Shown here: positions 1 through 64,000 of the stretch, in pieces
How positions within the stretch are numbered: position 1 is the stretch's first letter
Layout of the letters: the number at the start of each line of letters is the position of its first letter
Sequence record: OR352954
Origin: Escherichia phage AV124
Length of the DNA: 64,000 nucleotides
Strand: one strand, 5' to 3'
Program-made: the position numbers and the translations under genes
The notes under the pieces: model-generated
Told to the model about the DNA's origin: nothing
Databases searched by the model: none
Seen by the model: only the letters and a program-made list of their open reading frames with translations

Positions 1-473
1 CCTTCTCATATGACCCTGAGACAGGTTTGTTTACTTGTATCAATCCTCTCGCTCGTCGTCATTTTGGTAAGGTTGCAGGCACAAAAAGGAAAGATGGGTA
101 TATACGCCTCGGTGTTAAGGTAAGCGGCAAGCTGAAAATGTTTCTCGCGCATAGGGTTGCCTGGGCTTTTTATCACGGTGTGTGGCCTGATGGCCTTATT
201 GACCATAAAGACTGGGACAGACAAAATAATAAAATAGACAATCTCAGGGTTGTTGACAAAAGCACAAATAATTATTATTATTCCCCTTGGAAAGGGAAGT
301 CACAGACAGGTTACAGGGGTGTTAGGATAGATAAAAGGAGAAATCCTCCCAGATATCAAGCTATTTTCTGCGACACTCATCTTGGGATGTTCTCTACAGC
401 AGAAGAGGCATATGCTTGCTATCAAAAGTATGTTATGAAGACACAGGAGATTATCGCAGATGCTGAAATATAA
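1..473 (+). CDS. HNH homing endonuclease with AP2-like C-terminal motif; 5' partial (start lies upstream of window)
   Basis: Reading frame open from window edge; 'HRVAWAFYHG...DHKDWDRQNNKIDNLR' HNH-type motif, 'GYRGV' AP2-like motif. Confidence 0.55.
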   Translation, partial: FSYDPETGLFTCINPLARRHFGKVAGTKRKDGYIRLGVKVSGKLKMFLAHRVAWAFYHGVWPDGLIDHKDWDRQNNKIDNLRVVDKSTNNYYYSPWKGKSQTGYRGVRIDKRRNPPRYQAIFCDTHLGMFSTAEEAYACYQKYVMKTQEIIADAEI

Positions 474-951
474 AGTTGGTGATTTGATTAAAGCTATTCA
501 AGATGGTGAAGTAAATGTTTTTGGTCATGGTTGTAATTGCTTTGTGACTATGGGTAGCGGGATCGCCCCGTTGATCAAAGAAGCATTCCCTAAGATGTAC
601 GCTGCCGACCTGAAAACTGAGAAGGGCGACAAGACCAAGCTGGGAACCTGTACAATGGCCTTTTTGAATGATGGGTCTCTCGTAGGATTTAATCTGTACT
701 CACAGTACGGTTATAATCGCCGCAAACAGGGTCTCAGGGACCTTGACTACAATGCCCTGTATGATTCAATGGTTGAAATGAAAAAGCTCTTACAGAGCTA
801 TACAGACGGCCCTATGGACACCTATCGAATCGGGTTCCCTAAACTAGGTGCTGGGCTTGCAGGGGGTGACTGGAATGTCATCGAAGCAATGATCAAATCA
901 ATCTTCTTTGATTGTGATGTAACTGTGTACATTCTGCCGGAGAAAAAGTGA
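460..951 (+). CDS. macro-domain (ADP-ribose binding/processing) protein
   Basis: 'GDLIKAIQDGEVNVFGHGCNCFVTMGSGIA' and 'IGFPKLGAGLAGG' resemble macro-domain Gly-rich loops (cf. YmdB/MacroD). Confidence 0.55.
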   Translation: MLKYKVGDLIKAIQDGEVNVFGHGCNCFVTMGSGIAPLIKEAFPKMYAADLKTEKGDKTKLGTCTMAFLNDGSLVGFNLYSQYGYNRRKQGLRDLDYNALYDSMVEMKKLLQSYTDGPMDTYRIGFPKLGAGLAGGDWNVIEAMIKSIFFDCDVTVYILPEKK

Positions 952-1120
952 TGACAGAAAAGAAAAACCTACACCCTGATACTGCATATGATCGTATTGT
1001 TGCGGCAATTCGTGCAATCGACCCGAAATTGGTAGACGCCCTTGACAGAAAGGATGCCCTCAACGATATTAATGATGCTTGCTATGAAGTTTTATGGCAA
1101 GATTGGATGGGGGATGATGA

Positions 1121-1330
1121 ATGATTGAACTTAAAGACGGCATGGTGGCCCACACCAAGAAGATCGACCTTCACGTTGGTAACACAGTGTTTACATACAA
1201 TGCACCACGAGGAAAGAGCTTTGTTGTTCTTCTACTTGGCGTAGAGAAGCCGGATGGTCAAGGAGAAGGTATTCAGATTGACGAATGGCTGAATAGTCGT
1301 GGCTGGAAGCTGGAGGGTCCTGATGAGTAA
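1121..1330 (+). CDS. hypothetical protein
   Basis: ORF track; start overlaps upstream gene. Confidence 0.3.
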   Translation: MIELKDGMVAHTKKIDLHVGNTVFTYNAPRGKSFVVLLLGVEKPDGQGEGIQIDEWLNSRGWKLEGPDE

Positions 1331-1541
1331 ATCGGTTTTTGTCATCTATGACACTGTTGACAAATGCCTCTGGAACCACAAAGCCAAGATTGGGTGGATT
1401 AGTTCCGGCGCGGCGAAGAACGCCTGGAATCTTGCCCACGCAACCTGGAGTGGGAAGCAGTATTTTGATGACCAGCAAAGATATGTAGTTCTTGAGCTTT
1501 CTGGCGGACACGTTAGTAAATTATTTGAGGAGAATAAATGA
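1323..1541 (+). CDS. hypothetical protein
   Basis: ORF with ATG at 1323 overlapping upstream stop (ATGAGTAA); translationally coupled small early gene. Confidence 0.3.
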   Translation: MSKSVFVIYDTVDKCLWNHKAKIGWISSGAAKNAWNLAHATWSGKQYFDDQQRYVVLELSGGHVSKLFEENK

Positions 1542-1894
1542 CCATGAATGAATCTGTAGATTCTGCAACCACCCCAATGATCGGTGGTAAGATTTACGCT
1601 GGCGTTATCATCAACGCCCGTCCGTTTGTGGAGGTATGGCCCCGTTGTATTTGTGGTTATCTGGCTGGCAAGGATCATCACAACCGAGGGTTTGATAATG
1701 GCCCTATTCGTACCTCCACGGTGCAAAGCCTGCTGCTGGAGAATGGTAAGCTATTCGCCATCACACTGAATAGCGCTTATCGCCTAGAATCTGTAGATCT
1801 GGCAGCTTTTCTTAATTGTCCTGGGTGGTTCGATGACCTTGATAATTTGATCACTCAGGCTGTAGCTCCTAAAAAGGGGGTGTCCATTGACTAA
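1538..1894 (+). CDS. hypothetical protein
   Basis: ORF track, 118 aa, start overlaps upstream stop. Confidence 0.4.
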   Translation: MTMNESVDSATTPMIGGKIYAGVIINARPFVEVWPRCICGYLAGKDHHNRGFDNGPIRTSTVQSLLLENGKLFAITLNSAYRLESVDLAAFLNCPGWFDDLDNLITQAVAPKKGVSID

Positions 1895-2930
1895 ACCAAT
1901 TAAATACCCAAGCACCGCACAGTTCCGTCAGGTTATCCGCACCATGCATGATAAACTGACGTTCGACGGTCTTGATGAAGAAGGCAATATCAAGCGTAAG
2001 GTTTTGCCACCGGACGCATACTTGATCCCGTACATTGGTACGGTTAAGCTCCACGGCACAAATGGTAGCGTGGTATTCCACTCTGAGGATGAAGTTGTCT
2101 TCCAGTCCAAAGAGCGTGTCGTTACTGTAGGTGACGATAACAATGGCTTCGCGGCTTTCATGTCTCGAAAAGACACCTCAGAGCTGCTTTCCCAGGTTAA
2201 ATACCTGTGTGAAGTCAATGAAGTTGAGTTCCAGTTCCCGGTTGAAATTGCTGGTGAATGGGCTGGTCGCGGCATTCAGAAAGGTGTTGCCATCACTGAA
2301 GTAGAGCCATTCTTTGCTATCTTCCGTGTGGCTGTAGGCCGGGATGAGGCGACGGATACCCTCAACTGGCTACCACCAACGTTCCAGTTTGGAATGGGAT
2401 TGCCGGATGCTCGTATCTACAGTATCCTTGACTTCGGTTACTGGATGGCTAATATCCCATTCAATGAGCCAGAACTTGTCCAGAATGACTTGGCAGAACT
2501 GACTCGTGAAGTGGAAAACAAATGCCCGGCAGGTAAGTTCTTTGGCGTAGAAGGTATCGGTGAAGGCATTGTCTGGTCTCCAAAAGATCCTGAGCTTTCT
2601 AAAATCTCTGGTCTGTGGTTTAAAGTCAAGGGTGATAAACATTCTGTATCCAAAGTTAAGACCCTGGCAGCGATCGACCCAGAACGCCTCGCAAGTATGC
2701 GTGAGTTCGTTGAGTACGCTGTGACGGAAGCACGTCTTGAGCAGGGTGTTAGCGAAGTCGGTCTTGACCAGACTAAGATTGGTGAATTCATTGGATGGAT
2801 TAACCGAGACATCAACAAGGAAGAGGGTGATGTTCTGGAAGCCAGCTCCATGACCATGAAAGATGTTGGTAAGTTTATCAGCAACAAAGCTCGTGCATGG
2901 TACATGACTCGTCTGAGTGAGGAGGGCTAA
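1887..2930 (+). CDS. ATP-dependent RNA ligase, Rnl2-like
   Basis: Nucleotidyltransferase motif I 'VKLHGTN' (cf. T4 Rnl2 KIHGTN), 'EGIVWSP' and 'FKVKG' downstream motifs; N-terminus 'KPIKYPS'; TTG start after GGGGG SD. Confidence 0.7.
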   Translation: MTKPIKYPSTAQFRQVIRTMHDKLTFDGLDEEGNIKRKVLPPDAYLIPYIGTVKLHGTNGSVVFHSEDEVVFQSKERVVTVGDDNNGFAAFMSRKDTSELLSQVKYLCEVNEVEFQFPVEIAGEWAGRGIQKGVAITEVEPFFAIFRVAVGRDEATDTLNWLPPTFQFGMGLPDARIYSILDFGYWMANIPFNEPELVQNDLAELTREVENKCPAGKFFGVEGIGEGIVWSPKDPELSKISGLWFKVKGDKHSVSKVKTLAAIDPERLASMREFVEYAVTEARLEQGVSEVGLDQTKIGEFIGWINRDINKEEGDVLEASSMTMKDVGKFISNKARAWYMTRLSEEG

Positions 2931-3112
2931 TGGCCCTCATTGTAGCCACAACGCGGTCTGTTGAAAAAAGACCTGGACATTCTTTCACCGAGTGTGATAC
3001 CTTGATTTTCGAAGATGAAGAACAGGGAAAAAAGTTTGTTAAAGATAACAAACAGTTTGTCTATAATGTCCAAAAAGCGAGGGTCATTAAAAATGGTGAG
3101 ACCAGAACCTAA
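2930..3112 (+). CDS. hypothetical protein
   Basis: ORF track, 60 aa, ATG overlaps ligase stop. Confidence 0.25.
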   Translation: MALIVATTRSVEKRPGHSFTECDTLIFEDEEQGKKFVKDNKQFVYNVQKARVIKNGETRT

Positions 3113-3278
3113 GTTTAAAGTCGGGCAGACAGTCAAAGATACCTGGAGCGGCAAGGTTGGCCCTATTTCCACCATGTACTTTTCAGAAGGAGACCAGTAC
3201 AACAAGGCAGAATGGGCATATTCTATAGACCATATCGGGTGGTTATTCCATCCAGAGTCTGACTTGGAGTCGGTGTAA
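3093..3278 (+). CDS. hypothetical protein
   Basis: ATG at 3093 in frame of track ORF 3015..3278. Confidence 0.25.
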   Translation: MVRPEPKFKVGQTVKDTWSGKVGPISTMYFSEGDQYNKAEWAYSIDHIGWLFHPESDLESV

Positions 3279-3697
3279 TGGGTCTTCGTGAATACTTAGC
3301 AGTCAAATTAAAACATGCAAAGGGGCAATCTATGGTTAAAGTGAATGGTAATACCATCACGATCAACGGGAATACCGTCGTTAATGGTGACATCATTGGT
3401 GGAGACTTGAGTATTTCTGCAAATGGGGATAAAATCCTCATCAACGGAAAAGAGGTCTATACCACTTCTGATAAAAACATTACCGTAGTCATCCACGGAA
3501 ATACAGGAAGCATAAACACCACATCTGGTGGTGTGAAGGTGTATGGCACAGCAGGTAATGTTAAGACTGTTTCTGGTGATGTCCGTATCGAAACAGGGTC
3601 ACTTGCAGATGTGACTACCGTCTCAGGAGATGTTATAGCAGAAACCATTGAAGGTAATGTGAAAACAGTTTCAGGAGATGTTTCTCACCGTCGTTGA
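3278..3697 (+). CDS. beta-solenoid repeat protein (DUF4097/bactofilin-like repeats)
   Basis: Tandem degenerate repeats 'VKTVSGDV' / 'GNTITINGNTVVNGD'; alternative start ATG 3332 with AAGGGG SD. Confidence 0.4.
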   Translation: MGLREYLAVKLKHAKGQSMVKVNGNTITINGNTVVNGDIIGGDLSISANGDKILINGKEVYTTSDKNITVVIHGNTGSINTTSGGVKVYGTAGNVKTVSGDVRIETGSLADVTTVSGDVIAETIEGNVKTVSGDVSHRR

Positions 3698-3739
3698 TAT
3701 ACAGCCCCATTATGGGGCTTTTTAATTTGGAGTGTAAAT

Positions 3740-4270
3740 TTGAAATTGAAAAATATGATTTTGGCAACCGCCTGTATCCTTTCTCTGACTACCACACCTG
3801 TCTTAGCCAAAGAAAGTGTAAAGAAGCCCAAAGTTATCCATCTTTGTAAGAAGGATGACACAGCGGTAAACATTTTAGCCTGCAACATGTACAAAGAAGC
3901 TCGTGGAGAGAGTGATTCCGGGTTAATGTCGATCGCATTCGTAACTTTGAATCGTAAGGATAACGATAAGTACCCTGGAACAGTAAAGAAGATCGTCTAC
4001 CAGCCCGGACAATTCTCCTGGACATCTTCAGGAACAACGTTTAAAGTCTATGAAAAGGATCGCTGGGAGAAGGCACAAGAGTTTGCAAAAGTTCTGATCA
4101 AGATTCATAAACAAAACAGGGTCGTCTACGATGCTCTGGACATAACACATGGAGCAACCCACTACCATTCACGAAAAGTAAAACCCTACTGGACAAAGGC
4201 CATGCTACGCACAGTCAGGATCGATAACCATATCTATTATAAAGAGAAAGAAGATTCTCAGGGGGCATGA
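3740..4270 (+). CDS. secreted SleB-like cell wall hydrolase (signal peptide)
   Basis: N-terminal 'MKLKNMILATACILSLTTTPVLA' signal peptide; 'YKEARGESDSG...VTLNRKD...IVYQPGQFSW' resembles Hydrolase_2/SleB catalytic domain. Confidence 0.55.
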   Translation: MKLKNMILATACILSLTTTPVLAKESVKKPKVIHLCKKDDTAVNILACNMYKEARGESDSGLMSIAFVTLNRKDNDKYPGTVKKIVYQPGQFSWTSSGTTFKVYEKDRWEKAQEFAKVLIKIHKQNRVVYDALDITHGATHYHSRKVKPYWTKAMLRTVRIDNHIYYKEKEDSQGA

Positions 4271-4274
4271 ACTC

Positions 4275-4430
4275 ATGAAGAAATTCTTAGCAATATTTGT
4301 TTGCATTACCCCTTTGTGTGTGATATTGTCACTGTCACAGCCCATATATTGGGAACAAATTTGTGGAGCATACGCAATAGGTATGGCTACAGCGGCCTTT
4401 AGACTAAATACAAACAACTGCAAAAAGTAG
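4275..4430 (+). CDS. small membrane protein (51 aa)
   Basis: ATG 4275 overlapping hydrolase stop; hydrophobic N-terminus 'MKKFLAIFVCITPLCVILSL'. Confidence 0.3.
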   Translation: MKKFLAIFVCITPLCVILSLSQPIYWEQICGAYAIGMATAAFRLNTNNCKK

Positions 4431-4439
4431 GAGAAGTAG

Positions 4440-6431
4440 ATGATAATCGAGCGTAATGAGAAGAAGGTAGAAGTTAGTACCAACGTCAAACGCTATCAAG
4501 CTGGTATCGCGATCAATGCTGAAACTTTCAGTATCTTGATCGATGGTATTTATGAGGACAAGATCCTTGCTGCCTGTCGTGAACCCCTGTTCAATGCGGT
4601 AGATGCACACACAGAAGCCGGATGCCGGGACAAACCGATTATCATCCACTCCCCAACGGACTTGGAACCGTGGTATTCTGTCAAGGATGGTGGTATTGGG
4701 ATGGACTTTGACATGGTTACCCAGACCTTCATGATGCTGGGATCGTCCACTAAACGTGAATCCAACGATCTGATCGGTGCGAAAGGTATTGGTTCCAAGG
4801 CCCCGTTCACCGTTACGGACATGTTCAGTGTCATCTCTATCAAAGATGGTACTAAAACTGTGTACTCTGTTCATAAAGACCAAGGTATTCCTGAGGTTGT
4901 TCCTCTTCACGAGTCTAAAACCATAGAAGAAAATGGTGTTGAAATCAAATTCAACGTTGATCCGACAGAGACTGAGAAATACCGCCGTGCAATTATTAGT
5001 TGCCTGCGTTATGCTAAGTTCCCTTACGAGATCAATGACCCGTTTGTGACTTCATCTATTCGAGACCGTACCTACCCGGTGCAGTATACGTTCAAAGATG
5101 AAGAATCTGGTTGGATGCTGGAAATGTATTCGTCGGTATCTAACAACGCCGATAGCGTTGTGGTTATGGGACAACAGCCATACAAGTCAAAGTTTCTGAG
5201 CAATAACCCTGAATGGCCTTTAATGATGGTTTCCATTCCGATCGGGGATTGTGACGTAAACCCAGGACGTGAATGGACTATCGAGGGTAAGAATGACCGT
5301 GGATTCGAAGAGCGTCTTAAGGCATTTGTCCAGACTGCCCTTGATCGTCGTGGTGAAGAAATCTATCATGAACTCCGTAAGCTTTCAAATCTGGCTGATG
5401 TATTAGCTTATATGAAGCGGGTAGGTGGTTGGTTTGCCACTAAATATGGTGCAAAGTACATCGCAGAACTCTTCGCAGAGCACACTAACTCTTTGAATAT
5501 TAAAGAGTGCGTGACTTATAATGGTCATGGTGAAAAGCGGAGGATGGATAAGACATACTCTTACACAGACATGATGAACGGCTTCCACCTTGTCTACAAC
5601 GATATTAATAAACTTGTTCGTAGCCGTTGTAATCAGTTATTTGATGTAACAGGCAAGGCCGTCTATCTGACGGACAATCTTGGTGTGGCACAAATGTGTG
5701 ATAATCCATTCTTTGCGGGAATGGTCCATAAGCTGTCGGATTTGGAAAAGCGTCCAGCATCGAAATCGGATAAAAAGTATGGCGGATATAGCCTGTATGA
5801 ACCAGGGCATCCAGTATGGATCATTGAGCAGAGTGGAGCTATTAGGAAAACACGTATCTCCCGTGCGGAATTTGATGATATCAAATATGCCATGGTCTAT
5901 TCTGGTGGTCAGGCACGAGGGACTTGTGACCTTGGGTCTACGGCGTACCTTTCTAACCGTCATCAACCGGAGACCTTCTTGTCAGATCTTGGTATTGATG
6001 ATAAATTATACATCGTACCTTTAAACCGAGTGAGTTGGCTGGATGATGATGTTAGGATGATTACACAGGACGACCTTTATAAGGTTGCAAGTTCAAACCT
6101 GTTGGATTATCATCTTAGTCAGTTAACCAGACAGCGTGAGTATCGCTCTCTCTTGGACGACTTAAAGGGAATAGGTGTAGAGGTTGTCAAAGATCCTGAA
6201 TACAAGCAAAAGGTTAATATGGCTAACACTCTTTACAATATTAAAGGTTATTATAGTGCAGAAAGAACTGCGAAGAGAATCATCAATGGACGTATTCGTG
6301 TTGGGAAAAGTCTGATTAACAAGGTAAAAGAGCGTTACCCGTTGCTGAAACACGTCCCGATGCAACATTTTAACTCACCAGAGGTGGTTGAGTACCGTAA
6401 ATTTATTGATAGCAAAGGAGAAAATAAATGA
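4440..6431 (+). CDS. rIIA: rIIA-like protein (GHKL ATPase N-terminal domain)
   Basis: GHKL-type boxes 'FNAVDAH' and 'GIGMD...GAKGIGSKAPF'; 663 aa; immediately upstream of rIIB-like gene with ATGA overlap. Confidence 0.65.
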   Translation: MIIERNEKKVEVSTNVKRYQAGIAINAETFSILIDGIYEDKILAACREPLFNAVDAHTEAGCRDKPIIIHSPTDLEPWYSVKDGGIGMDFDMVTQTFMMLGSSTKRESNDLIGAKGIGSKAPFTVTDMFSVISIKDGTKTVYSVHKDQGIPEVVPLHESKTIEENGVEIKFNVDPTETEKYRRAIISCLRYAKFPYEINDPFVTSSIRDRTYPVQYTFKDEESGWMLEMYSSVSNNADSVVVMGQQPYKSKFLSNNPEWPLMMVSIPIGDCDVNPGREWTIEGKNDRGFEERLKAFVQTALDRRGEEIYHELRKLSNLADVLAYMKRVGGWFATKYGAKYIAELFAEHTNSLNIKECVTYNGHGEKRRMDKTYSYTDMMNGFHLVYNDINKLVRSRCNQLFDVTGKAVYLTDNLGVAQMCDNPFFAGMVHKLSDLEKRPASKSDKKYGGYSLYEPGHPVWIIEQSGAIRKTRISRAEFDDIKYAMVYSGGQARGTCDLGSTAYLSNRHQPETFLSDLGIDDKLYIVPLNRVSWLDDDVRMITQDDLYKVASSNLLDYHLSQLTRQREYRSLLDDLKGIGVEVVKDPEYKQKVNMANTLYNIKGYYSAERTAKRIINGRIRVGKSLINKVKERYPLLKHVPMQHFNSPEVVEYRKFIDSKGENK

Positions 6432-7663
6432 GCAATCTTTTTAAATCCCGTGCAGATGCTCGTGTTTGTGCTGCAAGTCGTGGTATGAAAGTTGTGGACC
6501 GTGGTGTATCTCCGGCGGTCCTGGCAGAGGGGCGTTGGATGGTTGTCCCCAAAGACAGTATTGGTGCTTCCCCGGAAAAGACGATTTCCTTCGATATGGA
6601 AACTTACCCTGCGCCAACTGCTTCTATGTTCTTTGCGAGTCGGGGAGAAGCCCGAGCATTCTCTAAGACTGTACAGAATGCGAAGATTATCGATCATGCA
6701 AAGACAACAGCAGGACATGACAAAGAGGAGGGGGTTGTCAAGGACCTTGGCAAGCGTGGTAAGCGCTGGGAAGTGGTGTTCGTAGTTTCTGATGTAGAAG
6801 TGAGCATTACTGTTCCTCAGCTTCCAGAACCTACACCTGTGCCTATTAAGATTTCGGTTGTTGATGACACGAAAGCTGATCCCATTGTCATCATGACACC
6901 AGGCAACGTTTCCATCACACTTCCCGATGGAACTATTCATACTCTGGGCAGTAACAGCGAAATCTTTAACGACGTTGGTATGTTACTGTTAAACAACAAG
7001 ATCGACGAAGCCGTAGCTCTTATTGAGGCGGGAATCGCTGCAAAAGCTGAGGTGGCAATCGATCTTGGACCGGATATGAAGCTACTCGACGGTGTTCTAT
7101 ACTGGCACGGCATCAAACAAGAAAGCGGTATTGCTCGCCGTATTGTTTCGGATATCGAGACCGGGAAGTTCGATAACCGTTATGTTGAGTTCATGCGTAA
7201 ACTGATGCTCAACCCTTCTTACAAATCGGTTGAAATGCTGTACGACTTCCTGGAGCATAACAAGTTTGAGATCCTGGAGAATGGCAACATCTTGGCCTAC
7301 AAGGGGCTTAAACGCACTGAGAATGGTCCTCGTGACTGGTTCACAGGCTTGGTCCCTAACTGGGCTAACACCACCGTCACGATGCCAAGAAACATGGTTG
7401 AAGATGACCCAACCAAAGCTTGTAGTCAAGGGCTGCACATCGCTTCCAAGGAATATGCCCGCGATTATGGCAATGTGGTTGAGGTTTCTGTTGACCCGGC
7501 AGACATTGTTAGCGTACCATATAACTACAATAACAAGAAATGCCGATGCTGCCGCTATGAAGTATTGACAGGAAAAGAAAAGCCAGCAGGTGCTCCTGAT
7601 GTTATTGTTGTGGGTGTAAGGGGTGCTATCCTGGACGAAATTTATCTCGATAAGGAGGATTAA
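6428..7663 (+). CDS. rIIB: rIIB-like protein
   Basis: Position directly after rIIA with start/stop overlap; C-terminal 'CSQGLHIASKEYARDYG...VDPADIVSVPYNYN' resembles rIIB family as I recall it. Confidence 0.55.
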   Translation: MSNLFKSRADARVCAASRGMKVVDRGVSPAVLAEGRWMVVPKDSIGASPEKTISFDMETYPAPTASMFFASRGEARAFSKTVQNAKIIDHAKTTAGHDKEEGVVKDLGKRGKRWEVVFVVSDVEVSITVPQLPEPTPVPIKISVVDDTKADPIVIMTPGNVSITLPDGTIHTLGSNSEIFNDVGMLLLNNKIDEAVALIEAGIAAKAEVAIDLGPDMKLLDGVLYWHGIKQESGIARRIVSDIETGKFDNRYVEFMRKLMLNPSYKSVEMLYDFLEHNKFEILENGNILAYKGLKRTENGPRDWFTGLVPNWANTTVTMPRNMVEDDPTKACSQGLHIASKEYARDYGNVVEVSVDPADIVSVPYNYNNKKCRCCRYEVLTGKEKPAGAPDVIVVGVRGAILDEIYLDKED

Positions 7664-8970
7664 TGTCTGATTTTGGAGTGGGAACGGAAGAGGCCTTAGG
7701 TGCTATCATTGAAGGCAAAAACGTTTTCATTACGGGGCCGGGGGGCAGTGGCAAGAGCCATCTGATCAAAACAATCCAATCCCTGTATCCAAGTTCAACA
7801 TTAACAGTGGCCCCGACAGGGGTCGCTTCACTTAATGTTGATGGAATGACAACTCATCGAGCTTTCGGGTTATCAATGGGGATAGCCACAGAAGATGATG
7901 GTAAGACAGTAAAAACTAAACCTAAAAAACTTTTAAAAAGCAAATCTCTTGAGCGTATCATTATTGATGAAATATCTATGGTCCGAGCCGACAAATTGTG
8001 GGAAATGGATCAGAAACTGCGTGTTGCGAGAAGGGAGCCTAAGAAAGCTTTCGGCGGTCTTCAGGTCATCATGTTTGGTGATTTCTTTCAGAACCCTCCC
8101 GTTCTGACAGAGTCTGAAGAAAACGCTTACTTTGAACTCCACAGCACAGAATTATCTTGTTTCTCAGACACTTGGGGAGAGATAAGTCCATACCCTGTGC
8201 TTCTTGACAAGATTTATCGTCAAAACAGCGTGCATTTTTCATCGCTATTGAATCATATGAGGAAAGGCGAGCGTATTGATGAAATAGTTAAATTCCTCAA
8301 CAATCAGTGCTATTCAAAGGGTGCAGCACTGAATGCGATTACCCTAACTTCAACTAATGCCGCAGCGGAGCGTATCAACAAAAAGCATTACGATCAGATA
8401 CCGGGTGAAGAGGTTATTTACAAAGCCTCCAAAACAGGAGATTTTGCCCAGCGTCCAGTTGCTGAGAGTCTACACCTCAAGGTAGGGACTCGTGTCATGA
8501 TCACCGTTAATGATCAGAATCCAGATGAAGACGGTCCTAAATTTGTCAACGGAACGAGGGGTATTATCAAGGCTCTCGGAAAATTTTCGGTAGATGTTGA
8601 GCTGGAAAATGGTAAGATCGTAGAGATCGAAAAGAATGTGTGGGAGAATGTAGAATACTTCCCAAGAAAGGTTATCAAGAATGGTAAGACTGAAGAGGAA
8701 TTGGAAAAGATTGTTGTTGGAACATACACAAACTTGCCCATTCGCCTTGGTTATGCAGTGACCATTCACAAAGCTCAAGGCTTGACTTTGCCAGAGGTTA
8801 ATATAGACTTTGGTTATGGAGCTTTTGCTCCTGGGATGGCCTATGTTGCCTTTAGCAGGGCCACTTCTACAAAAGGTTTAAGATTGTTGCGTCCGGTTAA
8901 AGAACGTGATATTATCGTAGACCAAAGAATTGTTAAATTCTACAAAGACACATTCCCAGGAAAATTTTAG
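7663..8970 (+). CDS. SF1B DNA helicase, Dda/RecD-like
   Basis: Walker A 'GPGGSGKS', 'IIIDEISM', 'VTIHKAQG', 'AYVAFSRA' motifs in Dda/RecD order. Confidence 0.75.
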   Translation: MSDFGVGTEEALGAIIEGKNVFITGPGGSGKSHLIKTIQSLYPSSTLTVAPTGVASLNVDGMTTHRAFGLSMGIATEDDGKTVKTKPKKLLKSKSLERIIIDEISMVRADKLWEMDQKLRVARREPKKAFGGLQVIMFGDFFQNPPVLTESEENAYFELHSTELSCFSDTWGEISPYPVLLDKIYRQNSVHFSSLLNHMRKGERIDEIVKFLNNQCYSKGAALNAITLTSTNAAAERINKKHYDQIPGEEVIYKASKTGDFAQRPVAESLHLKVGTRVMITVNDQNPDEDGPKFVNGTRGIIKALGKFSVDVELENGKIVEIEKNVWENVEYFPRKVIKNGKTEEELEKIVVGTYTNLPIRLGYAVTIHKAQGLTLPEVNIDFGYGAFAPGMAYVAFSRATSTKGLRLLRPVKERDIIVDQRIVKFYKDTFPGKF

Positions 8971-8979
8971 GAGAAAATA

Positions 8980-9438
8980 ATGGCATCATATTCTCGTCTG
9001 GAGCTGGTAGAAAAGTTCCGCAAAGAACTTGAAGTATGGAATCAATGGCAGGTTCCTCGCTCTGAAAAAGCTATGGACACTACCCACATCCAAATGGCCT
9101 CTCTTGACGAGATGATGTCTGCTTATGGGTATGTCCCTCGTCGTCTTTCGAACTTCCCAGAAGTTAAAGATGGTCGCTTTGGCTACCAGCTTGCATTCCC
9201 TCGATGTAAAAAGATTTGTCGCCCATTCTTTATCTCGTTACAGGATGCAGTTAGCATCCATAATGGCAATGGGTACAAGGGGAATCCATTCCGTAGGTTG
9301 GGGGATCGCATGAGTTTTGCTCTACAGAACCGTATTGTTGAGCAGGTGGCGGTTCAGAGGGATAAGTCTTTGGAAGGTGGTATCAAATCAACTAAGAAGT
9401 GGATTAAGTTCTATGAGGAGAACAAAAATGCAGGTTGA
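8980..9438 (+). CDS. hypothetical protein
   Basis: ORF track, 152 aa. Confidence 0.4.
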   Translation: MASYSRLELVEKFRKELEVWNQWQVPRSEKAMDTTHIQMASLDEMMSAYGYVPRRLSNFPEVKDGRFGYQLAFPRCKKICRPFFISLQDAVSIHNGNGYKGNPFRRLGDRMSFALQNRIVEQVAVQRDKSLEGGIKSTKKWIKFYEENKNAG

Positions 9439-9610
9439 AGATTTTACCGACTTGAGTAAGGTAACAACAGAAAAGCTAATGAAACTCCGTGATATCGCTC
9501 AAGATTATCACGATGAGATGCAGCAAGCTGAACTGGAAGCGTGGGAAAGACTCCAAGATATAATTCATGAAATTGTCAAGAGGGCGAAGAATGTTCAAAC
9601 GTCTAATTAA
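9428..9610 (+). CDS. hypothetical protein
   Basis: ATG 9428 (MQVEDF...) in track ORF frame; coiled-coil-like. Confidence 0.3.
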   Translation: MQVEDFTDLSKVTTEKLMKLRDIAQDYHDEMQQAELEAWERLQDIIHEIVKRAKNVQTSN

Positions 9611-9905
9611 CTGGCTCTTTGCCAAAGAGGATGACACCACAGAAAATGAAGTTCGGGTATTCGACTTCACAGAGCAAGGGCCTGGTCATGACATCACTAT
9701 GCGAGTAATCAATGATGGTGAATATGCAGAGGCAGTGGTTGCCCTGAAACTTGCGGATCTGCCGCCTGCGGTTGGTGACTTCATTGTCGTAGTTTTAGAT
9801 GGTGTCCACAATACTTTTGTGGTAGAAACAGTGGAAGGCGTGAGCCTGACAGTTACTAAATTGACCCTGACTCGTTATGAAGGTGCAGAAGATGAAACAT
9901 CGTGA
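9591..9905 (+). CDS. hypothetical protein
   Basis: ATG 9591 inside track ORF 9567..9905. Confidence 0.3.
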   Translation: MFKRLINWLFAKEDDTTENEVRVFDFTEQGPGHDITMRVINDGEYAEAVVALKLADLPPAVGDFIVVVLDGVHNTFVVETVEGVSLTVTKLTLTRYEGAEDETS

Positions 9906-10374
9906 AAATATTTGTAAGCTTATTGATGATTTGAAGCGCATCGCAAGACAAGCAACACCAGGTAAGTGGTGGATAGATTCACATGGCCATGCTATGGTTG
10001 CATTTTCAACGGAAGATGCTGGCATGGAAACAGTGTTTGTGACAGACGGGAATATGGGTCCGGTTGTGCGCCATGAGAACACAGGTAATCTCTCGGCTTG
10101 GCGCAATGATATGGATGCAACATACATTGCGACTGCCTGCCCTCAGAATGTGCTGGCAGTTCTGGAATATCTAAGTTCTGGTGCTAACGCGTGGAATACC
10201 ATAAGCACTTATATGGAAACTCGCCTGCATGGTGATGCAGCCGCTTTACGTAATGATGTAAGCCGGAAGTTGTTTGATGACGGTTGTCATAGTGCAGCAA
10301 TCCATGCAATTCAGTTTATCGAGGCACTGATTGACCAGAATATTGAATTAAAGGCCGAACTGGAGTCTAAATGA
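9892..10374 (+). CDS. hypothetical protein (Ead/Ea22-like motifs)
   Basis: 'ATPGKWW' and 'CPQNVLAVLEYL' resemble motifs common in small lambdoid early proteins. Confidence 0.3.
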   Translation: MKHRENICKLIDDLKRIARQATPGKWWIDSHGHAMVAFSTEDAGMETVFVTDGNMGPVVRHENTGNLSAWRNDMDATYIATACPQNVLAVLEYLSSGANAWNTISTYMETRLHGDAAALRNDVSRKLFDDGCHSAAIHAIQFIEALIDQNIELKAELESK

Positions 10375-10607
10375 TAAAAGATTGTTTTGGGAATGAGGCG
10401 AGAGTTGGCGACAAGATCGCCTTCTCTCAAGGCAATGCTGGAGCAAAAAAGTGGGAATTCGGGGAGATTACCCGGATAACCGATAAGTGCATATATTTTC
10501 ATGGTCGCGCCGGGGGAATGTTCCGTGACTGGCGTGATGATACCGAGCTTCGCCGTGGAGAAGGCGCGTTCGTAATTAATTTAGAAGCGAGAGGACTTAA
10601 TGAGTAA
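10371..10607 (+). CDS. hypothetical protein
   Basis: ORF track. Confidence 0.35.
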   Translation: MIKDCFGNEARVGDKIAFSQGNAGAKKWEFGEITRITDKCIYFHGRAGGMFRDWRDDTELRRGEGAFVINLEARGLNE

Positions 10608-10884
10608 AGCCGCACTTCCTGTAGAGATCGAATTCAGTTATGACCACCCTACTGCTGGTGTCGTCACCGTCGAAGCACTTTATTCTGTGATGGAAGGCGA
10701 CCGTAACAGTCGTGAAAGCGATGTAGATTACAACGGTTTCCAGGATCTGGAGTATTATGCTGTATTCTCTGGAGATAAACAGATCTACGTTGACATTCCA
10801 GATGATGTCCTATACCATCATTTACGCGAGTATATCCGCAATCTTGAAATTGTAGGTTGCTTCCAGGAAGAGGAGGATTTTTAA
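10600..10884 (+). CDS. hypothetical protein
   Basis: ORF track. Confidence 0.35.
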   Translation: MSKAALPVEIEFSYDHPTAGVVTVEALYSVMEGDRNSRESDVDYNGFQDLEYYAVFSGDKQIYVDIPDDVLYHHLREYIRNLEIVGCFQEEEDF

Positions 10885-11102
10885 TGAAACACGAAGTTAA
10901 AGTCGTTGAATTCGAATTCGGTAAACACAGAGGTCCAGACTATGTGGCTAAAGTGTTGGCAGAACATCTTGATGAAGGATATACTATCGTAGGGCAATCT
11001 GAAAGTGCTAGATATCTGACCTACACTCTAGTTAAAATTATCCCAATTTCCATGACGGGTACGGTAACAAATGCCGATCACCAAGGGGTCAGTTTCCACT
11101 AA
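10884..11102 (+). CDS. hypothetical protein
   Basis: ATG 10884 (MKHEVKV...) within track ORF 10857..11102. Confidence 0.3.
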   Translation: MKHEVKVVEFEFGKHRGPDYVAKVLAEHLDEGYTIVGQSESARYLTYTLVKIIPISMTGTVTNADHQGVSFH

Positions 11103-11112
11103 GGGAGGCCGT

Positions 11113-11805
11113 TTGAAGAAGAAAGTGATCATTCTTTATGATTACACTTCGGTCATGGCGCGTCCTTGGTTAGAGGCTGGCTATGAAGTTTGGACTTTTG
11201 ATGGTCAACATTCACCAGGAGTCACCCGCGAGGGTGACCTTGTTAAAGTCGGGATGTGGTTCTTCCACGACAAGACCGTTCAACAAGCTCAAGAGATCAA
11301 AGAAATGGTTGGTGACAATGTTCACATCGTCTTTGGTTTCCCGGAATGTACTCACCTGACCAATGCGGGTTCACGTCATTGGGCTAAGAAAAGAGCAGCA
11401 AACCCTAACTTCCAGAAGGAAGCAATGGAACTTTGCCTATTGGTAGAGAAGGTTGGAGATTTATATAATGTTCCGTGGGCCTTTGAAAACCCTGTCGGTG
11501 TTCTTTCTTCAATGTATCGAAAACCTGATTACATGTTTGATCCTAAGGATTACGGCGGGTATCTCCCAGCCAATGATATACACCCACTATATCCGCACGT
11601 ATACCCTCCTCAGGACGCGTATAACAAGAAGACGTGTATTTGGATGGGTAATGGCGCAAAACAGCCTGACAAGCTTCCTGTGAAGGAATTGTACAAGGAC
11701 AATCCGGGCTGGAAGAAGTGTGGTGGCAAATCCACCAAGACTAAAAATATTCGTAGTTGTACACCTCGCGGTTTTGCGGAGGCGTTTTACCAGAAAAATA
11801 AATGA
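11113..11805 (+). CDS. compact C5-cytosine methyltransferase-fold protein (no obvious target-recognition domain)
   Basis: 'FGFPECTHLTNAG' (cf. motif IV GGPPCQ..S.AG), 'ENPVG' (motif VI ENV), C-terminal 'TPRGFAEAF'; TTG start 11113 after AAGGGAGG. Confidence 0.4.
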   Translation: MKKKVIILYDYTSVMARPWLEAGYEVWTFDGQHSPGVTREGDLVKVGMWFFHDKTVQQAQEIKEMVGDNVHIVFGFPECTHLTNAGSRHWAKKRAANPNFQKEAMELCLLVEKVGDLYNVPWAFENPVGVLSSMYRKPDYMFDPKDYGGYLPANDIHPLYPHVYPPQDAYNKKTCIWMGNGAKQPDKLPVKELYKDNPGWKKCGGKSTKTKNIRSCTPRGFAEAFYQKNK

Positions 11806-13877
11806 GAGGGATAATGGGAAATGGACCGGATTGGGCGGCGTATCGCAAAGGCGGCAATGAAAACCCAAGAGCAGGTTTTGGAAGTAATCGCGGAGGCAAG
11901 TTGAGTTATAGTAACAATCGAGTAGAAGAGACCCTGGAATCAGTGCTGTCTGGCACCCGCATCATGGCTGTTCCCGAAATGAGTCTCTCTCTTGAAGCAG
12001 CACAGTATTTTAAGATCCGTTCTGCGGTATCCCCGGCGGATGGTATCACCCCGGTAGCAACATACTTGCCATATTATGATAAGTATGGGAAACTGACAGG
12101 ATTCAAGAAACGTGACTGGACGCTACAAAAGGAGAAGACGGGACACTTTTCAACTGTTGGCGCTGTGAAGGCATCATCTCAGTTCTTCGGGCAGCATGAA
12201 GCCTCTATGGGTGTTGGTCGTAAACAGATCAATATCGTAGAAGGTGAAGGTGACGTATGCGCAGCATGGCAGGCAGCGTATGAGATGGTCAAGGCTATGT
12301 CTACCAGCCCAAAAGCCAGTAAAGGCGTTAAGGACTGGGCCGATAGCATCCTAAAAGGTATCCGTCATATCCAGAACGACGAAGACATTGGCGGTCTTCC
12401 GACACTACCTTATGTCGGATTAAACTGTGGTACTGCAAACGCTGTTGATACTTTCGCAAACAACGAAAAGTTCATTCGCAGTTATGAGAAGGTAGTCTTA
12501 GGTTTTGATAACGATGAAGCAACAGCGTTAGAAAAAGAAAAGAAAATAAAGAAAGGTAAAGAAGCAACCGACGATGTAGCCAGCTTCCTGCTGTCAGAAA
12601 ACATTTACGTTGTGCGATATCCCAACGAGCGTAATGACCCGGATGGCTTTAAAGACATTCGTGACATGTTTGATGCTGGTAAGATACGTGAACTTTACGC
12701 AATGTTCACCAAAGCAGACGATCGCTATGTTCCTGATAAATTGATCGGTCTTAAGGATATCACCATTGAAAACCTTCGTAAGAAGAAAAAAGATGGTGTT
12801 CCATTACCGGGTATGCCGGGGCTTTACAACCTTACCAGAGGCCCTCGTACTGGTGAGCTTTGGACATTGACCGGGCCGTCTGGTGGTGGTAAGTCTACAA
12901 TCTCTCGTAAGATTGAATACGCAATCATTGATTATCTTCGTGATATGTCAATTCCCCGCCTCGATGGCTGGACCGAGAGTGAGAAAGTAGCTATCATCCG
13001 GCTGGAAGAGGATGAAGAAGAGTCTGTAAACAGCTTGTATGCTGAAGAGCTGAAGGTGGACCCTAAGGCATTTGTTGCTGACCCGGAGCAGTTCTTAACC
13101 GAAGAGCAACACCTTGAAATTCACCAACGCTGGATTAGGGAAGATAAGATTAAGATCTTCGATCACTTTGGTTCTATCCCGACAGACCAGCTTATTCAGA
13201 AACTTAAGCAGATGGTGTTCCTTGATGGTTGTAAATGGATCATCCTCGATCACCTGTCGATGGTAATCTCTGGTCTTAAGTCCGACAACGAACGTCGAGA
13301 CCTTGATAACATCATGACCGAGCTGGCGGCTTTCTGTAAGAAGTACGATGTTTTCATCTTATCAATCAGTCACATGAAGCGTAAAGAACTTCAGCTTCCG
13401 AAAGATAAAGATGGGAATCTATTACCGTTCTGGTATCCGGTCCGTAAAGAAGACCTGCGCGGTTCTGCGGCCCTTGAACAACTCTCATGGGTGGTTCTGG
13501 GTGTTGAACCAGAAGAGCTTCCTGACCGCTCCCGTGGACGTGTACGTATCGTGGTGCTGAAGAACCGCCCACACAAAAAACTGGGTATCGCTGATACAAT
13601 GGTTATGGATGACAACGGGCAGTTCTCCGATGCTTCCGGCTGGGAATGGGAAGATGGGATGTTCAAGCTTAATGGTGAAGTTATGCTTCGTCCTCAGAGT
13701 CTGATCCATCAACTCTCTCTGGAAACTCCGGTTGGAAAGGTAAATGTTCCGGCACCTGAGTATAAGCCAACCATCGATCTTGATAGGACACCAGTCCCTA
13801 CTCTTGATCCTGACGATGATACGCCTTTCGCCCCGATAGGATTGCAATACGCAAAACATGCAATTTATGTAATTTAA
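11802..13877 (+). CDS. primase-helicase, T7 gp4-like (TOPRIM + DnaB-like helicase)
   Basis: TOPRIM 'NIVEGEGDVCAAW', 'VVLGFDNDEA'; helicase Walker A 'GPSGGGKST', 'IILDHLSM'. Confidence 0.8.
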   Translation: MRGIMGNGPDWAAYRKGGNENPRAGFGSNRGGKLSYSNNRVEETLESVLSGTRIMAVPEMSLSLEAAQYFKIRSAVSPADGITPVATYLPYYDKYGKLTGFKKRDWTLQKEKTGHFSTVGAVKASSQFFGQHEASMGVGRKQINIVEGEGDVCAAWQAAYEMVKAMSTSPKASKGVKDWADSILKGIRHIQNDEDIGGLPTLPYVGLNCGTANAVDTFANNEKFIRSYEKVVLGFDNDEATALEKEKKIKKGKEATDDVASFLLSENIYVVRYPNERNDPDGFKDIRDMFDAGKIRELYAMFTKADDRYVPDKLIGLKDITIENLRKKKKDGVPLPGMPGLYNLTRGPRTGELWTLTGPSGGGKSTISRKIEYAIIDYLRDMSIPRLDGWTESEKVAIIRLEEDEEESVNSLYAEELKVDPKAFVADPEQFLTEEQHLEIHQRWIREDKIKIFDHFGSIPTDQLIQKLKQMVFLDGCKWIILDHLSMVISGLKSDNERRDLDNIMTELAAFCKKYDVFILSISHMKRKELQLPKDKDGNLLPFWYPVRKEDLRGSAALEQLSWVVLGVEPEELPDRSRGRVRIVVLKNRPHKKLGIADTMVMDDNGQFSDASGWEWEDGMFKLNGEVMLRPQSLIHQLSLETPVGKVNVPAPEYKPTIDLDRTPVPTLDPDDDTPFAPIGLQYAKHAIYVI

Positions 13878-13933
13878 TACCAACTGAGAGGTGGGCGACG
13901 GTACAGTCTAGCCCACTTTGAATAGGAGGAATC

Positions 13934-16306
13934 ATTAAAGGTCTGTTTATACTGGATAACGAGGCCGATGGCCTGTTAGACGAAGTAACTAAGTACCATT
14001 GTACTTTGCTGAAAGAATTCGGAGTCAACAACTGGAACCTGTTTTTAGACCCCGCACACCCTGAATATGAAAGCGCTGTAGCCTTTGCCAGGAGCAAGAA
14101 GGATGCTAATCTTACAATTCGTTCATACGACGAGCTGGAAAGCTTCCTGAAGACTTGTAGAGCCATTGCGTGTCACAACCTGTTTGGTTATGACCTGCGC
14201 CTGTGGAAGAAGTTATCGGGCATTGAATATGATATGTTCAAAGACCCGAAGTGCATGGGGACGATTGGGGATACACAGGTAAATCTCTACGACACCCTCT
14301 CTATGAGCCGTGTGCTTTATCCTGACCGTCCATTACCTAACGGTTGCCCTGACTCTGTTCTTAACCCGGTAACCGGGAAGCGAGACCGTGTAGGTCCTCA
14401 TGGCCTGTTGGCCTGGGGCTACCGCGTAGCAAACAAGAAAGTTCAGATCGATGACTGGCGTAACCAACCCTTGTGGGAATACGTTAATCGTGTCTGGGAA
14501 GACGTTTTAATCAACGAGTTAGTATGGCAATCCCTGATCGATGAATCTACAGGTGCTCGCTGGCCTGATGACAAGCAGTTCATGTACAAAGATAAACCGG
14601 AAGGGATGCGGCAGATCAACTGGAAGAACGCGCTACGCCGCCGTATGTTGACTGATTACCTGATGATTGAGCAAGAAATTCAGGGTGTTCCATTCAATAA
14701 GCATGAAGCTGAAAAGCTGAGAGACCGTATTGATGTAATGATGAAAGAGATTGAGGAAGAAGTAGAACCTCAACTCCCGCTCAAAGAGATGACGAAGTCT
14801 CAACAGCCAAAATTCCCTGCTAATCCTTTTGATGGTGCAGGAAGAATTTCCCATCACGGGTGGAATTGGTTAGAATACAAGCTGGGATATCCAGTTAATC
14901 GTGAAGCGCTGGAATTCAAAGGTCCACCGAAGACGGCGTTTAAAGGTAACGGTGATGTAAGTGCAGCAGGGGAAAGATACTGTATCCAGAATGGTGTTGA
15001 AGACCCGGCAGCGATGCCAGACTTCATTAGAAGCCAGATAAAGAAAGAGAATACCCTTGTCCCATTGCCACCAGACCTAATGGAAAAGGCAATTGCCGAT
15101 CTTCGTGCTGGAAAGATGCCAGACCTGATGGTTCCGATGAAGATCTCGAACCAGGACGACATCAAGAAGTACCTGATCCGCGATGCGGGATGGAAACCAA
15201 CGCTCTGGCGTGTTAAAGATGTGACGAAAGACCAGTTCAAAAAGACCCGCGATGATGCGGAGGTTGATGGTCTGGTGCGTAAGTACATCGAAGAACTTGG
15301 AGAGTCCGAGTATAAATCTCTGATTCTTGAGCACTTAAATAATAGTGACGCAAAGTTCAATATCTCGGAAAACAAGTTCGACCATCGTCATGGTTCTGAT
15401 CGTGTTTACGAGGAGGTCTTCAAGAAGTTCCGACGCAAAGCTCGTCAACTGCCGACTTCACCACAGTTGAAGGATAACTTTGGCAAGCTGTGTCCTAACC
15501 TTGAAGTTATCGATGTTCACTTGGCTAAACAGATTGTTAAGTGGCTGTCATTACGTAACCGTCGTTCTGTTCTCGACCCTATTGACGAGGATAAAAACGA
15601 TACAGGGCTGTTGAATCATCCTCGCCTGGCGATTGATGGAAAACTTCCAGCTCGTTTCTCTGGTATCACTAACACCGGGCGTTGTAAGCACACCATTTGT
15701 GCAAACATGCCTAAGCCAGATCCTAAGGTGTTGTTGGGTAAAGAGATGCGTGGTCTCTGGGGTGTGACCGATGAATATTACCAGGTCGGTATCGATGGTT
15801 CTAACCTCGAAGGTATGATCGCGGCATGGGGTGCATATCAGTTCGATGGTGGTGAATACCTCCGTATCATGGAAAGTGGAGATGCCCACGCACGAAACGC
15901 CGAGGCATACACCAAAGCTTCTGGTACTCTGGTAACGCGTAACGGTGGTAAAGGGGTAACCTACGGCATCATGTATGGTGCTCAGGCAGCTAAGATTGCA
16001 GCAATGCTTCACATTTCCCTTGACAAGGCACAGGCGGTAATCGATGCTTTCTGGGATAGTAACTTTGGTTTGAAAGGTCGTAAGGAATGGCTTGAAAACT
16101 TCTGGGAAGCAACGGGTAAACGTTATATCCCTGGTCTCGATGGTCGTAAGATTTGGACCCGTTCTAAGCACTCTCTTCTGAATGCTTTCCAGCAAAACGG
16201 TGGTGCATCTCTATTCGATCTGGTTGGTATCCTGCTTCACTGGGAACTGATCAAACGTGGCTGGTATGATGATGACGTTCGTCGCCTGATTTACTACCAT
16301 AAATAA
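13934..16306 (+). CDS. DNA polymerase, family A, T7 gene 5-like; N-terminal segment (3'-5' exo + motifs A and B), ends just before motif C
   Basis: Exo I 'FILDNEADGLLDEVTKYHC' (cf. T7 'IVSDIEANALLESVTKFHC'), 'GPHGLLAWGYR', motif A 'GIDGSNLEG', motif B 'KGVTYGIMYGAQ'; no ATG/GTG/TTG between upstream TGA (13919) and Exo I, so start set at ATT 13934 after AGGAGG. Confidence 0.75.
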   Translation: MKGLFILDNEADGLLDEVTKYHCTLLKEFGVNNWNLFLDPAHPEYESAVAFARSKKDANLTIRSYDELESFLKTCRAIACHNLFGYDLRLWKKLSGIEYDMFKDPKCMGTIGDTQVNLYDTLSMSRVLYPDRPLPNGCPDSVLNPVTGKRDRVGPHGLLAWGYRVANKKVQIDDWRNQPLWEYVNRVWEDVLINELVWQSLIDESTGARWPDDKQFMYKDKPEGMRQINWKNALRRRMLTDYLMIEQEIQGVPFNKHEAEKLRDRIDVMMKEIEEEVEPQLPLKEMTKSQQPKFPANPFDGAGRISHHGWNWLEYKLGYPVNREALEFKGPPKTAFKGNGDVSAAGERYCIQNGVEDPAAMPDFIRSQIKKENTLVPLPPDLMEKAIADLRAGKMPDLMVPMKISNQDDIKKYLIRDAGWKPTLWRVKDVTKDQFKKTRDDAEVDGLVRKYIEELGESEYKSLILEHLNNSDAKFNISENKFDHRHGSDRVYEEVFKKFRRKARQLPTSPQLKDNFGKLCPNLEVIDVHLAKQIVKWLSLRNRRSVLDPIDEDKNDTGLLNHPRLAIDGKLPARFSGITNTGRCKHTICANMPKPDPKVLLGKEMRGLWGVTDEYYQVGIDGSNLEGMIAAWGAYQFDGGEYLRIMESGDAHARNAEAYTKASGTLVTRNGGKGVTYGIMYGAQAAKIAAMLHISLDKAQAVIDAFWDSNFGLKGRKEWLENFWEATGKRYIPGLDGRKIWTRSKHSLLNAFQQNGGASLFDLVGILLHWELIKRGWYDDDVRRLIYYHK

Positions 16307-17275
16307 CATTGTGGCTTTGTGAGGTAACTCACATCGAATAACTCCTTTAATTGCTGGGAGGCTAAGGTTGATATTCACTCGATAATAGAGTAAAATACAA
16401 CTATGTTAATCAGCAGCGAAGAGGATCAATGAAAAGTGTAAACTACCACGGATATGTGGTTTACGAAGACGGAACCATTATCGGAAGGCGCGGGAAACCG
16501 ATGCAAAAGGTAGATAATGGGAGGGGCTACCTAATTGTAAGTCTCTACCTTAATAAAAGAACAACGACAAAAGCTGTGCATGTTTTAGTGGCTGAGTGTT
16601 TCGTTCCCAACCCGGATAACCTCCCAGAGGTTGACCACAAGGATGGTGATAAGACCAACAACCACTACACCAACCTCCGCTGGGTAACAAGAGGTAAGAA
16701 CATAGAACATTGCTACACGTTGGAAGGTAGAAGTGCAACAGGTATTGCCAATGCAAACAGTAAGTTGTCAGAGGGAGAAGTGGAGAAAATCTGCTACCTC
16801 TTGCAGGAAGGCTTTAGTCAAGCTGCCATCCGAGACATGGGCTACCCATACGGAACAGTTAGGGCCATCAAGCAGAGACGACAATGGCTGCATATATCAT
16901 CTTCGTATCATTGGTCTTAACGTTCAGAGGCCAGCCGAAAGGCGTAGACGAGCGAGTGCCGTCGAAATGGGGAGCATCCTGAAAAGGATGGTGATATGGT
17001 CCGATCCTACGTGAAAACGTATGGCAACACGTAATGGTGTGGGCGAGATTAACGACCTCGCTAAACTTTTGGATGAATACCAGCTCCAGGTTCCTAAGAA
17101 ATACCTGAAGAAGTGGGAGTTCGACACCCTGGAAGAGGCAACAGCTTTCGTCAAAGAATGGGAAGCAAAAGGCCGGGTATTTGACGGACATGAATGGAGA
17201 AAGGCCGTCAAAGATGACAACGGTGATAAAGTCAAGGATGCGGAAGGCAATACAGTCTACGAAGGTATTTTCGGG
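16301..17275 (+). mobile_element. insertion interrupting the DNA polymerase gene; candidate group I intron carrying an HNH endonuclease ORF (alternative: gene-splitting homing cassette)
   Basis: Polymerase frame stops at 16304-16306 where motif C is expected; conserved C-terminus resumes downstream; possible P1 pairing CCAU(16297-16300)/GUGG(16311-16314); in-frame G-terminated 3' site at 17275. Confidence 0.3.
16429..16920 (+). CDS. HNH homing endonuclease
   Basis: 'VHVLVAECFV...VDHKDGDKTNNHYTNLRWVTRGKN' HNH_3-type motif; C-terminal HTH-like segment. Confidence 0.75.
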   Translation: MKSVNYHGYVVYEDGTIIGRRGKPMQKVDNGRGYLIVSLYLNKRTTTKAVHVLVAECFVPNPDNLPEVDHKDGDKTNNHYTNLRWVTRGKNIEHCYTLEGRSATGIANANSKLSEGEVEKICYLLQEGFSQAAIRDMGYPYGTVRAIKQRRQWLHISSSYHWS

Positions 17276-17419
17276 GACGATGGTAAAATCCACATCCAGT
17301 ATTGCCCTGTTGGTGAAATGGTCGTAAGATGTGTAGAGAAGGCCGCTCGTATCATGGGCAGTCCTGTACATATCACAGGGGCATATCTTACGGGCGCCAA
17401 TTGGGCGCAATGTCATTGA
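17021..17419 (+). CDS. DNA polymerase C-terminal segment (motif C region to C-terminal His)
   Basis: 'IQYCPVGEMVVRCVEKAARIM...ANWAQCH*' matches T7 DNAP C-terminus '...IQVGC..EEIAQVV...NWAICH*'; first ~85 codons lack polymerase similarity. Confidence 0.6.
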   Translation: MATRNGVGEINDLAKLLDEYQLQVPKKYLKKWEFDTLEEATAFVKEWEAKGRVFDGHEWRKAVKDDNGDKVKDAEGNTVYEGIFGDDGKIHIQYCPVGEMVVRCVEKAARIMGSPVHITGAYLTGANWAQCH

Positions 17420-17437
17420 TATATAAGGATATTTTAT

Positions 17438-18073
17438 ATGGAATTATGGAAAGACATCCCCTCTACGGAGGGGAGATACCAAGTAAGTAATTATGGAAGA
17501 ATAAAAAGGCAACGGTATTCTCGCATAAACAGCAATCAAGCAGCAAGTTGGGAGCAAGTATATGAAACAAAGATATTAAAGCCTTCAAAGGACACACACG
17601 GTTACCTACAAGCTTGTTACCTTGTGGAAGGAGAGAGGACTATAGCCCTGGTCCATAGGCTTGTTGCAGAAGCCTTCCTTGCACCGCCAAGTCAAGAGTT
17701 GATAGATGAATGTATGAAGGCTGGTCACAAAGTGGTTCTTGTCAACCACAAGGATGGAAACCCACTTAACAACCATGTTGACAACCTTGAGTGGTGTACT
17801 CCTTCTTACAACAATGAGTATAGTCCCCAAGATTATTCAAATAGGTCTGGGGATAACTGTAAACATGCGGTTCTTAAAGAATCTGATGTTGACAAAATAC
17901 TGGAACTACGTGGTAAAATGAGTCAGCAGGCCATCGCGGATATGTTCGATGTGAAACAGATCACTATCAGCAACATTTTCACCGGAAGGTCTTGGTCTTC
18001 TTATACCGGAATACCTCGCAAAGAGCGTAACAAAGGAAAACGTGCAGCTAAGACCAAACTGTTATCACAATAG
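17438..18073 (+). CDS. HNH homing endonuclease (NUMOD4-like N-terminus)
   Basis: 'WKDIP..EGRYQVSNYGRIK' then 'VHRLVAEAFL...VNHKDGNPLNNHVDNLEW'. Confidence 0.7.
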   Translation: MELWKDIPSTEGRYQVSNYGRIKRQRYSRINSNQAASWEQVYETKILKPSKDTHGYLQACYLVEGERTIALVHRLVAEAFLAPPSQELIDECMKAGHKVVLVNHKDGNPLNNHVDNLEWCTPSYNNEYSPQDYSNRSGDNCKHAVLKESDVDKILELRGKMSQQAIADMFDVKQITISNIFTGRSWSSYTGIPRKERNKGKRAAKTKLLSQ

Positions 18074-18081
18074 GAGATACC

Positions 18082-18309
18082 ATGTTTCCGAACAAACCTA
18101 AAGAAGCCACCCATTATTTTATGTATCCAGGGCATCCTACTCCGGGTGGTAATTGGGCATACTATGTCAGCTTTTTCAGGAAAGTTGCAGGTGAGTGGAT
18201 GGTGTACACTACCGATACCGACAATGAGTACCCAGGCTGGACATTAGCTTCTCGACGCTATAAGAATAAAAGCTTAGAGACTATGATTGAATATTTGCAA
18301 GAAATTTAA
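18082..18309 (+). CDS. hypothetical protein
   Basis: ORF track, 75 aa. Confidence 0.35.
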   Translation: MFPNKPKEATHYFMYPGHPTPGGNWAYYVSFFRKVAGEWMVYTTDTDNEYPGWTLASRRYKNKSLETMIEYLQEI

Positions 18310-18318
18310 AAAATAGTG

Positions 18319-18347
18319 TTGACACCCGTTTCGAATAGCATTAAAGT
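18319..18347 (+). promoter_or_regulatory. sigma70-like promoter candidate
   Basis: TTGACA (18319-18324), 17-nt spacer, TAAAGT (18342-18347), A/T-rich upstream. Confidence 0.35.
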
Positions 18348-18405
18348 GTATCACATGAAGACGAGAGATCTCGCTTCAAAACAACCTCACAAACAGGAGA
18401 ACGAA

Positions 18406-20436
18406 ATGACCGCAAAATATGAAACCGTACCTTATGCTGACTTCGTAAAAGCTCTGAAAGCTCAGTTCGCTGTCATGCAAGCGCTGGGTGCGCTTTACAC
18501 GGTCGATGTACCGAAAGATGAACTGTACGACCTGTACCTTGATTCTTTCCCGGAAGGCACCAACCTGATGTATAAAGAGCGCCGTGAATACGACTGCAAC
18601 TGCTGCAAGAGCTACATCCGTACTCTGGGCCGCGTAGTTGCTATTCACAACGGCAAGCTGGTATCTATTTGGGACGTTAAAGTTGGTGGTTATTACCAAG
18701 TAGTTGCCGATGCGATGAAAGCGCGTGTTGAAAGCTCCGAGATCCGCGATCGCTTCTTCCACTTCGAAGGCCGCGTTGGTACTGAGAGCAACGTAGTTCT
18801 CCTGGAAAATGGGAAAACCAAAACCTGGACCCACTTCCATCAGGCCCTGCCTCGCGAACTGGTTAAACGTGGTGAAGATATCCCTTCTGCCCTGGGTGAG
18901 TACCGTGACAACGCAACTGTGCTGGCACGTTCTCTGAAAGATATCGATATGGACTCTGCCGAAACGGTAATGGACCTGATCAACCAAGGCTCTCTGTACC
19001 GTGGTGATGAGAAAAAGCACATTGTTGCTGCCTTTATTAAGGCGAAACGTGCATACGACAAAACGCCGGAAGACCAGCGAATGAACTTCTGCTGGAAACA
19101 AAGTGAAACGCTGGGTAGACTGGGTCGCTTCCGTAATGATGTCATCGGAACACTGATGAGCGATCTGGCAGAAGGTGTTGATCTTGAAGCCGCAGTGAAG
19201 TCCTTTGAAGACAAAGTCTCAGGGACCAACTACAAACGTACTACTGCTCTGGTAACTCCGGGCATGATCAAGGCAGCACAAGAGAAAGTTGAAGCCCTCG
19301 GCTTGACTGAATCTCTGGCACGTCGCTTTGCGGTGACCTCTGACCTGACGATCAACAACGTGTTGTTTGCTGACCGTTCTGCAAAGGCCCAAATGAACGT
19401 ATTCGAGCAACTGGCAGCGTCAACCAAAAACGCGCCTAAGTCACTGTCGAAAGTGGAAGAGATCAGCATTGAGGATTTCATCAACAACGTTCTACCGAAA
19501 GCGGACACTATCGAAGCGCTGGTTGAAGGTCGTCTGACACCGAACCTGATGAGCTTGGTTGCCCCGGCAAACGCAGGTGCTCCTAACCTGTTCAAATGGG
19601 ATAACGGCTTCTCCTGGTCGTATAATGGCGAAGTAACTGACTCCATCAAGGAGCGTGTGAAAGCCGCTGGCGGCAGCGTGACTGGTGACCTGCGTGTTTC
19701 GTTGTCTTGGTACAACAGTGATGACCTCGACCTGCACGTATTCGAGCCTGGTGGCGGTCAAATTTACTTCGGTAACAAACGTGGTCGCTCAACGGGTACG
19801 CTGGATGTGGATATGAATGCCTATGGCAAGTCAGACGCACACCATCCGGTTGAGAACGTTACGTGGGAAAATGAGCGTAATATCACGGAAGGTGTTTACA
19901 AGGTTGTTGTTAACAACTATAATAAGCGCATGACTGATCGCGTTGGCTTCGAAGTCCAGATGGAATACAAAGGCCAAGTGTTCAACTTCGCATACCCGCA
20001 AGCTTTGGGTAATAGCAAGAGCCAGACCGTTGTAACATTTAAGTATTCTCGTGCGAAAGGTGTTGAAATTGTAGACAGCATCGGGCATACTAAGCAATCT
20101 AAAGAAGTGTGGGGCGTCTCTACCGAGACCTTCCAGAAAGTTTCTCTGGTGCTAAATTCTCCTAACTTCTGGGATGGTCAGACCAAAGGTAACAAACACT
20201 ACTTCTTTATGCTGGAAGGTTGCATTAACCCTGACGATACTCGTGGCTTCTACAATGAGTATCTGCGTGACGAGCTGCATGAGCATCGTAAAGTGTTCGA
20301 AGTGTTGGGTTCCAAGCTCAAAGCTGAACACTCCGCTGATCAACTGAGCGGCCTGGGCTTCTCGTCTACCCAGCGTAATGAGTTGGTTGTGAAGGTGACT
20401 GGTTCTTTCAACCGCACCCTGAAGATTAAGTTCTAA
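18406..20436 (+). CDS. large hypothetical protein (676 aa), unknown family; E. coli-optimal codon usage
   Basis: ATG 18406 after AGGAGA SD; strong CTG/CGT/GGT/AAA codon bias unlike neighbouring phage genes; no P-loop or recognisable catalytic motif found. Confidence 0.6.
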   Translation: MTAKYETVPYADFVKALKAQFAVMQALGALYTVDVPKDELYDLYLDSFPEGTNLMYKERREYDCNCCKSYIRTLGRVVAIHNGKLVSIWDVKVGGYYQVVADAMKARVESSEIRDRFFHFEGRVGTESNVVLLENGKTKTWTHFHQALPRELVKRGEDIPSALGEYRDNATVLARSLKDIDMDSAETVMDLINQGSLYRGDEKKHIVAAFIKAKRAYDKTPEDQRMNFCWKQSETLGRLGRFRNDVIGTLMSDLAEGVDLEAAVKSFEDKVSGTNYKRTTALVTPGMIKAAQEKVEALGLTESLARRFAVTSDLTINNVLFADRSAKAQMNVFEQLAASTKNAPKSLSKVEEISIEDFINNVLPKADTIEALVEGRLTPNLMSLVAPANAGAPNLFKWDNGFSWSYNGEVTDSIKERVKAAGGSVTGDLRVSLSWYNSDDLDLHVFEPGGGQIYFGNKRGRSTGTLDVDMNAYGKSDAHHPVENVTWENERNITEGVYKVVVNNYNKRMTDRVGFEVQMEYKGQVFNFAYPQALGNSKSQTVVTFKYSRAKGVEIVDSIGHTKQSKEVWGVSTETFQKVSLVLNSPNFWDGQTKGNKHYFFMLEGCINPDDTRGFYNEYLRDELHEHRKVFEVLGSKLKAEHSADQLSGLGFSSTQRNELVVKVTGSFNRTLKIKF

Positions 20437-20442
20437 TTAAAC

Positions 20443-20458
20443 AGCCCCTTCGGGGGCT
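20443..20458 (+). terminator. stem-loop (AGCCCC-TTCG-GGGGCT) after 676-aa gene; weak U-tract
   Basis: Perfect 6-bp stem with TTCG tetraloop 7 nt after stop. Confidence 0.3.
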
Positions 20459-20486
20459 AATATTGAAATCATAGAGGAGATAAAAG

Positions 20487-20882
20487 ATGACCACTACTAA
20501 CCTGTTCGAAGTTGCCACCCGTAAAAAACTGCGTTTTGCAAGTCCGAAAGGTCTACTGACCACAGAAGATCTGTGGGATCTGCCGATGACTGGTAATACC
20601 AGCCTAGATACGGTTTCCAAACTGGCTAACCGTGATGTGAAAGCATCTGCTGAAGAAAGTTTCGTTGTCGAGGCCAGTGCTGTAAATGGCGAAGCAAACC
20701 TGAAGCTGGATATCCTGAAGTACATCATCTCGGTGCGTAAAGCGGAGATCGCGGATCGCCAGGCAGCGAAAGAGAAGGTTGAGCGTAAGCGTAAACTTCT
20801 GGACCTGCTGGCAGAGAAGGATAACGAGAAAGATGCAGCGATGACTCGTGAAGAAATCCTGAAAGAGCTGGAATCTCTGTAA
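20487..20882 (+). CDS. hypothetical protein (131 aa, C-terminal charged coiled-coil-like region)
   Basis: ORF track; GAGGAG SD upstream; same host-like codon usage as upstream gene. Confidence 0.5.
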   Translation: MTTTNLFEVATRKKLRFASPKGLLTTEDLWDLPMTGNTSLDTVSKLANRDVKASAEESFVVEASAVNGEANLKLDILKYIISVRKAEIADRQAAKEKVERKRKLLDLLAEKDNEKDAAMTREEILKELESL

Positions 20883-20892
20883 TCTGCCCGCC

Positions 20893-20913
20893 AAGGCCCT
20901 TCGGGGCCTTTTT
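20893..20913 (+). terminator. intrinsic terminator
   Basis: AAGGCCC-TTCG-GGGCCTT hairpin followed by TTTTT. Confidence 0.6.
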
Positions 20914-20927
20914 GCATTGGAGAAAAA

Positions 20928-21287
20928 ATGAAAGTAACTGGCAAACAAACTGTTGTACAGAACGTGGAAGTAGATATCTCTGATGAAGAGATCATGAATA
21001 TTGTCAAGGCACAAACACCAGACTACCTCGCAGATGTCCTCACCAAAGAACTGCTGAGGAACTTCATCTATAGCTTGCCAGCAGATTTTACTGGTGAGCG
21101 GGCCGTGTGGGAAACACGTAAAAGAGGATATGAACCGTTTCTTGTACTTGTCCATGTAGACGCTTGGTGGGACTACCACAACAATGTTGGTGTGGATGAA
21201 GAAGTCAGACCGCTCACCGAAGAAGAAACGGCAAAATATAATATGATTTGCGGTTTGCGGGACTACATTAAGCATCTGCAAAAATAA
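20928..21287 (+). CDS. hypothetical protein
   Basis: ORF track, 119 aa. Confidence 0.45.
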   Translation: MKVTGKQTVVQNVEVDISDEEIMNIVKAQTPDYLADVLTKELLRNFIYSLPADFTGERAVWETRKRGYEPFLVLVHVDAWWDYHNNVGVDEEVRPLTEEETAKYNMICGLRDYIKHLQK

Positions 21288-21355
21288 TTCAAAAGCCTCT
21301 TGACTTCATGGTTGAGGGGCTTTATTGTTATGGAAGCTAAATAACCTGGGGGGTG

Positions 21356-21523
21356 TATGTTAGAGGCAATCAATTATTTCTTTTTAGTTCTGGCAGCAGT
21401 GGCCTGTGTTTCTTGTGCCTTCGGTGCTGTCTTTTCAAAAGATGAAACACACCGTACGGTGTACGTGCTTTGTGCAGTCATCAACGCCGCTTTTACGGTG
21501 CATCTCTGGAGTATCGCCCTATG
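21356..21523 (+). CDS. small membrane protein (55 aa)
   Basis: ATG 21356, hydrophobic 'FFLVLAAVACVSCAFGAVF'; below the 60-aa track cutoff. Confidence 0.3.
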
Positions 21524-21715
21524 AAGCTTTCACATTTTATTTATGCTGTGTTAGGCCTTATGGCCCTGACCATGCTGACAACGTTGGGGCTTTCATTTAC
21601 AGCAGGTCATGAGCAACAAACAAAAGAAATTTTGGGCGCAGGTTTCGGTATGTTCATGCTTGAATTCTTCCTGCTTCTTTTGGGAGGCGTGATTGTGGAT
21701 ACTTCCGGCTGGTAA
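21520..21715 (+). CDS. small membrane protein (65 aa)
   Basis: ATG 21520 overlapping upstream stop; two hydrophobic segments. Confidence 0.35.
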
Positions 21716-21725
21716 GGAGAAATAA

Positions 21726-21932
21726 ATGCGTGGATTTATGCCTTTGGTGAAACCTTTAGTAATCGTTGGAATAATTGTGGTAGTGGCGCTTTTTATTGTT
21801 GACACAGCAGATACCGTCACTCATAATTGTAAGCCTAACGGTGAGCAACGCCTTGCAAACAGTGCGGATGGCATTGTCGTTGAGAACAAACTGATCTGCG
21901 ACGGTGGTCGCGTGAAGTGGTCTCGCTACTAA
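21726..21932 (+). CDS. small membrane-anchored protein
   Basis: ORF track; 'LVKPLVIVGIIVVVALFIV' TM segment. Confidence 0.35.
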   Translation: MRGFMPLVKPLVIVGIIVVVALFIVDTADTVTHNCKPNGEQRLANSADGIVVENKLICDGGRVKWSRY

Positions 21933-21967
21933 ATCCTGACTAAATAATCTCAAGAGGAGAAAAACAA

Positions 21968-23056
21968 ATGACGATTACTCGCGGCCTTATCTTCGGGAAG
22001 TTTGCACCCCTGACCAACGGGCATATTGAATTCATTCGCCAGGCGGCTTCGCAGGTTAGTGCTCTGTACCTGTTCCTGTCATATGATCAGAAATTCGTTG
22101 ATGCACAACCAGAATGGATTCGTCCAAAGCTGGGGCTTGCTGATCGTTATCGTGACCTGCTGGATGTTATTGCCGATGAGGGACTTGACAACGTGAAGGT
22201 AGACTACGTTGATGAGTCGAATATCCCAGGATACCCTGAAGGCAGTGCTGCCTATGCAAAACTGATCCGTGAAAAGCAACCGTTCGTTAAGTACGATTTT
22301 GCTTTCTCTTCTGAGCCGGAGTATGAGTCTTACTTCAGTGAGTTCTTCCCTGAAGCGAAGCATGTAGTTATCGACGCAGAACGTAAAGCTGTTCCTATCT
22401 CAGCCACGATGATCCGTAATGATCCGTACAACAACTTCTACAACCTAGCGTGGCCTGCACGTAAGCGCTTCATGAAGAAGGTTGCCATCATTGGTGTTGA
22501 GAGTACGGGCAAGACAACCCTGACAAAACATCTGGCGCATACCTTCGGTGCTGGTTGGATTCCTGAGATCGGACGGCTTATCTGTGAGCGTGAATATCAC
22601 TCCAGTGAGTTCGCAATGTCTCGTGAAGACTACCTGCGTATCGCTATGGAGCACCGCCTGAAGGAGATGGAGTTGGCTGGTTGGGGTGATCGTGGGGTTA
22701 TGTTCTCTGACACCACAAACCTGATCACACACTTCTCTGGTGTTTGTGCTGATAAGATCGACTACGCAGACCTGTTGTTCCGGACACTAAGCCGTGAAGA
22801 GAGCTACAACTTCTATGACCTGTTCCTGCTCCTCACACCAGAGGTTCCGTGGGTTGCTGATCCTCTTCGCTTGCAGGATACACCAGAGAAACGTAAAGAA
22901 ACCCATTCTTTGCTTGACACAATGATCAGAGCATCTTACGATACAAGCAAGGTGGTGGTTATCTCCGGCAGTGATTACGAAGAGCGTACTCAGAGAGCTG
23001 AAGAAGCTGTCCGTAAATTGCTGAATATCAAAGGAGAACAAGATGGATCAAACTAA
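21968..23056 (+). CDS. nadR: bifunctional NMN adenylyltransferase / ribosylnicotinamide kinase, NadR-like (no N-terminal HTH domain)
   Basis: NMNAT motif 'GLIFGKFAPLTNGHIEFI' (cf. NadR 'FGKF.PLH.GH'); kinase P-loop 'VAIIGVESTGKTTL'. Confidence 0.8.
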   Translation: MTITRGLIFGKFAPLTNGHIEFIRQAASQVSALYLFLSYDQKFVDAQPEWIRPKLGLADRYRDLLDVIADEGLDNVKVDYVDESNIPGYPEGSAAYAKLIREKQPFVKYDFAFSSEPEYESYFSEFFPEAKHVVIDAERKAVPISATMIRNDPYNNFYNLAWPARKRFMKKVAIIGVESTGKTTLTKHLAHTFGAGWIPEIGRLICEREYHSSEFAMSREDYLRIAMEHRLKEMELAGWGDRGVMFSDTTNLITHFSGVCADKIDYADLLFRTLSREESYNFYDLFLLLTPEVPWVADPLRLQDTPEKRKETHSLLDTMIRASYDTSKVVVISGSDYEERTQRAEEAVRKLLNIKGEQDGSN

Positions 23057-23468
23057 TCTGGCAATTCTTCAGTTCTTGAAAGAGGATTTGGAGAGAACCG
23101 AGGCATGGACTTTCCACTATGTTATTGAGGAGGCCTTAGACCTCAGTCCGATGGTGGTGGACATCTCCCTCACGCAACTGGAGCAGGGTAAGATGATCAC
23201 TCGCTGCCTGTGTGGTTGCAATGGCATTATGATTGCCCCTGGTGGGTATGAGGTGCTTCCAAAGCCTGAAAAGAAAGAGCAGATTCTGGTCTGGAAAACA
23301 GCACAAGGAGATGTTGTCAGGTTGACTCATATGGCAGATGATCATCTCCGTAACGCGATGGTATGGCTTCTGGAGCAGCCCTATTTGAGCGAAGAATACG
23401 AAGGTGTTGGTATAACGACATGGCTCAAGGAGATGTCAATTGAACTGCACAGGAGATTTTCACTATAA
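23043..23468 (+). CDS. hypothetical protein (possible winged-helix N-terminus)
   Basis: ORF track, 141 aa. Confidence 0.35.
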   Translation: MDQTNLAILQFLKEDLERTEAWTFHYVIEEALDLSPMVVDISLTQLEQGKMITRCLCGCNGIMIAPGGYEVLPKPEKKEQILVWKTAQGDVVRLTHMADDHLRNAMVWLLEQPYLSEEYEGVGITTWLKEMSIELHRRFSL

Positions 23469-23662
23469 TGGCGATCAAAGTAATCTCCGAAGGTACTCCG
23501 TTTACGGCAACGTGTAAGAGTTGCAGGTCTGTGGTTGAATACAATTACACGGATACCTATGTATATTCCTACACTGTTGCTCGTGGAATGCGGGTAGGTC
23601 ATGGTGCGTACCGCTGCATCACCTGTCCTGTGTGCTCATCAAGGATCAGGCATAATGGCTAA
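23468..23662 (+). CDS. small zinc-ribbon protein
   Basis: 'CKSCRS' ... 'CITCPVC' Cys pairs. Confidence 0.35.
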   Translation: MAIKVISEGTPFTATCKSCRSVVEYNYTDTYVYSYTVARGMRVGHGAYRCITCPVCSSRIRHNG

Positions 23663-24008
23663 GGTGCTCAACTTCTACCACATTGGTAAAGTGATCCCTG
23701 AAAATGCCGAATACATGGGGCGAGCAATGCCCCATCTAGGCCTGAAGCAATCTAAATTCGCTAACCCATATAAGTTGTCGAAGGATGAGCCTCGTGGAGC
23801 CACCATTGAGCGCTATCGCGTGTGGTTGTGGCAACAGATCCGTTCTGGGAAAATTACTATTCAAGATCTTCTTGACTTGGATGGTAAAGACCTTGTATGC
23901 TTCTGTAAACAGCCGAACAAAGAGGTGGCATGTCATTGTGATGTGATACTTGCGGCAATCGAATGGGCAAAACAGAGGAAGACAAATGGCAATTCATGCA
24001 AAAAGTAA
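23655..24008 (+). CDS. DUF4326-family protein
   Basis: 'YMGRAMP...SKFANPYKL...IERYRVWL...LDGKDLVCFCK...CHCDVIL' matches my recollection of the DUF4326 pattern. Confidence 0.5.
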   Translation: MAKVLNFYHIGKVIPENAEYMGRAMPHLGLKQSKFANPYKLSKDEPRGATIERYRVWLWQQIRSGKITIQDLLDLDGKDLVCFCKQPNKEVACHCDVILAAIEWAKQRKTNGNSCKK

Positions 24009-24222
24009 TGGTCTGCTGATCGGCGGTAAGATCATCGAGGAGACACTGACAGGCTGGGTTTTCCAGGCAATGGATAACAAAGGTACTAATTTTGTGTTCA
24101 AGTCAGATGAGAAGAACCAAGTTTTTGACGGACCGAATGCTGTTGACGAAGCAATGGCTTGGCAAACTAAAGTCCGGGCAGAAATGAAAAATAAAAAGAG
24201 AAAGGGGCGCAAAAATGGCTAA
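23986..24222 (+). CDS. hypothetical protein
   Basis: ATG 23986 with GAGGA SD inside track ORF 23950..24222. Confidence 0.3.
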   Translation: MAIHAKSNGLLIGGKIIEETLTGWVFQAMDNKGTNFVFKSDEKNQVFDGPNAVDEAMAWQTKVRAEMKNKKRKGRKNG

Positions 24223-24475
24223 AGATACATGGGAAGTATTTCAGGATGACGACGAAATAAAGGTCATTGTCTCAGGCTCTCTTGAGGTAGGTGCCGGGTG
24301 GCGATCTTACAGCGACGTGTGTTCAGAGATTAATAACCTTGATGATGCAAAACTCATTGCCGCAGCACCTGAATTGCTTGACGCGGTTCTGGATCTGAAG
24401 TATAAGTTATACGGTAACGGCGCAGCAAGTCCTAAAATCGAGGCACTGTTGAAACGCTTGGAGAGAATTACATGA
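24215..24475 (+). CDS. hypothetical protein
   Basis: ORF track; 'LIAAAPELLDAV' motif common in small phage early proteins. Confidence 0.35.
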   Translation: MAKDTWEVFQDDDEIKVIVSGSLEVGAGWRSYSDVCSEINNLDDAKLIAAAPELLDAVLDLKYKLYGNGAASPKIEALLKRLERIT

Positions 24476-24702
24476 ACAAATACTACTTCGCCTTCGGAAT
24501 GAACCAAGAAACGAAGGATGGTATGTCTCTCGGTAATTACTACGTCTGCATCGAAGCCAAACACCATTACGATGCCAGATTTGAGATGTTCGATGCTCGT
24601 GGCAGTTCTTGGTCTTTTTGCTACACAGAAGAAGAATTTGCTGGACAACCAGAAAAATATGGATTAAAGTCTATTTCGTTAGACGAAGTTCGTATCCGAT
24701 AA
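24472..24702 (+). CDS. hypothetical protein
   Basis: ORF track, 76 aa. Confidence 0.35.
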   Translation: MNKYYFAFGMNQETKDGMSLGNYYVCIEAKHHYDARFEMFDARGSSWSFCYTEEEFAGQPEKYGLKSISLDEVRIR

Positions 24703-24722
24703 ACAATAGGAGAAAAGATTAC

Positions 24723-25424
24723 ATGATGAATCTATACGTAAAAACAACCTGGACAGACTTCTATGGTTGGACAAAACTCGAATACCTTTGGCTTCTAATC
24801 TGTTCTGCATCCATTGCAACGGTCTCTATCGTTACAGGTGGTACGGTGGTGGAGTTTATTTCCTCCGTCACAGGCATCGTCGGTGCGATTCTGGTTGCGA
24901 AAGGTAAACTTTCCAGCTACTATTGGGGCTTCATTGCCACGGTTCTGTATGCATATATCTCTTTCACGTACAAGTTGTACGGTGAGACGATTATGTACAC
25001 CCTGTTGTTCACCCCCATGCAGGTCATTGGCGGGGTGATCTGGGCGCGTAAGTTAACCGTCTCTGCGGATGGTGAGCGTGCGGATGTCATAAAGAAATAT
25101 CTGACCACAAAACAGCGCTGGATTGTTGGTATCGGGACATTGGTGACGATCGGATTATACGCCGAGTTCGTTAGCCTATTGAAAGGAAGTATGCCGGGTC
25201 TAGATTCTGCGACAGCAATCCTGTCAGTTCTAGCAACCTACCTGATGATGGTTCGTTATGCAGAACAATGGCTGATTTGGCTACTGGTGAACACTGTTGC
25301 AATTGTTATGTGGGTACAAGCTACGATTCATCATCAAGGAGCTGGTTCTGCAATTTTGGCTATGTGGGTCACATTCTGGCTCAACTCTCTTTATGGTTGG
25401 TATAAGTGGAGAAAGAATGGCTAG
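24723..25424 (+). CDS. pnuC: nicotinamide riboside transporter PnuC-like
   Basis: ATG 24723 after AGGAG; polytopic membrane protein ~233 aa with PnuC-like C-terminal 'WLNSLYGWYKW'. Confidence 0.7.
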   Translation: MMNLYVKTTWTDFYGWTKLEYLWLLICSASIATVSIVTGGTVVEFISSVTGIVGAILVAKGKLSSYYWGFIATVLYAYISFTYKLYGETIMYTLLFTPMQVIGGVIWARKLTVSADGERADVIKKYLTTKQRWIVGIGTLVTIGLYAEFVSLLKGSMPGLDSATAILSVLATYLMMVRYAEQWLIWLLVNTVAIVMWVQATIHHQGAGSAILAMWVTFWLNSLYGWYKWRKNG

Positions 25425-25538
25425 AAAACTAGTGTACGGGGTGGGCGAGTGATTCAACGCTTTACGGAAGTTCTAGACGGTATACTGGAAGACATTTCAA
25501 ATTTACGTGAAACAACCAATTTTGGAGGGGGGTAATAT

Positions 25539-25910
25539 ATGATTGGATTTTGGGAATGGTTGACCATGCACAACAACTGGGTTCCTGGCGTTATCATGTA
25601 TGCAATGATGTTGCTATGGGCTTTGGTCATCGCTTTCCGTAGTACGTGGAAAGGGTATGTTGTTGCAATCGTCTTGATGGCTGGTGTTGGTGGTACACTG
25701 TTTAACTTCCTCAGCACATACCTTGACGGTTATGGAATGTATCAGCGCCATTATACTACTTGCGCAAAGCCAGAGGCTGTGGTATCATTCTATGTGTTTG
25801 ATGCAAAGAAAGAGCGCTGTTATAAACCTGTTGTTGGATTTGCACCTGTTGATGATAATCAGGTAAAGACTCTGACACCGAAACAAATGGAGACTGGAGA
25901 ATGGCTTTAA
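25539..25910 (+). CDS. membrane protein, unknown function
   Basis: ORF track; 2-3 hydrophobic helices. Confidence 0.4.
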   Translation: MIGFWEWLTMHNNWVPGVIMYAMMLLWALVIAFRSTWKGYVVAIVLMAGVGGTLFNFLSTYLDGYGMYQRHYTTCAKPEAVVSFYVFDAKKERCYKPVVGFAPVDDNQVKTLTPKQMETGEWL

Positions 25911-26185
25911 CTCGTGAAGAACGCACAGGTGCCAAGTTTGTCGAGATGTATGAAGCAAGCTTAGGGGACAATCCTAATCTGGAAGAACAGTTAGTTCTCT
26001 CATATTTCAAGAAAAATGTAGAGGACCTGCCCGTGGACTTGTCTGATCCAACAAGTTTCCACAAAGCATTCCGGCAGGTTGACATCTGCCGTAAAGGTTA
26101 TCAAGACATGGTGATTTGGTCCCTGATGTCTGGTGGAGAATTAAATACAATCTGGAAAGTTTTGGAGGAATTTTATGCTAATTGA
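25901..26185 (+). CDS. hypothetical protein
   Basis: ORF track. Confidence 0.35.
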   Translation: MALTREERTGAKFVEMYEASLGDNPNLEEQLVLSYFKKNVEDLPVDLSDPTSFHKAFRQVDICRKGYQDMVIWSLMSGGELNTIWKVLEEFYAN

Positions 26186-26477
26186 TGAACTTGGTGTTAG
26201 TGGCCTTGTCCCAGATGCTTGGGCAGAGGCATATGGTAAGCCACAAGCTGATCCTCATTCTGTTTTCGCAGAGCTGCTTGGTGTAACACGACAACAAGCG
26301 AAGGTAATCAATTATGAGTATATGTACTCTGAAGAGGCCAAGCATGTTCGGGCGATCAAACTGTGGCATCTGGCGGGAAAAGAAACTCGGTATGTTTACC
26401 GGAAGCTTGCTAACCTCTTGTTGGAGAATGGGGTTATTGTTCCTCCACTGAGAGAAATTCTTGAAGAGATGGATTGA
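26175..26477 (+). CDS. hypothetical protein
   Basis: ORF track. Confidence 0.35.
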   Translation: MLIDELGVSGLVPDAWAEAYGKPQADPHSVFAELLGVTRQQAKVINYEYMYSEEAKHVRAIKLWHLAGKETRYVYRKLANLLLENGVIVPPLREILEEMD

Positions 26478-26478
26478 A

Positions 26479-26883
26479 ATGACTAAAATCCGAAAATTTT
26501 TCAAATGGTTATTGGGGTTATTCAGTACAACAACGGTCGTATCTATAGGGAAAGGAAACAGCACTTTTGTTAGCCAAACAACCAAGGTGACCACAATATC
26601 TTCTGAAGAGCTTAATGAGATGCTCAACAAAGCCTTTCGTCAAGCAAGACAAAATAGTGAGCGTAGATTGAAAATGTCACCCCCAACGCCACCTTCACCG
26701 CCTAAAAGACGTGTGGTCGTGGAGGATGGCGGTTATCGCCGGAGAAATGATGATGCGGCGATCATCAATACAACCACGATTAGTGATACGTATACCCATC
26801 ATACGCCAAGTCACTCGTCAAGTAGTCATGACTCGTATTCCTCCTGTGATTCGAGTTCATCATTTTCAGGTAGTTGTGATTAA
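26479..26883 (+). CDS. hypothetical membrane-anchored protein with Ser/His-rich low-complexity C-terminus
   Basis: ATG 26479; 'FFKWLLGLFSTTTVV' TM; C-terminal 'HHTPSHSSSSHDSYSSCDSSSSFSGSCD'. Confidence 0.35.
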   Translation: MTKIRKFFKWLLGLFSTTTVVSIGKGNSTFVSQTTKVTTISSEELNEMLNKAFRQARQNSERRLKMSPPTPPSPPKRRVVVEDGGYRRRNDDAAIINTTTISDTYTHHTPSHSSSSHDSYSSCDSSSSFSGSCD

Positions 26884-26892
26884 GGAGATAAA

Positions 26893-27114
26893 ATGAAAAT
26901 TGGTTTCTTAGGTCTTTTGGCGTTGGTATTTATCACGCTTAAACTGTGCGGCGTGATCGCCTGGTCTTGGTGGCTTGTTCTACTGCCGCTCTACTTCGGG
27001 TTGGCACTTGTTGTTAGTTTCGGGGTGGTTTTTGTTCTCGGAGCTTTCGGTGTATTCGCTGCTTCTGCGCTTATTGAAAAACTCAAATTCTGGAATAAAA
27101 AATCTGGAAAATAA
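26893..27114 (+). CDS. small two-helix membrane protein
   Basis: ORF track; mostly hydrophobic 73 aa. Confidence 0.35.
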   Translation: MKIGFLGLLALVFITLKLCGVIAWSWWLVLLPLYFGLALVVSFGVVFVLGAFGVFAASALIEKLKFWNKKSGK

Positions 27115-27170
27115 TTATTGACATAACGAGTGTAAAGGGGTAAGATACCCCTTCACTCATAAATGGAGGA

Positions 27171-27512
27171 TTGATGACTGAAGAAGTAACCCCTACCAAC
27201 GAAGCACGATTCCTTGGACTAGACCCCAATCAGTTCGGAACTGTGGTCTTCCTCTCAAGTGCCAGCGTTCAGATGGCTGACCATATCAATTCTGAACCCG
27301 TCAGAAAAGAAATGGAACGTTTAATCAGTGAAGGCAAACACGAAACTATCGAAACGGCGTTGGCCTGGGTTCGTGGTCAGCGTAATGCTGTGATGCAACT
27401 GAGCGGAGCTTCAACCTTCGCGCAAAACCTTTTGGCGCAAGTTGAAGATATGTTGGTTGATCAACTTCTTGCTGTACCAGTTACACAAGCCGTTGAAGAA
27501 AAATCTGAGTAA
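27171..27512 (+). CDS. hypothetical protein
   Basis: ORF track, 113 aa. Confidence 0.4.
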   Translation: MMTEEVTPTNEARFLGLDPNQFGTVVFLSSASVQMADHINSEPVRKEMERLISEGKHETIETALAWVRGQRNAVMQLSGASTFAQNLLAQVEDMLVDQLLAVPVTQAVEEKSE

Positions 27513-27525
27513 TAAAGGAGAGAAG

Positions 27526-28713
27526 ATGAGCGTAGTAAACGAATACAAAGACCCAATGTCCGGCAAAGTAAACCACTTCGCAAAAGGCAGCATCAAATTC
27601 ATCAGCATCAAACCCGTGAAGAATGCTGATCAAGATGGTATTAAGCGTACCCACATCCCTGCACGTAACGGTCAACCTGCTAAGGTGATTGAAGCCACCC
27701 ACACTATCAGCTTTTTAATGCAGGAAGTTGATGCGGATAATAACGTGGTAGACCCACAGAGCCAAGGCGATTGGATTGGTATGGGTGAGAAGAAACTTCA
27801 CGCCAGCCACACGGATAAGGTTCAGGTCAAGTTTGATTCCGGTTATAAAGATATTCTAGCTGGCATGGTTGTATCTTTCCCGCTGAAAGTCTCTAAGAAT
27901 GGGGATAAAACCTATATCAACGGCACTTTAAGCGGTAAGACATTCAACATTCTGGATGAAAGCAAAGCGGGCCAAGCTGCCCCTCGTCAACAGCAGTCTT
28001 CTGCCCAGGCAGCACAGTCGGGCGGTGGTGTTAAGATCTATGGTGAGATTACCGAAATCGTAGGTAATCTGGCGACTGTTAATGACGAGAAGAACGGCCC
28101 CGGCGGTGTAGTTCTTTCCGATGAACAACTGGCACAGGTATCTGTTGGTGGACGAATGACTGCCTTTGTGGATATGTCTAACGGTAACATCCTGAATGGA
28201 TTCAAAGCTTACGGCCCCGCAGGTCAGAACAACGGCGGTTCTGGTGGTAAAAAGAGTGGTGGGTACGACCAATTTGGTGTTGAAACAGGGCACGCCATTA
28301 ACGGTCTGAAAGAGTTGATGGGTGCTGGTTATAAAGTGAAGGATGAGCTGGAGACAGCTAAAGCCATTCACCGTGCCACATTGGATATGAAAGCGTTCGT
28401 TGCGGAGCGTACTGGTAAGCCAGTCGATTCTAACCCGGTTGGTGCAAGTGCAGGCAACGCAATTCTGGTTGCATGTAGCCGTTTCAATGCTAAGTCAGAT
28501 GTTTCTGAAGCAACGATTCTGAACGCAGCCAAAGATGTGTATACAAAGCTCTCTGAGCCGCTTTATACGTTCATTAGTGAAAGTGCCAAGGGTGCCGATC
28601 AAACTCCGTCACAGCCCGTCCAGGAGCGTTTAACGACACCTCCTGCCCAAGAGGCGCCCGCTATGGATTTTGATGAGCCACCGATGGACTGGGACGAAGA
28701 AATACCGTTTTGA
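27526..28713 (+). CDS. single-stranded DNA-binding protein-like, with E. coli SSB-type acidic C-terminal tip
   Basis: C-terminus 'EPPMDWDEEIPF*' (cf. E. coli SSB '...EPPMDFDDDIPF'); Gly/Gln-rich linker 'GPAGQNNGGSGGKKSGG'; ATG 27526. Confidence 0.55.
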   Translation: MSVVNEYKDPMSGKVNHFAKGSIKFISIKPVKNADQDGIKRTHIPARNGQPAKVIEATHTISFLMQEVDADNNVVDPQSQGDWIGMGEKKLHASHTDKVQVKFDSGYKDILAGMVVSFPLKVSKNGDKTYINGTLSGKTFNILDESKAGQAAPRQQQSSAQAAQSGGGVKIYGEITEIVGNLATVNDEKNGPGGVVLSDEQLAQVSVGGRMTAFVDMSNGNILNGFKAYGPAGQNNGGSGGKKSGGYDQFGVETGHAINGLKELMGAGYKVKDELETAKAIHRATLDMKAFVAERTGKPVDSNPVGASAGNAILVACSRFNAKSDVSEATILNAAKDVYTKLSEPLYTFISESAKGADQTPSQPVQERLTTPPAQEAPAMDFDEPPMDWDEEIPF

Positions 28714-29141
28714 TAATGAAAAGATGTTCTAATTGTGGGGCTGAAAAGCCCCTTGAACAATTTCAGATCAGGAGGGCTTCTAAGGATGGATATACCGCAT
28801 CGTGCAAGATTTGTCTTAAGGAACGCGACCGAATCAGGGACCAAGATCCTGAACGTAAAGCAATGAAAGAACGATACGTTAAAGGTATCGGAAGAGAAGC
28901 GGCAGCACGAGCAAAGCGGAAGTATATCGAGAAGAATCCGAAGAAGAGATCTGTGCATATAAAAACAGGTAATGCGATCCGTGACGGCAAGATATTTAAA
29001 CAGCCTTGTGAAGTTTGCGGAAGTGAAAATGTACAAGCTCATCATTGTGATTACGATAAACCTTTAGAGGTTATGTGGCTATGTCCTATTCATCATGAAG
29101 AGTGGCACAGGCAATACGGCGAGGCAAAGAACGCTATATAA
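28710..29141 (+). CDS. HNH endonuclease (Cys-rich, zinc-binding type)
   Basis: 'CSNCG...CKIC' and 'CEVCGSENVQAHHCDYDKPLEVMWLCPIHHEEWH'. Confidence 0.65.
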   Translation: MIMKRCSNCGAEKPLEQFQIRRASKDGYTASCKICLKERDRIRDQDPERKAMKERYVKGIGREAAARAKRKYIEKNPKKRSVHIKTGNAIRDGKIFKQPCEVCGSENVQAHHCDYDKPLEVMWLCPIHHEEWHRQYGEAKNAI

Positions 29142-29147
29142 AAGAAA

Positions 29148-29172
29148 AGGCTCCCAAATGGGAGCCTTTTTT
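29148..29172. terminator. bidirectional intrinsic terminator between convergent gene blocks
   Basis: AAGGCTCCC-AAAT-GGGAGCCTT hairpin flanked by A-run on one side and T-run on the other. Confidence 0.6.
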
Positions 29173-29173
29173 A

Positions 29174-30934
29174 TTACGGTCTTTGATAGACAGCTACATC
29201 ATAGACAGTCCCTCTTCCACAATAGGTTACTTGTAGAATTGTAACTGAATTTGCAGTAGTGCTGATCGTACCACCATTTATGATTTTATAAGATGCATCA
29301 AGGGTGACGGCATGTCCGCCAGTTGCATCCTGGAACAGATAGATCGTGGCAGTAAAAGCACTACCAAGATTTGCCCAAGGCCCGATAGTTAAAGTATTTG
29401 TCACATCTACGTTGTAGATGTTATTCATCTTCGTCAGATCAGAGCCTGTCCCTCCTGGTGTCCAAGTTGTTCCTGCGGAAGGTGTGGTAACAGAACCAGG
29501 GGTTGTTCCTACAAAATTCGCAGTGACCTTAGGAGCCGTTGCTTCACCCGTAATAACGAGGGATGCACCTTTTAGAGACCCGTATGCCTCTATTGTGGTG
29601 GTTGCCAGAACGGAGTTAGGGTTAATGTCCTTCCCGTTGACATCAACAGAAACGCCCGTTAGAGTACCAAGTACGTTAAGATTGTTTACAGTTGTTGTGC
29701 CTGTCCCACCATTATTAAGGTTGGCGTTTCCAGTAACTGTAAGGTTGGTGCTTACCGTAGCTGCCCCAGTAACTGCAAGCAGGCCCGTGATGGAGAGGTT
29801 TCCTGCAACAGAGCTAGCACTACCGGCTGTAAATCCCCCAGTTAATGTGCTGTTTCCATCGACTGTTAATGAACTTACTACGCCTAAATTCTGAATAGAG
29901 GCACTTCCGAGAGTTGTTACACCGTTTACAGTTAGATCAGACCCTATCTCGGCTGTTGTCGTTGTGGCAATAGAGTTGGGGAGAATGTCTAAGCCATCAA
30001 CACCGACATTGACACCGGACAACGAACCCGTTACTCTTACGTTTTCAAGTTCTGTCGTTCCGGTTACCTTAAGTCTTGGTTCCGTAGAGGCCTTGGAAGA
30101 GTTCCCTCGGATATACACATAGTCGAAGGTGTTATTACCGACACCAGTTAATGACATTGTGGTGTTATCTGCACTAGCTGTCCCATTCACAATAACTGCG
30201 GAAGTCAGATTATTGGTTTGAACAGAGTTCGGAGATATGATAGTCTTCAGATAGTTAGAGGCAGCGGTGTAGTCAAAAGAAAGAGTGGCAGTTTGTCCAG
30301 ATAACGAAATTTTCTGGAATTTACCAAGCACACCAGAGGCATCAAGCGTCCCACCAAATTGGGATGTCCCAGAAACAACCAATGTGTTAAGGGTTGAAGC
30401 ACCAACCACCGTAAGAGCAGCATAACTTGGAGAAGACCCAGCAAGAGAATTGATCGCTGCTGCGACAGCCAAGTTGACAAATGCAGTTGTCGCTATTGCA
30501 CCACTATTACTTCCCTGAGCAGGGGTAGGCGCTGTCGGAGAACCGACAAATGCAGGGGTATTAAGAGGTGCAAATTTTTCAGAAACTACAACGGAGTCAT
30601 TATAAACTTTCCAAGCGGTGCTTGTGGACGGATCGGCAGGTAAAGTGATAGGTGTAGATGGTGACGCTCCTGGGGCATACCACCAGAAAGTCCCTGCTGA
30701 ATTGGTGAAGGAATACAGTTGATTAAAAACTGTCGCCTGTGTACCAGCCACCCAAGGTTGTGGTGGTGTTTTAAAATACACATTGTCAAGAAGCGCTTTA
30801 CGTAATGTTGGAATCGTGCTACCATCTTCTACAATAACAGTGTCGATCGCCGATCCGTTGACCACCTTATGGAGACGCTCAGAATCCTCGATAACCTGAT
30901 CCACAGCCTGTTCAAATTGTGTTGTATCAGCCAT
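29174..30934 (-). CDS. tail fibre protein (long, repeat-rich)
   Basis: 586 aa, Thr/Ser/Gly/Asn/Val-rich beta-repeat composition typical of fibre shafts; last gene of late block. Confidence 0.55.
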   Translation of the reverse strand: MADTTQFEQAVDQVIEDSERLHKVVNGSAIDTVIVEDGSTIPTLRKALLDNVYFKTPPQPWVAGTQATVFNQLYSFTNSAGTFWWYAPGASPSTPITLPADPSTSTAWKVYNDSVVVSEKFAPLNTPAFVGSPTAPTPAQGSNSGAIATTAFVNLAVAAAINSLAGSSPSYAALTVVGASTLNTLVVSGTSQFGGTLDASGVLGKFQKISLSGQTATLSFDYTAASNYLKTIISPNSVQTNNLTSAVIVNGTASADNTTMSLTGVGNNTFDYVYIRGNSSKASTEPRLKVTGTTELENVRVTGSLSGVNVGVDGLDILPNSIATTTTAEIGSDLTVNGVTTLGSASIQNLGVVSSLTVDGNSTLTGGFTAGSASSVAGNLSITGLLAVTGAATVSTNLTVTGNANLNNGGTGTTTVNNLNVLGTLTGVSVDVNGKDINPNSVLATTTIEAYGSLKGASLVITGEATAPKVTANFVGTTPGSVTTPSAGTTWTPGGTGSDLTKMNNIYNVDVTNTLTIGPWANLGSAFTATIYLFQDATGGHAVTLDASYKIINGGTISTTANSVTILQVTYCGRGTVYDVAVYQRP

Positions 30935-30945
30935 TTAAGGTCTCC

Positions 30946-31221
30946 TTATTTAATTTCTTGTTTATCTTCATCTTCCGCTGCCTTTATAGCTAAACCCCAG
31001 CGAAGTGAGATTAGCTTGCTTATAAGTTGTGGAGCTGCTACAGTAGGTGCATATACCCACATGTACCATTCTGTAAGGGTTCCTTTAAATCCCCAGTACA
31101 GGAAAACAGCCGTCATGGATGCCAGACCTATATTGCTCCAAAACTTGGTATGTGAGGCCTTATCAGGGTCTATAGGGGACCTGACTAAGTCCTTTAGGAA
31201 CTTCATTATTCGAGTTGGCAT
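30946..31221 (-). CDS. small membrane protein (holin-like?)
   Basis: ATG 31221 (MPTRIMKF...) within track ORF; hydrophobic 'IGLASMTAVFLYWGF'. Confidence 0.3.
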   Translation of the reverse strand: MPTRIMKFLKDLVRSPIDPDKASHTKFWSNIGLASMTAVFLYWGFKGTLTEWYMWVYAPTVAAPQLISKLISLRWGLAIKAAEDEDKQEIK

Positions 31222-31234
31222 TTTACCTCGGGGA

Positions 31235-31708
31235 TCAATGAGTGAAGAATGGTAATGCCCTGGCAATCACCAACAGGCTTATGACAGTTGCAGTTTTTAT
31301 CCATTCCTTTATCGTCGTGTCTTTAAAATTTGCACAAAGTATGATAATTTCCATCCAAGTTTGGTAGGAAGAATTTATTACAAAATCAAAGAGTCCGGGG
31401 ATTATTAACGGAAACTGCATGGATATTATCTGGCAGAAGAGAATTGGCACTGCTACAGAGAGTGTTAGCTTTTTCTTCCATCCCGATAATATACACGCAG
31501 CACCAAAGATAAAAGAGATATCTAGGAACCAACATAGATTAAGGTAAAGAGATAGATCGAAAAACTGGGTGTTTGAAGAAAACCACCATAGGAGGGTATT
31601 CTCAAGAAAGATATGGACCATGCCAAAAACAGACATGATCCTTATACCTTTGTCAGAATGAAACAACAAAATAATAAAGCACAGAAAATAGAATACTGAG
31701 CTTATCAT
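31235..31708 (-). CDS. polytopic membrane protein in an AT-rich segment
   Basis: 157 aa with at least 4 hydrophobic helices; local GC visibly lower than flanks. Confidence 0.4.
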   Translation of the reverse strand: MISSVFYFLCFIILLFHSDKGIRIMSVFGMVHIFLENTLLWWFSSNTQFFDLSLYLNLCWFLDISFIFGAACILSGWKKKLTLSVAVPILFCQIISMQFPLIIPGLFDFVINSSYQTWMEIIILCANFKDTTIKEWIKTATVISLLVIARALPFFTH

Positions 31709-32019
31709 TTTGCGGATCTTTCCATTAACATCTGGAATTGCTTGGTGAGGTCTGTTCTTAAATCACCAACATCTCCCTTGATGTCCCTTCTAAGATCGGA
31801 AACATCATCCCTAATCGCTTTTAGCTTTTTATCTAAGATATCATCCAGCTTTTCTTTAGTGACCATTTCGGCCCTTATACGGATGATATCTTTGTCAAGC
31901 TCATCAAGGCGCTCTTGAGTCTTTTTGTAATCCGAGTACGTTATTCTTAGGACTCCGATCAGGACAAAGGTAATAACCCCCCAGACCGCCTTCAGGATAG
32001 CAAACAGGTCAATAGACAT
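31705..32019 (-). CDS. membrane-anchored coiled-coil protein (i-spanin-like architecture)
   Basis: N-terminal TM 'LFAILKAVWGVITFVLIGVL' then charged heptad-like region. Confidence 0.35.
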   Translation of the reverse strand: MSIDLFAILKAVWGVITFVLIGVLRITYSDYKKTQERLDELDKDIIRIRAEMVTKEKLDDILDKKLKAIRDDVSDLRRDIKGDVGDLRTDLTKQFQMLMERSAK

Positions 32020-32028
32020 AGTGCCCCC

Positions 32029-32508
32029 TTAGGCTGTCTGCGGAAGCTCTGGTTGAGGGTCTCCCTTGGTCCATCCTCTGAGATCGATGATATATTTCTT
32101 CATTGTCTCAACCTTATCTTCTTCACCCAGTGCAGCGTAAGTTGATAGCAGTATCGCGGCCCTTTGGAAAAGTCCTTGTTTCTTATTTTCAAAGATTCTG
32201 TCTTCCATCCACTCCACTTTTTCGAACTCTTCACCGTTAAAGATATGAGTTCTATTAGAGAAATCACTTGGGAGAGAATCTACAAGACGAAAGTAACAAT
32301 CTTCCGGGAAGAATTTGGTCGGGTCCGTATCTGCCATATAGACCTGACCGTTAGAATCGTATTGAATATATAGGCCTTTTTGTTTTTCTTTTAATTGAGA
32401 TACAAAATCGTACCAATCTTGACCGTTCTCATCTTTTAGATATAAGGCGCCAGGAACCGCAACCTTTTCTGGAGAATATCTAACCCATTTCATATCAGTT
32501 ATTTTCAT
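32029..32508 (-). CDS. putative tail fibre assembly protein
   Basis: Start overlaps stop of upstream fibre gene (TAATG); position and size typical of Tfa chaperones. Confidence 0.35.
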   Translation of the reverse strand: MKITDMKWVRYSPEKVAVPGALYLKDENGQDWYDFVSQLKEKQKGLYIQYDSNGQVYMADTDPTKFFPEDCYFRLVDSLPSDFSNRTHIFNGEEFEKVEWMEDRIFENKKQGLFQRAAILLSTYAALGEEDKVETMKKYIIDLRGWTKGDPQPELPQTA

Positions 32509-33554
32509 TAAAGCCCCACTGTATACCAAATGCCATCAAGAGCTTTCTGTAAAAATCTGAACCTTATCTCATCAATGTCGTGAAGATAAACATCTCCGCT
32601 GGCGTTCGCATCAATCAGGCCAGTCAATACAGAGCCGTCAGGTCCACGCGCGAAACGTCCACCTGGACCATAATTCTCAAAATCAACGTTGACTTTGTTT
32701 TGTTCTCCACTCCAACGAATGTCAGAAACCCCAATACTGATATGAAGATCACCATTGGCATTTGCAGCGGTACTATTTACTGCACGAACAATGGATCTTC
32801 CACCAACGGTTGCGTTGTTGGAGTTTACTACGAGGTTTTGTAACGTAGCTGTACCACTAACACCAAGACTGGTTGTCTGAATATTACCACCATTATTAAT
32901 GGTTGTCGATGCTAAGGTTCCTGTAGTCATCGTACCTGTGGCTGTAATATTACCCTGGACCCTTAACAGCGCAGTGTTTGTACCAGTTGCATTAAGCTCC
33001 ATCATGTTGAATGGTGAAACTGTAGCAGAGTTGTTTACAGGAACAAAGCGGAACCTCATGATATCAACATTAGATTGTCCAGCTACACCCGGATTATCAC
33101 CAATTACAAAATCCAAATAGGTTTGGTCAGTACCTAAGGTGGTTGTGATGTGTGCAGTATCGCTTGCATCAGATGGGAAGGTAATACGCGGAACAGTCAA
33201 AGGACCTGTCATCGTGTCACCTTCAACATTCACATAACGATTATCCCCTTCAGCTTTACTATAGACCTCTAGATTAGTACGAGCTGTGGCCTTATTCTCC
33301 ACATCACTTAAGTTCTGGTCTTTTCTTAAATAATCGGCTGCCATACCAGGAATTTGCTCAGTGGAAATGTAAGACATCCACCAAGTCATCATGTTAAGAA
33401 CATAGTTAAGTTCTTCACAAGCGGGTTTCTCACCCAAATCCCAACCCTTATCCCAAAGATCAGCGATAGGGGAGATTTTATTTGCAGTATGAGCATTAGG
33501 TAACACGACGTCACTTTCAGCCCATATCTGAAGAGGAATAGTAGGAATTGCCAT
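32508..33554 (-). CDS. tail fibre protein
   Basis: 'GDNRYVNVEGDTMTGPL' motif typical of phage tail fibres; repetitive Thr/Asn/Gly shaft. Confidence 0.6.
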   Translation of the reverse strand: MAIPTIPLQIWAESDVVLPNAHTANKISPIADLWDKGWDLGEKPACEELNYVLNMMTWWMSYISTEQIPGMAADYLRKDQNLSDVENKATARTNLEVYSKAEGDNRYVNVEGDTMTGPLTVPRITFPSDASDTAHITTTLGTDQTYLDFVIGDNPGVAGQSNVDIMRFRFVPVNNSATVSPFNMMELNATGTNTALLRVQGNITATGTMTTGTLASTTINNGGNIQTTSLGVSGTATLQNLVVNSNNATVGGRSIVRAVNSTAANANGDLHISIGVSDIRWSGEQNKVNVDFENYGPGGRFARGPDGSVLTGLIDANASGDVYLHDIDEIRFRFLQKALDGIWYTVGL

Positions 33555-33563
33555 GATTCTCCC

Positions 33564-34193
33564 TTATAATAGTGTGTTCTCTTCTTCGGAGGTATAGATA
33601 AGACTGGATAGGCCACCAGGCCCTGTTCGCGATGTGCTTACAGACCCAAAACCAATTGCATAGGAATCGTTTTTAAACCCAAAAGGTAGCCCTTCTGATT
33701 TTACCAGTCGAAGGTACGTAGGCATAGGGAGCATATCTTTTATTTCTTGTATAGCTGTTTCTATCTCGAAACAGCTATTAAAGATATTGATATCAAAACG
33801 ATAATTATCACCTTTGTAAGTGGTAAAATTCTCGGCTCCGAAGAGTTGCTTCAGCGTCCCAATTACCTCAGGCCTGGTCCCGTGTTTAGCTGTGCTTGAG
33901 AGCAGGATTGTGATAATGGCACGATAATTCATATCACTCAAGCCATTTCTGTCAATTCCCACTTGAGCACCAATCTCATCCAAGTTGACTCCTCCGGCAT
34001 TCTGGAGGAGACGCCCTTCTGCAAGATTGACCATCATCTCATCTACAGCCTTCATTCGTTCCAGATACACGGATAAAAATTTTACAAGGTTTTCTTTTTC
34101 CCGTAAAAAGTCCCCCGGCAGGTAGTCAATACCGTCCGAAACGAAATCATCCAATGGATGGATGTGGTTGACATCTTTTATCGTATCTGCCAT
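33564..34193 (-). CDS. baseplate protein (gpI/XkdU-like position)
   Basis: Position between baseplate J-like gene and tail fibre. Confidence 0.35.
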   Translation of the reverse strand: MADTIKDVNHIHPLDDFVSDGIDYLPGDFLREKENLVKFLSVYLERMKAVDEMMVNLAEGRLLQNAGGVNLDEIGAQVGIDRNGLSDMNYRAIITILLSSTAKHGTRPEVIGTLKQLFGAENFTTYKGDNYRFDINIFNSCFEIETAIQEIKDMLPMPTYLRLVKSEGLPFGFKNDSYAIGFGSVSTSRTGPGGLSSLIYTSEEENTLL

Positions 34194-34201
34194 AATCCCT
34201 C

Positions 34202-35695
34202 TTAGATTATCTGTAGGAATGTAATATTATCAGTGTCGATAGAGAATACCTCATCCATCCCTGCAACAACATCAGAGGTTGTATAGGAAGTATCAGGATC
34301 TCCGACGTTCTTGACATCCACATAAAGTTGTGTAAATCTACCAGCAGAGATAGAAGAACCTACAGCAGATACAAGCTGGATGTTGTATAAAGTGTCAGCA
34401 ATGTTAAGCGGGTCAATAACACCTTTGAGGGCGGACTTTATAGTATCCTGTTCAGTGGTTGAGAGGACCTTTCCTTTATAACGGACACGGATAGCCAAAT
34501 CCCGTGCCTGTGCTTTACTGTGATAAATTCGTTCTGTCTGATTATCCTCAGTAGGGACATCATAAAAAACATTACCATAGGTAGCGTTAGACAAAGCAAT
34601 TGAATTATAAAGTGCCTTGCTAATATCTTCAGTAGACCCACCATACACCACGGTCTCAAACTTGTACGGTGGTATTCCATTCTGGTCTGTAGTCCCTGTG
34701 TTATTTGAGAAGATTTTAACCTTACTTACACCACTCACCCCAAGGACAGCACTCACCACCGCAGGTCTGGTCGCAGCCGCACTCGATGCTGTTGTGTTAG
34801 AAGCCCTGACCTTGTATTCGGTGTCGGTCTCAACATCTGTACCCTCTGTGAAGGCATTCATGTTGTTAAGGCTGATGAACCCACCCGGTGTTGGGGAAAT
34901 CGAGGTTACGGTGTTTTTCTCTCTCGACAGTTCACCTGCCTCAACAGCAACAACATCCATTGTGATTGTACGTTCACCAACAATTGGTGATGTCCTGAAA
35001 TCAACACGGCTATTAAGGCCGATCATTTCAAGATTAGTATCATACCCAATGTACAATGCCCCGTTTTGAGAGTCAATGATGATCCTATCATTATTAAGCT
35101 CGGAGGTATTGTTGACAATAAAGCTCTTGACAGAGGCCATGAAAGTGTTAAGCTGAGAGCTATTAGGTGTTTTATTGGTCAACTGAAGAGTTGTTTGACT
35201 TGTGGTTCCGGTGTTTTGATTATTGATCTGGAAACTATAAGTACCTACAACCCAGTCCTTATTGAGAATTTTTTGTGCCAGTATGTTACCTGCAAGGGTG
35301 GTGTCGTCATTTAATACAAATGTACCACTATCAAGTGTGTATGTGTTTTGGGCATATACCATGTTGTAAGGGACAGTATTATTAACTGTCATCTCAACAG
35401 ATCCTGAACTTTTTGTCTTCCCTCGACGATAAACACCTCTTCGGGAAAGCAGCTCATCAAGATAAATCCCCTCAGCCCCTGCAAGGGTCTGAGCCGAATA
35501 AACTGACGCTGCCAGAAGGATAATCTGATATTCCCTTTCGTTGAAAATTGTTGTCAACTTGTCAGCAATTGTGTTAGTTTGCGTGTTGAAATTTTCACCA
35601 AAAGTTCTAATGAGGGTCTGTTTTGTGTCTGCGATAAGGTCATCAAGAGAGGGGATAGTGAAACCGTAATCGCTCAATCCATATTGAGTTGCCAA
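34202..35695 (-). CDS. baseplate wedge protein, gpJ/gp6-like
   Basis: 497 aa; position and size consistent with Baseplate_J family. Confidence 0.45.
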   Translation of the reverse strand: MATQYGLSDYGFTIPSLDDLIADTKQTLIRTFGENFNTQTNTIADKLTTIFNEREYQIILLAASVYSAQTLAGAEGIYLDELLSRRGVYRRGKTKSSGSVEMTVNNTVPYNMVYAQNTYTLDSGTFVLNDDTTLAGNILAQKILNKDWVVGTYSFQINNQNTGTTSQTTLQLTNKTPNSSQLNTFMASVKSFIVNNTSELNNDRIIIDSQNGALYIGYDTNLEMIGLNSRVDFRTSPIVGERTITMDVVAVEAGELSREKNTVTSISPTPGGFISLNNMNAFTEGTDVETDTEYKVRASNTTASSAAATRPAVVSAVLGVSGVSKVKIFSNNTGTTDQNGIPPYKFETVVYGGSTEDISKALYNSIALSNATYGNVFYDVPTEDNQTERIYHSKAQARDLAIRVRYKGKVLSTTEQDTIKSALKGVIDPLNIADTLYNIQLVSAVGSSISAGRFTQLYVDVKNVGDPDTSYTTSDVVAGMDEVFSIDTDNITFLQII

Positions 35696-35787
35696 TTCGT
35701 CCTCCTTTCAGGACCATGATTCTTTTGTATATTTTACCATACGCGGCAGTGTTTTGCAAATAAAGGGGAAGAAGCTACAAATGAAAA

Positions 35788-35807
35788 AACCACCCCGAAG
35801 GGTGGTT
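35788..35807 (-). terminator. intrinsic terminator (minus strand)
   Basis: AACCACCC-CGAA-GGGTGGTT hairpin overlapping stop of upstream gene, followed on minus strand by TTTTTT. Confidence 0.5.
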
Positions 35808-36639
35808 AGTTGCCGGACAAAGAGTCTTCCAAGGCTGAAAGGCGCTTGTCAAGATCCTCCTGCACCGCTATTGTTGCTCTAAGTATCCAGAATAAAAGCT
35901 CTTCTTTTCTGAAAGCGTACTCCTCGCCTGCTGGGTTATCACCATTAGCTTCCCACTTATCATAGCAAAATGCTGAGTATTTCGTCCAATCAAGACCATA
36001 CTTAAGCATAATCTTGATAGCATCTTGTACAGTAGGTCCCGAATGGAGTCTAGCTAAACCTTTTTCAGAAGAGTATTTTGCCAACCATTGCCAGACAGAG
36101 TCTAGTTTTCCAATCTCATAGAACGCTTTTACTTCTGCGGTTGAAATTTGGCGAAGGTTGGTTTTCTTTTTCTTATTGGAAGTAGAAATCACACTATTCA
36201 CAGCATAAACTTGATTCCAACGAAGAGCTGTAGTACCGTTTGAAATAAAGTTATCCCGCTTAGGGTAAAATGCTGCTAATGATGTAGATATCTGGACACC
36301 ATAAGATCTTTGCACTGGGCTTATAGATATTGTATCTGCATATGTCCCAACTTCGTTTCCAGAGGTGGCAAAATAATACCCATTAGATAGATTTTGCCAC
36401 TTGTTTGAAAGACTGTCCAGAACTTGCTGGACAGTTGATCCTGAATGTGTCCCGACCAAAGAGGCCCCTGAGACATCCATGATATCACCTTTCTTTAAGA
36501 TTCCAATATCAGAAATGAACTTACTAATAGTGGTTTTTTCTGTATCAACAGATGACTGGATGATTAGCTCATCAGTATCTGATACCAACACCTTATCAGA
36601 AAGATTTCTTATCTTAATGACTGGCAAATCAATTGACAT
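35806..36639 (-). CDS. tail fibre with shared N-terminal anchor motif and C-terminal intramolecular-chaperone-like domain
   Basis: ATG 36639 (MSIDLPVIKIRNL...) after SD; N-terminus paralogous to four other tail proteins; C-terminus resembles S74-type chaperone domains. Confidence 0.45.
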   Translation of the reverse strand: MSIDLPVIKIRNLSDKVLVSDTDELIIQSSVDTEKTTISKFISDIGILKKGDIMDVSGASLVGTHSGSTVQQVLDSLSNKWQNLSNGYYFATSGNEVGTYADTISISPVQRSYGVQISTSLAAFYPKRDNFISNGTTALRWNQVYAVNSVISTSNKKKKTNLRQISTAEVKAFYEIGKLDSVWQWLAKYSSEKGLARLHSGPTVQDAIKIMLKYGLDWTKYSAFCYDKWEANGDNPAGEEYAFRKEELLFWILRATIAVQEDLDKRLSALEDSLSGN

Positions 36640-36700
36640 ATTAACCTCGTTTTTAAGTCCCTCGTGACACGAAACGGATTTCTTTAAAGCCCCGTAACCG

Positions 36701-37501
36701 TTAGGCTGCAATCTTGCCAATCCGCTCCATCAGATATGCAAAAATCACATCCTGGGCACTAGTCCCGTAGGAATACAGACCAGGTATCACTATTGCATCT
36801 GACAGTACAGACGTCAGAGGTGAAACAGACCCATCTCCTGCTCCGCCCAAATTCATTTTTTGAGACGTGGTGTATTCAGGTATCGTATAGCCAGTCACCT
36901 GTCTGGTTGTTACCGCAGACTGGTCAGACCTTTGGTATGCAATAGCGTAAGCCCCTGTATTTTTGTTAGAACACATAACCACGGCGCAAAACAGACCAGC
37001 CCCCATATTTGATGGAGTGAAAGGGACATCTGGCTGTGTGCCACCATTAAAAAACACAGGGAAACTACCAGATGAAGTTGTGCGAATACCAACCCCATGA
37101 GGTGTTGTTTCTTGGGTTGCGATGGCTATCCTATCTGTCGGGGCTGATGATAATGCACCTGAAGGCAACTGGTAGATGAAGGCGAACGTATTGATGTTTG
37201 CGTCCATAACCACTTCGGTATCACCAGCCATACCGGATGCACCGGAGAAATTAATCCCCTGCAAAACAGGCCCATTCAGCTTTGTGGATGGCTCGAGGCC
37301 TGACTGGGAATTGAATTTTCCACCATCTACCCGGTTTGCGAGTGCGGAAACTTTTTGCCCGATCCCTAGTTTGATAAAATCAACCGTTGCAGGCGACCAT
37401 ATAGTGGGGTTTAAATTTGCCAGTGCTATTTCCGCAGCTGTCAAAGAATAAACGGGAAGCAATGGGTTATTTAACCCTGTGTCAGTGTAAAGAAGGCGCA
37501 T
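36701..37501 (-). CDS. tail-associated protein (putative fibre/adhesin)
   Basis: 266 aa Gly/Ser/Thr-rich; within tailspike cluster. Confidence 0.35.
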   Translation of the reverse strand: MRLLYTDTGLNNPLLPVYSLTAAEIALANLNPTIWSPATVDFIKLGIGQKVSALANRVDGGKFNSQSGLEPSTKLNGPVLQGINFSGASGMAGDTEVVMDANINTFAFIYQLPSGALSSAPTDRIAIATQETTPHGVGIRTTSSGSFPVFFNGGTQPDVPFTPSNMGAGLFCAVVMCSNKNTGAYAIAYQRSDQSAVTTRQVTGYTIPEYTTSQKMNLGGAGDGSVSPLTSVLSDAIVIPGLYSYGTSAQDVIFAYLMERIGKIAA

Positions 37502-37513
37502 TTTTTTTTATCC

Positions 37514-40036
37514 TCAGAAAACGTTGATTCGAAAAGCCGGTAACCAGTCGTAGAGGGTTACAGATGTATCGTATACCCACGCGATTCCGGCAGAAGATCT
37601 TACACACCCTCGTGCGCCCAAGGTCTTACCAGAAGGTTTGACAGTCGCACCGCTTTGAAGAGGATTTTCTACTGTCGCATAGGAAACCCGTCCAAAACGG
37701 CCAGTAGGAGCAGATGCTAGGTTAATCAGCACGCCCTTTCCGTCCGAGCTGATCGCTATGCTAGAAATGGCAGGGGGTGACGCCGATTCATCTGTGTAGT
37801 TAAAACCGTAATTTGCCAGGCCATCAATACTAATATTGGTCGTGTCTATCACCAGGTTGGTATACGAAGGGATGTTTATTTGTATTTGCGTGGGGGAGTT
37901 CCATACAAAACCATTCGGAACCATACCATACCAGCCGCTCGTAAACCACTCCTGGATAATTGCTCTTGCCACAGCCGCTCCACGTTTATTTTGTGCAGCA
38001 CAGGTGAGGTGCAAACCGTCCGTAATAAAATCGTACTGATACAAGGTATTTACGCAACGGAACTGCTCACGGCCATGTAGGTTGTTTACTGACATCCTTA
38101 CACGCTGGCCTGTAAACGCACCATGCCCGTCATTGACATACCCCAGCTGGGTGATGGCGATGATCGGCGGTTCGTTTTGACCAGTCCTTGCCATGATGTC
38201 ACTGATGACTTGCCTCTGGTACTGCTTCATCCTAGACTCATACATCCCTTCCCGCAACCCAGACCAGTCCTCGTCTGACTCTCCTTGCATCCAGTCAACG
38301 CAGAGAACAATCGGCAGCCAGCCACGCGCTTTACAGGCCGTCACGCAGTCTTCGATTGAATCCAGCATGTATTGGTACACGGCATTACCGCGTTTTTGGT
38401 ACTCGTATGCCTGCCCGGATTGGGCACACACGATTGATAGTGTGCGCGGCATGATTCCGGTAGCTGCAGCCATATCGCGAATGAAGGTGTTTGCCAAGCC
38501 AGATGCTGCAGTCTCCTTATCAGTGCCGCTTACTGCCTCAACCAGTGGCACCAGAGTAGTGCTGCGTGCCCCCGTTCTCCTGACCCCGCCAGATAGCATA
38601 AACGCGTTATCAGGATAAACTGGCGTCGACGCGATAATGGTTTGATCCGCATCTGGGCAATAGCCGCGTGCATTAGACTGCCCGGCAGTTACAAAAATGA
38701 AGCATACCGGAACATCTTCTGAATACGGGTAAGCCGTAGACCCTGACAAATGGAGTCCATACTCAGGGAGGATAGTCATATCATCGCCGCCACCCCCTCC
38801 ACTCTCCTGGTTAACAAGAACCAAGCCGCTATCGGAGTAGATCCAGTGATGGCCGCCAACCGTGTAAGCCTCAACGATCTGGTTTGTCGTGGCGTCAACG
38901 ATCATGCGCCACACCTTTTCACCGCCGATAAATTGCGGCACTGCCCCCTCAGTTCCGAGCGCATATAACTCAGCCTCTTGCGGCGTGAGCACTTCATAAT
39001 ATTTTCCGTCAGGACCAATTTGTATTAACCGCCCAGCGGCGTTTAAAAAAGGAGCCACTCTTTTTGTCTCCGGGTCATAACCCGCCAGGGCCACACTGTT
39101 TGATGATATCTGGTATGCGTAGTCGTCACGAGCTATCAACCTATCTGTCGGATTAAGAACCCCTGAATTATTCACATACTCATTTGCTAGGGTTGAGTCT
39201 GAAGAATTTCTAACCCAACAATGTGCCCCATTTGGGATATTACCTGCCGCAACCTCATTCTGGGCTACCGCCAGCGATTCATATCCCCGGATGGTATTTA
39301 TAATGGCCCCTGTTCCTGGAACAGCCGCGACTTCTTGAGCAACCCCTGCATTATTCTTGTACACTTTGAACGCTACAGAGCTACCACTTCCCTGAGGCAC
39401 TTGGAAATATTGTCCATCCGTAGTTGCAGCAAGACCTTCACTAACAGATGCGTATAAGTTTCCCAGCTCAGAGGCCTGCAATGCATATGCTTGTGCCTCA
39501 TCTCTCGCATCTTCTGCTTGGTCTTTTGCCTCAACTGCTTCGTTTTTGATTTCTGTTACTTCATCGAGCAGACTCAAACCACCAACAGTTACCCATGCAG
39601 ATGCTGAAACACCACCTGTTGTAGACGGGGTGGATTTTTCGGGTACTGTCTTGGGGAATGTCCCTCCCCATGTGTAACATTGCGCTCCTGCAATATGCCA
39701 AATAGCATCGTTGGCATAGGTTAATGTTGCACCATCTTCGAAAGAACCTTCTACCAAAGTTAGCCCAAGATCATGAAGTGCTCTTCTCCATAATTCTCTC
39801 TCATTTGCACGGGCAGTGTCAAGACTTTGTTGGACATGTGTCCCATCAGAGGTCCCTATAAGGGAGGCACCGCCATCCGCCGCCAAATCCCCTTTGTTAG
39901 CCAAGTCTAAGTCGGAGATAACCTGGGAGACAGTGGCCTTTTTGGTCTTATCTGGTTGTTCTACAACAAGGTAGTCGTCTCCGACCACTTGGGTTGCGGA
40001 GGGTAACTCCGCAATTTTAATTGTATCAAAGGCCAT
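37514..40036 (-). CDS. tailspike with SGNH/sialate-O-acetylesterase-like domain
   Basis: ATG 40036 (MAFDTIKIAELP...) after GGAGGG SD; anchor motif 'IAELPSATQVVGDDYLVVEQPDKTKKATVSQV'; 'FVTAGQSNARG' and 'DGLHLT' esterase blocks. Confidence 0.55.
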   Translation of the reverse strand: MAFDTIKIAELPSATQVVGDDYLVVEQPDKTKKATVSQVISDLDLANKGDLAADGGASLIGTSDGTHVQQSLDTARANERELWRRALHDLGLTLVEGSFEDGATLTYANDAIWHIAGAQCYTWGGTFPKTVPEKSTPSTTGGVSASAWVTVGGLSLLDEVTEIKNEAVEAKDQAEDARDEAQAYALQASELGNLYASVSEGLAATTDGQYFQVPQGSGSSVAFKVYKNNAGVAQEVAAVPGTGAIINTIRGYESLAVAQNEVAAGNIPNGAHCWVRNSSDSTLANEYVNNSGVLNPTDRLIARDDYAYQISSNSVALAGYDPETKRVAPFLNAAGRLIQIGPDGKYYEVLTPQEAELYALGTEGAVPQFIGGEKVWRMIVDATTNQIVEAYTVGGHHWIYSDSGLVLVNQESGGGGGDDMTILPEYGLHLSGSTAYPYSEDVPVCFIFVTAGQSNARGYCPDADQTIIASTPVYPDNAFMLSGGVRRTGARSTTLVPLVEAVSGTDKETAASGLANTFIRDMAAATGIMPRTLSIVCAQSGQAYEYQKRGNAVYQYMLDSIEDCVTACKARGWLPIVLCVDWMQGESDEDWSGLREGMYESRMKQYQRQVISDIMARTGQNEPPIIAITQLGYVNDGHGAFTGQRVRMSVNNLHGREQFRCVNTLYQYDFITDGLHLTCAAQNKRGAAVARAIIQEWFTSGWYGMVPNGFVWNSPTQIQINIPSYTNLVIDTTNISIDGLANYGFNYTDESASPPAISSIAISSDGKGVLINLASAPTGRFGRVSYATVENPLQSGATVKPSGKTLGARGCVRSSAGIAWVYDTSVTLYDWLPAFRINVF

Positions 40037-40234
40037 TTTTTGCCCTCCAAGAAGTTTATTTAGAATAGTCAATGATGACTGTCATATAATTGTTAAAGCT
40101 TTACATGGCAGGGGTGGGCTATCATACCCGCAACGGTAGGCTGTTCTTCCCTAACCGTTGCAGGCCGTAGTTAGTGTGAATTGTTGCGTATGTCATTATT
40201 GTGGTCTATTTATACAAACAATAATATTCATAAA

Positions 40235-41914
40235 TTACATAGATGGAAGTAGTGAAACGTTCACCGATCTAGCCAAACCATCTACGCTGGTAAGCAATAC
40301 TGTAATTTCCCCATCTGTTGCTGATATAGACAAAGCAACCTTGACCCCTGTGCCAGAAAGGCCAATCCTTCCAGAGTTTGCGACAATTCCGCTGGTGATG
40401 ATATCAAGATAGAAGTTGTTTTCGTGCCTTACACCTATAGGTATTTTTATATAATCACTCTGCGCAGTACTACCAATCCTACACTCAATCAATATGGCTC
40501 TGGTGATATACGTATCATATATGCCTTGCAAAATATTAGTTTTAGTGAATGATAATGTTGCGCCAGCAGATGCGGCAAGGATTCCTGAAGAAAGTGGCCC
40601 TATTATACGTCTACCATTGACTACCTGATTCATCCCCACGTTTACATCGTCATTAATCCCAAGACATCCAGTAATAGACTTCCTTACCGTCGAGGCTTTT
40701 TGATTAATGGCAGATGTCACAAATCCAGTCATATCCGAGCCTGAAATAAGAAGTGTTCCACCTCCAGCCCCAAGTATTGACACGTTGAAAGATGGCGATG
40801 TTGTCCCGCCGTCTCCGCTATCGTTTGCACCCTTCCCGGTTCTTACGTTTCCAATTTGTAACTTGCCATTATCAATGATGATGAAGTTAGCAGAGTAATC
40901 ACTTCCCTCTGGCTGGCTTGCGCCGCATCGCCTTACGTCAGCGCCGGTTACAATCCATTGTGCATCTTTGCCAGCCACTACACCGCCACGCCCAGCGCGG
41001 TCGCACAATTCGCCAATAATTGTATTTTCTACGGACTCATAAGCATAATAGTTGTCTGTGGCATTCCATTCGTTTCTGCATGAATCAAAGTTGTTGTTAT
41101 TTGATCCACCAGTCAAGGCAACGCCGCGATTGTTTGCGTTAATCACGCAAGCAACAAGGTTGGAATCAATCAGGTTTCTCACACCGTCACCGCACCCAGA
41201 CACAGAACAACGGGTGGCAAACAACGTCCCGGTGTAACCAGACCAACCAAGACCAACCGTAAAGTTGTATATGCCGCAACCTTCAAATCGCGTGCCGTTA
41301 AATTGCTCTGAAGAATTGGTGGAATAGAGCAGATAAGTAGTTCTATCTCTACCGTTAAAAACAATATCCCTGAAAACGTGCCTTTTGTTGGAGTAAAACG
41401 GGAACGTTTTTCCTGTAGCCACTTCAATCACAACGCCGCAATCGTCAAATGCACTGTCTGTCAATGGGTTGTATGGCCTAAAGCAACCCTCACCAATCAT
41501 AAAGAAACCAGAAGGTAGTGTGGCAGGGGAGTTCCCAAAGATGTAGCGACCTTTTACCCTAGGCAGGCATAGTGTCATTACTCCGTCAGAAATAGCATCC
41601 TTTAACGCATAGTCACAATCAACCTTAGCCCCGGTTGTTGAAAGAAGGGTTGCACGGTCAGTATCGTTCAAATAGCTAAAAATTGACTTTTGCGTTATTT
41701 CATCAAGTGGCGCTTTGCCTTTGTATACTTTACCAGAACCATCCGGCTGCGCCAAAGCCGCCAGCGTTGACTGCCCAACAACATCTCCAAGATAATTTAA
41801 AACTTGAAATAAAGTTGCCTTCTTTGTATCGTCGGGTTGATCGACCACGATCAGATCGTCTTCTGTTAGAGTGTCCGCGCTTGGCAACTCTGAAATTTTA
41901 ACACTCTGTAGCAT
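40235..41914 (-). CDS. tailspike, right-handed beta-helix type (putative depolymerase)
   Basis: ATG 41914 (MLQSVKISELPSAD...); anchor motif; Gly/Asn/Ser/Thr-rich beta-helix-like body. Confidence 0.5.
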   Translation of the reverse strand: MLQSVKISELPSADTLTEDDLIVVDQPDDTKKATLFQVLNYLGDVVGQSTLAALAQPDGSGKVYKGKAPLDEITQKSIFSYLNDTDRATLLSTTGAKVDCDYALKDAISDGVMTLCLPRVKGRYIFGNSPATLPSGFFMIGEGCFRPYNPLTDSAFDDCGVVIEVATGKTFPFYSNKRHVFRDIVFNGRDRTTYLLYSTNSSEQFNGTRFEGCGIYNFTVGLGWSGYTGTLFATRCSVSGCGDGVRNLIDSNLVACVINANNRGVALTGGSNNNNFDSCRNEWNATDNYYAYESVENTIIGELCDRAGRGGVVAGKDAQWIVTGADVRRCGASQPEGSDYSANFIIIDNGKLQIGNVRTGKGANDSGDGGTTSPSFNVSILGAGGGTLLISGSDMTGFVTSAINQKASTVRKSITGCLGINDDVNVGMNQVVNGRRIIGPLSSGILAASAGATLSFTKTNILQGIYDTYITRAILIECRIGSTAQSDYIKIPIGVRHENNFYLDIITSGIVANSGRIGLSGTGVKVALSISATDGEITVLLTSVDGLARSVNVSLLPSM

Positions 41915-41976
41915 CTTATATTTACCCCTCTTCTTAACATTAGTACATTTTACCACAAAGTTCAAAGATTTAAAAG

Positions 41977-41996
41977 AAGGGACCTTACGGTCCCTT
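41977..41996 (-). terminator. intrinsic terminator (minus strand)
   Basis: AAGGGACC-TTAC-GGTCCCTT hairpin after stop of 547-aa gene, T-rich tract follows on minus strand. Confidence 0.5.
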
Positions 41997-42001
41997 GCTA
42001 A

Positions 42002-43645
42002 TCATGTTCCAAATCCAACAATTCTATATTTCAAGGATGAGTTGTTGGTTGTGATGGAGACAACAACACCACCATCGGTTGTCCCATCTACTGTGGACAA
42101 AGTAAAGAGTCTTGAACCACCTGTCGTAGAACCAGTTCCTGGTGTCTGGTCATGATTACCGATAACCGTATAAGTGACCACCCCTTCCCGGTTAGTAGCA
42201 ATCAGTTCAACAGCCTGCGCCCAACTTGTTTGAGCAGAGGTCCAAACATCGATAAAAATTTTCTTGGTTGTCCGGTTCGGTATGGTGATAAGTTGAGTAT
42301 CTCCGGCGGCATAAAGCCCTTTAGTCCTAGTGTGATATTCGATCCATTGTAGATTATAACCCGGACTGGAAGTTGTCGGTTCTTGAGAGGTGTAGGACCA
42401 TCTTGTTACTTCCCCGACTTGGCTAACATGCTCAATTTTTCTTGAAAACTTATCTCTCAGCACGAAACTATAAGACCTCACACCATTGCTTTGGAGGTCT
42501 ACGTCAGCCTCTTTAGGATTTGGGTAGCTCCCTGTACCACCTACTTCGAACAGATCTTTTTTGCCAGCATCTGGCGCAATCCATCCATTTTTATCCATGT
42601 TGGCAAAGAATTCCTCAAATGCAAGCCAATACGATTCTTGATGCCCCAGAAGGTTGGGGTGAACAGTTTGCCCACTGTTAAACAATGAGCTAATGCCATA
42701 CTTGGCAAGGGCATCGAACCAATATTTTTCGACATCGATAAGAACACAACCCATTTCTACAGCAATCTGGCGAATAGCATCGTTTCCTCGCAAGAAACGA
42801 TGGCCCACCGTAATGGTCACACCATTCCATACTAAATCTACATTTGACTCGGCAGCGGAAGGGATGATACTATCATCAGAAACGGGGGCCGGGGAAGGGG
42901 AAGGCCATACTTGGGCGACACCCGGAGGCATACTCCAAGAATAAATGGGGATATTAGGATGTGGGGTGGTAGTAAGAATAACGTCACCACCTGCATCCCT
43001 AACATTTCTGATTGCAGCTCTTAATCTTTGCTTAAACCCATTCTCGTTGAAAGTCTGACCTGCGTTGTAGTTTGCTGTGGGAAAATCATTCATCCCATAC
43101 ACGAATAAGGCAATATCTGGATATGTCCCAGTAGCAACAACAGCAGGCCATTGGTCAACCAAAAAATTATTGATCGTTGACCCGTTTACAGACCTATTTA
43201 CAAAGGATAGTGGATATATCCCACCTTTATTAATGGATTTGTTAAAGAATTCAAAGAATTTAGCCACAGGAGCTTGGGTGGCAGGATCTGGTAATGTTGC
43301 ACCATTCCCCACAGAAGACCCAAATCCGTACAGTAGAAACTGCGTCTGCCCAGAGGCACCATGACGATAGGCGGTTAGTTTGTTAATAAGTTGGGGAAAG
43401 AGTGCCTGTGAATTCCCCGAAGCAGCCCTAATGGATTCCTCAACTGTTTTACCTGTGGCTGTCCCTATAAGGCTCGCACCATCATCATCAGCAAACATAG
43501 TTTCTCTGGATATATCCATATCAGAAACTAGTTGACTTAAGGTTGTCTTTTTCGTAGCATCTACTTGCTCCACAACAAGCAGGTCAGTCCCTGCAAGTGT
43601 AGAGGATGGAGGAAGTTCCGAGATCCTTGTGGTTGGTATTGACAT
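42002..43645 (-). CDS. tailspike with SGNH/GDSL-hydrolase-like domain
   Basis: Anchor motif 'ISELPPSSTLAGTDLLVVEQVDATKKTTLSQL'; 'YGFGSSVGNG' (block I) and 'YGMNDF' (block III). Confidence 0.5.
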   Translation of the reverse strand: MSIPTTRISELPPSSTLAGTDLLVVEQVDATKKTTLSQLVSDMDISRETMFADDDGASLIGTATGKTVEESIRAASGNSQALFPQLINKLTAYRHGASGQTQFLLYGFGSSVGNGATLPDPATQAPVAKFFEFFNKSINKGGIYPLSFVNRSVNGSTINNFLVDQWPAVVATGTYPDIALFVYGMNDFPTANYNAGQTFNENGFKQRLRAAIRNVRDAGGDVILTTTPHPNIPIYSWSMPPGVAQVWPSPSPAPVSDDSIIPSAAESNVDLVWNGVTITVGHRFLRGNDAIRQIAVEMGCVLIDVEKYWFDALAKYGISSLFNSGQTVHPNLLGHQESYWLAFEEFFANMDKNGWIAPDAGKKDLFEVGGTGSYPNPKEADVDLQSNGVRSYSFVLRDKFSRKIEHVSQVGEVTRWSYTSQEPTTSSPGYNLQWIEYHTRTKGLYAAGDTQLITIPNRTTKKIFIDVWTSAQTSWAQAVELIATNREGVVTYTVIGNHDQTPGTGSTTGGSRLFTLSTVDGTTDGGVVVSITTNNSSLKYRIVGFGT

Positions 43646-43657
43646 TTTTTCTCCCGA

Positions 43658-44272
43658 TTATTTAATAGTATTAATTGTGTTGTCTTCTGGCGTAACAATA
43701 GGCGTACTTTTACGAGTTAGTAATGATCCGGGGGTCACCGGATTTTCCATATCGCCTGCCCAAGTATTCCACCAAGTTGCATCACCAGTCTTAGGTAATC
43801 TAAAGTTGATAAGGTAGTATAACTTATTTCCCCAAGGTATCCAACCCTCATCCCCGCAAAGAGTTGTTGTTTCAGGCACCGGCGTCGGGTAGTAGTAATC
43901 ATCACCGCCTACGAAGGCTATTCTTACAATCTCCTGCTCTTTTGTTAAGACTTCAAAGAAGGCAGAATAGCTTCTTGTTGTATGGTCCATTACAGACTGG
44001 AAATCTGCAATTTCTAAAACATCTGGTTCAAGACGGGTTATTTCCTTTATCTTATTATCAAGGACCGTCTTCATAACCTTTTTGCTTATGTAGGTTCTAT
44101 AGGGAAATCCAAAGGTCTCATCAAAATACCAATCCCCTGCCCACACATTAAACCTTAGCCATAAGCGCTGTCGTAGACTTACTTGATTGGAGTCTATCAA
44201 CTGAAGACCTGTAGAAACATCAAGGTCTCCTGTTACCGGGTCCATTAAGAAGTCAGAATAAAGTGTCGCCAT
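43658..44272 (-). CDS. baseplate protein (XkdS/gp25-like position)
   Basis: 204 aa; position within baseplate/fibre cluster. Confidence 0.3.
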   Translation of the reverse strand: MATLYSDFLMDPVTGDLDVSTGLQLIDSNQVSLRQRLWLRFNVWAGDWYFDETFGFPYRTYISKKVMKTVLDNKIKEITRLEPDVLEIADFQSVMDHTTRSYSAFFEVLTKEQEIVRIAFVGGDDYYYPTPVPETTTLCGDEGWIPWGNKLYYLINFRLPKTGDATWWNTWAGDMENPVTPGSLLTRKSTPIVTPEDNTINTIK

Positions 44273-44283
44273 TGCTCCTCACC

Positions 44284-45519
44284 TTAAAGTTGGTCTGGGA
44301 ATGCGTTATTCTCAGAAATGATATTAGAAATTCCATCTACAATTGCGGTAGACGCCCTTTTAACGCCTATTCCAAGACCATTTTTTACAGTTACCGATCC
44401 TGTTACTGTTCCCTTGGCATTATCCAGCCAAGCACAACCCGCCTGATTGGCAATGGTCCCGGCGGTATTACCAAGACGCATATTCCCATCCATTACAACA
44501 GGTCCGTACTCAGTATCTCCATGAATATCACATGTTCCTGACTCTATAACAACCATACCGCCAGACACATTATGGTTAAAAGTCCCACCATTGAGTATCA
44601 TTGTGGTTGTTTCATGATTAGATGCCCCTTGAGCAGATTGTCCTGGAGCATCTCCATTATAGCTACCATCACAACCATTGAGTATCATGAGGCCAGCGCC
44701 TCCAGTTGGGGCATGTTGTCCAAAACCATCGTTACTTATACGATAAGCCTTTACATTGGTACATTCTATTCTTTCATTTCTTCCTGTACCACCAACGCCT
44801 CCATTAGCACAGTATTCAACCACAGAGTCATACACCGTTAGAAAACCTGTACCAGCAGGTTGAGTTGATAAGCCGCAGGATATCCCATTAATCATACAAT
44901 ATCTTGAGACTACATCCCTTACCGTAAGTAACCCGAAACCAACCGTACCGACACCGAAGTTTCTTCTTGAAACCTCTATTTGATGGGTATTCGGGTCTGA
45001 ATCATCAGGAAGCCTGACGTATATTGTCGAACCACTATAGCCGTATTGTCCTAAACCTGGAGTTGTTGGGGTGGTAGTATTCTGGACAAGCTTAAGATAA
45101 AAATCATCTTTGTCGGCTATTGTCTCTGTCATCGTGGTAACAACCACTTGCATTACAGATGTGTAATTTATAACCTTAGAATAAATGTTTCCAGAGAGTA
45201 CCCATCCTGAAGTATGCATTTCAGAACCATATATGTGCCAAGGTTCATTGTCAATACCCTCCAAGAAAACATTCATGGAAGTATCAAAAATAACTTCCTG
45301 GCGTAAAGGGTTTGTTTCTGGTGCAGCAATTTTTATGACATAGTCAGGAAGCCCAGCGCAGAGACCTAGTGCGAGGGACAAGGAGTTGACAGGATTGTTT
45401 AATGATCCTGTTCCTGCTGCGGAACCTCTCACAGTATCAACATAAAGAGGGTTTGGTGGGTATGTCCTAAGGACCCCCGGCGTGGGAACTCCTGTTCTCC
45501 AAGTTTGGGTAACACTCAT
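44284..45519 (-). CDS. beta-helix tail protein (tailspike-like, no anchor motif)
   Basis: Gly/Thr/Asn-rich repeats 'NGG.GG.G' typical of pectin-lyase fold. Confidence 0.4.
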   Translation of the reverse strand: MSVTQTWRTGVPTPGVLRTYPPNPLYVDTVRGSAAGTGSLNNPVNSLSLALGLCAGLPDYVIKIAAPETNPLRQEVIFDTSMNVFLEGIDNEPWHIYGSEMHTSGWVLSGNIYSKVINYTSVMQVVVTTMTETIADKDDFYLKLVQNTTTPTTPGLGQYGYSGSTIYVRLPDDSDPNTHQIEVSRRNFGVGTVGFGLLTVRDVVSRYCMINGISCGLSTQPAGTGFLTVYDSVVEYCANGGVGGTGRNERIECTNVKAYRISNDGFGQHAPTGGAGLMILNGCDGSYNGDAPGQSAQGASNHETTTMILNGGTFNHNVSGGMVVIESGTCDIHGDTEYGPVVMDGNMRLGNTAGTIANQAGCAWLDNAKGTVTGSVTVKNGLGIGVKRASTAIVDGISNIISENNAFPDQL

Positions 45520-45520
45520 C

Positions 45521-46273
45521 TTATGCCACCTTTGTCAATCTTACTGCCAGAAGAACAATAGCTGTTGCAACGGTATCGTTAGCTGATGTACCATTTCTAC
45601 CGACACGGACAGTGGTATGTCTTGTTGGGTCAACAGTTAGATCTTGCAATATCTGTGATTCAACCGCAATATACGGTGTTGCATTTGCCACGGGAATTAC
45701 TGCTCCGCCTGCTGGCGCTTGGTTGAATGATTCCCCTGCTGACCAACTGTTGATCAAACCTGAAAAGCTTACTGAACCAGAATTAGATACCATATTTGAC
45801 CAGATCAAGGAGATTCTCATCTTTGTCCAATGGGACGGGAGGTCTATCATCTTTGATACGGAAGCATCTACACCGTGATTAAACTGCCAGCCCCCAAGAC
45901 GTTGTGCGACAGCTCCGTAAGTTGCTGTTCCAATAACGAGATCGAAATCTTTCGCAGGAATGACTATGGAAGTTACAGCATTTTCAGGATCTGCGGTAAT
46001 TGCGTCAACGGATGTTTGAAGTTCTGTAAATTGTTGTTTTGTTGGTAGCTGGCTAGCTGTCTGTTCTGCGCTATCTGCTGCTTGGACGGCTTCATCTTTG
46101 GCAGCAACCGCCTCATCCTTGATGTCAGTAATGTCTTGAATAATTCCAATATCATTCATTGCCTTATCAAATGTAGCTTTCTTAGTTCCACCTGCCTGCT
46201 CAAATATGATAAGGTCGTTACCAGAAACGCTATCTGCATCAGGAAGCTCTGGAATACGGATTGTAAGACTCAT
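45521..46273 (-). CDS. short tail fibre with shared N-terminal anchor motif
   Basis: 'IPELPDADSVSGNDLIIFEQAGGTKKATF' anchor; 'EAVAAKDEAVQAAD' helical segment. Confidence 0.45.
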   Translation of the reverse strand: MSLTIRIPELPDADSVSGNDLIIFEQAGGTKKATFDKAMNDIGIIQDITDIKDEAVAAKDEAVQAADSAEQTASQLPTKQQFTELQTSVDAITADPENAVTSIVIPAKDFDLVIGTATYGAVAQRLGGWQFNHGVDASVSKMIDLPSHWTKMRISLIWSNMVSNSGSVSFSGLINSWSAGESFNQAPAGGAVIPVANATPYIAVESQILQDLTVDPTRHTTVRVGRNGTSANDTVATAIVLLAVRLTKVA

Positions 46274-46285
46274 TATGTTTTCCTT

Positions 46286-46987
46286 TTATTGGTTTGGGGC
46301 ATCAGTATTGTTCTGACCACCATCATCTGTCCAAGTATAGTGATGTGTATGGCGAATAAAATAATCATAAAAATCATTCATGTTGACACCACGCGCAGTA
46401 ATAATATTGCCATCAGGGGTAACTTGAGCGCCATTCATCTTAATCGTACCACCAGATTCTGCTGTCAGGTTTGCCGCTCCATTATCGAATTTGAAATTCC
46501 CAGATTGGTCAACCACTAATTTACCTACTGGCGTCTCCAGTGTGAAATCACCAGCAGGCGTCATTGAGAAATGCACCTTGTCGTTCCAAAGTTCAACATT
46601 GTCTGGATCTATGGTCATGGCATTCCCATCGCTGTGAACACCAATTATTGCCCACCCTGGGAACATATTATGAGTTGTCTGGTCATTATTATCATTCTCA
46701 TTTCTTTCTGAGAAGCTTAGACCCACAATATCACCAGGCTTCACAGGAAGCGTTAGGCGGGCTTTTCCTCCATTACCTGAAGGCATTGATAGAGGAACAT
46801 CAAAAACAGAACCATAGGCATCCACGGTGCCATCTGGGAAGTTTGTACTTGCAAGGGGTTGAACTGTTGCAGATGGGATGCTATAGTCTACATCAACTAC
46901 CTTTGCCCTTAGCCCTGTGTGAATATCTCTGGCCTGTTTCGCAAACCATTGATTAAGGGCTGCATCCATACGAGTTATTGCTGCCAT
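46286..46987 (-). CDS. baseplate central spike-like protein (His-rich apex)
   Basis: ATG 46987 overlapping upstream stop; C-terminal 'FIRHTHHYTWTDDGG' His cluster reminiscent of spike-tip metal sites. Confidence 0.35.
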   Translation of the reverse strand: MAAITRMDAALNQWFAKQARDIHTGLRAKVVDVDYSIPSATVQPLASTNFPDGTVDAYGSVFDVPLSMPSGNGGKARLTLPVKPGDIVGLSFSERNENDNNDQTTHNMFPGWAIIGVHSDGNAMTIDPDNVELWNDKVHFSMTPAGDFTLETPVGKLVVDQSGNFKFDNGAANLTAESGGTIKMNGAQVTPDGNIITARGVNMNDFYDYFIRHTHHYTWTDDGGQNNTDAPNQ

Positions 46988-47976
46988 TAGCCCTCCACAA
47001 TTCCACCACGGGTTTCTGCAAGTCCTAACTCTGTGATCCAATCCCCACCTTCGAGCTGGCCTTTGTGAGTTAAGTATACAACCTTGTAAAAACCTGTATA
47101 TTTCTGGCTCTTTAAAAATACCGTTGATTCTGGTATGATAGCGCCATTCATTTCTGTTACCACCACCAACCCAGCGTCTTCTTTTATCTCTGCGGAAGTA
47201 GGTTCATGAGGCTTAGAGGATTTTCTCTTAGACTTCGCCTTTTTTTCCTGTCTCCTCTTTGCAGGCTCGGGGTTCTGTGGCGTTGGAGAATCATGCATAC
47301 CAGATTCAGCGCTGATCTCAAAAACTGCCCTTTGAAATCTTTTCCCTTGCGTTGTCCAGTATACAGCCCCATCTTGAACACTGAAAGTAGACCCTGTATT
47401 CTTGGCTAATCTCTCCAGGTTATTTGCGGCGAGACCCGTAAAGGACATAGAGTGCTGAAGCGTCTGGTCTCCAAACTTGACGATTTTACCAACAGGGAGC
47501 TTCATATCAGAAGCGAGATCACTAATTACCGTATCTATTGGCGTACCTTTCTTATAAGAGCGGGAGGTCTTTGCCGTTTTAATGTTTACTGTCGCATCAC
47601 CGAGGATCATCTTTGTCTGACGGGTATTGCCGTCCCACTTATCCTGAACAAACTCTACGGTCCCAGAAAAGATAGTCTGATTCTCACCATCAAACCCGGC
47701 CTCAAGAACGATAGCAATGGACTCTCGTTGGTTAGCATCGAGGTAGCTCACCGTCTCATCGGAGAGGTTGTAGATGGTAACATACCCTTTATTAGGCTCC
47801 TTCGAGTTGTCTTTTTTGACCTCGAACTCGATGTTTGCGGCACCAGTTTCATTACTGATATAATACGCATCTTTGGCGTTCTGATTAGTGTAATCTGAGA
47901 TATTGGTAGGCTTTTCACCAACATACACTGGTTTGCCTATCGTTAGCTTATAGGTTCTTGTTCTGTAAGCAGGCAT
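46987..47976 (-). CDS. baseplate hub/assembly protein
   Basis: Position after tape measure cluster; Lys-rich internal segment. Confidence 0.3.
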   Translation of the reverse strand: MPAYRTRTYKLTIGKPVYVGEKPTNISDYTNQNAKDAYYISNETGAANIEFEVKKDNSKEPNKGYVTIYNLSDETVSYLDANQRESIAIVLEAGFDGENQTIFSGTVEFVQDKWDGNTRQTKMILGDATVNIKTAKTSRSYKKGTPIDTVISDLASDMKLPVGKIVKFGDQTLQHSMSFTGLAANNLERLAKNTGSTFSVQDGAVYWTTQGKRFQRAVFEISAESGMHDSPTPQNPEPAKRRQEKKAKSKRKSSKPHEPTSAEIKEDAGLVVVTEMNGAIIPESTVFLKSQKYTGFYKVVYLTHKGQLEGGDWITELGLAETRGGIVEG

Positions 47977-47979
47977 TGT

Positions 47980-48333
47980 TTACTCCTCAGCGGTCGTTAC
48001 CTCATCATCAGGAGACGAGTAAAGTAGTTGCAAGTCTGACAAAAATCCAATATTGTATCTCCCTACACGTTTAGTTGATTGAGTAAAAGAAAATACTCTC
48101 AACTGACCATCGGGAATATTGTCAAGATATTTGAAAGGCGCGAATATATCGAAAATTGTAGTTAATTTGAAAGATATTGTAGGTTCAGAACCAACATCCC
48201 CGAAATAGACAAGCCAAGACTCATCTCTTTCGTTCCATTGAAAACGCATTTCATAAGTTTGGCTATCTAGAACCACACGCATTGTCTGATCAGCAAAGCC
48301 GTCTATGTCCCAAGAAAATGTGATCGCCGCCAT
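47980..48333 (-). CDS. tail/baseplate protein, unknown
   Basis: ORF track, 117 aa. Confidence 0.3.
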   Translation of the reverse strand: MAAITFSWDIDGFADQTMRVVLDSQTYEMRFQWNERDESWLVYFGDVGSEPTISFKLTTIFDIFAPFKYLDNIPDGQLRVFSFTQSTKRVGRYNIGFLSDLQLLYSSPDDEVTTAEE

Positions 48334-49205
48334 TAGTTACCTACCGCTTTATTATAGTCGATGATATTACCATTTTGGTCCTTGAGCTTGCCATCCGGCG
48401 TCAACGTACCAACCACCTGGTCTTGCTTGGTATAATCGCCGATACCCATCTCATCTGCAACCTTTTGCCAACCATCTTGATTAGGACCAGCAAACTTAGT
48501 TCTCCTTGCAGTGACTTCTACTTCGTCATCTGTAGCCGAAGACTGAACAGAACCTTTCTGCTTTGTTTTCCCACCAGATTTTTTAGGGTCGGTATATACC
48601 GTGGCTAAGGCTGTCTTCCCAAGGGTAAAAGTACGGAACTCTGTAAACTCAAGTTGGAACACCAAAGCCGCCCCATCAGAATTGCTACGACTTGCTTCCA
48701 AGGAAGTCAAGATATAGTTTTCAATGATACGATCTTCCGTTACAAGCGTAACGATTTGGCGATCAGTGATGAGCCTTTCTAAAACCTCTAAGGCCTTTTC
48801 AGGACGTCGTGATTCGACAGGATTGTTAGGGTCGGTATCTTTGTCGATATAGTTGTTTTCGATCATATATAGTGGTGAGCTGTTTATTCTCGCACTAAAA
48901 GAGAATTTACCATCCTCTATTACGCCGTGATCACTGTATTTGACCTTATTCTCTACTGCGTAGGAGGTTTTGTCAACAGTTCTTGTATACGTATGGTCTT
49001 CAACAACATCAAATAAGATCGCAATATTATCCGTATAGTTTTTATTTTTTAATTCTACATTCCTTCCGCCATTATTAAGGCCGCTAGCAAACAACGTATA
49101 TTGAACTTCACTACTGGCATTCTGAGCCGTAGAGATCTTTTGCTCAACGTTTGCTGTAGCCTTACCTTGTTGCGGTTTGGACTGGTTGCTTGCTACAACT
49201 GCCAT
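48333..49205 (-). CDS. tail protein distal to tape measure (baseplate hub/DNA-circulation position)
   Basis: 290 aa immediately after TMP gene. Confidence 0.35.
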   Translation of the reverse strand: MAVVASNQSKPQQGKATANVEQKISTAQNASSEVQYTLFASGLNNGGRNVELKNKNYTDNIAILFDVVEDHTYTRTVDKTSYAVENKVKYSDHGVIEDGKFSFSARINSSPLYMIENNYIDKDTDPNNPVESRRPEKALEVLERLITDRQIVTLVTEDRIIENYILTSLEASRSNSDGAALVFQLEFTEFRTFTLGKTALATVYTDPKKSGGKTKQKGSVQSSATDDEVEVTARRTKFAGPNQDGWQKVADEMGIGDYTKQDQVVGTLTPDGKLKDQNGNIIDYNKAVGN

Positions 49206-49265
49206 AAAACCTCCTCAATAAGCTTGTTATGATTTTATCATAAATCTTCAAATAAAACAACGAAA

Positions 49266-49283
49266 AAGGGGCCGAAGCCCCTT
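49266..49283 (-). terminator. intrinsic terminator after tape measure gene (minus strand)
   Basis: AAGGGGC-CGAA-GCCCCTT hairpin then TTTTCGTTGTTTTATTT on minus strand. Confidence 0.55.
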
Positions 49284-49286
49284 GTG

Positions 49287-51698
49287 TTAATCTGGGACAC
49301 CAAGGATTAAATTGATGTTGCCCATATTCGATGCTTCGATCTGTTGGTCAATCATATCCTTCAGCTCTCCGGCATCCAGTTTGATAGTTATCTCACCAGA
49401 GACAGGCTCTGTCGGAATAACCATAGGCGGGGCAGCAGAAGACTTACCATTCGCCCCAGGCATCTGATTGTTCAGATAATCTAGGGTTGCCTTATCAGGC
49501 CCCCAGAGGTTAGAGAACCAGCTTCCTGTTTTTCCACTGACAATGCTATCATGCACATTGGAGAACACTTTACCACGCTCTTCGTTGAAGTCGCTGTACG
49601 GATTATATCTGTCGTTAAGTTCAGATCCTAAAGTGAACAGGGACAGCAGTCCACCTAAGGAACCTGCCCCTTTAAAGAACTTACCTACACGAGAGAATCT
49701 ACCACCCTTAGCAGGGCCAGCTCCGCCACCACCTTCGCCACCTTTAGGCGTAGCTCCATCACCTTTACCAAAAACAGCACCAATACTCTTGATCGCCCCA
49801 GCAAGGCCTGCGATCTTAGCGAGGATGTTGAACACCCTGACCAGAGATGTTGCAAAGAATATAGCACCTATTCCCCAGCCTACCCAGTTCCATGTCTTAG
49901 AAATATCTTCCCCATTCTTTCTGAATATGGGAATATATCTTTCTAAGATCGCATTAACCATCGTAAAGGCATTATACAGAGCATAAGGTATCTTCATAAA
50001 CCCGTCTATGAATCCTGCGACAAACTGCCCCACAGCTGCGGCGAGTGGACCATTAGAGTCCAAGATCTTGGCAAGGTTATTAAATGTCTCTGTCATCTTA
50101 TCACCAAAACCAGATTCGAAGATCTTGTTCTGGAAGTTCATCCAAGTCTGGGTAAGGCGTTGCATAGCAACCCGGTTACCTTGTAAAGCTTTCTGTAGTG
50201 CTCCACCCTTGTTAGCAGCTTCAGCATAGTATTTAGCAACGAACGGAAGCACTTTAGCAGCCTTCAGCTCACCCTTCTGCATCATATCCATCAATTTAGT
50301 AACGTCGATGGTGGAGTCGTTAAAAGCTTCTTGCGATGCCTTTATGAACACCTGTAATGATCCGGGGATACCTTCAGCAAGCTGTTGCTTAAGTTCTTCA
50401 GCCATGATCTGGCCTTTACCCATCATCTGTTGAATAGCTGTAATACCGCGTTGGTATTTTACAGGGTCAACCTGAAGGGCAGTTGCATACTCAGAGAATG
50501 ACTTGAAGAGTTGGTCGTTTTGTGATTTAGTAAGCACACCGTTTGCTGCGATAGACATTTGTGTGTAACCCTGGGCCGCTACCTTAAGGTCGAGACCTAA
50601 ACGATACGCCTGGTTTCTCACAAATTCAATACGCTTACCAGCCTCTGCGGAGTCATCGGATACCATCAGCATTGTTGCTTCCATACCCTGGAAGAACTGA
50701 CCCGTTTTCAGAACACTTGCAGCGGCATTAAACGCCCCGTATGCTGCTGTAACGCTGATCAATGTGCTACGTAAAGTTCTCAGACCATCATTCAGGGAAA
50801 GAGTATTAGCGCTGGCCTTACGAAGTCCAGTTTCCATAGAGGCAAGTTCTGCACGGAAATTTGATGCCTTCATGTTCCCGCTCTTCATATAGCGGTTGAC
50901 TAAAGAATCATACCCCGGCATCTTTCTTGCATATTTGTCACCATACTTGGCACGAAGACGAACGTTGGCGTTAGAGATTGTGCTGATCTTCGCTTCACGC
51001 GCTCTTGCTCTTCTCCCTGCCTCGCGCTCTTCATCGCGAATCATTTTCTCTCTGGCTTTATTGTCAGCCTTGTCCTGTTTTACTTGTTCTCGGCGTATTC
51101 TCGCATGGCCACGTTCCATTGCCTTGCGTTGCTGTTCAGCAACTTTCGGGTCATAAGCCGTAGCATTTGCATTGAGAATCGGAGATCCCCAGCCCTGAGA
51201 ACCTTTATTTTTTAGACTCTCTTCATATGCTGCCATGCGAGCGGCAGCGATAGAAGGATTCGTACCATACGTACCATTCTTAGCCGCAAGCTTTTCTTGT
51301 TGACGCAGTTGAGCCTTTAAAGCATTATAGTTTGCCTGAGATTCTGGAGACCGTCCAGCCGTTAATCTCGATACGGCTGCTTTTCTCCTGGCTTTTTCTA
51401 TCTTATCAATGGCCTCTCTTGCACGAGCTTCCTTTTTAGCCATCGCGATGTTATGTGCGGTAGTTTTTGCTGCTTCAGCTCGTTCTACTTGATTGAGACG
51501 CTTGTTTACCATCCTTGCTTGCATGGCAGAACGTTTAAGAGCAGCAGCGGGATCGGCTTTAGCAGAAGAAAAAGCTTTCCCGGTCTTTTCCCATTCGGAG
51601 CGAATTTGCTTTACAGCCTTCAAGGCGCGTCCAAAGGACGTTTTGTCAACGTCCCATGTGACCTTGTTGACTGTAGAAGTCACTATAATATTTGCCAT
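49287..51698 (-). CDS. tail tape measure protein
   Basis: 803 aa; N-terminal Ala/Lys/Arg/Glu coiled coil, central hydrophobic block, Gly-rich segment; follows frameshifted chaperone. Confidence 0.8.
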   Translation of the reverse strand: MANIIVTSTVNKVTWDVDKTSFGRALKAVKQIRSEWEKTGKAFSSAKADPAAALKRSAMQARMVNKRLNQVERAEAAKTTAHNIAMAKKEARAREAIDKIEKARRKAAVSRLTAGRSPESQANYNALKAQLRQQEKLAAKNGTYGTNPSIAAARMAAYEESLKNKGSQGWGSPILNANATAYDPKVAEQQRKAMERGHARIRREQVKQDKADNKAREKMIRDEEREAGRRARAREAKISTISNANVRLRAKYGDKYARKMPGYDSLVNRYMKSGNMKASNFRAELASMETGLRKASANTLSLNDGLRTLRSTLISVTAAYGAFNAAASVLKTGQFFQGMEATMLMVSDDSAEAGKRIEFVRNQAYRLGLDLKVAAQGYTQMSIAANGVLTKSQNDQLFKSFSEYATALQVDPVKYQRGITAIQQMMGKGQIMAEELKQQLAEGIPGSLQVFIKASQEAFNDSTIDVTKLMDMMQKGELKAAKVLPFVAKYYAEAANKGGALQKALQGNRVAMQRLTQTWMNFQNKIFESGFGDKMTETFNNLAKILDSNGPLAAAVGQFVAGFIDGFMKIPYALYNAFTMVNAILERYIPIFRKNGEDISKTWNWVGWGIGAIFFATSLVRVFNILAKIAGLAGAIKSIGAVFGKGDGATPKGGEGGGGAGPAKGGRFSRVGKFFKGAGSLGGLLSLFTLGSELNDRYNPYSDFNEERGKVFSNVHDSIVSGKTGSWFSNLWGPDKATLDYLNNQMPGANGKSSAAPPMVIPTEPVSGEITIKLDAGELKDMIDQQIEASNMGNINLILGVPD

Positions 51699-51710
51699 AA
51701 TTTCCTCAAT

Positions 51711-51743
51711 AAAAAAGCCAGGCTCCTGAAAAGGAACCTGGCT
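51711..51743 (-). terminator. stem-loop plus U-run immediately upstream of tape measure start (attenuator/terminator candidate)
   Basis: AGCCAGG...CCTGGCT 7-bp stem, then TTTTTATT, GAGGAA SD, ATG on minus strand. Confidence 0.3.
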
Positions 51744-51748
51744 TGAGA

Positions 51749-52135
51749 TTAACCTCTTCTGCCTTTGCTTCGGGGTTTAGCTGCTTCGGCGTCTGCTCTC
51801 GATTTCTCTTCTTTCTCATTAACATCGTTGATGAAATCTTCGACATCGAGATATTCGTTTAGCTTAAGCAAATATTCCATATCGGCAGACTCAAGGGAGA
51901 TATAAGATTCTCCCTTAAAGTTCTTCAGAGCACGGCACCAGAGATAGTCGAACCACGTCAGGGAACTATTTTTTCTTGCATAATCAATAGCTCTTTGGAC
52001 GACTTTAGAAATTTTGGACGGTGTTATTCCGCTGCCACTTCCGTCGGTTCCTGATCCACCGTCGCTACTTGGTGAACCATCCCGAAGTTGCCCAGAAGTC
52101 CCTGAAGGTCTGCGAAACCGTCTTTCGTGAAAAAA
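51749..52135 (-). other. -1 frame extension of the tail assembly chaperone (gpGT-like fusion via programmed frameshift)
   Basis: Slippery heptamer T_TTT_TTC (complement of 52129-52135) in 0 frame; -1 frame open with no start codon for ~125 codons to TAA at 51749-51751 (checked codon by codon). Confidence 0.5.
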
Positions 52136-52503
52136 CAGCCGTAGTTAATCTTCAGAACCTCCGCTACCAATTTGATCAGATCCAACATCTTGTCCTGGAA
52201 GATTGTATCAATATCAATCTTGCCAGCCATTCCGTTCACAGACACATCTTCAAGGATGAGGTCGAATAATTTTTCGATATCATCTTGCTCCATCTGCTCA
52301 AACAGGTATAGAATTGCGGTAGGTAGTGCTTCAGAGAGGTTAGACCCTCCGGTAAACAATGCACCACTAATAGTAGCCATTGGAACTGCGATATAACGAC
52401 CAATCTTAGGAAGGTTTTTCATAACCTTGGACGGAGACCAGTGTGTGATTACAAAGTTCTTACCAGCCAGATCGATTTCTGTGGTAGGTCTAAAATTCAT
52501 CAT
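52024..52503 (-). CDS. tail assembly chaperone (gpG-like, 0-frame product)
   Basis: ATG 52503 (MMNFRPTT...) after AGGAG; sits between tube and tape measure genes. Confidence 0.55.
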   Translation of the reverse strand: MMNFRPTTEIDLAGKNFVITHWSPSKVMKNLPKIGRYIAVPMATISGALFTGGSNLSEALPTAILYLFEQMEQDDIEKLFDLILEDVSVNGMAGKIDIDTIFQDKMLDLIKLVAEVLKINYGCFFTKDGFADLQGLLGNFGMVHQVATVDQEPTEVAAE

Positions 52504-52584
52504 GTGTACGCTCCTGCGTCTTTTAAAGTGTGGATATCCATGCGTGTTTGAAAAGGCCACATCCTTGTGGCACACGAAACGCTA

Positions 52585-53058
52585 TTAGATGATACCTGCA
52601 AGGCCAGCCAGACCGAAGCCTGTAGCGTACAGAGTATCTGGGCTTAACCATGCGTCCAGGATTCCGATTTCCCAGTCCATTTGGCCTACTTCAGTACCGT
52701 AGGTCAGGTCAGGCTGTTTCTGAATCCAACCAACTGTGCTCAGACCCATACCCTGGGAGCCTTCAAGAAGGACAGGGAAGAAAATCAGACCAGTGATGGA
52801 AGCTTGTTTCTGCCAGTTAGCCAAGTACCCGTTCCATACCGAAGTGTTCTGTAGAGAGACAGTCAGGACACCAGATTGGTTACGAGACAGCGCTGCTGAC
52901 AGTTCACCATCAACCCCCATGTGGGGGATGATGTTATCTTCGTTGCGAGCAACGACGATCTTGGTATCCGCTGCGAACCCAGTGACGCGCTGAGTCATCA
53001 TATAGAGACGCGCTTTCTGTGGGTCGTAGGCATACGGGGTTAAAATTCTTGTATCCAT
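52585..53058 (-). CDS. tail tube protein
   Basis: 157 aa, directly downstream of sheath-size gene and upstream of chaperone/TMP. Confidence 0.5.
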   Translation of the reverse strand: MDTRILTPYAYDPQKARLYMMTQRVTGFAADTKIVVARNEDNIIPHMGVDGELSAALSRNQSGVLTVSLQNTSVWNGYLANWQKQASITGLIFFPVLLEGSQGMGLSTVGWIQKQPDLTYGTEVGQMDWEIGILDAWLSPDTLYATGFGLAGLAGII

Positions 53059-53061
53059 TTA

Positions 53062-54558
53062 TTACACTCCTGCTGTTACTTGTCCGCTGGAAGAAGTAGA
53101 CCCGGTTTTGTCTAGCAGAACAGAGATGCGAATCTTGACGAAATGCAAGGAACTGTTGTAGACTAACTCTACCTTAACATTGTTAAGGGTACGAGATGCA
53201 AGGTCGTTAGATGGGATGCTTGCACGAAGCGGAATTGTTACAACCGGATCGTAGAACACCTTGTTGACGGAATCATATCCGGTCAAAATAGACCCATTAG
53301 TGATACCGACGTTCAGAGGACTGTTCATCAGGACTGCTTTTAGGTTCGGCATATCATCATCGCTCATCTTCATGGAAAGGCCAAGATTAGAACGGCGAGA
53401 CATATATGCGAAGATACTCTCTTCACTTCTGAATTTCAGCCAGTGTCCGAAACGAACTACGTCAACATACTGACCGGAAGCACACTTACCTTCCCAGAAT
53501 GCACCAACACCATTAATCATACGATAGAAGTTCAGGTTCTGTCCCCAAATTGTTGGGCGATCGGAAGAACTGAGTGTTGGAGCAACTACGCCAGGCATTG
53601 TCTTCAGGTGAATAGAATCACCATATGAAGGATCATTAGAAGCCATAGCCCCTATGATTCCTCCTTCGGAGAATGCACTATCCGCAAGAGGGTCGTACAT
53701 ACCAATACTGGTATCATATTGGAGAGCTTTTAGCTGATTAGCGATAGAATTGCCATCAACAACCAAGGATAGTTGGTCAGCTGTTGAATATACATGCAGC
53801 TTATAATTAGCAGATGCATAAGCGGCTGCACCAAGAATCGCAGATGCAATATGTTGCTCTGTACTCAGGAAATACCAGTTGTTATTTGCGGTTTCAATCT
53901 CCGGGAGAATTCCGCTAACTGTTTCCGTAGAGGTATTTGTAAGTGTACAATTACCATAATCGATACCGATGCTGAATGGCTCGCCGATAACATCAGAAGA
54001 TGTTGCCATAATGCCCTGGTCAGATTCGGTTGTAACCACCTCGTCATTGTTAGTCGCCAGCAGAGAGCCGTCGCCTTTCGGGGTGATTGTTACAACACCA
54101 GCGGTAGCTACTGCACCGACAATTACGTTAAGCGTGGTATCAGAGTTGATTGCAGATGCTAGGGCTGTTGCAATACTGTCTGGCGTAGATGCGGCAGTAA
54201 CAGGAATAACGATGCTTTTAGTATATGCGCCTGCTGCAACGTTGAAACTTACCGGGTTATTAGGATCTACGTTTGTCTGCCCTGTGAAATTGATAACTGT
54301 TGATTCCCATGCTTGTCTTCCGATCATAAGCGCTTGGGGGCGGAAAGTCCCAGCAAAGGCTTTTGTCGCAAAAGTATACGCAGGGGAACCTACAGCGAAA
54401 CCATCCGCAGCGAGTTCATCCAGATCTGTATATGTACGTACTCGTTCTGGGAAAACGTTGTGAATTGCGATAAATAGAGGGGTTTCAAACCCTACGGTGT
54501 CGATTGGTTGTGTCCCGAGAACAACCGTTACGTCAACAACCTTATCATTATAAGCCAT
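53062..54558 (-). CDS. tail sheath protein
   Basis: 498 aa; sheath-tube-chaperone-TMP order typical of contractile tails. Confidence 0.5.
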   Translation of the reverse strand: MAYNDKVVDVTVVLGTQPIDTVGFETPLFIAIHNVFPERVRTYTDLDELAADGFAVGSPAYTFATKAFAGTFRPQALMIGRQAWESTVINFTGQTNVDPNNPVSFNVAAGAYTKSIVIPVTAASTPDSIATALASAINSDTTLNVIVGAVATAGVVTITPKGDGSLLATNNDEVVTTESDQGIMATSSDVIGEPFSIGIDYGNCTLTNTSTETVSGILPEIETANNNWYFLSTEQHIASAILGAAAYASANYKLHVYSTADQLSLVVDGNSIANQLKALQYDTSIGMYDPLADSAFSEGGIIGAMASNDPSYGDSIHLKTMPGVVAPTLSSSDRPTIWGQNLNFYRMINGVGAFWEGKCASGQYVDVVRFGHWLKFRSEESIFAYMSRRSNLGLSMKMSDDDMPNLKAVLMNSPLNVGITNGSILTGYDSVNKVFYDPVVTIPLRASIPSNDLASRTLNNVKVELVYNSSLHFVKIRISVLLDKTGSTSSSGQVTAGV

Positions 54559-54590
54559 TGATTTCCTCTTCTTCTATTTCTTTCATAAAG

Positions 54591-55136
54591 TTATTGTTGA
54601 TCATCTGGAGCCGGATAGTAATAAACCATCTCTGCATTCACCCTTTCGATATCCTCGAAGGCCCCTGTATCTGTCACGCCAACGCAGACGTTAAACGTGA
54701 TAAGTACAGTTGCACGGTTTTCGAAGGTTTGCATGTTCAACGGAACTCTCTGGCGCGATACCGTTGAGGAAGAAGAATATGCAAATGGGGAATTGGTTGG
54801 AAAATACTTGTCGCAGATGTAGGGGAGGCTCAAGGCCTGTAGAATCCGAGTTAATGCATTTGATGCTTTTCCTCGAAATGCTGTCAGGTTGTAAACCACC
54901 TCGTAGTTGTGAGTTATTACAGCGTTACCGCTCTCATCTACCCACTCGTTCGCAGCCCAGTCCATCTGGTCAGCGGTAACTTGGTTGAGCATGATGAACT
55001 CACCCTCTACCTTGGATATGACGTCTCCGTCCCCGTCAATTATTTTTCTCCCCGTGACTTCTTTGCAAAATCTGGCGAGCGTAACTGCGAGGGCGTCAAA
55101 AATATCATCGGAGTTTGTTACGAAGTCTGCCATCAT
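54591..55136 (-). CDS. neck/tail terminator protein
   Basis: Small late gene between head and sheath genes, overlapping neighbours. Confidence 0.3.
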   Translation of the reverse strand: MMADFVTNSDDIFDALAVTLARFCKEVTGRKIIDGDGDVISKVEGEFIMLNQVTADQMDWAANEWVDESGNAVITHNYEVVYNLTAFRGKASNALTRILQALSLPYICDKYFPTNSPFAYSSSSTVSRQRVPLNMQTFENRATVLITFNVCVGVTDTGAFEDIERVNAEMVYYYPAPDDQQ

Positions 55137-55570
55137 AGGCCTCCTTCTGTCCCCGCAGGCGTAGAGATCACATACGCTCTGTAACGGCTCACCCCTGTCG
55201 TCTGATACGGATCAGACTTGATAACAGTAAACCATTCCATTTCCCCACGGGAATTCATGAGCTGGATTTGATCTGCTAGCAGGAAAGAACCTTCGACAGG
55301 ACCTTTAAGAAGAGTTGACGAATATACAGTGAATGAATCATACTGTCTGCCGCCAGCCTCGGTCAACTGAGAAGTGTAGTCTCTTGCTGCCTTGCCTGTC
55401 AGAGGCTGAACAACGCATTCCAAGACATCAAACTCTTCATACTGAATAGCGATCTCTTGGTTTTCGAATGGATTGTCTGGGTCTGGCTGGGAAAAAGTAC
55501 GATGTCTTCCGATGAAGGTCTTTCTCGGAATCAGCTTATTCCTGCCTATTAGTCTGTAGCCTGGTGTCAT
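55133..55570 (-). CDS. head-tail adaptor/neck protein
   Basis: ORF track, start-stop overlap with neighbours. Confidence 0.3.
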   Translation of the reverse strand: MTPGYRLIGRNKLIPRKTFIGRHRTFSQPDPDNPFENQEIAIQYEEFDVLECVVQPLTGKAARDYTSQLTEAGGRQYDSFTVYSSTLLKGPVEGSFLLADQIQLMNSRGEMEWFTVIKSDPYQTTGVSRYRAYVISTPAGTEGGL

Positions 55571-56040
55571 TTAGTCCCCTTCCCAGTGGAAATCTTATAG
55601 GTTGCAGATGACTTCAGGTCGCCGTAGTGGAACATGGCCTCTTTAAATCCTTTGACATCAGCCCACGCATCAGATACGATGTTATTAGGGAACAGACCAC
55701 CTTCGATGACATATCTAATCTTGTCTGCACCTGCTTGACCGATTTGTTTCAGGACTGGAGTCGGGTCTTGTGCTCCCGCAGCCAATTGACCAAAGAGGTC
55801 GATCTGAAATTTTTTAAGTTCTTTCTGGAAAAGAACACCCGCGCTGGTCATGAAAGTACGAGCCGGGAGGTTATTCCAACCCTCTTGATGAATCGCTGCA
55901 AGAGTTGCAGTATTCAGGCCGGAATAGTGAGGATCGTCGAAAAAGCCGTAGCTTACCTGACGATAATCCAGCTTCTTAACCACATTAAAGAAGTTCATCA
56001 GCTGGCTAAGATCTTGCGTACTTGTGAAATTTGGTCTCAT
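55567..56040 (-). CDS. head completion/neck protein
   Basis: ORF track. Confidence 0.3.
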   Translation of the reverse strand: MRPNFTSTQDLSQLMNFFNVVKKLDYRQVSYGFFDDPHYSGLNTATLAAIHQEGWNNLPARTFMTSAGVLFQKELKKFQIDLFGQLAAGAQDPTPVLKQIGQAGADKIRYVIEGGLFPNNIVSDAWADVKGFKEAMFHYGDLKSSATYKISTGKGTK

Positions 56041-56105
56041 GACTGCATCCGTTTAGGTATTTTACCACATTATCTTAGCAAAATCAATGATAAAGGTTTG
56101 GATAA

Positions 56106-56624
56106 TTAGTAAGGCCAACGGCGAGGGTATCGACGAGGAATTCCGGGTACTCCAGTCTGTGGAATTATGCCACCCACATCGAAAGGTCCACGGGAGTTTC
56201 TGTCGTATTTAACACGGTTGAACTCGTCTTCACGAACGCCCCCAACGATAACAAGGCCTCTGACCGCACTTAAGCAATCATTGACATAGTCAGGGTTTTC
56301 AAGCAGCCAGTCGAGGAAGTCTTTCCAATTCTGGTAAGGAGAACCACCTTTAATCTGGATAGTTTCATCACCAATCTTTTCAAGGCGATCCGTGATTGAT
56401 GCCTCTCCTGTGTTCACTTCCTGAAGAATCAACCAACGTACCACGTCAACAAGGGTATTGTAAATAACGTAGTAAACGGTGCATGGCGTGTTATCATCAC
56501 TGGGGTAATTAGCCTTTGATTTCTCTATTGCCAAAAAGGCAAGGATAATCTCGTCGGGTAAGACTTCCGGGGAAATGGACCCAAGGAGCAGGCGGATATA
56601 AGCAACAATTTCTTGGTCTGTCAT
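56106..56624 (-). CDS. head-tail connector protein
   Basis: ORF track, 172 aa. Confidence 0.3.
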   Translation of the reverse strand: MTDQEIVAYIRLLLGSISPEVLPDEIILAFLAIEKSKANYPSDDNTPCTVYYVIYNTLVDVVRWLILQEVNTGEASITDRLEKIGDETIQIKGGSPYQNWKDFLDWLLENPDYVNDCLSAVRGLVIVGGVREDEFNRVKYDRNSRGPFDVGGIIPQTGVPGIPRRYPRRWPY

Positions 56625-56656
56625 TTTCGCTCCTTCAAGCTCTTCTATTTATCAAT

Positions 56657-56722
56657 ATCTTATCATAGAACGTCGATTTTGTCATCAAAAACACTTGACA
56701 TCGTGGAACAGGGTGCTATTCT
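56657..56722. promoter_or_regulatory. divergent promoter candidates
   Basis: Plus strand: TTGACA (56695-56700), 16-nt spacer, TGcTATTCT extended -10 (56714-56722). Minus strand: ATGACA (56685-56680), 17-nt spacer, TAAGAT (56662-56657). Confidence 0.35.
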
Positions 56723-56748
56723 CAAAGAAAATTATTGAGGAGAATCCC

Positions 56749-57147
56749 ATGAAAGCAGTAATAGCCGGTGTTATCACAGCCATCGTTGTCTCGGGTGGAC
56801 TTATCTACTTTATGAAAACCAACCCCAATATGAACAAATTCGACGATGTTTCTTCAAGCTGGTTGTCGGCTGAAGAAAAAACAGAGGCCATTCATCGGAT
56901 TGCTGGGATGAAATGCGATACAGAATTCAGAAAGGCATTCATTCCCGGCACTCTGACGACGCAGACAGGTATGTTAGATGAGATGGAAGAACAAGAAGAT
57001 AGTTTCCAAGTAATGAGAAATATGGGGATAGTGAACGGTACTGTTCTTGCAACAGGAACTTACATCTGTAAATATTATAAGGATGGCCGACAACCTTATC
57101 TTCAGGTATCTTTGAAACCGGAGGCGAGACCGCTACTAAAAAAATAA
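56749..57147 (+). CDS. membrane-anchored protein encoded opposite to the structural operon (moron)
   Basis: ATG 56749 after GAGGAG SD; N-terminal TM 'AVIAGVITAIVVSGGLIYF'; own promoter and terminator. Confidence 0.5.
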   Translation: MKAVIAGVITAIVVSGGLIYFMKTNPNMNKFDDVSSSWLSAEEKTEAIHRIAGMKCDTEFRKAFIPGTLTTQTGMLDEMEEQEDSFQVMRNMGIVNGTVLATGTYICKYYKDGRQPYLQVSLKPEARPLLKK

Positions 57148-57163
57148 GGCCCCGGAGGGCCTT
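57147..57163. terminator. bidirectional terminator
   Basis: AGGCCC-CGGA-GGGCCT hairpin between convergent stops; T-run on minus side, TTATATT on plus side. Confidence 0.5.
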
Positions 57164-57167
57164 TATA

Positions 57168-57464
57168 TTACGCCATAATGCCAGCAGCCTTCAGCTTGGA
57201 AAGAAGGGCATTAAAGTCGGTAACCAGTCCAGCTACGTCAGTCGCCACCGTGTTGGCCTGTGTTTCTGCCATTTTAACACCGCCAACCACAGAAGTGGTT
57301 GCAGCCACGGGAGCAAAAGTGGTAGGCTTGCCAGTAATGTCGGCCCATGCCACAGCTCCACCGCCTGCGACAGCGATTACATCAGCGAAGGAAATAACTC
57401 CGCCAGTTGCAAGGTCAATCAGTTTTGTACCGTAGACCAGTCCAGCTACACCAGATGTTGCCAT
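57168..57464 (-). CDS. virion protein paralogous to N-terminus of the collagen-like protein
   Basis: 'MATSGVAGLVYGTKLIDLATGG' resembles '[23 protein letters not shown]' of upstream gene. Confidence 0.4.
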   Translation of the reverse strand: MATSGVAGLVYGTKLIDLATGGVISFADVIAVAGGGAVAWADITGKPTTFAPVAATTSVVGGVKMAETQANTVATDVAGLVTDFNALLSKLKAAGIMA

Positions 57465-57476
57465 TTTTCAATCTCC

Positions 57477-58616
57477 TTAGATTGCGGGTAATTGTGTTGC
57501 AGATTCAGGTACAACCTGTTCTGCGATTAACAAAATAGTTGAAGGGATGAATGTTGATCCAACAGCGGAAATCAAACACTGAGTCCCGTTTGTCGCCATA
57601 TTGCCATTAACATCCACGCTGAACATATTGAGTAAGTTAATTGTATCCTGTTGAGATGTACCTTGTACACGAGCTGCCGTTAGTCTGTTACCGACTGAAG
57701 GTGGGAAATTTAATTCTATCGCACGGTTACTTGAACTACTCGACCAAGTTCCAATCAAATTCAGCTTAAAGTAAACGCTAAAGTTTGAGTTGTATACAAT
57801 CATCTTATCGACGGTGGTATTGAAGAGCGGAGATAAACTACCGGAATGGGGTATATTCTTCAGAAGAGTGATAAGATTTGTTTCTGGACCTATCGTTACA
57901 TCTGTAAGATTTGTCCAAGTAACTTCCACCTTTCTTCTTATACGAGATTCCGCAGGGGTTCCTGGCTCACCATCATCACCTTTTGGTCCCTCTGGACCCT
58001 GAGGTCCAGATGGGCCTTGTGGACCAGCAGGCCCTGTAGGCCCGACCGGGCCTGTAGCACCTTGTGCTGCCATTAATGCCCAGTGTGTGGCAGAAGCCGG
58101 GTCTCCAGTAGGAGGCACTCCAGTTGACGTCAGTGTGTTGAAATACAATGCCCCGTTGTAAACAGCAGCATCGTTCTCAACATATGTTGTCGTTGAGGAA
58201 TAGTTACCTTTAAACTCTAGACCCGTAGCCCCAGAAGGTCCCGTAGGTCCCTGTGGCCCCGTTGGGCCTTGAGGCCCTTGAGGGCCAGTTGGTCCTGCTG
58301 GTCCTTCTTCACCTTGAGGCCCTTCCGGGCCTTGAACTCCACGAGGTCCCTGCGGGCCTTGGGTTCCAGGTATTCCTTGGATTCCCTGAGGACCTGTAGC
58401 CCCATCCTGCACATTTATAATCGTTTTTACAGCATCTTGGTCAGCTGCTTTTAATATCTCTTTACCAATATCAGACGCATCGGTGATAGATTCAACAGTA
58501 ATCTCACCTGACCCGCCATTCATGATATCATCAAAATCGATCTTATTACCAGTCTTCTGACTAACAAGTGTTCTTCCATAAACAACACCAGCTACGCCAG
58601 CCGAAGCTATTGACAT
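57477..58616 (-). CDS. collagen-like repeat virion protein (head or tail fibre)
   Basis: Two Gly-X-Y tracts '[19 protein letters not shown]...' and '[34 protein letters not shown]'. Confidence 0.6.
57957..58403 (-). repeat. coding Gly-X-Y (collagen triple-helix type) tandem repeats
   Basis: Periodic GGNCCN nonamers on plus strand; corresponds to aa ~72-132 and ~186-220 of the 379-aa protein. Confidence 0.7.
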
Positions 58617-58632
58617 ACTCTACCTCTCAGGC

Positions 58633-59166
58633 TTAAGCTGTCAGCGCTGCCTCAAGATCAGCCAACATGTTTTCGAAGGTCTTGGTCTTCGACAGAGTAA
58701 CACCTTTGTTTGCTGCGAATTCAGCAAGTTTATCTTTGCTGCCTTTTTTATCCGCATCATCTCGTAAAGCAGAGGCTTCCGCAATAATTGCTTTCACATC
58801 GGGGTTTACTTGCTCATTGGCTTTTGCATTATCTTCTATAACCTGTGCAACCACGGTTTCTTCAACCTTTTGTTTAGCCACTGACGACTTAACATCAGAA
58901 GGTGGTGTAATCTCACCATTAAAGAATACGATAAAGTTGCCCATTCTCAGGGTGGAGGCCTTAGTATCTACAGGAAGACCTGACAGGTCTGCAAGTTCCT
59001 GGAAGAACTCCATGAAAGAACGAAAAGCCTTCATTTGCTTACCAAGGGCGAATCCATTTAGGGGTAAGCGGCTTGAAGCACTAATGTTCAATTCGGGAAT
59101 GTATGCACCAAAGAACTTGAAAAGCTCTACCTTGTTCGGGAAAATGCGATAATTTTGATTTGCCAT
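58633..59166 (-). CDS. hypothetical virion protein
   Basis: ATG 59166 (MANQNYRIF...) after AAGGAG; downstream of capsid terminator. Confidence 0.4.
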   Translation of the reverse strand: MANQNYRIFPNKVELFKFFGAYIPELNISASSRLPLNGFALGKQMKAFRSFMEFFQELADLSGLPVDTKASTLRMGNFIVFFNGEITPPSDVKSSVAKQKVEETVVAQVIEDNAKANEQVNPDVKAIIAEASALRDDADKKGSKDKLAEFAANKGVTLSKTKTFENMLADLEAALTA

Positions 59167-59229
59167 AGAATCTCCTTTGATCCTCATAAACCTCTTGACA
59201 TATAAGATCACTATGCTAATCTTAAAATG

Positions 59230-59260
59230 AAAAAAGGGAGAGGTGATTAACACCTCCCCC
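59230..59260 (-). terminator. intrinsic terminator after major capsid gene (minus strand)
   Basis: 10-bp stem (one mismatch) GGGGGAGGTG/CACCTCTCCC with TTAAT loop, then TTTTTT on minus strand. Confidence 0.55.
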
Positions 59261-59284
59261 TCTTAGAGGTAGCTTTAAGCTATA

Positions 59285-60298
59285 TTACGCGAAAGTACCA
59301 GTCAGTTTAACAACCAGCTCTGGGCGGCAGTTAACTGTCAGGAAGGAAGTTTCAGACTCTACCTTCTCTTCACGCAGGTAAGCAGAAGATTTGTACCACA
59401 GGTACAGTTCTTGTGCCGGAGTATTCGCTTCACGAACATCATCTGCTGGCGCATAGTGGATCTGGAACATGTTGTCGATACCGCGCGGCAGCATGTAAGC
59501 TTCACCGTCCGGGATGTAACCGGAGATATCTTCGATGTACAGAACGTTTTTGTGAACGAAGGAACGGTTGTTAGCGTTTTCCTGACCTTCACCAAGACGA
59601 CGACGCAGCGGCTCTTGAGTAGAGCTGTAGTATTGGTATGCGTTCATGATCAGCGGGTGAGCGATGAAAGCAGAGAACCATTTACGAGAAGCCAGGACTA
59701 CGATGTCGTAGTTGTTTCCGTTGTCACCAGCGTTGTCGATGATGAATGCACGACCATCGTTTTCGAGCAGGTCAGACGGGTCAACTGCAACGTCAGTGAA
59801 ATCTACGTTAACAACTTCCTGGGTAACACCCCATTCGGTGAAGTAGTTATACTGAGCGGTCGGGTCCTGCGGTGCCCAAGATTTACCCATGATTGCCTGA
59901 AGCATTGCTTTTTCTTTAAGCTGTTCATGAGAAATACGGATACGACGAACAACACGTTCAACTACGTCCTGTACAGATTTAGGAGCATCCGCAGTGAAAT
60001 ATTTACGGAAGTTCTGTACGTCTGCCGGAGTGATCTGACGATCCAGCGGGAAGAACGGGATGTTGAAGTTTTTCAGTTGGGCCTTTTCAGTACCAACGTA
60101 GTTACGTTCACCCTGACGACGACGAGCTGGGAAGTCGGTTACAACTTCGTCAACACGCTCGATCTGGGCGATAGTAGAGACACCGTGATAAGCCTCGAAA
60201 AGGTTCATGTTGGTGATCATACGGTACTGACGAGGTACGATTTCCAGAGTTGCGCCTAGATCGACGATCTGGAAATCATTAGTGCGTACTACTGCCAT
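59285..60298 (-). CDS. major capsid protein (lambda gpE-like family suspected)
   Basis: 337 aa; follows scaffold and decoration genes; followed by strong terminator; pattern resembles Phage_cap_E proteins. Confidence 0.6.
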   Translation of the reverse strand: MAVVRTNDFQIVDLGATLEIVPRQYRMITNMNLFEAYHGVSTIAQIERVDEVVTDFPARRRQGERNYVGTEKAQLKNFNIPFFPLDRQITPADVQNFRKYFTADAPKSVQDVVERVVRRIRISHEQLKEKAMLQAIMGKSWAPQDPTAQYNYFTEWGVTQEVVNVDFTDVAVDPSDLLENDGRAFIIDNAGDNGNNYDIVVLASRKWFSAFIAHPLIMNAYQYYSSTQEPLRRRLGEGQENANNRSFVHKNVLYIEDISGYIPDGEAYMLPRGIDNMFQIHYAPADDVREANTPAQELYLWYKSSAYLREEKVESETSFLTVNCRPELVVKLTGTFA

Positions 60299-60318
60299 TA
60301 TTTTCTCCTTGGTGTAGA

Positions 60319-60738
60319 TTAGATAGACGTTACTGGGATCTCAACGGAGCCGTCGTAATATTTATCAGTGATCTTCAGACCTTTGGCCTCAAGAGCAGCG
60401 ATAGCAGCAGCGTTGATAGCAGTAGTACCGTCAGCAAAGAACAGTTTGGATTTGTTCAGGGTCAGACCACGAACAGCCACAACGAAGTTGTATTTAGTAC
60501 CAACAACAAACTCACGAGGAGCATCGTATGCAGGAACCAAATCGCGGTCGGTGATTACACCAAATGCGCTTGCAGCGTCGGAAGTTGCAGCCAGAGTACC
60601 ATCAGACTTGACGATCATCCCAGCCTTCAGCCCTGCGGAATAAGTGATTTCCATTTCCAGGAAGCTGTAGCCCTGATCAGAAGAATCAACTTTACCCAGG
60701 ACGATGTCAGAGTAGTACCCTTGAATCGGATTAGCCAT
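60319..60738 (-). CDS. head decoration protein (gpD-like)
   Basis: 139 aa immediately upstream of capsid gene; 'GTLAATSDAASAFGVI' resembles gpD-type core. Confidence 0.4.
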   Translation of the reverse strand: MANPIQGYYSDIVLGKVDSSDQGYSFLEMEITYSAGLKAGMIVKSDGTLAATSDAASAFGVITDRDLVPAYDAPREFVVGTKYNFVVAVRGLTLNKSKLFFADGTTAINAAAIAALEAKGLKITDKYYDGSVEIPVTSI

Positions 60739-60757
60739 TTATATTATCTCCTCGATA

Positions 60758-61753
60758 TTAGGCAGTTTTGCGAGCGCGAGCAGCTTCTAGAGCTTTCTGC
60801 ACGTTTGCTTTAAGAACGTCTTCGGCAGATTTAGCCAGGTCATCAGTCACAACCTCTTGGTTGATGCCATTTTCCTGAGTGCCGAACTCTTTCTTCACAG
60901 TTTCAACTTCTGTTTCCAGTTCGCTAATACGAGCTTGGGCTTTTTCCAGAAGAGCCACCACTGGGGCGTTAGCTTTTTCAATGATGAAGTCAGCAAGAGA
61001 TTCATGATCTTCTTCAGCGGCAAAAGTAAAACCTTTGGCTTTTGTAAGAGCATTTTTCTTTTCTGCTTCAACAGCAGCCTTGATAATCAGTTCTGCTTGG
61101 GCATTTTTTGCATTAGCTTCTTCAAGCTTTTTAACCAGGTCCAGGTACTCCTGGGATTTGGTTACATCAACAGTATCGGACACAGAGGTCTCCTTGTTTT
61201 CAATTGTATTTTGAACAGGTACGTCTGGTTTAGCAGCGTCCTTGATGACCTCAGTCTCCTGAGTGTCTTTGGCATCAAAAATGACACCGTGCTCTGCAAC
61301 ACCCTTCTCAAACATCTGTTGGAGTTTGATTAGTTCATATTGCTTCACAAGGTCCAGCTCTTCACCTGCATTTGCAGCTTTGGCGATAGAGATGGACTCC
61401 ATCTTCGATTCTAACCATTCTTGGTTATCATCATTCCAACGTTGCAGCCACTCATCATCAGGATTTTCAGCAGCAGCGTTTTCCAGTTCTGTTTCGAAGC
61501 CCAAAAGTTTGGCAAGGAGTTCAGCATCACTACTCCACATATCGAAGAAGCGACGAAGGAATTCTTCAAAGCTCATATCGACAGTAACTTGGCGAAGTGC
61601 CTTAACCACGTCTTTGGTAATCTGTTCAGGTGCAAGGTCAGACTTCATCAGAAGACTAACCGGACGCATATTTGCAGAATAACCTTGACTCTTGTGGCAG
61701 AGTGCGATACCCTTATCCTTAATAGTTTTGGCCTTGACTACGAGTGCGCTCAT
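60758..61753 (-). CDS. scaffolding protein
   Basis: 331 aa, Ala/Glu/Lys-rich predicted coiled coil; between portal-proximal gene and capsid. Confidence 0.5.
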   Translation of the reverse strand: MSALVVKAKTIKDKGIALCHKSQGYSANMRPVSLLMKSDLAPEQITKDVVKALRQVTVDMSFEEFLRRFFDMWSSDAELLAKLLGFETELENAAAENPDDEWLQRWNDDNQEWLESKMESISIAKAANAGEELDLVKQYELIKLQQMFEKGVAEHGVIFDAKDTQETEVIKDAAKPDVPVQNTIENKETSVSDTVDVTKSQEYLDLVKKLEEANAKNAQAELIIKAAVEAEKKNALTKAKGFTFAAEEDHESLADFIIEKANAPVVALLEKAQARISELETEVETVKKEFGTQENGINQEVVTDDLAKSAEDVLKANVQKALEAARARKTA

Positions 61754-62379
61754 TCGTTTTCCTCGGCAATCTCAATCCCGAAATCGAGTCCGGTGATTTC
61801 ACCAGTCTCCTTGTCTGTGTAGCCAGAGCATTGAATGCTCAGTCCACCGACAGCGTTGGCCTTTTTCAAGAGCCACAGTTCAGGATCATTGTATTTAACC
61901 TTAGCTACCCAGGTGCCAGCTTTAATGATTTGCTCGCTACCGATAACCACGACATCGAACTCTTCTTGAATCCAAGTCTTCTCGATGGTAAAGGCATCAG
62001 TCTCGACAATGTGGAACAGGTTCTCTTTAACAAGACCAGCCGCTCGCGCAGCATCGAAACTTTCCTTACCTTTGACGATTGTCTCTGGAGACATCCATTC
62101 ACCGTGGGCATCCCTAGTGTTTGGTTCATAAATGACTTCGTAAGAAATCATTTGTTCTCCAGCATCTTTGACAACAGATACAGGCTTGGCATTCTTTTGA
62201 ATTGCTGTCTTCTTCAGCCCTACATGGAGTACATCTTTAGATGCTTTCTCAATAGCGGCTTCAGGAGATAGGCCTGAATCAATCAGGCCATTTGCGAGAA
62301 CCAGTACCTTGCTCTTCTGAATGAGAGACAGATTCGATACTGATGCAGGAAGGTCAGCAATACTTGAGTATTTCATCAT
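61750..62379 (-). CDS. head morphogenesis protein (possible prohead protease)
   Basis: Position between portal and scaffold; no catalytic motif recognised. Confidence 0.3.
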   Translation of the reverse strand: MMKYSSIADLPASVSNLSLIQKSKVLVLANGLIDSGLSPEAAIEKASKDVLHVGLKKTAIQKNAKPVSVVKDAGEQMISYEVIYEPNTRDAHGEWMSPETIVKGKESFDAARAAGLVKENLFHIVETDAFTIEKTWIQEEFDVVVIGSEQIIKAGTWVAKVKYNDPELWLLKKANAVGGLSIQCSGYTDKETGEITGLDFGIEIAEENE

Positions 62380-62443
62380 TTTCCCCGTTGATAGTTATTT
62401 TAACACCGTTTATTTTCTTTTGCAAGTTATTTCAGTGAGTTGC

Positions 62444-63991
62444 TTAGTTATCCAAGTTAGAGACAGAATTATCTCTTACTTTAGACGTCCCATTACCAGA
62501 AGTACCTTGCTTCATTCCATCACCGGAGCGACTGGTATCTTCCCCAAGGATCTTGAGTAGTTCCTCTTGAGATGTGTTTTCAGGAATCTCTTCATCAAAC
62601 CCACCAACCTCAAGGATCTTATTGATAACTGTAGGTGTCTTCGGCAGATAACCAACAGCACCAATTCTCTGAACAAATTTGGAGAAGCTTTCCATATCAA
62701 CTTCCTGGATAGCTCCAGGCTTAAGTCTCGGCATGTCTTCATCAGACAAACGGATATTATTAAGAGCGAGTAGTTGAGGAATCAAGTTCTTGTTGAATGA
62801 TTCACAAATAATATCGATATCTCGTTGAACAAAATGCCCGTGGATTGTTTGTTTTGATTCCGACAGGTTGTAAGACCCTTGACCATCATTCCCTAAGTTG
62901 ATGAACCCCGCACCAAATCTGTCCAAGATCGCCTTCTTACGCTCTTGTATTAGATCCTTGGTACTATACTGTTTACCAACCCCATCGATTCCCTTAAGGG
63001 TCATCTTATACTGCTCACCGCCCTTATCATTCATATCTGAAGGTAAGATGAAGTAAGATTGTTCACCTGAGTGTGCGTTTGCAGCGTCAGCCATCAGACC
63101 ACGAACCATATCTGCTTCAGGTGATCTCGGGTCCATAGACGCCTTATTCAGAATTGAAGAAGGGATCTTTAATTCAATGATACCACCGAGGTCCTTAGAT
63201 GCCCCTATAACTTCAAGGTTTTCGATCAGGATTTTTTCACGGAATGCACGGTAACAACCAACAAGAGGTGATACACCTGTAGGGTTTGATTCTGTCCCAC
63301 CAAGAGACATTATCATCAACTTATTCACAGGGATGAATTTCTCATCCGCACTTCCTGACAGATTTGTGACGAGACTCATAGCCCCAGCAATCTGGTTCAT
63401 CCCGTTCTGAAAATTAGCAAAAGCCAGTGCGCTTTGATAAACACCCGTAATTGTCCTTCCATCATCGCTGAAGACAAAAGGTTTTGTACGAGAGAGGCTT
63501 GACTGAGGACGGAAAGCAATTTTGTCGATCGTCATATAGCCTGCGTACTTAGATGGCGCGGATTCTGTTCTGTAGACCTTTTCGAATACAGAGAAACCAT
63601 ACTCGTTAAATGTCGCAGCACTTCTCGCCACATCGCGAAGCGTCTGTTGGTTAGCAAGATTCTTCAGAGCATACTCGACGAAATCTGCCGCTTTTTTAGA
63701 CTCTTCACTATCTCGGTTGAAAAGAATTTTAAAATCATTGAAAGCCTTGGTGACAAAAACATATTTCGTATCCAGCGCTGTGGCAACAGTATGGTCTTGC
63801 TTCATGGAATCCACTGTTGCGAGGAACATAGGCCAGCGGAGTTCTTCAACCTTCATAATCTCAGATTCAGCACGAATCTGAGACAATGCTCCACTACCAA
63901 GTTCTCCAGTACGGACACGACTCACAGCAAGGTTTTCATTCCCTGCTTTTGCCACCGCATTCTTTCTTTTTCTGTTTCTGCGATTTGACAC
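62444..63991 (-). CDS. portal protein (putative)
   Basis: 515 aa; first gene of the visible late block, upstream of protease/scaffold/capsid. Confidence 0.5.
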   Translation of the reverse strand: MSNRRNRKRKNAVAKAGNENLAVSRVRTGELGSGALSQIRAESEIMKVEELRWPMFLATVDSMKQDHTVATALDTKYVFVTKAFNDFKILFNRDSEESKKAADFVEYALKNLANQQTLRDVARSAATFNEYGFSVFEKVYRTESAPSKYAGYMTIDKIAFRPQSSLSRTKPFVFSDDGRTITGVYQSALAFANFQNGMNQIAGAMSLVTNLSGSADEKFIPVNKLMIMSLGGTESNPTGVSPLVGCYRAFREKILIENLEVIGASKDLGGIIELKIPSSILNKASMDPRSPEADMVRGLMADAANAHSGEQSYFILPSDMNDKGGEQYKMTLKGIDGVGKQYSTKDLIQERKKAILDRFGAGFINLGNDGQGSYNLSESKQTIHGHFVQRDIDIICESFNKNLIPQLLALNNIRLSDEDMPRLKPGAIQEVDMESFSKFVQRIGAVGYLPKTPTVINKILEVGGFDEEIPENTSQEELLKILGEDTSRSGDGMKQGTSGNGTSKVRDNSVSNLDN

Positions 63992-64000
63992 GAGTCATCC

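What the first reader, a model, noticed from the sequence alone, without database searches (positions are those of the whole stretch)
27526..28713. Phage SSB-like protein ends with a near-copy of the E. coli SSB C-terminal tip
The last residues 'EPPMDWDEEIPF' closely mimic the E. coli SSB tail '...EPPMDFDDDIPF', which recruits many host replication and repair proteins. The phage protein is unusually long (395 aa) with a Gly/Gln-rich linker. The tip may recruit or compete for host SSB-interacting proteins.
Basis: partly seen in the sequence, partly recalled or inferred. Interest (0 to 1): 0.45.

Follow-up and report, generated by a model that had tools for sequence, protein, structure and literature searches.

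The report
Phage SSB-like protein copying host tail
A Klebsiella phage replication gene encodes an unusual predicted single-stranded-DNA-binding protein whose last 12 residues copy the docking tail of the host's own SSB; a 2026 preprint described a homologue in an E. coli phage, so this is a new member of a recently recognised family, not a new kind of thing.

Summary
ORF 27526-28713(+) encodes 395 aa ending EPPMDWDEEIPF. This aligns end-to-end with the E. coli and Klebsiella SSB tails (…EPPMDFDDDIPF), and the family consensus is an exact copy.

The protein is not a canonical SSB, since no Pfam, NCBIfam or PDB sequence match lies outside the tail. It belongs to phrog_4477 ("unknown function"). 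AlphaFold predicts a basic OB-like domain (1-150), a small acidic OB domain (167-232), a four-helix bundle (247-354) and a disordered acidic tail. The extra length is folded domains, not one long linker.

It ends a T7-type replication module (gp4-like primase-helicase, T7-like polymerase). A 97 %-identical phage has no other annotated SSB.

It is a full-length homologue (39 % identity, E 2e-87) of Bas52_0087. An April 2026 preprint describes that protein as SSB-like with a C-tip and as a factor needed to trigger the DRT10 defence, with a link to host ExoI/SbcB. So this is a new member of a known kind. ssDNA binding and tail partners remain untested.

Side finding: the primase-helicase in this window also ends in an SSB-like tip (DDDTPF), followed by a 15-aa cap (APIGLQYAKHAIYVI). 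The same cap follows the tip of unrelated phage SSBs, is conserved as protein, and was not found in the searchable literature.

The parts
27526..28713 (+). SSB-like gene (395 aa plus stop), family phrog_4477, orthologue of Bas52_0087 / PVP-SE1 gp038 / rV5 gp209
27516..27520 (+). Shine-Dalgarno AGGAG, 5 nt before the ATG
   Evidence: read directly
27118..27146 (+). sigma-70-like promoter match (TTGACA-17-TAAGAT) upstream of ORF 27171-27512 and the SSB-like gene; consensus match only
27526..27975 (+). domain 1 (aa 1-150): basic beta barrel (pI 9.0), OB-like, predicted main ssDNA-binding domain; present in long and short family forms
27976..28023 (+). linker 1 (aa 151-166, AAPRQQQSSAQAAQSG), disordered
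28024..28221 (+). domain 2 (aa 167-232): small acidic OB fold (b1-b2-b3-helix-b4-b5; pI 4.4); missing in the ~280-315-aa short form of phi92-like and phAPEC8-like phages
28222..28263 (+). linker 2 (aa 233-246, GQNNGGSGGKKSGG), disordered
28264..28587 (+). four-helix bundle (aa 247-354; pLDDT above 90). Most widely conserved part of the family. Holds D248 and Y347, equivalent to the DRT10-escape substitutions D252V and Y351C of Bas52_0087
28588..28710 (+). disordered acidic tail (aa 355-395, net charge -8) with two MDFD-type repeats
28675..28710 (+). tip EPPMDWDEEIPF with a free C-terminal Phe; copy of the enterobacterial SSB-Ct
28716..29141 (+). free-standing endonuclease gene (phrog_2340, HNH/EndoVII-related) directly after the stop codon
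29145..29170 (.). 11-bp GC-rich stem-loop between the converging replication and tail-fibre operons; the scan called it on the minus strand only, and it lies where PVP-SE1 has annotated terminators on both strands
11802..13877 (+). T7 gp4-like primase-helicase (691 aa) ending ...DPDDDTPF-APIGLQYAKHAIYVI
13812..13874 (+). helicase tail: SSB-like tip DDDTPF (13812-13829) plus 15-aa cap APIGLQYAKHAIYVI (13830-13874)
14006..16306 (+). family-A DNA polymerase whose best solved relative is T7 gp5; candidate phage partner of the acidic tails

Best explanation
The gene encodes the phage's own replicative single-stranded-DNA-binding protein. It belongs to a non-canonical family (phrog_4477) that fills the gp2.5 role in a T7-type replisome.

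The basic N-terminal OB-like domain is inferred to bind ssDNA. The helical bundle is inferred to mediate self-association or partner contact. The disordered acidic tail presents a free ...DEEIPF-COOH end that copies the host SSB-Ct.

When the protein coats phage ssDNA, that tip is inferred to bring host SSB-interacting proteins (ExoI/SbcB, PriA, RecQ, chi and others) to phage DNA, or to compete with host SSB for them. It probably also contacts the phage polymerase, as the T7 gp2.5 tail does.

Shown here: the sequence, the family, the predicted folds, the gene context and the homology to Bas52_0087. Shown elsewhere: the homologue is needed to trigger the DRT10 defence, and the host ExoI dose modulates that defence. 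Inferred: ssDNA binding, oligomerisation and every tail partner.
For: The tail aligns end-to-end with E. coli and Klebsiella SSB tails, and the tip is conserved across about 200 family representatives.

Domain 1 is basic and the tail has net charge -8.

The gene closes a replication block holding a Pif1-like helicase, a gp4-like primase-helicase (T7 gp4, E 1e-26) and a T7-like polymerase (E 8e-16). No other SSB is annotated in the 97 %-identical phage Iguana_ER37 outside the stretch matching the window, and none was seen among the window ORFs scanned.

The protein shares 39 % identity over its full length with Bas52_0087 (E 2e-87). The preprint reports that protein as SSB-like with two OB folds and an FDDDIPF C-tip. 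It is required for DRT10 activation, and SbcB overexpression weakens the defence.

Some GenBank records already label homologues as SSB.

Against: Domain 2 is acidic and dispensable in the short form, so it is unlikely to bind DNA.

No ssDNA binding has been measured for any family member. In the preprint, expression of the homologue alone neither harmed cells nor triggered DRT10, which argues against strong titration of essential host SSB partners.

The window variant has W for F and EE for DD, and the effect on binding is unknown.
Confidence: 0.7

Rival explanations
1. The tail is mainly an internal replisome signal, as in T7, where the acidic Phe-ended tails of gp2.5 and gp4 both dock on the polymerase. 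On this reading the likeness to host SSB reflects shared ancestry or shared chemistry and does not serve to hijack host proteins.
For: The phage's gp4-like primase-helicase also ends in an acidic ...DDDTPF motif, and in 17 related contigs it ends in D/E-rich ...(T/S/E/C)PF. The best solved relatives of the helicase and the polymerase are T7 gp4 and T7 gp5. The T7 gp2.5 tail and its terminal Phe are needed for polymerase contact (quoted).
Against: The family consensus copies 11-12 consecutive residues of the enterobacterial SSB tail (PPMDFDDDIPF). That is far more than a generic acidic tail ending in Phe. The helicase tip differs at the position before Pro (T/S/E/C rather than I/V/L). The homologue's link to host ExoI points to host pathways. 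The two readings do not exclude each other.
Confidence: 0.25
2. The protein is a decoy, not a DNA binder. It soaks up host SSB-interacting proteins, such as nucleases and restart factors, to protect phage DNA or shut down host repair.
For: The tip is a near-exact mimic. SbcB dosage affects the outcome for the homologue.
Against: The OB-like folds, the basic domain 1, the position in the replication operon and the lack of another SSB all point to DNA binding. Expressing the homologue alone was not toxic.
Confidence: 0.08
3. The protein is a recombination mediator or annealing protein (RecO-like: OB fold plus helical domain) that carries an SSB-type tail.
Against: Those matches have rmsd of 6.7-7.6 A and sit among dozens of generic OB hits. 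RecO binds the SSB tip and does not carry one (own knowledge). The relative Iguana_ER37 encodes a separate DprA-like mediator.
Confidence: 0.04
4. The resemblance is a chance match or a non-functional remnant of a recombination event with a host ssb gene.
For: The last 40 nt of the ESCO5 homologue are 90-92.5 % identical to the E. coli ssb 3' end, so DNA exchange is conceivable.
Against: The tip is conserved across homologues that are only 25-30 % identical elsewhere, and across about 200 cluster representatives. The window's own tail DNA is only about 82 % identical over 39 nt (E 3).
Confidence: 0.01

Closest known systems
Bas52_0087 (QXV84166.1) of Escherichia phage RudolfGeigy (Vequintavirus), the SSB-like trigger of DRT10/UG17 (bioRxiv 10.64898/2026.04.29.721553)
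   Same: Collinear full-length homologue (39 % identity, E 2e-87). Same four-part architecture. Same position at the end of the replication block. Tip ...FDDDIPF. The escape residues D252 and Y351 correspond to the conserved D248 and Y347 here.
   Different: The host is Klebsiella. The tip variant is MDWDEEIPF. The helical domain belongs to one of several roughly 30 %-identical allelic types. No experiment exists for this protein, and ssDNA binding has not been measured for either.
E. coli / Klebsiella SSB (PF00436; PDB 1eqq, 4mz9, 7f2n) and its SSB-Ct tip
   Same: The last 12 residues are nearly identical, lie at the extreme C-terminus and follow a disordered P/Q/A-rich segment. The SSB-Ct hexapeptide DDDIPF is the hub for many partner proteins (PMC5872125).
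   Different: The DNA-binding core is unrelated in sequence. There are two OB-like domains plus a helical bundle per chain instead of one OB domain. The linkers are short.
T7 gp2.5, with the matching acidic tail of T7 gp4
   Same: SSB of a replisome built from a gp4-type primase-helicase and a family-A polymerase. Acidic disordered tail ending in Phe. The helicase carries a similar tail (gp2.5 facts quoted; gp4 tail from own knowledge).
   Different: No sequence similarity to gp2.5. The tip is a copy of the host SSB-Ct (IPF), not ...DDF.
Phage HK620 SSB, which stimulates Sak4 (PMC5928155)
   Same: A phage SSB whose last six residues (NDYPPF, SSB-Ct-like) are needed to recruit a phage partner.
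   Different: HK620 SSB is a distant canonical SSB homologue, and its partner is an annealase.
Multi-OB SSBs such as eukaryotic/archaeal RPA
   Same: More than one OB fold per chain. RPA domains are among the best structural matches (3e0e, 4gnx, 2pi2, 8aa9).
   Different: No sequence relationship. The second OB fold here is acidic and optional.

Membership tests
phrog_4477 / Bas52_0087-like phage SSB-like proteins | Full-length match to the family profile | tested here: met
   phrog_4477 E 1.5e-167, residues 1-395 on profile 1-393; 61 full-length homologues
phrog_4477 / Bas52_0087-like phage SSB-like proteins | Collinear homology to the studied member, including the residues hit by escape mutations | tested here: met
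   39 % identity, E 2e-87. D252 corresponds to D248 (invariant in A1) and Y351 to Y347
phrog_4477 / Bas52_0087-like phage SSB-like proteins | Acidic disordered C-terminus ending in (I/V/L)PF | tested here: met
phrog_4477 / Bas52_0087-like phage SSB-like proteins | Triggers DRT10 during infection | not testable with these tools
   Shown genetically only for Bas52_0087
Bacterial SSB family (Pfam PF00436, TIGR00621) | OB domain that matches the SSB profile | tested here: not met
   No Pfam hit. NCBIfam SSB models match only residues 358-395 and score far below cut-off (16 against 260 bits). The PDB profile search hits only tails
Bacterial SSB family (Pfam PF00436, TIGR00621) | Conserved acidic C-terminal tip (DDDIPF) at the extreme C-terminus | tested here: met
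   DEEIPF-stop, aligned end-to-end with 1eqq_A
Bacterial SSB family (Pfam PF00436, TIGR00621) | Homotetramer of OB domains | not testable with these tools
   No multimer prediction or experiment was available
OB-fold nucleic-acid-binding superfamily | Five-stranded beta barrel with a helix between strands 3 and 4 | tested here: met
OB-fold nucleic-acid-binding superfamily | Binds ssDNA | not testable with these tools
   Needs EMSA or fluorescence titration
T7 gp2.5-like SSB | Sequence or close structural similarity to gp2.5 | tested here: not met
T7 gp2.5-like SSB | Works with a gp4-type helicase and a family-A polymerase; acidic Phe-ended tail shared with the helicase | tested here: met
   (context and tails only; the interaction itself was not tested)
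Functional SSB-Ct ligand | Binds the SSB-Ct pockets of host partners (ExoI, chi, PriA, RecQ and others) through a free Phe carboxylate | not testable with these tools
   The sequence requirements are present. Binding needs peptide assays

The most novel reading that the evidence does not exclude
The tail may be one half of a phage 'PF-tail code' rather than only a host-SSB mimic. In this phage group both the SSB-like protein and the gp4-like helicase end in an SSB-Ct-like tip. Either tip can carry a phage-specific 14-16-aa cap (APIGLQY-x-x-h-h-x-x-h).

The cap is strongly conserved as a peptide while its synonymous codon positions are scrambled. It is attached to at least three unrelated protein types: the helicase and two unrelated SSB scaffolds. 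It is almost absent from bacterial species genomes.

The cap would remove the free Phe carboxylate that normal SSB partners need. It could therefore convert a promiscuous host-type tip into a dedicated ligand or inhibitor for one still unknown target, most economically a conserved gammaproteobacterial protein. Alternatively it could hide the tip from host nucleases or immune sensors.
Probability: 0.3. Interest if true: 0.7.

Novelty: new member of a known kind. Interest (0 to 1): 0.4.

Why it matters
SSB tails are the hub through which bacteria recruit more than a dozen replication and repair enzymes. A lytic phage that puts an exact copy of that hub on its own, structurally different, ssDNA-binding protein can redirect or starve those enzymes. 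Several immune systems (DRT10, Retron-Eco8, DARNA, AbpAB) sense phage SSBs.

This Klebsiella-phage member extends the family beyond E. coli phages. It shows that the three folded domains are shuffled independently between close relatives, including the helical domain where immune-escape mutations map in the homologue.

It also points to a second, capped form of the tail on both SSBs and a helicase. Because Vequintavirinae-like Klebsiella phages are therapy candidates, knowing which phage protein trips host defences has practical value.

Tried and rejected
1. Canonical SSB, T4 gp32 or T7 gp2.5 membership is rejected. No Pfam, NCBIfam or PDB sequence signal exists outside the tail, and none of 97 short-form relatives has a Pfam SSB domain.

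2. One long Gly/Gln linker is rejected. There are two ~15-aa linkers between folded domains.

3. Recent capture of the tail from the host ssb gene is inconclusive. The ESCO5 homologue is 90-92.5 % identical to E. coli ssb over 40 nt, but identical peptides alone would give an estimated 78-85 %. The window's own tail is only about 82 % identical (E 3).

4. The idea that the cap sits on either the helicase or the SSB-like protein but never both is rejected. All four combinations occur.

5. The idea that the cap is a by-product of a homing-endonuclease insertion is rejected. A related endonuclease lies downstream in only 4 of 46 loci, and synonymous sites are randomised while the peptide is invariant.

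6. Docking of the cap onto the folded protein is not supported (pLDDT 51-55).

7. A beta-clamp-binding motif, a PIP box and an ssrA-like degron were considered for the cap by eye. None fits its invariant positions (own reasoning, not tested).

A degenerate DNA pattern was used instead.

9. Foldseek against the PDB gave nothing significant, with a best E of 0.025.

Full report
**Observation.** The ORF at 27526-28713 on the + strand is real and translates to 395 aa ending AMDFDEPPMDWDEEIPF. The ATG at 27526 follows an AGGAG five bases upstream, and all homologues begin MSV(I/V)N. The longer ORF listed from a TTG at 27442 is therefore not the gene.

A PDB sequence search with the last 33 residues returns SSBs as its only meaningful hits. 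These are E. coli SSB (1eqq_A/4mz9...RPQQSAPAAPSNEPPMDFDDDIPF) and 7f2n_A, both aligned right up to the last residue. A family profile gives the same result. Nine of the last twelve residues are identical and the other three are conservative.

The family consensus is an exact PPMDFDDDIPF, with D388, D390, P394 and F395 invariant in 36 sequences that are otherwise down to 27 % identical. An exhaustive profile search found 201 cluster representatives. Nearly all complete ones end in an acidic run followed by (I/L/V)PF, with a few LPW or LDF variants. The resemblance is conserved and selected, not chance.

**Where the window comes from.** The gene is 97 % identical in DNA to Klebsiella phage vB_KpnM_Iguana_ER37. 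It is 95-96 % identical to KP12 and KNP2, and 78 % identical to Salmonella phages PVP-SE1 and SSE121 (Vequintavirinae, Seunavirus). It is annotated "hypothetical protein" in all 20 records listed. PVP-SE1 gp038 is noted there as similar to rV5 gp209.

A translated search finds relatives in 360 phage records. They include Vequintavirus (rV5-like), Justusliebigvirus (phi92-like) and Phapecoctavirus (phAPEC8-like). A minority of depositors call the gene SSB.

**What the protein is.** It has no Pfam family. It has no NCBIfam match except SSB models touching residues 358-395, far below cut-off. It has no PDB sequence relative outside the tail. It matches PHROG phrog_4477, "unknown function", over its full length (E 1.5e-167). 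All 97 short-form relatives tested also match that family, and none has a Pfam SSB domain.

AlphaFold2 with a 36-sequence alignment gives mean pLDDT 78 and the following parts:
- a beta domain at 1-150;
- a disordered linker at 151-166;
- a small domain at 167-232 whose elements run b1-b2-b3-helix-b4-b5, the textbook OB order;
- a linker at 233-246;
- a four-helix bundle at 249-354 with pLDDT above 90;
- a disordered tail from 356 to the end.

Both beta domains are therefore OB-like at fold level, on predicted models. Domain 1 is basic (pI 9.0). Domain 2 is acidic (pI 4.4) and optional. The tail has net charge -8. Domain 1 is the likely DNA binder.

**Context.** The + strand block upstream holds an RNA ligase, rIIA/rIIB-type genes, a Pif1-like helicase, a DnaB_C-type primase-helicase, a family-A polymerase, NMN-salvage genes and small ORFs. 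The primase-helicase's best solved relative is T7 gp4 (E about 1e-26). The polymerase's best solved relative is T7 gp5 (E 8e-16).

The SSB-like gene is the last conserved gene of the block. It is followed by a free-standing endonuclease (phrog_2340, E 6e-43). A stem-loop at 29145-29170 then faces the converging tail-fibre operon, where PVP-SE1 has annotated terminators on both strands.

No other SSB is annotated in Iguana_ER37 at 12-37 kb or 60-143 kb. The rest of that genome corresponds to the window, where the large ORFs and the eight ORFs at 24.6-29.1 kb that I scanned showed none. This is a T7-type replisome without a recognisable gp2.5, and the gene is the obvious candidate for that role.

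**Literature.** A bioRxiv preprint of 30 April 2026 (10.64898/2026.04.29.721553) isolated escape mutants of BASEL phage Bas52 against the DRT10/UG17 reverse-transcriptase defence. Both mutants mapped to Bas52_0087 (D252V and Y351C).

[quoted passage not shown] They note an FDDDIPF motif like the E. coli SSB C-tip. They report no toxicity and no DRT10 activation from the protein alone, and weaker defence when host SbcB (ExoI) is overexpressed. They propose that the protein interferes with SbcB on ssDNA.

I located Bas52_0087 in phage RudolfGeigy and compared it with the window protein. They share 39 % identity and are collinear over the full length (E 2e-87). D252 aligns with the invariant D248 and Y351 with Y347, and both lie in the helical bundle.

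It has not been tested biochemically for any member.

**Mechanism.** My best reading, at about 0.7, is a replicative SSB whose tail is a hub. Two sets of partners are plausible and do not exclude each other.

The first is host SSB-interacting proteins. An 11-12-residue copy of the host tip goes well beyond a generic acidic tail, and the ExoI genetics point the same way.

The second is the phage's own polymerase, by analogy with T7. There the gp2.5 tail and its last Phe are needed for polymerase contact (quoted), and the gp4 helicase carries a similar tail (own knowledge). The analogy is strengthened by the window itself, because the gp4-like primase-helicase ends ...DPDDDTPF followed by APIGLQYAKHAIYVI. 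In all 17 related viral contigs the helicase ends in an acidic ...(T/S/E/C)PF, with or without that addition.

**The cap.** About a fifth of close family members, though not the window protein, carry 14-16 extra residues after the tip Phe. The consensus is APIGLQY-x-x-h-h-x-x-h. Among the rV5-like phages Bas51, Bas52 and Bas54 it is a clean 45-nt insertion or deletion between the Phe codon and the stop.

A degenerate DNA pattern for PFAP(I/V/M)GLQY found 46 loci in IMG/VR. Twenty-seven are canonical EcSSB-type proteins on 15-57-kb contigs. Six are phrog_4477 proteins. Three are the 691-aa primase-helicase. The rest are other small proteins.

In 41 distinct DNA versions the peptide is invariant while every synonymous position is scrambled, with four Pro, three Ala and four Gly codons and six Leu codons in use. 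Selection therefore acts on the peptide.

The same pattern found only six places in 100,044 bacterial species genomes. About four are expected by chance, and only two are real SSB tails. The capped form also occurs in E. coli lambdoid prophages next to ERF recombinases (34 of 5,426 genomes), in coliphages such as mEp013 and mEp554, and in Vibrio phages. The motif strings do not occur in the searchable literature.

Three explanations were tested and rejected:
- Reciprocal placement on the helicase or the SSB, because all four combinations exist.
- A homing-endonuclease passenger, because a related endonuclease lies downstream in only 4 of 46 loci.
- Intramolecular docking, because pLDDT is only 51-55.

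A capped Phe lacks the free carboxylate that SSB-Ct pockets use (own knowledge). The cap should therefore change what the tail binds. Its target is unknown.

**Other observations.** The three folded domains recombine independently among close relatives. Identity to the window protein across domain 1 / domain 2 / helical bundle is 93/98/32 % for P0013, 30/83/75 % for P0036 and 83/42/27 % for P0037. The helical bundle, where the immune-escape substitutions map in the homologue, thus exists as several roughly 30 %-identical alleles in otherwise similar phages.

Different free-standing endonucleases sit immediately 3' of the gene in different lineages.

Novelty is modest, because this is a new member of a family recognised in 2026. 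The capped-tail module and the helicase tail are the parts most likely to be new.

Noticed in passing
window 13812-13877 (end of ORF 11802-13877, + strand): The T7 gp4-like primase-helicase ends in an SSB-Ct-like acidic tip (DPDDDTPF) followed by a 15-aa cap, APIGLQYAKHAIYVI. Among ORFs of 60 codons or more in the window, only this one and the SSB-like protein end in such a tail.
   Followed up: yes
L010-L055 (IMG/VR), L088-L089, L002:23905-24033, L004:3370-3448, L006:2725-2772: The cap APIGLQY-x-x-h-h-x-x-h follows ...DDIPF on unrelated carriers: 27 canonical SSBs, 6 phrog_4477 proteins, 3 primase-helicases and others. The peptide is invariant while synonymous sites are scrambled. There are 46 hits in viral contigs against 2 real ones in 100,044 bacterial species genomes. 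The function is unknown, and the motif strings were not found in the searchable literature.
   Followed up: partly
alignment A1; window 27526-28587: The three folded domains are mosaic between closely related phages. Identity to the window protein across OB1/OB2/helical is 93/98/32 % for P0013, 30/83/75 % for P0036 and 83/42/27 % for P0037. This suggests recombination at the disordered linkers. The helical bundle, where DRT10-escape mutations map in Bas52, exists as several roughly 30 %-identical alleles.
   Followed up: partly
window 28716-29141; L005:2736-3314; L006:2744-3367; L011, L017, L042, L048: Free-standing endonuclease genes of at least two families (phrog_2340 here, phrog_1035 in Bas51) sit directly after the SSB or SSB-like stop codon in several lineages, including lambdoid phage mEp554. 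The conserved tip-coding DNA looks like a recurrent homing site.
   Followed up: partly
L003:2891-2930 against E. coli ssb; window 28675-28713: The last 40 nt of the phAPEC8-like homologue (ESCO5) are 90-92.5 % identical to the 3' end of chromosomal ssb in 5,421 of 5,426 E. coli genomes. The window's own tail is only about 82 % identical. This is slightly more than identical peptides alone would predict, so exchange with host or plasmid ssb is possible but not shown.
   Followed up: partly
window 28651-28710: The tail contains a tandem pair of acidic-aromatic units (A-MDFDE-PP-MDWDEE-IPF). Most relatives have the same (V/M)DFD...PPMDFDDD arrangement.
   Followed up: no
L003:2042-2929, L004:2501-3448: phi92-like and phAPEC8-like phages carry a short form (295-315 aa) that lacks the acidic second OB domain. 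That domain is therefore dispensable for the core function.
   Followed up: yes
one search hit table; row P0005: There are database oddities. Twenty-one records named 'Campylobacter phage' (e.g. A142, A135, C3) carry rV5-like or phi92-like versions of this gene, with about the same identity to the query as coliphage versions, which suggests mislabelled hosts. UniRef names the SalP219 homologue 'Tail fiber protein'.
   Followed up: no
(H114-H116): The C-terminal helicase half of the window's primase-helicase is 65 % identical to that of Vibrio cholerae phage ICP1. That is closer than to the rV5-like coliphages (about 60 %).
   Followed up: no

Follow-up and report, generated by a model that had tools for sequence, protein, structure and literature searches.

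In phage T4, the lysis genes are dispersed, and the holin gene t lies immediately downstream of the tail-fibre genes 37 and 38. A different kind of holin is found among the class II holins and the pinholins (S21 68, for example), small proteins with two transmembrane (TM) helices of weak hydrophobicity and with many Gly, Ala and Ser residues. The lysis cassette of phage P2, in turn, contains LysA, a polytopic membrane protein that affects lysis timing. Phage Mu has gp25, a releasin (DUF2730, PF10805) that pairs with a SAR endolysin; many DUF2730 proteins also have soluble endolysins as partners (PMC9239132).

For rV5-like and phi92-like phages, papers from 2011 to 2025 have repeatedly reported that the holin was not found. 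Those on rV5, PVP-SE1-like phages, Certrevirus and phi92-like phages found none that could be identified (PMC3606486, PMC11358711, PMC7344957, PMC12210895); gp129 was proposed in the rV5 paper. Like T4, the rV5-like phages carry rIIA and rIIB.

The phage considered here is a Klebsiella Mydovirus (Vequintavirinae) of the rV5-like type, analysed over a stretch of 64,000 nucleotides of record OR352954 (the window). In Mydovirus, the endolysin is a soluble protein of the GH19 type (KpS8 gp200 has no hydrophobic N-terminus), the spanin pair adjoins the terminase, and a holin is annotated nowhere. The two open reading frames (ORFs) upstream of the endolysin were checked for a holin, and both encode soluble proteins.

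Three small genes in a tail-fibre operon

Three genes, here called m104, m157 and m91, lie within an eight-gene minus-strand tail-fibre operon that has a terminator at each end (Table 1). The original prediction had placed three membrane-protein genes here, between a fibre assembly gene and a fibre gene, with no endolysin adjoining. All three ORFs are indeed present on the minus strand, and both flanking genes are confirmed by their PHROG matches. The endolysin of the near-identical relative KpS8 lies some 70 kb away, and its spanins lie by the terminase.

Table 1. Features of the tail-fibre operon and its surroundings in the window
Feature	Position	Strand	Evidence
Intrinsic terminator ahead of the operon, where the previous transcription unit ends	35788..35807	-	Sequence
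Baseplate protein (209 aa) and Baseplate_J-like wedge subunit (497 aa), operon genes 1 and 2	33564..35695	-	PHROG 4056 and PHROG 6; Pfam Baseplate_J, E 1e-12
Tail fibre, 348 aa	32508..33554	-	PHROG 4465, E 3e-138
Tail-fibre assembly (chaperone) gene, tfa, directly upstream of m104	32029..32508	-	PHROG 136, E 9e-29; so annotated in relatives
m104, 104 aa	31705..32019	-	ORF; PHROG 5345, E 2.5e-49
m157, 157 aa	31235..31708	-	ORF; PHROG 7451, E 5e-79, full length
m91, 91 aa	30946..31221	-	ORF and ribosome-binding site; PHROG 1322
Tail fibre, 586 aa, directly downstream of m91, last operon gene	29174..30934	-	PHROG 4549, E 6e-209
Intrinsic terminator closing the operon	29145..29170	-	11-bp stem, 6 GC pairs, T tract
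Small membrane-protein ORF, 73 aa	26893..27114	+	phrog_1374

The three genes overlap or are closely spaced within the operon. The ATG of m157 overlaps the stop codon of m104 as ATGA, and the start of m91 is preceded by a GAGG Shine-Dalgarno sequence. No promoter or terminator belonging to m157 was found, nor any convincing internal signal; a terminator-like hairpin within m157 (31641..31615) is weak and lies inside coding sequence, and was treated as chance. In phage Mydo, a bidirectional terminator is annotated at the site that matches the one closing the operon here. Baseplate and fibre genes share the interval between the two terminators, from which we infer that the operon is late.

Scans of the three proteins against Pfam and NCBIfam gave nothing meaningful. 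The first, m104, begins with four residues, followed by a TM segment (approximately residues 5-24, with a mean Kyte-Doolittle value of 2.35 over residues 5-23) and a charged amphipathic helix of 80 residues. The part outside the hydrophobic segment is 49% charged and contains no proline. The TM segment is followed by R25, K32 and K33, and the positive-inside rule predicts an N-out/C-in topology with the helix in the cytoplasm. The helix has amphipathic periodicity, and the strict 3.5-residue periodicity of a coiled coil is marginal (p 0.07). Thus, in the earlier description of m104 as a TM plus coiled-coil protein, the TM segment stands, while "coiled-coil-like" is a fairer term for the remainder. 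Homologues occur in 222 phage records, and rV5 ORF31 is among them.

The second protein, m157, had been called polytopic, and this holds: it has several hydrophobic windows, and AlphaFold2 models it as six helices (pLDDT 82). The family alignment shows conserved acidic or polar residues within the membrane segments (E36, D51, D63 and E120). The label PF26221 (Phage_phiTE_239) is precomputed on all 34 of 34 homologue clusters, one of them 96% identical. An exhaustive search with a hidden Markov model of the m157 alignment found 14 relatives among 1.84 billion representatives, all of them the same small phage protein except for one repetitive hydrophobic match. Fold searches returned generic helix bundles only, and the literature searched gave nothing on PF26221 or DUF2644. 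The m157 protein is predicted to be an inner-membrane protein of an orphan phage family.

The third protein, m91, matches PHROG 1322 (E 9.8e-32), with residues 19-103 of a 106-aa ORF aligned to positions 2-85 of the 87 in the profile, and has homologues in 375 phage records. It consists of a basic N-terminal amphipathic helix, a conserved SHTK-F/L-W-x-N motif, two helices (24-45 and 51 to about 73) of weak hydrophobicity with many Gly, Ala and Ser residues, and an acidic C-terminus. AlphaFold2 gives a helical hairpin (residues 24-45 and 51-90) at low confidence (pLDDT 64), and the predicted topology is N-in/C-in. As a "small hydrophobic protein", m91 is certainly small; its hydrophobicity is only moderate, no 19-residue window reaching a Kyte-Doolittle value of 1.3. 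For the homologue PVP-SE1 gp42, the annotation gives a single TM segment. A dual-start motif was considered as well and dropped: Met1 and Met6 are present here, but Met6 is not conserved in relatives.

All Mydovirus relatives retain the three genes, as do four other Vequintavirinae genera and Aeromonas Plateaulakevirus. Purifying selection acts strongly on each of the three. The dN/dS ratio is 0.03-0.05 for m104 and 0.12 for m157, and m91 differs from its counterpart in Ro1 by 9 synonymous and 0 nonsynonymous changes. Across Mydovirus, m91 is 100% identical while the fibres vary. This is an old, conserved cassette, rather than a foreign AT-rich insertion.

Homologues in Mu-like lysis cassettes

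The earlier suggestion of a lysis function finds support, for m91 and m104, in the places where their homologues occur in Mu-like phages. In about 30 Mu-like phages and prophages, a count that describes the family and does not gauge its necessity because the loci were preselected by presence of PHROG 1322, the PHROG 1322 gene comes directly after the endolysin gene and before Rz/Rz1. These loci are those of Bise, of Ralstonia phage RS138, of 8 prophages from betaproteobacteria, and of about 20 Mu-like contigs of IMG/VR; genomes were scanned with an m91 alignment of 5 members. The gene starts at or overlaps the stop codon of the endolysin, and next comes Rz, with Rz1 embedded in it. The kinship with m91 can be read from the protein of Pseudomonas phage Bise, which has 80 aa: each of the two matches PHROG 1322 (E 1e-31 for m91, 1e-19 for Bise), and their alignment is free of gaps around a motif, S-x-T-K-x-W, that is invariant.

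The endolysins upstream belong to five families: M15 peptidases at 11 loci, the phrog_873 type at 7, Amidase_2 at 7, the lambda-R-like phrog_90 at 4, and phrog_894 at 1. None of them has an N-terminal membrane segment, and they therefore need a holin. Judged by gene order, the slot between endolysin and spanins that PHROG 1322 occupies is the holin position, and RS138 has no other annotated holin. The Mu-like cassettes do, of course, hold a second small membrane protein (phrog_462 or phrog_1103). This could be the real holin, which makes the assignment of roles uncertain.

That second protein provides a link to m104. About half of the Mu-like loci carry the phrog_462 version, an N-terminal TM segment followed by a helix, which is homologous to m104: the two families align by hhalign at 94.4% (E 9e-8, 74 columns), against 0.5% in a control comparison of the m104 family with an alignment of the i-spanin Rz. 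Independent matches to PHROG profiles point the same way, with L022 matching phrog_5345 (E 4e-4) and phi92 gp149 matching both phrog_462 (4e-5) and phrog_5345 (2e-3).

The best explanation of these data, held with middling confidence, is that the three genes form an ancient and conserved inner-membrane module that is co-transcribed with the tail-fibre genes and most likely supplies the holin function. That function, by which the cytoplasmic membrane is permeabilised and lysis is timed, would otherwise be missing from rV5-like phages. Here, the two-helix hairpin of m91 would be the holin that forms the holes, and these would give the soluble endolysin, encoded some 70 kb away, access to the cell wall. 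The spanin pair beside the terminase would then disrupt the outer membrane. The partner or regulator of the holin, antiholin-like or releasin-like, would be m104. A lineage-specific accessory role, perhaps in the tuning of timing, may fall to m157, without which rV5 manages. All of this, including the topologies and the lateness of the operon, is read from sequence and gene context.

As a holin should be, m91 is predicted to be a small integral membrane protein, its weakly hydrophobic helices forming a hairpin. Like m104 and m157, it matches no curated holin family in Pfam, NCBIfam or PHROG, where PHROG 1322 is annotated as "membrane protein" only. Some of its relatives have sub-threshold matches to the Pfam family DUF2644; m91 itself has no DUF2644 match even at E 10.

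Several observations count against the holin assignment. Here, m91 adjoins neither the endolysin nor the spanins, as its homologues do in the Mu-like loci. In three myovirus lineages the genes are always set among fibre genes, an embedding that fits a role in fibre assembly as well. The helices of m91 are only weakly hydrophobic, its AlphaFold2 model is of low confidence, and its C-terminus is acidic, whereas those of classical holins are basic. Further, the window contains a rival candidate of classical appearance, the 73-aa ORF of Table 1, which has three TM segments and a basic C-terminus; gp129, proposed for rV5, is another rival. Even so, m91 and m104 are, by homology and gene context, the best holin candidates so far for the rV5-like group.

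A broader hypothesis may be offered more tentatively. PHROG 1322 (DUF2644-like) and the TM-plus-helix proteins (phrog_462/5345/15210) might constitute a previously unrecognised two-component holin system, either holin and antiholin or holin and releasin-like partner, that is shared by transposable Mu-like phages and by virulent myoviruses of the rV5, phi92 and Plateaulake types. In the myoviruses, the system would have been relocated to the tail-fibre operon, with the polytopic Phage_phiTE_239 protein added as a third subunit.

Competing readings of the locus

The location of the genes suggests, of course, another interpretation, in which their products, anchored in the membrane, help to assemble the tail fibres or the baseplate, or else are minor components of the virion. 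The order tfa-m104-(m157)-m91-fibre is invariant across the Vequintavirinae genera, Plateaulakevirus, and one remote metagenomic relative. Further, m104 always follows the fibre assembly chaperone, in phi92 and phAPEC8 as well, and in recombination it goes along with the operon's fibre and tfa side (dS 0.52 vs 0.01). Some database records call homologues of rV5 ORF31 a "tail fiber protein" and phi92-type homologues of m91 a "structural protein", the latter with no stated evidence.

Nevertheless, a role in assembly is unlikely. Homologues of m91 and m104 lie in the endolysin-Rz cassettes of Mu-like siphophages and prophages, far from tail genes. The gene adjoining m91 also differs by lineage, being a fibre gene in Mydovirus, a baseplate wedge gene in phi92, and an HNH-like gene in Plateaulakevirus, which argues against a role bound to one particular fibre. 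In Menderavirus and Busanvirus, the m91-family gene stands alone beside the DNA polymerase gene. Integral membrane segments would, moreover, be unusual in fibre chaperones.

Membrane proteins that adjoin receptor-binding genes might, alternatively, serve superinfection exclusion, receptor masking or modification of the host surface, as do T5 llp, cor, and T4 imm and sp. This option had been raised in the original prediction. The solitary m91 homologues of Menderavirus and Busanvirus lie near the DNA polymerase gene, the region in which T4 carries imm, and the conserved intramembrane acidic residues of m157 could fit a transporter-like or enzyme-like role. Against this, none of the three proteins has a lipoprotein signal or a signal peptide, and searches of PADLOC, Pfam and NCBIfam gave no meaningful matches, PADLOC returning weak coiled-coil and hydrophobic noise. 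The genes have no promoter of their own within an operon that is probably late. The m91 family is kept in phages of hosts with unrelated receptors (Klebsiella, Aeromonas, Pseudomonas and Ralstonia), and m91 itself is invariant despite the divergence of the fibres. Its context in Mu-like phages, finally, is a lysis cassette. Such a function is thus without support, and we consider it improbable.

Base composition had suggested something else again: that m157, or all three genes, might be a recently gained, AT-rich foreign insertion (a moron). The dip itself is real. Windowed GC computation places the m157 region within the lowest 0.1% of equal-sized windows; the gene has 36.5% GC against 45.2% for the window, the lowest value among 71 crudely called genes (z -2.9). 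Two further points appear to favour foreign origin. The m157 family is a tiny orphan family, and rV5 has a tail-fibre gene in the m157 slot, so that the slot has been variable over deep evolutionary time.

However, only codon positions 1 and 2 show the deficit (GC1 0.34, GC2 0.34). At position 3, where GC is 0.418, m157 ranks 32 of 71 genes (z -0.3), above the flanking fibre genes. The amino-acid composition alone would give an expected GC content of 38.9%, and the deficit left over after this correction equals that of the flanking genes. An ordinary third position, together with a deficit at the first two, means that low GC reflects a hydrophobic amino-acid composition; it is no sign of horizontal transfer.

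Phylogeny and gene organisation agree. The m157 gene is present in 33 of 33 Mydovirus records, and Seuna-, Certre-, Avuna-, Henuna- and Plateaulakevirus have it too. The gene is coupled through its start codon to the stop of m104, it has no transcription signals of its own, and its dN/dS ratio is that of a gene under purifying selection. Recent acquisition is therefore contradicted by the data, and has next to no probability left. This carries a general caution. Where a gene encodes a membrane protein, its amino-acid composition can by itself produce a sharp dip in GC, and such a dip does not testify to horizontal transfer.

Least credible of all, and likewise contradicted by the data, is the earlier suggestion of a spanin, with m104 as an Rz-like inner-membrane subunit: m104 does have an N-terminal TM segment followed by a long charged helix, and phi92 gp149 weakly matches an Rz-like PHROG (E 9e-4), but Mydovirus, rV5, PVP-SE1 and CB7 have a separate spanin pair beside the terminase, no ORF with a lipobox, such as a lipoprotein partner would need, lies on the coding strand from 30880 to 32560, the m104 family shows no similarity to Rz in the hhalign control above, and the charge distribution of m104 predicts a cytoplasmic helix.

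Relation to described lysis systems and significance

If m91 is indeed a holin, the closest parallel in gene content would be the Mu-like lysis cassettes (RS138 ORF26-30, Bise), which also contain homologues of m91 and m104 in a late operon. There, the genes lie between endolysin and Rz/Rz1; here, they lie among tail-fibre genes, some 70 kb from the endolysin. Nothing in the Mu-like cassettes corresponds to m157. For this protein, P2 LysA might be a functional analogue, as a small polytopic protein beside holin-type genes. This is analogy alone, with no link in sequence.

In position, the parallel would be T4. Like the arrangement proposed here, T4 has a holin gene that ends a late tail-fibre transcription unit, with endolysin and spanins elsewhere. 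The proteins differ: T4 T has one TM segment and a large periplasmic domain and shares no sequence similarity with m91, a predicted small two-helix hairpin. In architecture, m91 is closer to the S21 68 type, with which it shares two helices, a predicted N-in/C-in topology, and weakly hydrophobic segments rich in Gly, Ala and Ser. Unlike that type, to which it has no detectable homology, m91 has a basic N-terminal region of 26 residues and an acidic C-terminus. Further, the endolysins that accompany the m91 group are soluble, and pinholes would therefore not suffice for them.

The likeness of m104 to Mu gp25 (PMC9239132) is one of size and architecture. Both have about four periplasmic residues, one N-terminal TM segment with a predicted N-out/C-in topology, a basic residue where the segment leaves the membrane, and then about 75-80 residues that form a helical domain in the cytoplasm. 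The Mu-like relatives of m104 also share the cassette position of gp25, after a TraR-like gene. The two fall into different families, gp25 in phrog_736 and the m104 group in phrog_462/phrog_5345. Membership of m104 in DUF2730 was examined and gained no support, with no PF10805 match at E 0.1 and a non-significant hhalign comparison with gp25 (1.5%); the DUF2730 collection gathered from IMG/VR consisted only of near-identical copies of the Mu protein. The Mydovirus endolysin, in contrast to the SAR endolysin with which gp25 pairs, has no SAR domain to release.

Myoviruses of the rV5-like and phi92-like kinds (Vequintavirinae and Stephanstirmvirinae) rank among the commonest phages isolated on enterobacteria, and are widely used as candidates for therapy. 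If the reading proposed here is true, the holin long missing from a major group of therapy phages would be identified. PHROG 1322, found in hundreds of phages and in Mu-like prophages, some of which have soluble endolysins, would likewise acquire a function. This bears on the question raised by the work on the Mu releasin, what Mu-like phages use to release their endolysins. As concrete candidates, m91 and m104 make the timing and control of lysis in rV5-like phages directly testable.

The trio: layout, base composition and age

The window shares 99.2% identity with Klebsiella phage vB_KpnM_NDO71 and 94-96% with some 30 further Mydovirus genomes (Vequintavirinae, rV5-like myoviruses). The genes m104, m157 and m91 lie where the original prediction placed them, flanked by a tail-fibre assembly gene on one side and a 586-aa tail-fibre gene on the other. 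Together with a 348-aa fibre gene and two baseplate genes, these make up an eight-gene unit.

Features in the window and in the loci of relatives (L-numbers)
Feature	Position	Strand	Remark
m104	31705..32019	minus	ORF
m157	31235..31708	minus	ORF; its ATG overlaps the m104 stop (ATGA)
m91	30946..31221	minus	ORF; GAGG ribosome-binding site ahead
73-aa ORF	26893..27114	plus	rival holin candidate
HNH-type endonuclease gene, 141 aa	28716..29141	plus	motif CPIHHEEWH; just past operon terminator
Membrane-protein gene, 132 aa	56749..57147	plus	phrog_11434
T5 run in m157	31564-31568		extra T in NDO71 (L002)
Recombination breakpoint	31705-31710		m104/m157 boundary
146-aa polytopic membrane ORF, phage 2L372D	L009:3520-3960 = MK804893.1 43525..43965	minus	distant m157 homologue
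phrog_1103-type genes	L019:5390-5620; L012:4023-4244		Mu-like loci
PHROG 1322-type gene, Stenotrophomonas phage Marzo	L013:3423-3734		solo, divergent
PHROG 1322-type gene, Acidovorax phage ACP17	L014:3414-3851		solo, divergent

The m104 protein has a single strongly hydrophobic segment near its N-terminus; of the 80 residues after it, 49% are charged and none is proline. It had been called a transmembrane protein with a coiled coil; the membrane segment is there and the periodicity fits an amphipathic helix, but strict heptad periodicity is marginal. The m157 protein is polytopic, as proposed, with six helices in an AlphaFold2 model (pLDDT 82); these contain conserved acidic and polar residues, and neither sequence nor fold comparison places it in a known family. 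The m91 protein is predicted to be a weakly hydrophobic helical hairpin.

The low GC content of m157 had been taken to suggest horizontal acquisition. The dip is real. At 36.5% GC, against 45.2% for the window, m157 is the lowest of 71 crudely defined genes (z -2.9), and just 0.1% of windows of its length fall this low. The deficit, however, sits in codon positions 1 and 2 (0.34 and 0.34); GC3 is 0.418, which ranks 32 of 71 and exceeds that of the flanking fibre genes. Given the window's own codon usage, the amino-acid sequence predicts 38.9%, leaving a residual of -2.4 points, like that of its neighbours (-1.7 to -3.7). Thus, the dip stems from the abundance of Phe, Ile, Leu, Asn and Lys in the protein. 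It does not point to horizontal transfer, which retains very little probability.

Nor is the trio a recent insertion. A tblastn search of 50,697 phage records found m91 in 375 (all Vequintavirinae genera, the phi92-/phAPEC8-like Stephanstirmvirinae, Aeromonas Plateaulakevirus and others), m104 in 222, rV5 ORF31 among them, and m157 in 106 (Mydo-, Seuna-, Certre-, Avuna- and Henunavirus). The PVP-SE1 proteins gp44, gp43 and gp42, annotated in 2011 as membrane proteins, are the same trio. The search did not find m157 in rV5, where a 347-aa fibre gene fills its slot. In Aeromonas phage 2L372D, an unannotated 146-aa ORF stands between the m104-like and m91-like genes. An exhaustive m157 profile search, whose query alignment of 18 sequences included this very ORF, returned two 146-aa proteins (E about 1e-12) that are presumably of the 2L372D type. 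A remote metagenomic member repeats the arrangement, from chaperone through ORFs of 106, 145 and 82 aa to fibre. With only 14 relatives among 1.84 billion representatives searched, m157 is an orphan family limited to these phages (current Pfam name Phage_phiTE_239).

Comparison with Raoultella phage Ro1 shows purifying selection on each of the three genes (dN/dS 0.03 for m104 and 0.12 for m157; 0 nonsynonymous and 9 synonymous changes in m91). This selection and the wide presence of the genes make the trio an old core feature, in which deep evolutionary variation is confined to the m157 slot.

Local variation was also seen. The extra T in NDO71 shifts the m157 frame, and annotation there splits the gene into a 123-aa ORF and a spurious ORF on the opposite strand; this could be a homopolymer sequencing error or real inactivation, and the window copy is intact. 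Against KpS8 and Mydo, dS is 0.52 for m104 and 0.01-0.02 for m157 and m91, so m104 travels with the chaperone/fibre side and the other two with the 586-aa fibre side. The HNH gene, which also occurs in NDO71, KNP2 and some others but not in KpS8, Mydo or KB57 (where the alignments begin 119-141 bases later), looks like a mobile homing-endonuclease insertion. The 132-aa membrane-protein gene is a lone plus-strand gene amid minus-strand head and tail structural genes. About 20 "Campylobacter phage" records (135-143 kb) hold sequences of rV5 type that match E. coli phages exactly, and NCBI proteins labelled Staphylococcus haemolyticus lie on 148-kb contigs resembling Cronobacter phages; both sets are probably mislabelled or contaminated.

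Relatives of m91 and m104 in Mu-like lysis cassettes

The m91 protein matches PHROG 1322 (E 1e-31). So does a distant tblastn match, an 80-aa protein (E 1e-19) of the 38-kb Mu-like Pseudomonas phage Bise, whose gene stands between those for an M15-peptidase endolysin and an Rz-like protein, with Mor just before and terminase after. Ralstonia phage RS138 repeats this arrangement (endolysin, PHROG 1322-type gene, Rz-like spanin), and no holin is annotated anywhere in its genome. A motif-based scan turned up the family in 8 betaproteobacterial prophages and 51 IMG/VR contigs.

Some 30 Mu-like loci share one arrangement: the start of the PHROG 1322 gene coincides with or overlaps the stop codon of the endolysin gene before it, and Rz with an embedded lipoprotein Rz1 lies downstream. 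The endolysins belong to five families: M15/VanY (11 loci), phrog_873-type (7), Amidase_2 (7), lambda-R-like (4) and phrog_894 (1). A small membrane protein that stays constant while the adjoining soluble endolysin classes swap is the pattern that classically marks a holin in a genome. The key result, read from gene order, is that relatives of m91 occupy what appears to be the holin slot of these cassettes. In 21 large-myovirus loci, the upstream gene is of the m157 type and a fibre gene usually follows downstream.

The family alignment is gap-free, with an N-terminal amphipathic stretch, two Gly/Ala/Ser-rich helices and an invariant S-x-T-K-x-W motif where helix 1 starts. In the T4-like Menderavirus/Busanvirus, the PHROG 1322-type protein has an additional transmembrane segment at its N-terminus; in Marzo and ACP17 its gene lies between DNA polymerase and dUTPase/regA genes, a third genomic context.

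About half of the Mu-like loci carry, after a TraR-like zinc-finger gene, a phrog_462 protein of 75-115 aa that combines a transmembrane segment at the N-terminus with a charged helix. Profile-profile comparison joins this family to that of m104 (94.4% probability, E 9e-8) over 74 columns spanning the segment and the helix. In an independent PHROG scan one Mu-like phrog_462-type member matched m104's phrog_5345 (E 4e-4), and phi92 gp149, encoded after the phi92 fibre chaperone, matches both phrog_462 (4e-5) and phrog_5345 (2e-3). The architecture of m104 is shared by the Mu releasin gp25, a protein of 99 aa with four periplasmic residues and an N-out/C-in topology (PMC9239132); sequence gave no support for m104 membership in DUF2730. 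Cassettes without the phrog_462 protein have at the same position a phrog_1103 protein (73-87 aa; coiled coil, C-terminal Gly-rich transmembrane segment), which may be an alternative partner or an alternative holin.

A candidate holin module and its rivals

In KpS8, a near-identical relative, an Rz-like spanin pair adjoins the large terminase, as spanins do in rV5, PVP-SE1 and CB7, where the holin is "difficult to identify" (PMC7344957). The trio had been noted to have no endolysin beside it, and the KpS8 endolysin is indeed encoded about 70 kb distant, among genes on the plus strand. It lacks a hydrophobic N-terminus, the two ORFs upstream encode soluble proteins, and the KpS8 annotation names no holin. 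Elsewhere, rV5 gp129 was put forward as holin on topology alone (PMC3606486), a search in a PVP-SE1-like phage was unsuccessful (PMC11358711), and guesses for a phi92-like phage come from topology only (PMC12210895).

A spanin role for m104, one of the lysis options first offered, has very little to recommend it: Rz i-spanins also combine a transmembrane segment with a coiled coil, but the m104 profile scores 0.5% against them, no lipobox ORF lies nearby, and the true spanins are elsewhere. Exclusion or surface functions are improbable. A fibre assembly or structural role, though still unlikely, is somewhat less so, and the persistent link to fibre genes in three myovirus lineages speaks for it. 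The second membrane protein of the Mu-like cassettes could instead be the true holin. The 73-aa ORF is a candidate too. Three of its segments are strongly hydrophobic and its C-terminus is basic (EKLKFWNKKSGK), as is classical for class I holins. It matches phrog_1374 (a family of unknown function; E 1e-21) and stands last in the block of plus-strand genes running towards the fibre operon.

The holin option itself gained from the Mu-like homologues of m91 and m104 and lost in that none of the three proteins matches a curated holin family; m91, moreover, has an acidic C-terminus and helices of only weak hydrophobicity. The T4 holin gene t directly follows fibre genes 37 and 38 in a late operon, and the trio likewise lies in an operon that is probably late. 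From these homologues, a soluble endolysin with no known holin, and the probable late operon, the trio is read, with about even confidence, as the holin module of this phage group. Here, m157, with which rV5 dispenses, is treated as a lineage-specific accessory; by analogy with P2 LysA, one guess is that it acts in lysis timing. The soluble endolysin needs a holin, the trio would supply that function, and m91 would most likely be the hole-former.

Follow-up and report, generated by a model that had tools for sequence, protein, structure and literature searches.

The stretch of DNA analysed here (the window; 64,000 nucleotides from Escherichia phage AV124, OR352954) was assigned to Mydovirus (Vequintavirinae, rV5/phi92 supergroup); the phage is a Klebsiella/E. 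coli myophage. Within this window, five genes on the minus strand, each with a verified open reading frame (35806-36639, 37514-40036, 40235-41914, 42002-43645 and 45521-46273), encode tail proteins that begin with the same motif. The features of this array are as follows, in order of position:

35788..35807, minus strand: terminator-like hairpin closing the array (8-bp stem then TTTTC; consensus match only)
35806..36639, minus strand: 277-aa short tail protein in which a divergent motif (residues 1-47) and a GASLVGT segment are followed by a short stem and a C-terminal S74 intramolecular chaperone
36701..37501, minus strand: 266-aa protein without the motif, accompanying the esterase cargo
37514..40036, minus strand: 840-aa tail fibre with motif, GASLIGT segment, Tail_spike_N (95-152), coiled coil and predicted SASA-type carbohydrate esterase (447-695)
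40235..41914, minus strand: 559-aa tailspike with motif (residues 1-44), then a predicted beta-helix body of depolymerase type
41977..41996, minus strand: terminator-like hairpin directly after the SGNH gene (8-bp stem, 5 GC pairs, T-rich tail; consensus match only)
42002..43645, minus strand: 547-aa tail protein whose motif and GASLIGT segment (residues 1-90) precede an SGNH/GDSL hydrolase domain
43658..44272, minus strand: 204-aa gp25-like baseplate wedge protein within the array (phrog_120 baseplate wedge subunit, E 8e-19)
44284..45519, minus strand: 411-aa predicted right-handed beta-helix protein without the motif (AF2 pLDDT 94.7)
45521..46273, minus strand: 250-aa short fibre with motif (residues 1-42, about 46148-46273), coiled coil (about 35-94) and predicted C-terminal beta-sandwich knob

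A first-pass annotation had proposed that these five genes share an N-terminal motif, and pairwise BLASTP, a profile search and leave-one-out recovery all confirmed it. With full proteins as input, BLASTP aligned the N-termini alone (24-52% identity over 39-90 residues), and a profile built on the ~45 leading columns, run against all 1053 six-frame ORF fragments of the window, returned the five genes only, at 67-84 bits, with the best non-member at 6.6 bits. Leaving out each member in turn, we recovered the omitted one every time (63.6, 48.6, 56.0, 49.1 and 27.7 bits; E 6e-19 to 9e-8) over a background of at most 7.6 bits, such that the N-terminal similarity is significant even for the most divergent copy, 35806-36639 (27.7 bits, E 9e-8). 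Because a Shine-Dalgarno-like purine run lies 5-10 nt upstream of each proposed ATG, each of the five proteins opens with the motif at residue 1; it is ~45 aa long, with invariant columns M1, I8, L11, D21, T31, K33 and T35. The shared region runs on up to residue 75-90 in three of the five proteins, and the 250-aa and 559-aa proteins have only the first ~45 residues in common with other members.

Searching for known relatives, we found no Pfam match to the isolated N-termini at E<=10, so that the motif lacks a Pfam family, and no real match in PDB profile searches with 5-sequence and 89-sequence profiles, by which no solved structure contains it. One weak partial match paired motif columns 11-41 with residues 28-58 of the crAss001 tail fibre gp22 (PDB 7qoj, E 0.004), beginning just past the segment of gp22 that is reported to be docked (residues 1-26). 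Homology to the N-terminal repeats of T4 gp12 (ECOD 1083.1.1) was considered and rejected, given an hhalign probability of 19% and 12 aligned columns only (IKISSLPQAL); T4 gp12 was also absent from the PDB profile search of the motif at E<=10. AF2 confidence across the motif reached a pLDDT of only 65-80, which, like the lack of a real structural match, tells against a docking role.

To place the five copies in evolutionary terms, we compared them at the protein and nucleotide levels. The paralogues are 24-55% identical in protein and 42-56% identical in nucleotides, with longest exact runs of <=10 nt and third codon positions and synonymous sites near saturation, values that rule out a DNA-level repeat or a recent duplication. 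Since the protein was kept while the nucleotides diverged, conservation acts on the protein, and the copies are best read from these comparisons as old paralogues. These same data bear on an alternative in which the N-termini persist mainly as recombination homology patches, that is, as cassette-exchange hotspots that have no conserved protein function. Such patches would fit the observation that within one position the N-terminus is near-identical across phages while the cargo is replaced, and a 2026 preprint takes short high-identity N-terminal segments as recombination substrates; however, between paralogues and genera the amino acids are conserved and the nucleotides are not (42-56%, runs <=10 nt), and the motif family spans very distant phages, so we consider this alternative very unlikely. 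Attachment and recombination roles of the motif are not mutually exclusive.

Beyond the motif, the C-terminal parts differ much as the first-pass annotation had described them (SASA, SGNH, beta-helix, short fibre and S74 chaperone), as seen in Pfam scores and the match to PDB 7xy1, and two members are esterase-like. The first of these, the 840-aa fibre, carries Tail_spike_N (PF18668, 59.1 bits) and, at residues 447-695, a SASA domain (PF03629, 51.1 bits against a cut-off of 24.8) in which the catalytic motifs are intact (GQSN at 452, QGESD at 584, DGLH at 673), and we class it as a predicted SASA / sialate O-acetylesterase-like carbohydrate esterase. The second, the 547-aa protein, matches Lipase_GDSL_2 (PF13472, 45.4 bits against a cut-off of 32.9) and the tail fibre family phrog_18703 (E 6e-228, residues 54-546). 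It possesses SGNH blocks I (GFGSS at 107), II (NG at 154), III (GMND at 184) and V (HPN at 329), with Ser, Gly, Asn and His present and the block V Asp replaced by Gln (QTVH) in an alignment to the esterase 5jd3, such that hydrolase activity is plausible, not assured.

The remaining motif genes extend this cargo set. The 559-aa protein, which occupies the variable depolymerase position of Mydovirus, matches 'phage type I tail fiber' (PDB 7xy1, E 4e-37) over residues 70-447 as well as phrog_6518 (E 4e-127), and is assigned by these matches to the pectin-lyase-like beta-helix tailspike depolymerase type. The 277-aa protein matches the tail protein family phrog_23437 (E 2e-163), is 80% identical to KB57_049 and bears Peptidase_S74 (PF13884) at 154-214 (32.1 bits against a cut-off of 22), from which a mature product of about 150 aa is predicted. 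The AF2 model of the 250-aa protein (pLDDT 76) places a beta-hairpin (21-34) running into a long helix, followed by a beta-sandwich (100-250) for which Foldseek returned CBM35/36, lectins and phage fibre tips, so the modelled protein ends in a lectin/CBM-like knob.

Other genes of the region lack the motif. The 204-aa wedge protein is not receptor-binding; it is 95% identical to KB57_054 and 69% identical to rV5 gp044, and its C-terminal tail is missing from the phiTE homologue. The hairpin at 41977..41996 would apparently split the array into two transcription units. At least three further fibre-like genes had been said to lack the motif, and this held, with 29174-30934, 32508-33554, 44284-45519 and 36701-37501 all negative in the profile search. 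The 266-aa protein had no match in Pfam, PHROG or PDB. For the 411-aa model, Foldseek retrieved glycoside hydrolases, polysaccharide lyases and phage tailspike depolymerases at probability 1.0, with TM only 0.2-0.56, and we assign the protein on this model to the depolymerase-type beta-helix bodies; the protein also gave a weak match to one blade of a PLL-lectin propeller, but the beta-helix model is confident and contradicts this. A protein of Escherichia phage AV124 is 100% identical to it. The interleaving of the 266-aa and 411-aa partner genes, like the lectin/CBM-like knob of 45521-46273, did not figure in the first-pass annotation.

Two of the five motif genes are chimeras, in which prophage-derived cargo (72-87% identical) stands behind a Mydovirus N-terminus. 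In the 250-aa protein the junction falls at residue 42/43, right after the motif, and what follows it (residues 43-250) shares 72% identity with residues 54-261 of a 261-aa Klebsiella prophage protein that has the same coiled coil and an unrelated N-terminus. In the esterase protein it falls at 244/245, after an extended N-terminal module: KB57_052 and the K45PH128C2 protein match residues 1-311 at 68-75% identity, and from residue 245 to residue 840 the sequence corresponds at 87% identity to residues 65-658 of a protein of the temperate Klebsiella phage ST16-OXA48phi5.2. The donor loci of both cargoes are without the motif. Each chimera is accompanied by a motif-less partner gene: the 266-aa protein is 90% identical to the product of the gene that follows the one for the 658-aa esterase fibre in ST16-OXA48phi5.2, and the 411-aa protein, the start of whose gene overlaps the stop of the 250-aa gene, is 78% identical over its full length to that of the gene after the 261-aa gene in Klebsiella prophages. 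From this gene order and identity we take the two to be cassette partners of the upstream motif genes, the 411-aa protein being, on this interpretation, the cargo partner that goes with the 250-aa fibre. At the depolymerase position, seven representatives of 50%-identity clusters have this N-terminus in common (~90% identity over residues 1-45), and identity has dropped to 5-8% by residue 75.

This exchange of cargo at the motif boundary bears out the part of the first-pass annotation that described a modular array on a shared N-terminal module. The other part, a single common attachment site, did not hold up as well: every array position retains its own motif variant across phages (68-100% identity within a position), and position-specific docking therefore fits at least as well as one common site.

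We then evaluated the distribution of the motif outside the window. A word-indexed protein search with a 51-aa profile gave seven short fragments only, and an exhaustive search of 1.84 billion representative proteins, used instead, gave 305 matches at E<=1e-3, with the motif at residues 1-50 in most of the best 150 of the 305. Downstream of it lie 19 different Pfam families in the wider family, and the receptor-binding protein (RBP) domains that follow it include Tail_spike_N (seen in 14 of the 53 long members), pectate-lyase beta-helix, alginate lyase, GDSL, SASA, S74, collar and PKD. The motif is present throughout the rV5/phi92 supergroup, with two copies in rV5, phi92 and phAPEC8, three in KB57, four in K45PH128C2 and K18PH07C1 and five here, and also occurs in Flavobacterium siphophages, Aeromonas phages and jumbo phages, and possibly in crAss-like fibres. 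Some metagenomic proteins, one of them the product of a neck-region gene, have 2-6 tandem copies, which a simple plug does not predict and which count against an attachment role.

Named relatives show which appendages carry the motif. Its carriers in rV5 are gp41 and gp43, both found in the virion proteome (PMC3606486). Those in phi92 are gp140 and the endosialidase tailspike gp143, and the proven phi92 tailspikes gp141, gp142, gp150 and gp151 are without it, so the motif is not the sole route onto this baseplate. No motif was found in the 73 kb of phiTE that were scanned (positions 50,001-119,221 lay outside the scan), and phiTE has no genes between its two wedge genes and no array; its cryo-EM, which resolves fibre N-termini (PMC11972413), therefore cannot show motif docking.

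Taking these observations together, the ~45-aa motif is most likely a virion-attachment module. Against this stands the unlikely alternative that it is an N-terminal trimerisation or folding cap, with attachment left to elements like the GASLIGT segment or Tail_spike_N. A cap would suit the modelled hairpin passing directly into a long helix, the tandem copies (suggestive of an autonomous structural unit), the longer N-terminal region shared by three of the five proteins and the Tail_spike_N found behind the motif in 14 of 53 long members, but it would leave the 250-aa and 559-aa proteins without any other conserved N-terminal part to dock with. Moreover, the coiled coil of the 250-aa cargo also occurs in its prophage donor, there behind a different N-terminus, and so does not need the motif as a cap.

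An attachment module must also be squared with how many such proteins one baseplate takes. The J-like wedge protein is 99% identical to its KB57 counterpart, and a near-constant baseplate that takes two to five motif proteins counts against attachment by the motif. It likewise favours a reading, in our view quite unlikely, in which a subset only of the five reaches the virion and the rest are remnants, soluble enzymes or competitors for one site, giving heterogeneous particles; cryo-EM of two Vequintavirinae, with density for only 3 of 9 annotated fibres (PMC12143355), points the same way. However, each of the five ORFs is intact, lies in the late tail operon and has a good ribosome-binding site, their catalytic motifs are present (with Gln for the SGNH block V Asp), the position-specific variants are conserved across phages, and both rV5 motif proteins are in virions.

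Our preferred reading, to which we give a probability of about 0.7, is that the five genes encode tail appendages with a chassis-specific N-terminal attachment module and exchangeable cargo. The five products would be appendages of a Mydovirus-type myophage, presumably trimeric, in which a module of ~45 residues, predicted as an N-terminal arm and a beta-hairpin continuing straight into a helix, would form the virion-attachment end particular to this phage chassis and everything after it would be swappable. We infer that the module docks physically, with either the baseplate or another fibre as its partner, that the five proteins would all occur together on the virion and that each array position would have a separate docking site. 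As cargo, the SASA and SGNH proteins would bring carbohydrate esterases, the 559-aa protein a depolymerase of beta-helix type, the 250-aa fibre a lectin tip and the 277-aa protein a short stub maturing with its chaperone. Specificity would be gained as foreign cargo, often prophage-derived, recombines behind a resident N-terminus, sometimes accompanied by a motif-less second gene whose product would ride on the anchored protein.

Phage phi92 is reportedly a case of a multivalent 'Swiss army knife' adsorption apparatus, as Schwarzer et al. are said to have described in 2012. The phi92/rV5-like phages resemble the present one in their baseplate core, gene order and several co-expressed glycan-degrading tailspikes or fibres (PMC8594841), but phi92 and rV5 have two motif genes each, with other N-termini on their other spikes, whereas here there are five, two of them encoding predicted esterases and two of them recent chimeras with prophage cargo. 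Short conserved N-termini on otherwise unrelated depolymerases are regarded as elements of attachment in Latka et al. 2019 (PMC6872550) and the K1-5/SP6 adapter system, as proposed here, and there, too, host range widens by RBP addition. In the Latka scheme a primary RBP has an anchor and a T4 gp10-like branching domain and secondary RBPs have a group-specific peptide (PMC6872550), unlike the ~45-aa module seen here on every member, the first included; at the sequence level, no Gp10 family match at E<=0.01 was found in nine locus proteins, which also counts against the attachment reading. Mydovirus lies outside the coverage of that study (PMC6872550).

Other enzymatic arrays differ in how they are joined. 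The branched complex of Ackermannviridae CBA120 TSP1-4 and that of G7C gp63.1/gp66 likewise put several enzymatic spikes on one baseplate, and the Tail_spike_N (PF18668) of 37514-40036 is the N-terminal domain of TSP1/gp66, but these complexes interlock via a different N-terminal domain per spike, in contrast to the one repeated motif here; G7C gp63.1 is an esterase RBP with an SGNH fold, whereas the esterase of 37514-40036 has a SASA fold. Both the principle of swappable tips on a conserved N-terminal anchor and the occurrence of esterase RBPs in Mydovirus have been published before, and N-terminal anchoring is described as the rule for RBPs (PMC6872550, PMC12143355, bioRxiv 10.64898/2026.05.12.724579). 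For the RBPs of Klebsiella phages there is also a 'common N-terminal chassis / plug-and-play' model, which, in the available part of that preprint, does not define this motif, its copy number, position-specific variants, prophage two-gene cassettes or spread beyond Klebsiella phages (bioRxiv 10.64898/2026.05.12.724579).

More tentatively, it is possible, if doubtful, that the motif is a portable standard for docking phage appendages, uncatalogued and very widespread, with position-specific variants that would act as addresses letting one conserved baseplate carry two to five RBPs; a candidate socket would be the C-terminal tail of the gp25-like wedge protein, absent from the array-less phiTE. 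Among enterobacteria with diverse capsules and O-antigens, the RBP repertoire of a phage determines its host range, and a ~45-residue module with known junctions helps to find unannotated RBPs, several proteins here being labelled 'hypothetical'. It also predicts graft points for depolymerase or esterase cargo on therapeutic phages of rV5, phi92 or Mydovirus type, and shows temperate prophages as suppliers of cargo to virulent myophages.

The first-pass annotation had proposed that five tail proteins share one N-terminal module (~45 residues, here the motif) ahead of differing C-terminal parts, and we found this similarity to be real and far above chance. All five ORFs are present, and a Shine-Dalgarno-like sequence lies 5' of each ATG, placing the start of the motif at residue 1. 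Aligning the full-length proteins pairwise (BLASTP), only the N-termini were similar. A ~45-column profile, evaluated against 1053 six-frame ORF fragments of the window, recovered exactly five matches at 67-84 bits with the next best at 6.6, and leave-one-out profiles regained the omitted member every time (27.7-63.6 bits, E 9e-8 to 6e-19; background at most 7.6 bits). The common part comprises the first ~45 residues only in the 559-aa and 250-aa proteins, and reaches residue 75-90, including a GASLIGT...TVQ segment, among the 277-, 840- and 547-aa proteins (BLASTP).

Genes of the tail-fibre/spike cluster (the array, 35806-46273).
35806-36639, minus strand: 277-aa protein; divergent motif, short stem, S74 intramolecular chaperone
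36701-37501, minus strand: 266-aa protein, without the motif
37514-40036, minus strand: 840-aa protein; motif, Tail_spike_N (PF18668, 59 bits), coiled coil, SASA carbohydrate esterase (51 bits)
40235-41914, minus strand: 559-aa protein; motif, then beta-helix body homologous to solved phage tail fibre 7xy1 (E 4e-37)
42002-43645, minus strand: 547-aa protein; motif, then SGNH/GDSL hydrolase domain (45 bits)
43658-44272, minus strand: gp25-like baseplate wedge protein, without the motif
44284-45519, minus strand: 411-aa protein, without the motif; beta-helix (AF2 pLDDT 94.7)
45521-46273, minus strand: 250-aa protein; N-terminal arm, beta-hairpin, helix, C-terminal beta-sandwich (AF2 model)

Behind the motif, the proteins differ as had been anticipated. 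The expected SASA-like esterase and SGNH-like hydrolase were borne out by the domain matches; GQSN, QGESD and DGLH all occur in the 840-aa protein. The 547-aa protein, a putative hydrolase, has blocks I, II, III and V, but with Gln in place of the block V Asp. The expected beta-helix corresponds to the 559-aa body, and the chaperone-like part to the S74 domain of the 277-aa protein, whose mature product is therefore predicted to be a stub of ~150 residues. The short fibre is the 250-aa protein, modelled as a helix plus beta-sandwich (AF2, pLDDT 76) in which a hairpin at residues 21-34 continues into a ~60-residue helix and the sandwich is similar to CBM35/36 modules, lectins and phage fibre tips. 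The model of the motif-less 411-aa protein, which is 100% identical to an Escherichia phage AV124 protein, matches glycoside hydrolases, lyases and tailspike depolymerases. Relatives of the 266-aa protein were not detected in Pfam, PHROGs or PDB, and its role could be that of a chaperone, distal adhesin or partner.

Compared with one another, the copies of the motif in the window phage have protein identities of 24-55% and DNA identities of 42-56%; no exact nucleotide run exceeds 10 nt, and identity at the third positions of conserved residues is 0.2-0.5. We therefore consider the copies old paralogues held by selection on the protein. The same DNA identity and short runs ruled out a recent duplication or DNA repeat as the origin of the motif. 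Across phages, every position in the array retains a variant of its own (mean identity 0.80-1.0), a sequence pattern that argues for position-specific docking; alternatively, these variants could reflect neutral divergence that followed an old duplication. The earlier proposal of shared attachment is thus supported as regards a common N-terminal module on five proteins, whereas the position-specific variants argue against literally one common attachment site.

To place the array among its relatives, we compared it with other phage genomes. Across the 10.5-kb region, similarity to Klebsiella myophages of the genus Mydovirus (Vequintavirinae) is patchy: vB_Kpn_K45PH128C2 is the best match (93% identity across 42% of the region), and KB57, KpS8 and Seu621 stand at ~83% identity across ~20%. 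All of the tail genes lie on the minus strand. For the J-like baseplate protein encoded next to the array (34202-35695), identity is 99% to the KB57 protein, 60% to rV5-like, 52% to phiTE and 32% to phi92-like phages. By tblastn, 260 phage records match the motif, nearly all of them Vequintavirinae and Stephanstirmvirinae, and profile counts gave two copies per tail locus in rV5 (gp41 and gp43, both found in the virion proteome; PMC3606486), phi92 (gp140 and the endosialidase gp143) and phAPEC8, three in KB57, four each in K45PH128C2 and K18PH07C1, and five in the window. In phiTE (Vequintavirinae, solved baseplate) the wedge genes for the gp25-like and the J-like protein are direct neighbours, and the motif was not found in the 73 kb of it scanned; we therefore interpret the array as accessory DNA that was inserted into the conserved baseplate operon.

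Searched with the profile, 1.84 billion representative proteins yielded 305 matches at E<=1e-3; among the best 150 of these, most lie in residues 1-50. Tail_spike_N was present in 14 of 53 long family members, with pectate-lyase-type beta-helices, alginate lyase, GDSL, SASA, S74, collar, PKD and LamG each in fewer. One N-terminus, 'MLQSVKISELPSADTL...', was common to seven unrelated cargo clusters (cargo being the part after the motif), with identity of ~90% over residues 1-45 and 5-8% by residue 75. With a consensus query, matches extend to Flavobacterium siphophages, Aeromonas phages and jumbo phages. In some metagenomic proteins the motif is repeated in tandem, with 2-6 copies each (P0026, P0028, P0031, P0053, P0056, P0072; locus L011, 7001-8281), a repetition not predicted by a simple plug; P0031, encoded directly after head-tail joining genes on a 41-kb phage contig, may be a neck or collar fibre. 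As to the records themselves, the deposited annotation tables of Mydovirus OY978796.1 and OY978784.1 are out of register with the sequence, with exonuclease, ligase or nucleotidyltransferase labels on tail-fibre DNA and most CDS flagged as pseudogenes, and their feature names are therefore untrustworthy. Many 'Campylobacter phage' records (e.g., C14, A141, D#; 135-150 kb) match rV5/phi92-type coliphage genes at coliphage-level identity and are probably contaminant or mislabelled coliphage genomes.

Judged by sequence comparison, two of the five motif genes are a resident N-terminus joined to imported cargo, each import having carried a second, motif-less gene. The 250-aa protein shares 72% identity, over its residues 43-250, with residues 54-261 of a protein of 261 aa that many prophages of Klebsiella and E. 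coli encode and whose N-terminus is unrelated; the prophage gene stands last in a siphovirus-type tail module, and the 411-aa gene behind it is 78% identical to that of the window. Residues 245-840 of the esterase are 87% identical to fibre residues 65-658 of the temperate Klebsiella phage ST16-OXA48phi5.2, where the downstream 266-aa gene is 90% identical to its window counterpart, the 266-aa gene thus lying downstream of the SASA esterase fibre in both phages. The motif was found in neither donor locus. These chimeras therefore provide direct evidence of an N-terminus that is part of the chassis (the resident tail/baseplate) and of a remainder that can be exchanged. Further fibre-like genes lacking the anchor had also been noted, and they do lack the motif; cassette import would explain two of them as partners rather than independent fibres, and the 266-aa and 411-aa proteins would bind the anchored ones.

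Two strong terminator-like hairpins on the minus strand, at 41977-41996 (mid-array, directly 3' of the SGNH gene) and 35788-35807 (after the last array gene), suggest either that the array is transcribed as two units or that a cassette brought a terminator with it. At the esterase position of KB57 (L002 9865-13142, KB57_051 and KB57_052), the N-terminal module is a separate 332-aa ORF that overlaps by 45 nt a 774-aa ORF whose annotated start is not ATG; K45PH128C2 and the window have a single ORF there with differing downstream cargo. In rV5 and phi92, a short protein with the motif (gp43 and gp140, respectively) comes ahead of large fibres that lack it. Anchor and cargo can apparently be fused or split.

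Because receptor-binding proteins (RBPs) are established to attach via their N-termini (PMC6872550, PMC12143355), and on the evidence assembled here, we read the motif as the virion-attachment end of each appendage, with a probability of roughly 70%. PDB profile searches found the motif in no solved structure; the crAss001 fibre gp22 gave a weak partial match (E 0.004) adjoining its hub-docked residues 1-26. The N-terminal repeats of T4 gp12 were tested as a relative, and similarity was not found. Cryo-EM of Vequintavirinae resolved 3 of 9 annotated fibres (PMC12143355), and the BASEL paper states that which genes make which fibres is unclear (PMC8594841). In the window phage, rV5, phi92 and phAPEC8, all with motif-bearing RBPs, the gp25-like wedge protein ends in a C-terminal tail of ~30-65 residues; the 63% identical homologue of phiTE, which is without the array, lacks this tail. 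The comparison (window 43658-44272 and loci L008 13378-13911, L004 29331-30047, L009 11611-12246 and L003 13843-14469; n=5) is confounded by phylogeny, and the tail is a weak lead to a possible element for docking.

One preprint (bioRxiv 10.64898/2026.05.12.724579) already describes a shared N-terminal chassis into which cargo is plugged; RBPs of the SGNH type in Mydovirus and the exchange of cargo between phage morphotypes are likewise published. In the literature consulted, we found no description of the motif itself (which is without Pfam family or structure), its copy number of 2-5 and position-specific variants, the two prophage-derived two-gene cassettes, or its spread beyond the rV5/phi92 group. 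The pair of 250-aa and 411-aa proteins has homologues in prophages of both Klebsiella and E. coli, and some records under the names Martelella and Pseudomonas contain them too. An ESBL E. coli strain was the isolation host of AV124, a Mydovirus-like phage (PMC10844046). Given the identical 411-aa protein, the window comes from AV124 itself or from a phage closely related to it. Gain of this cassette may be linked to how a Mydovirus of the Klebsiella type came to be isolated on E. coli.
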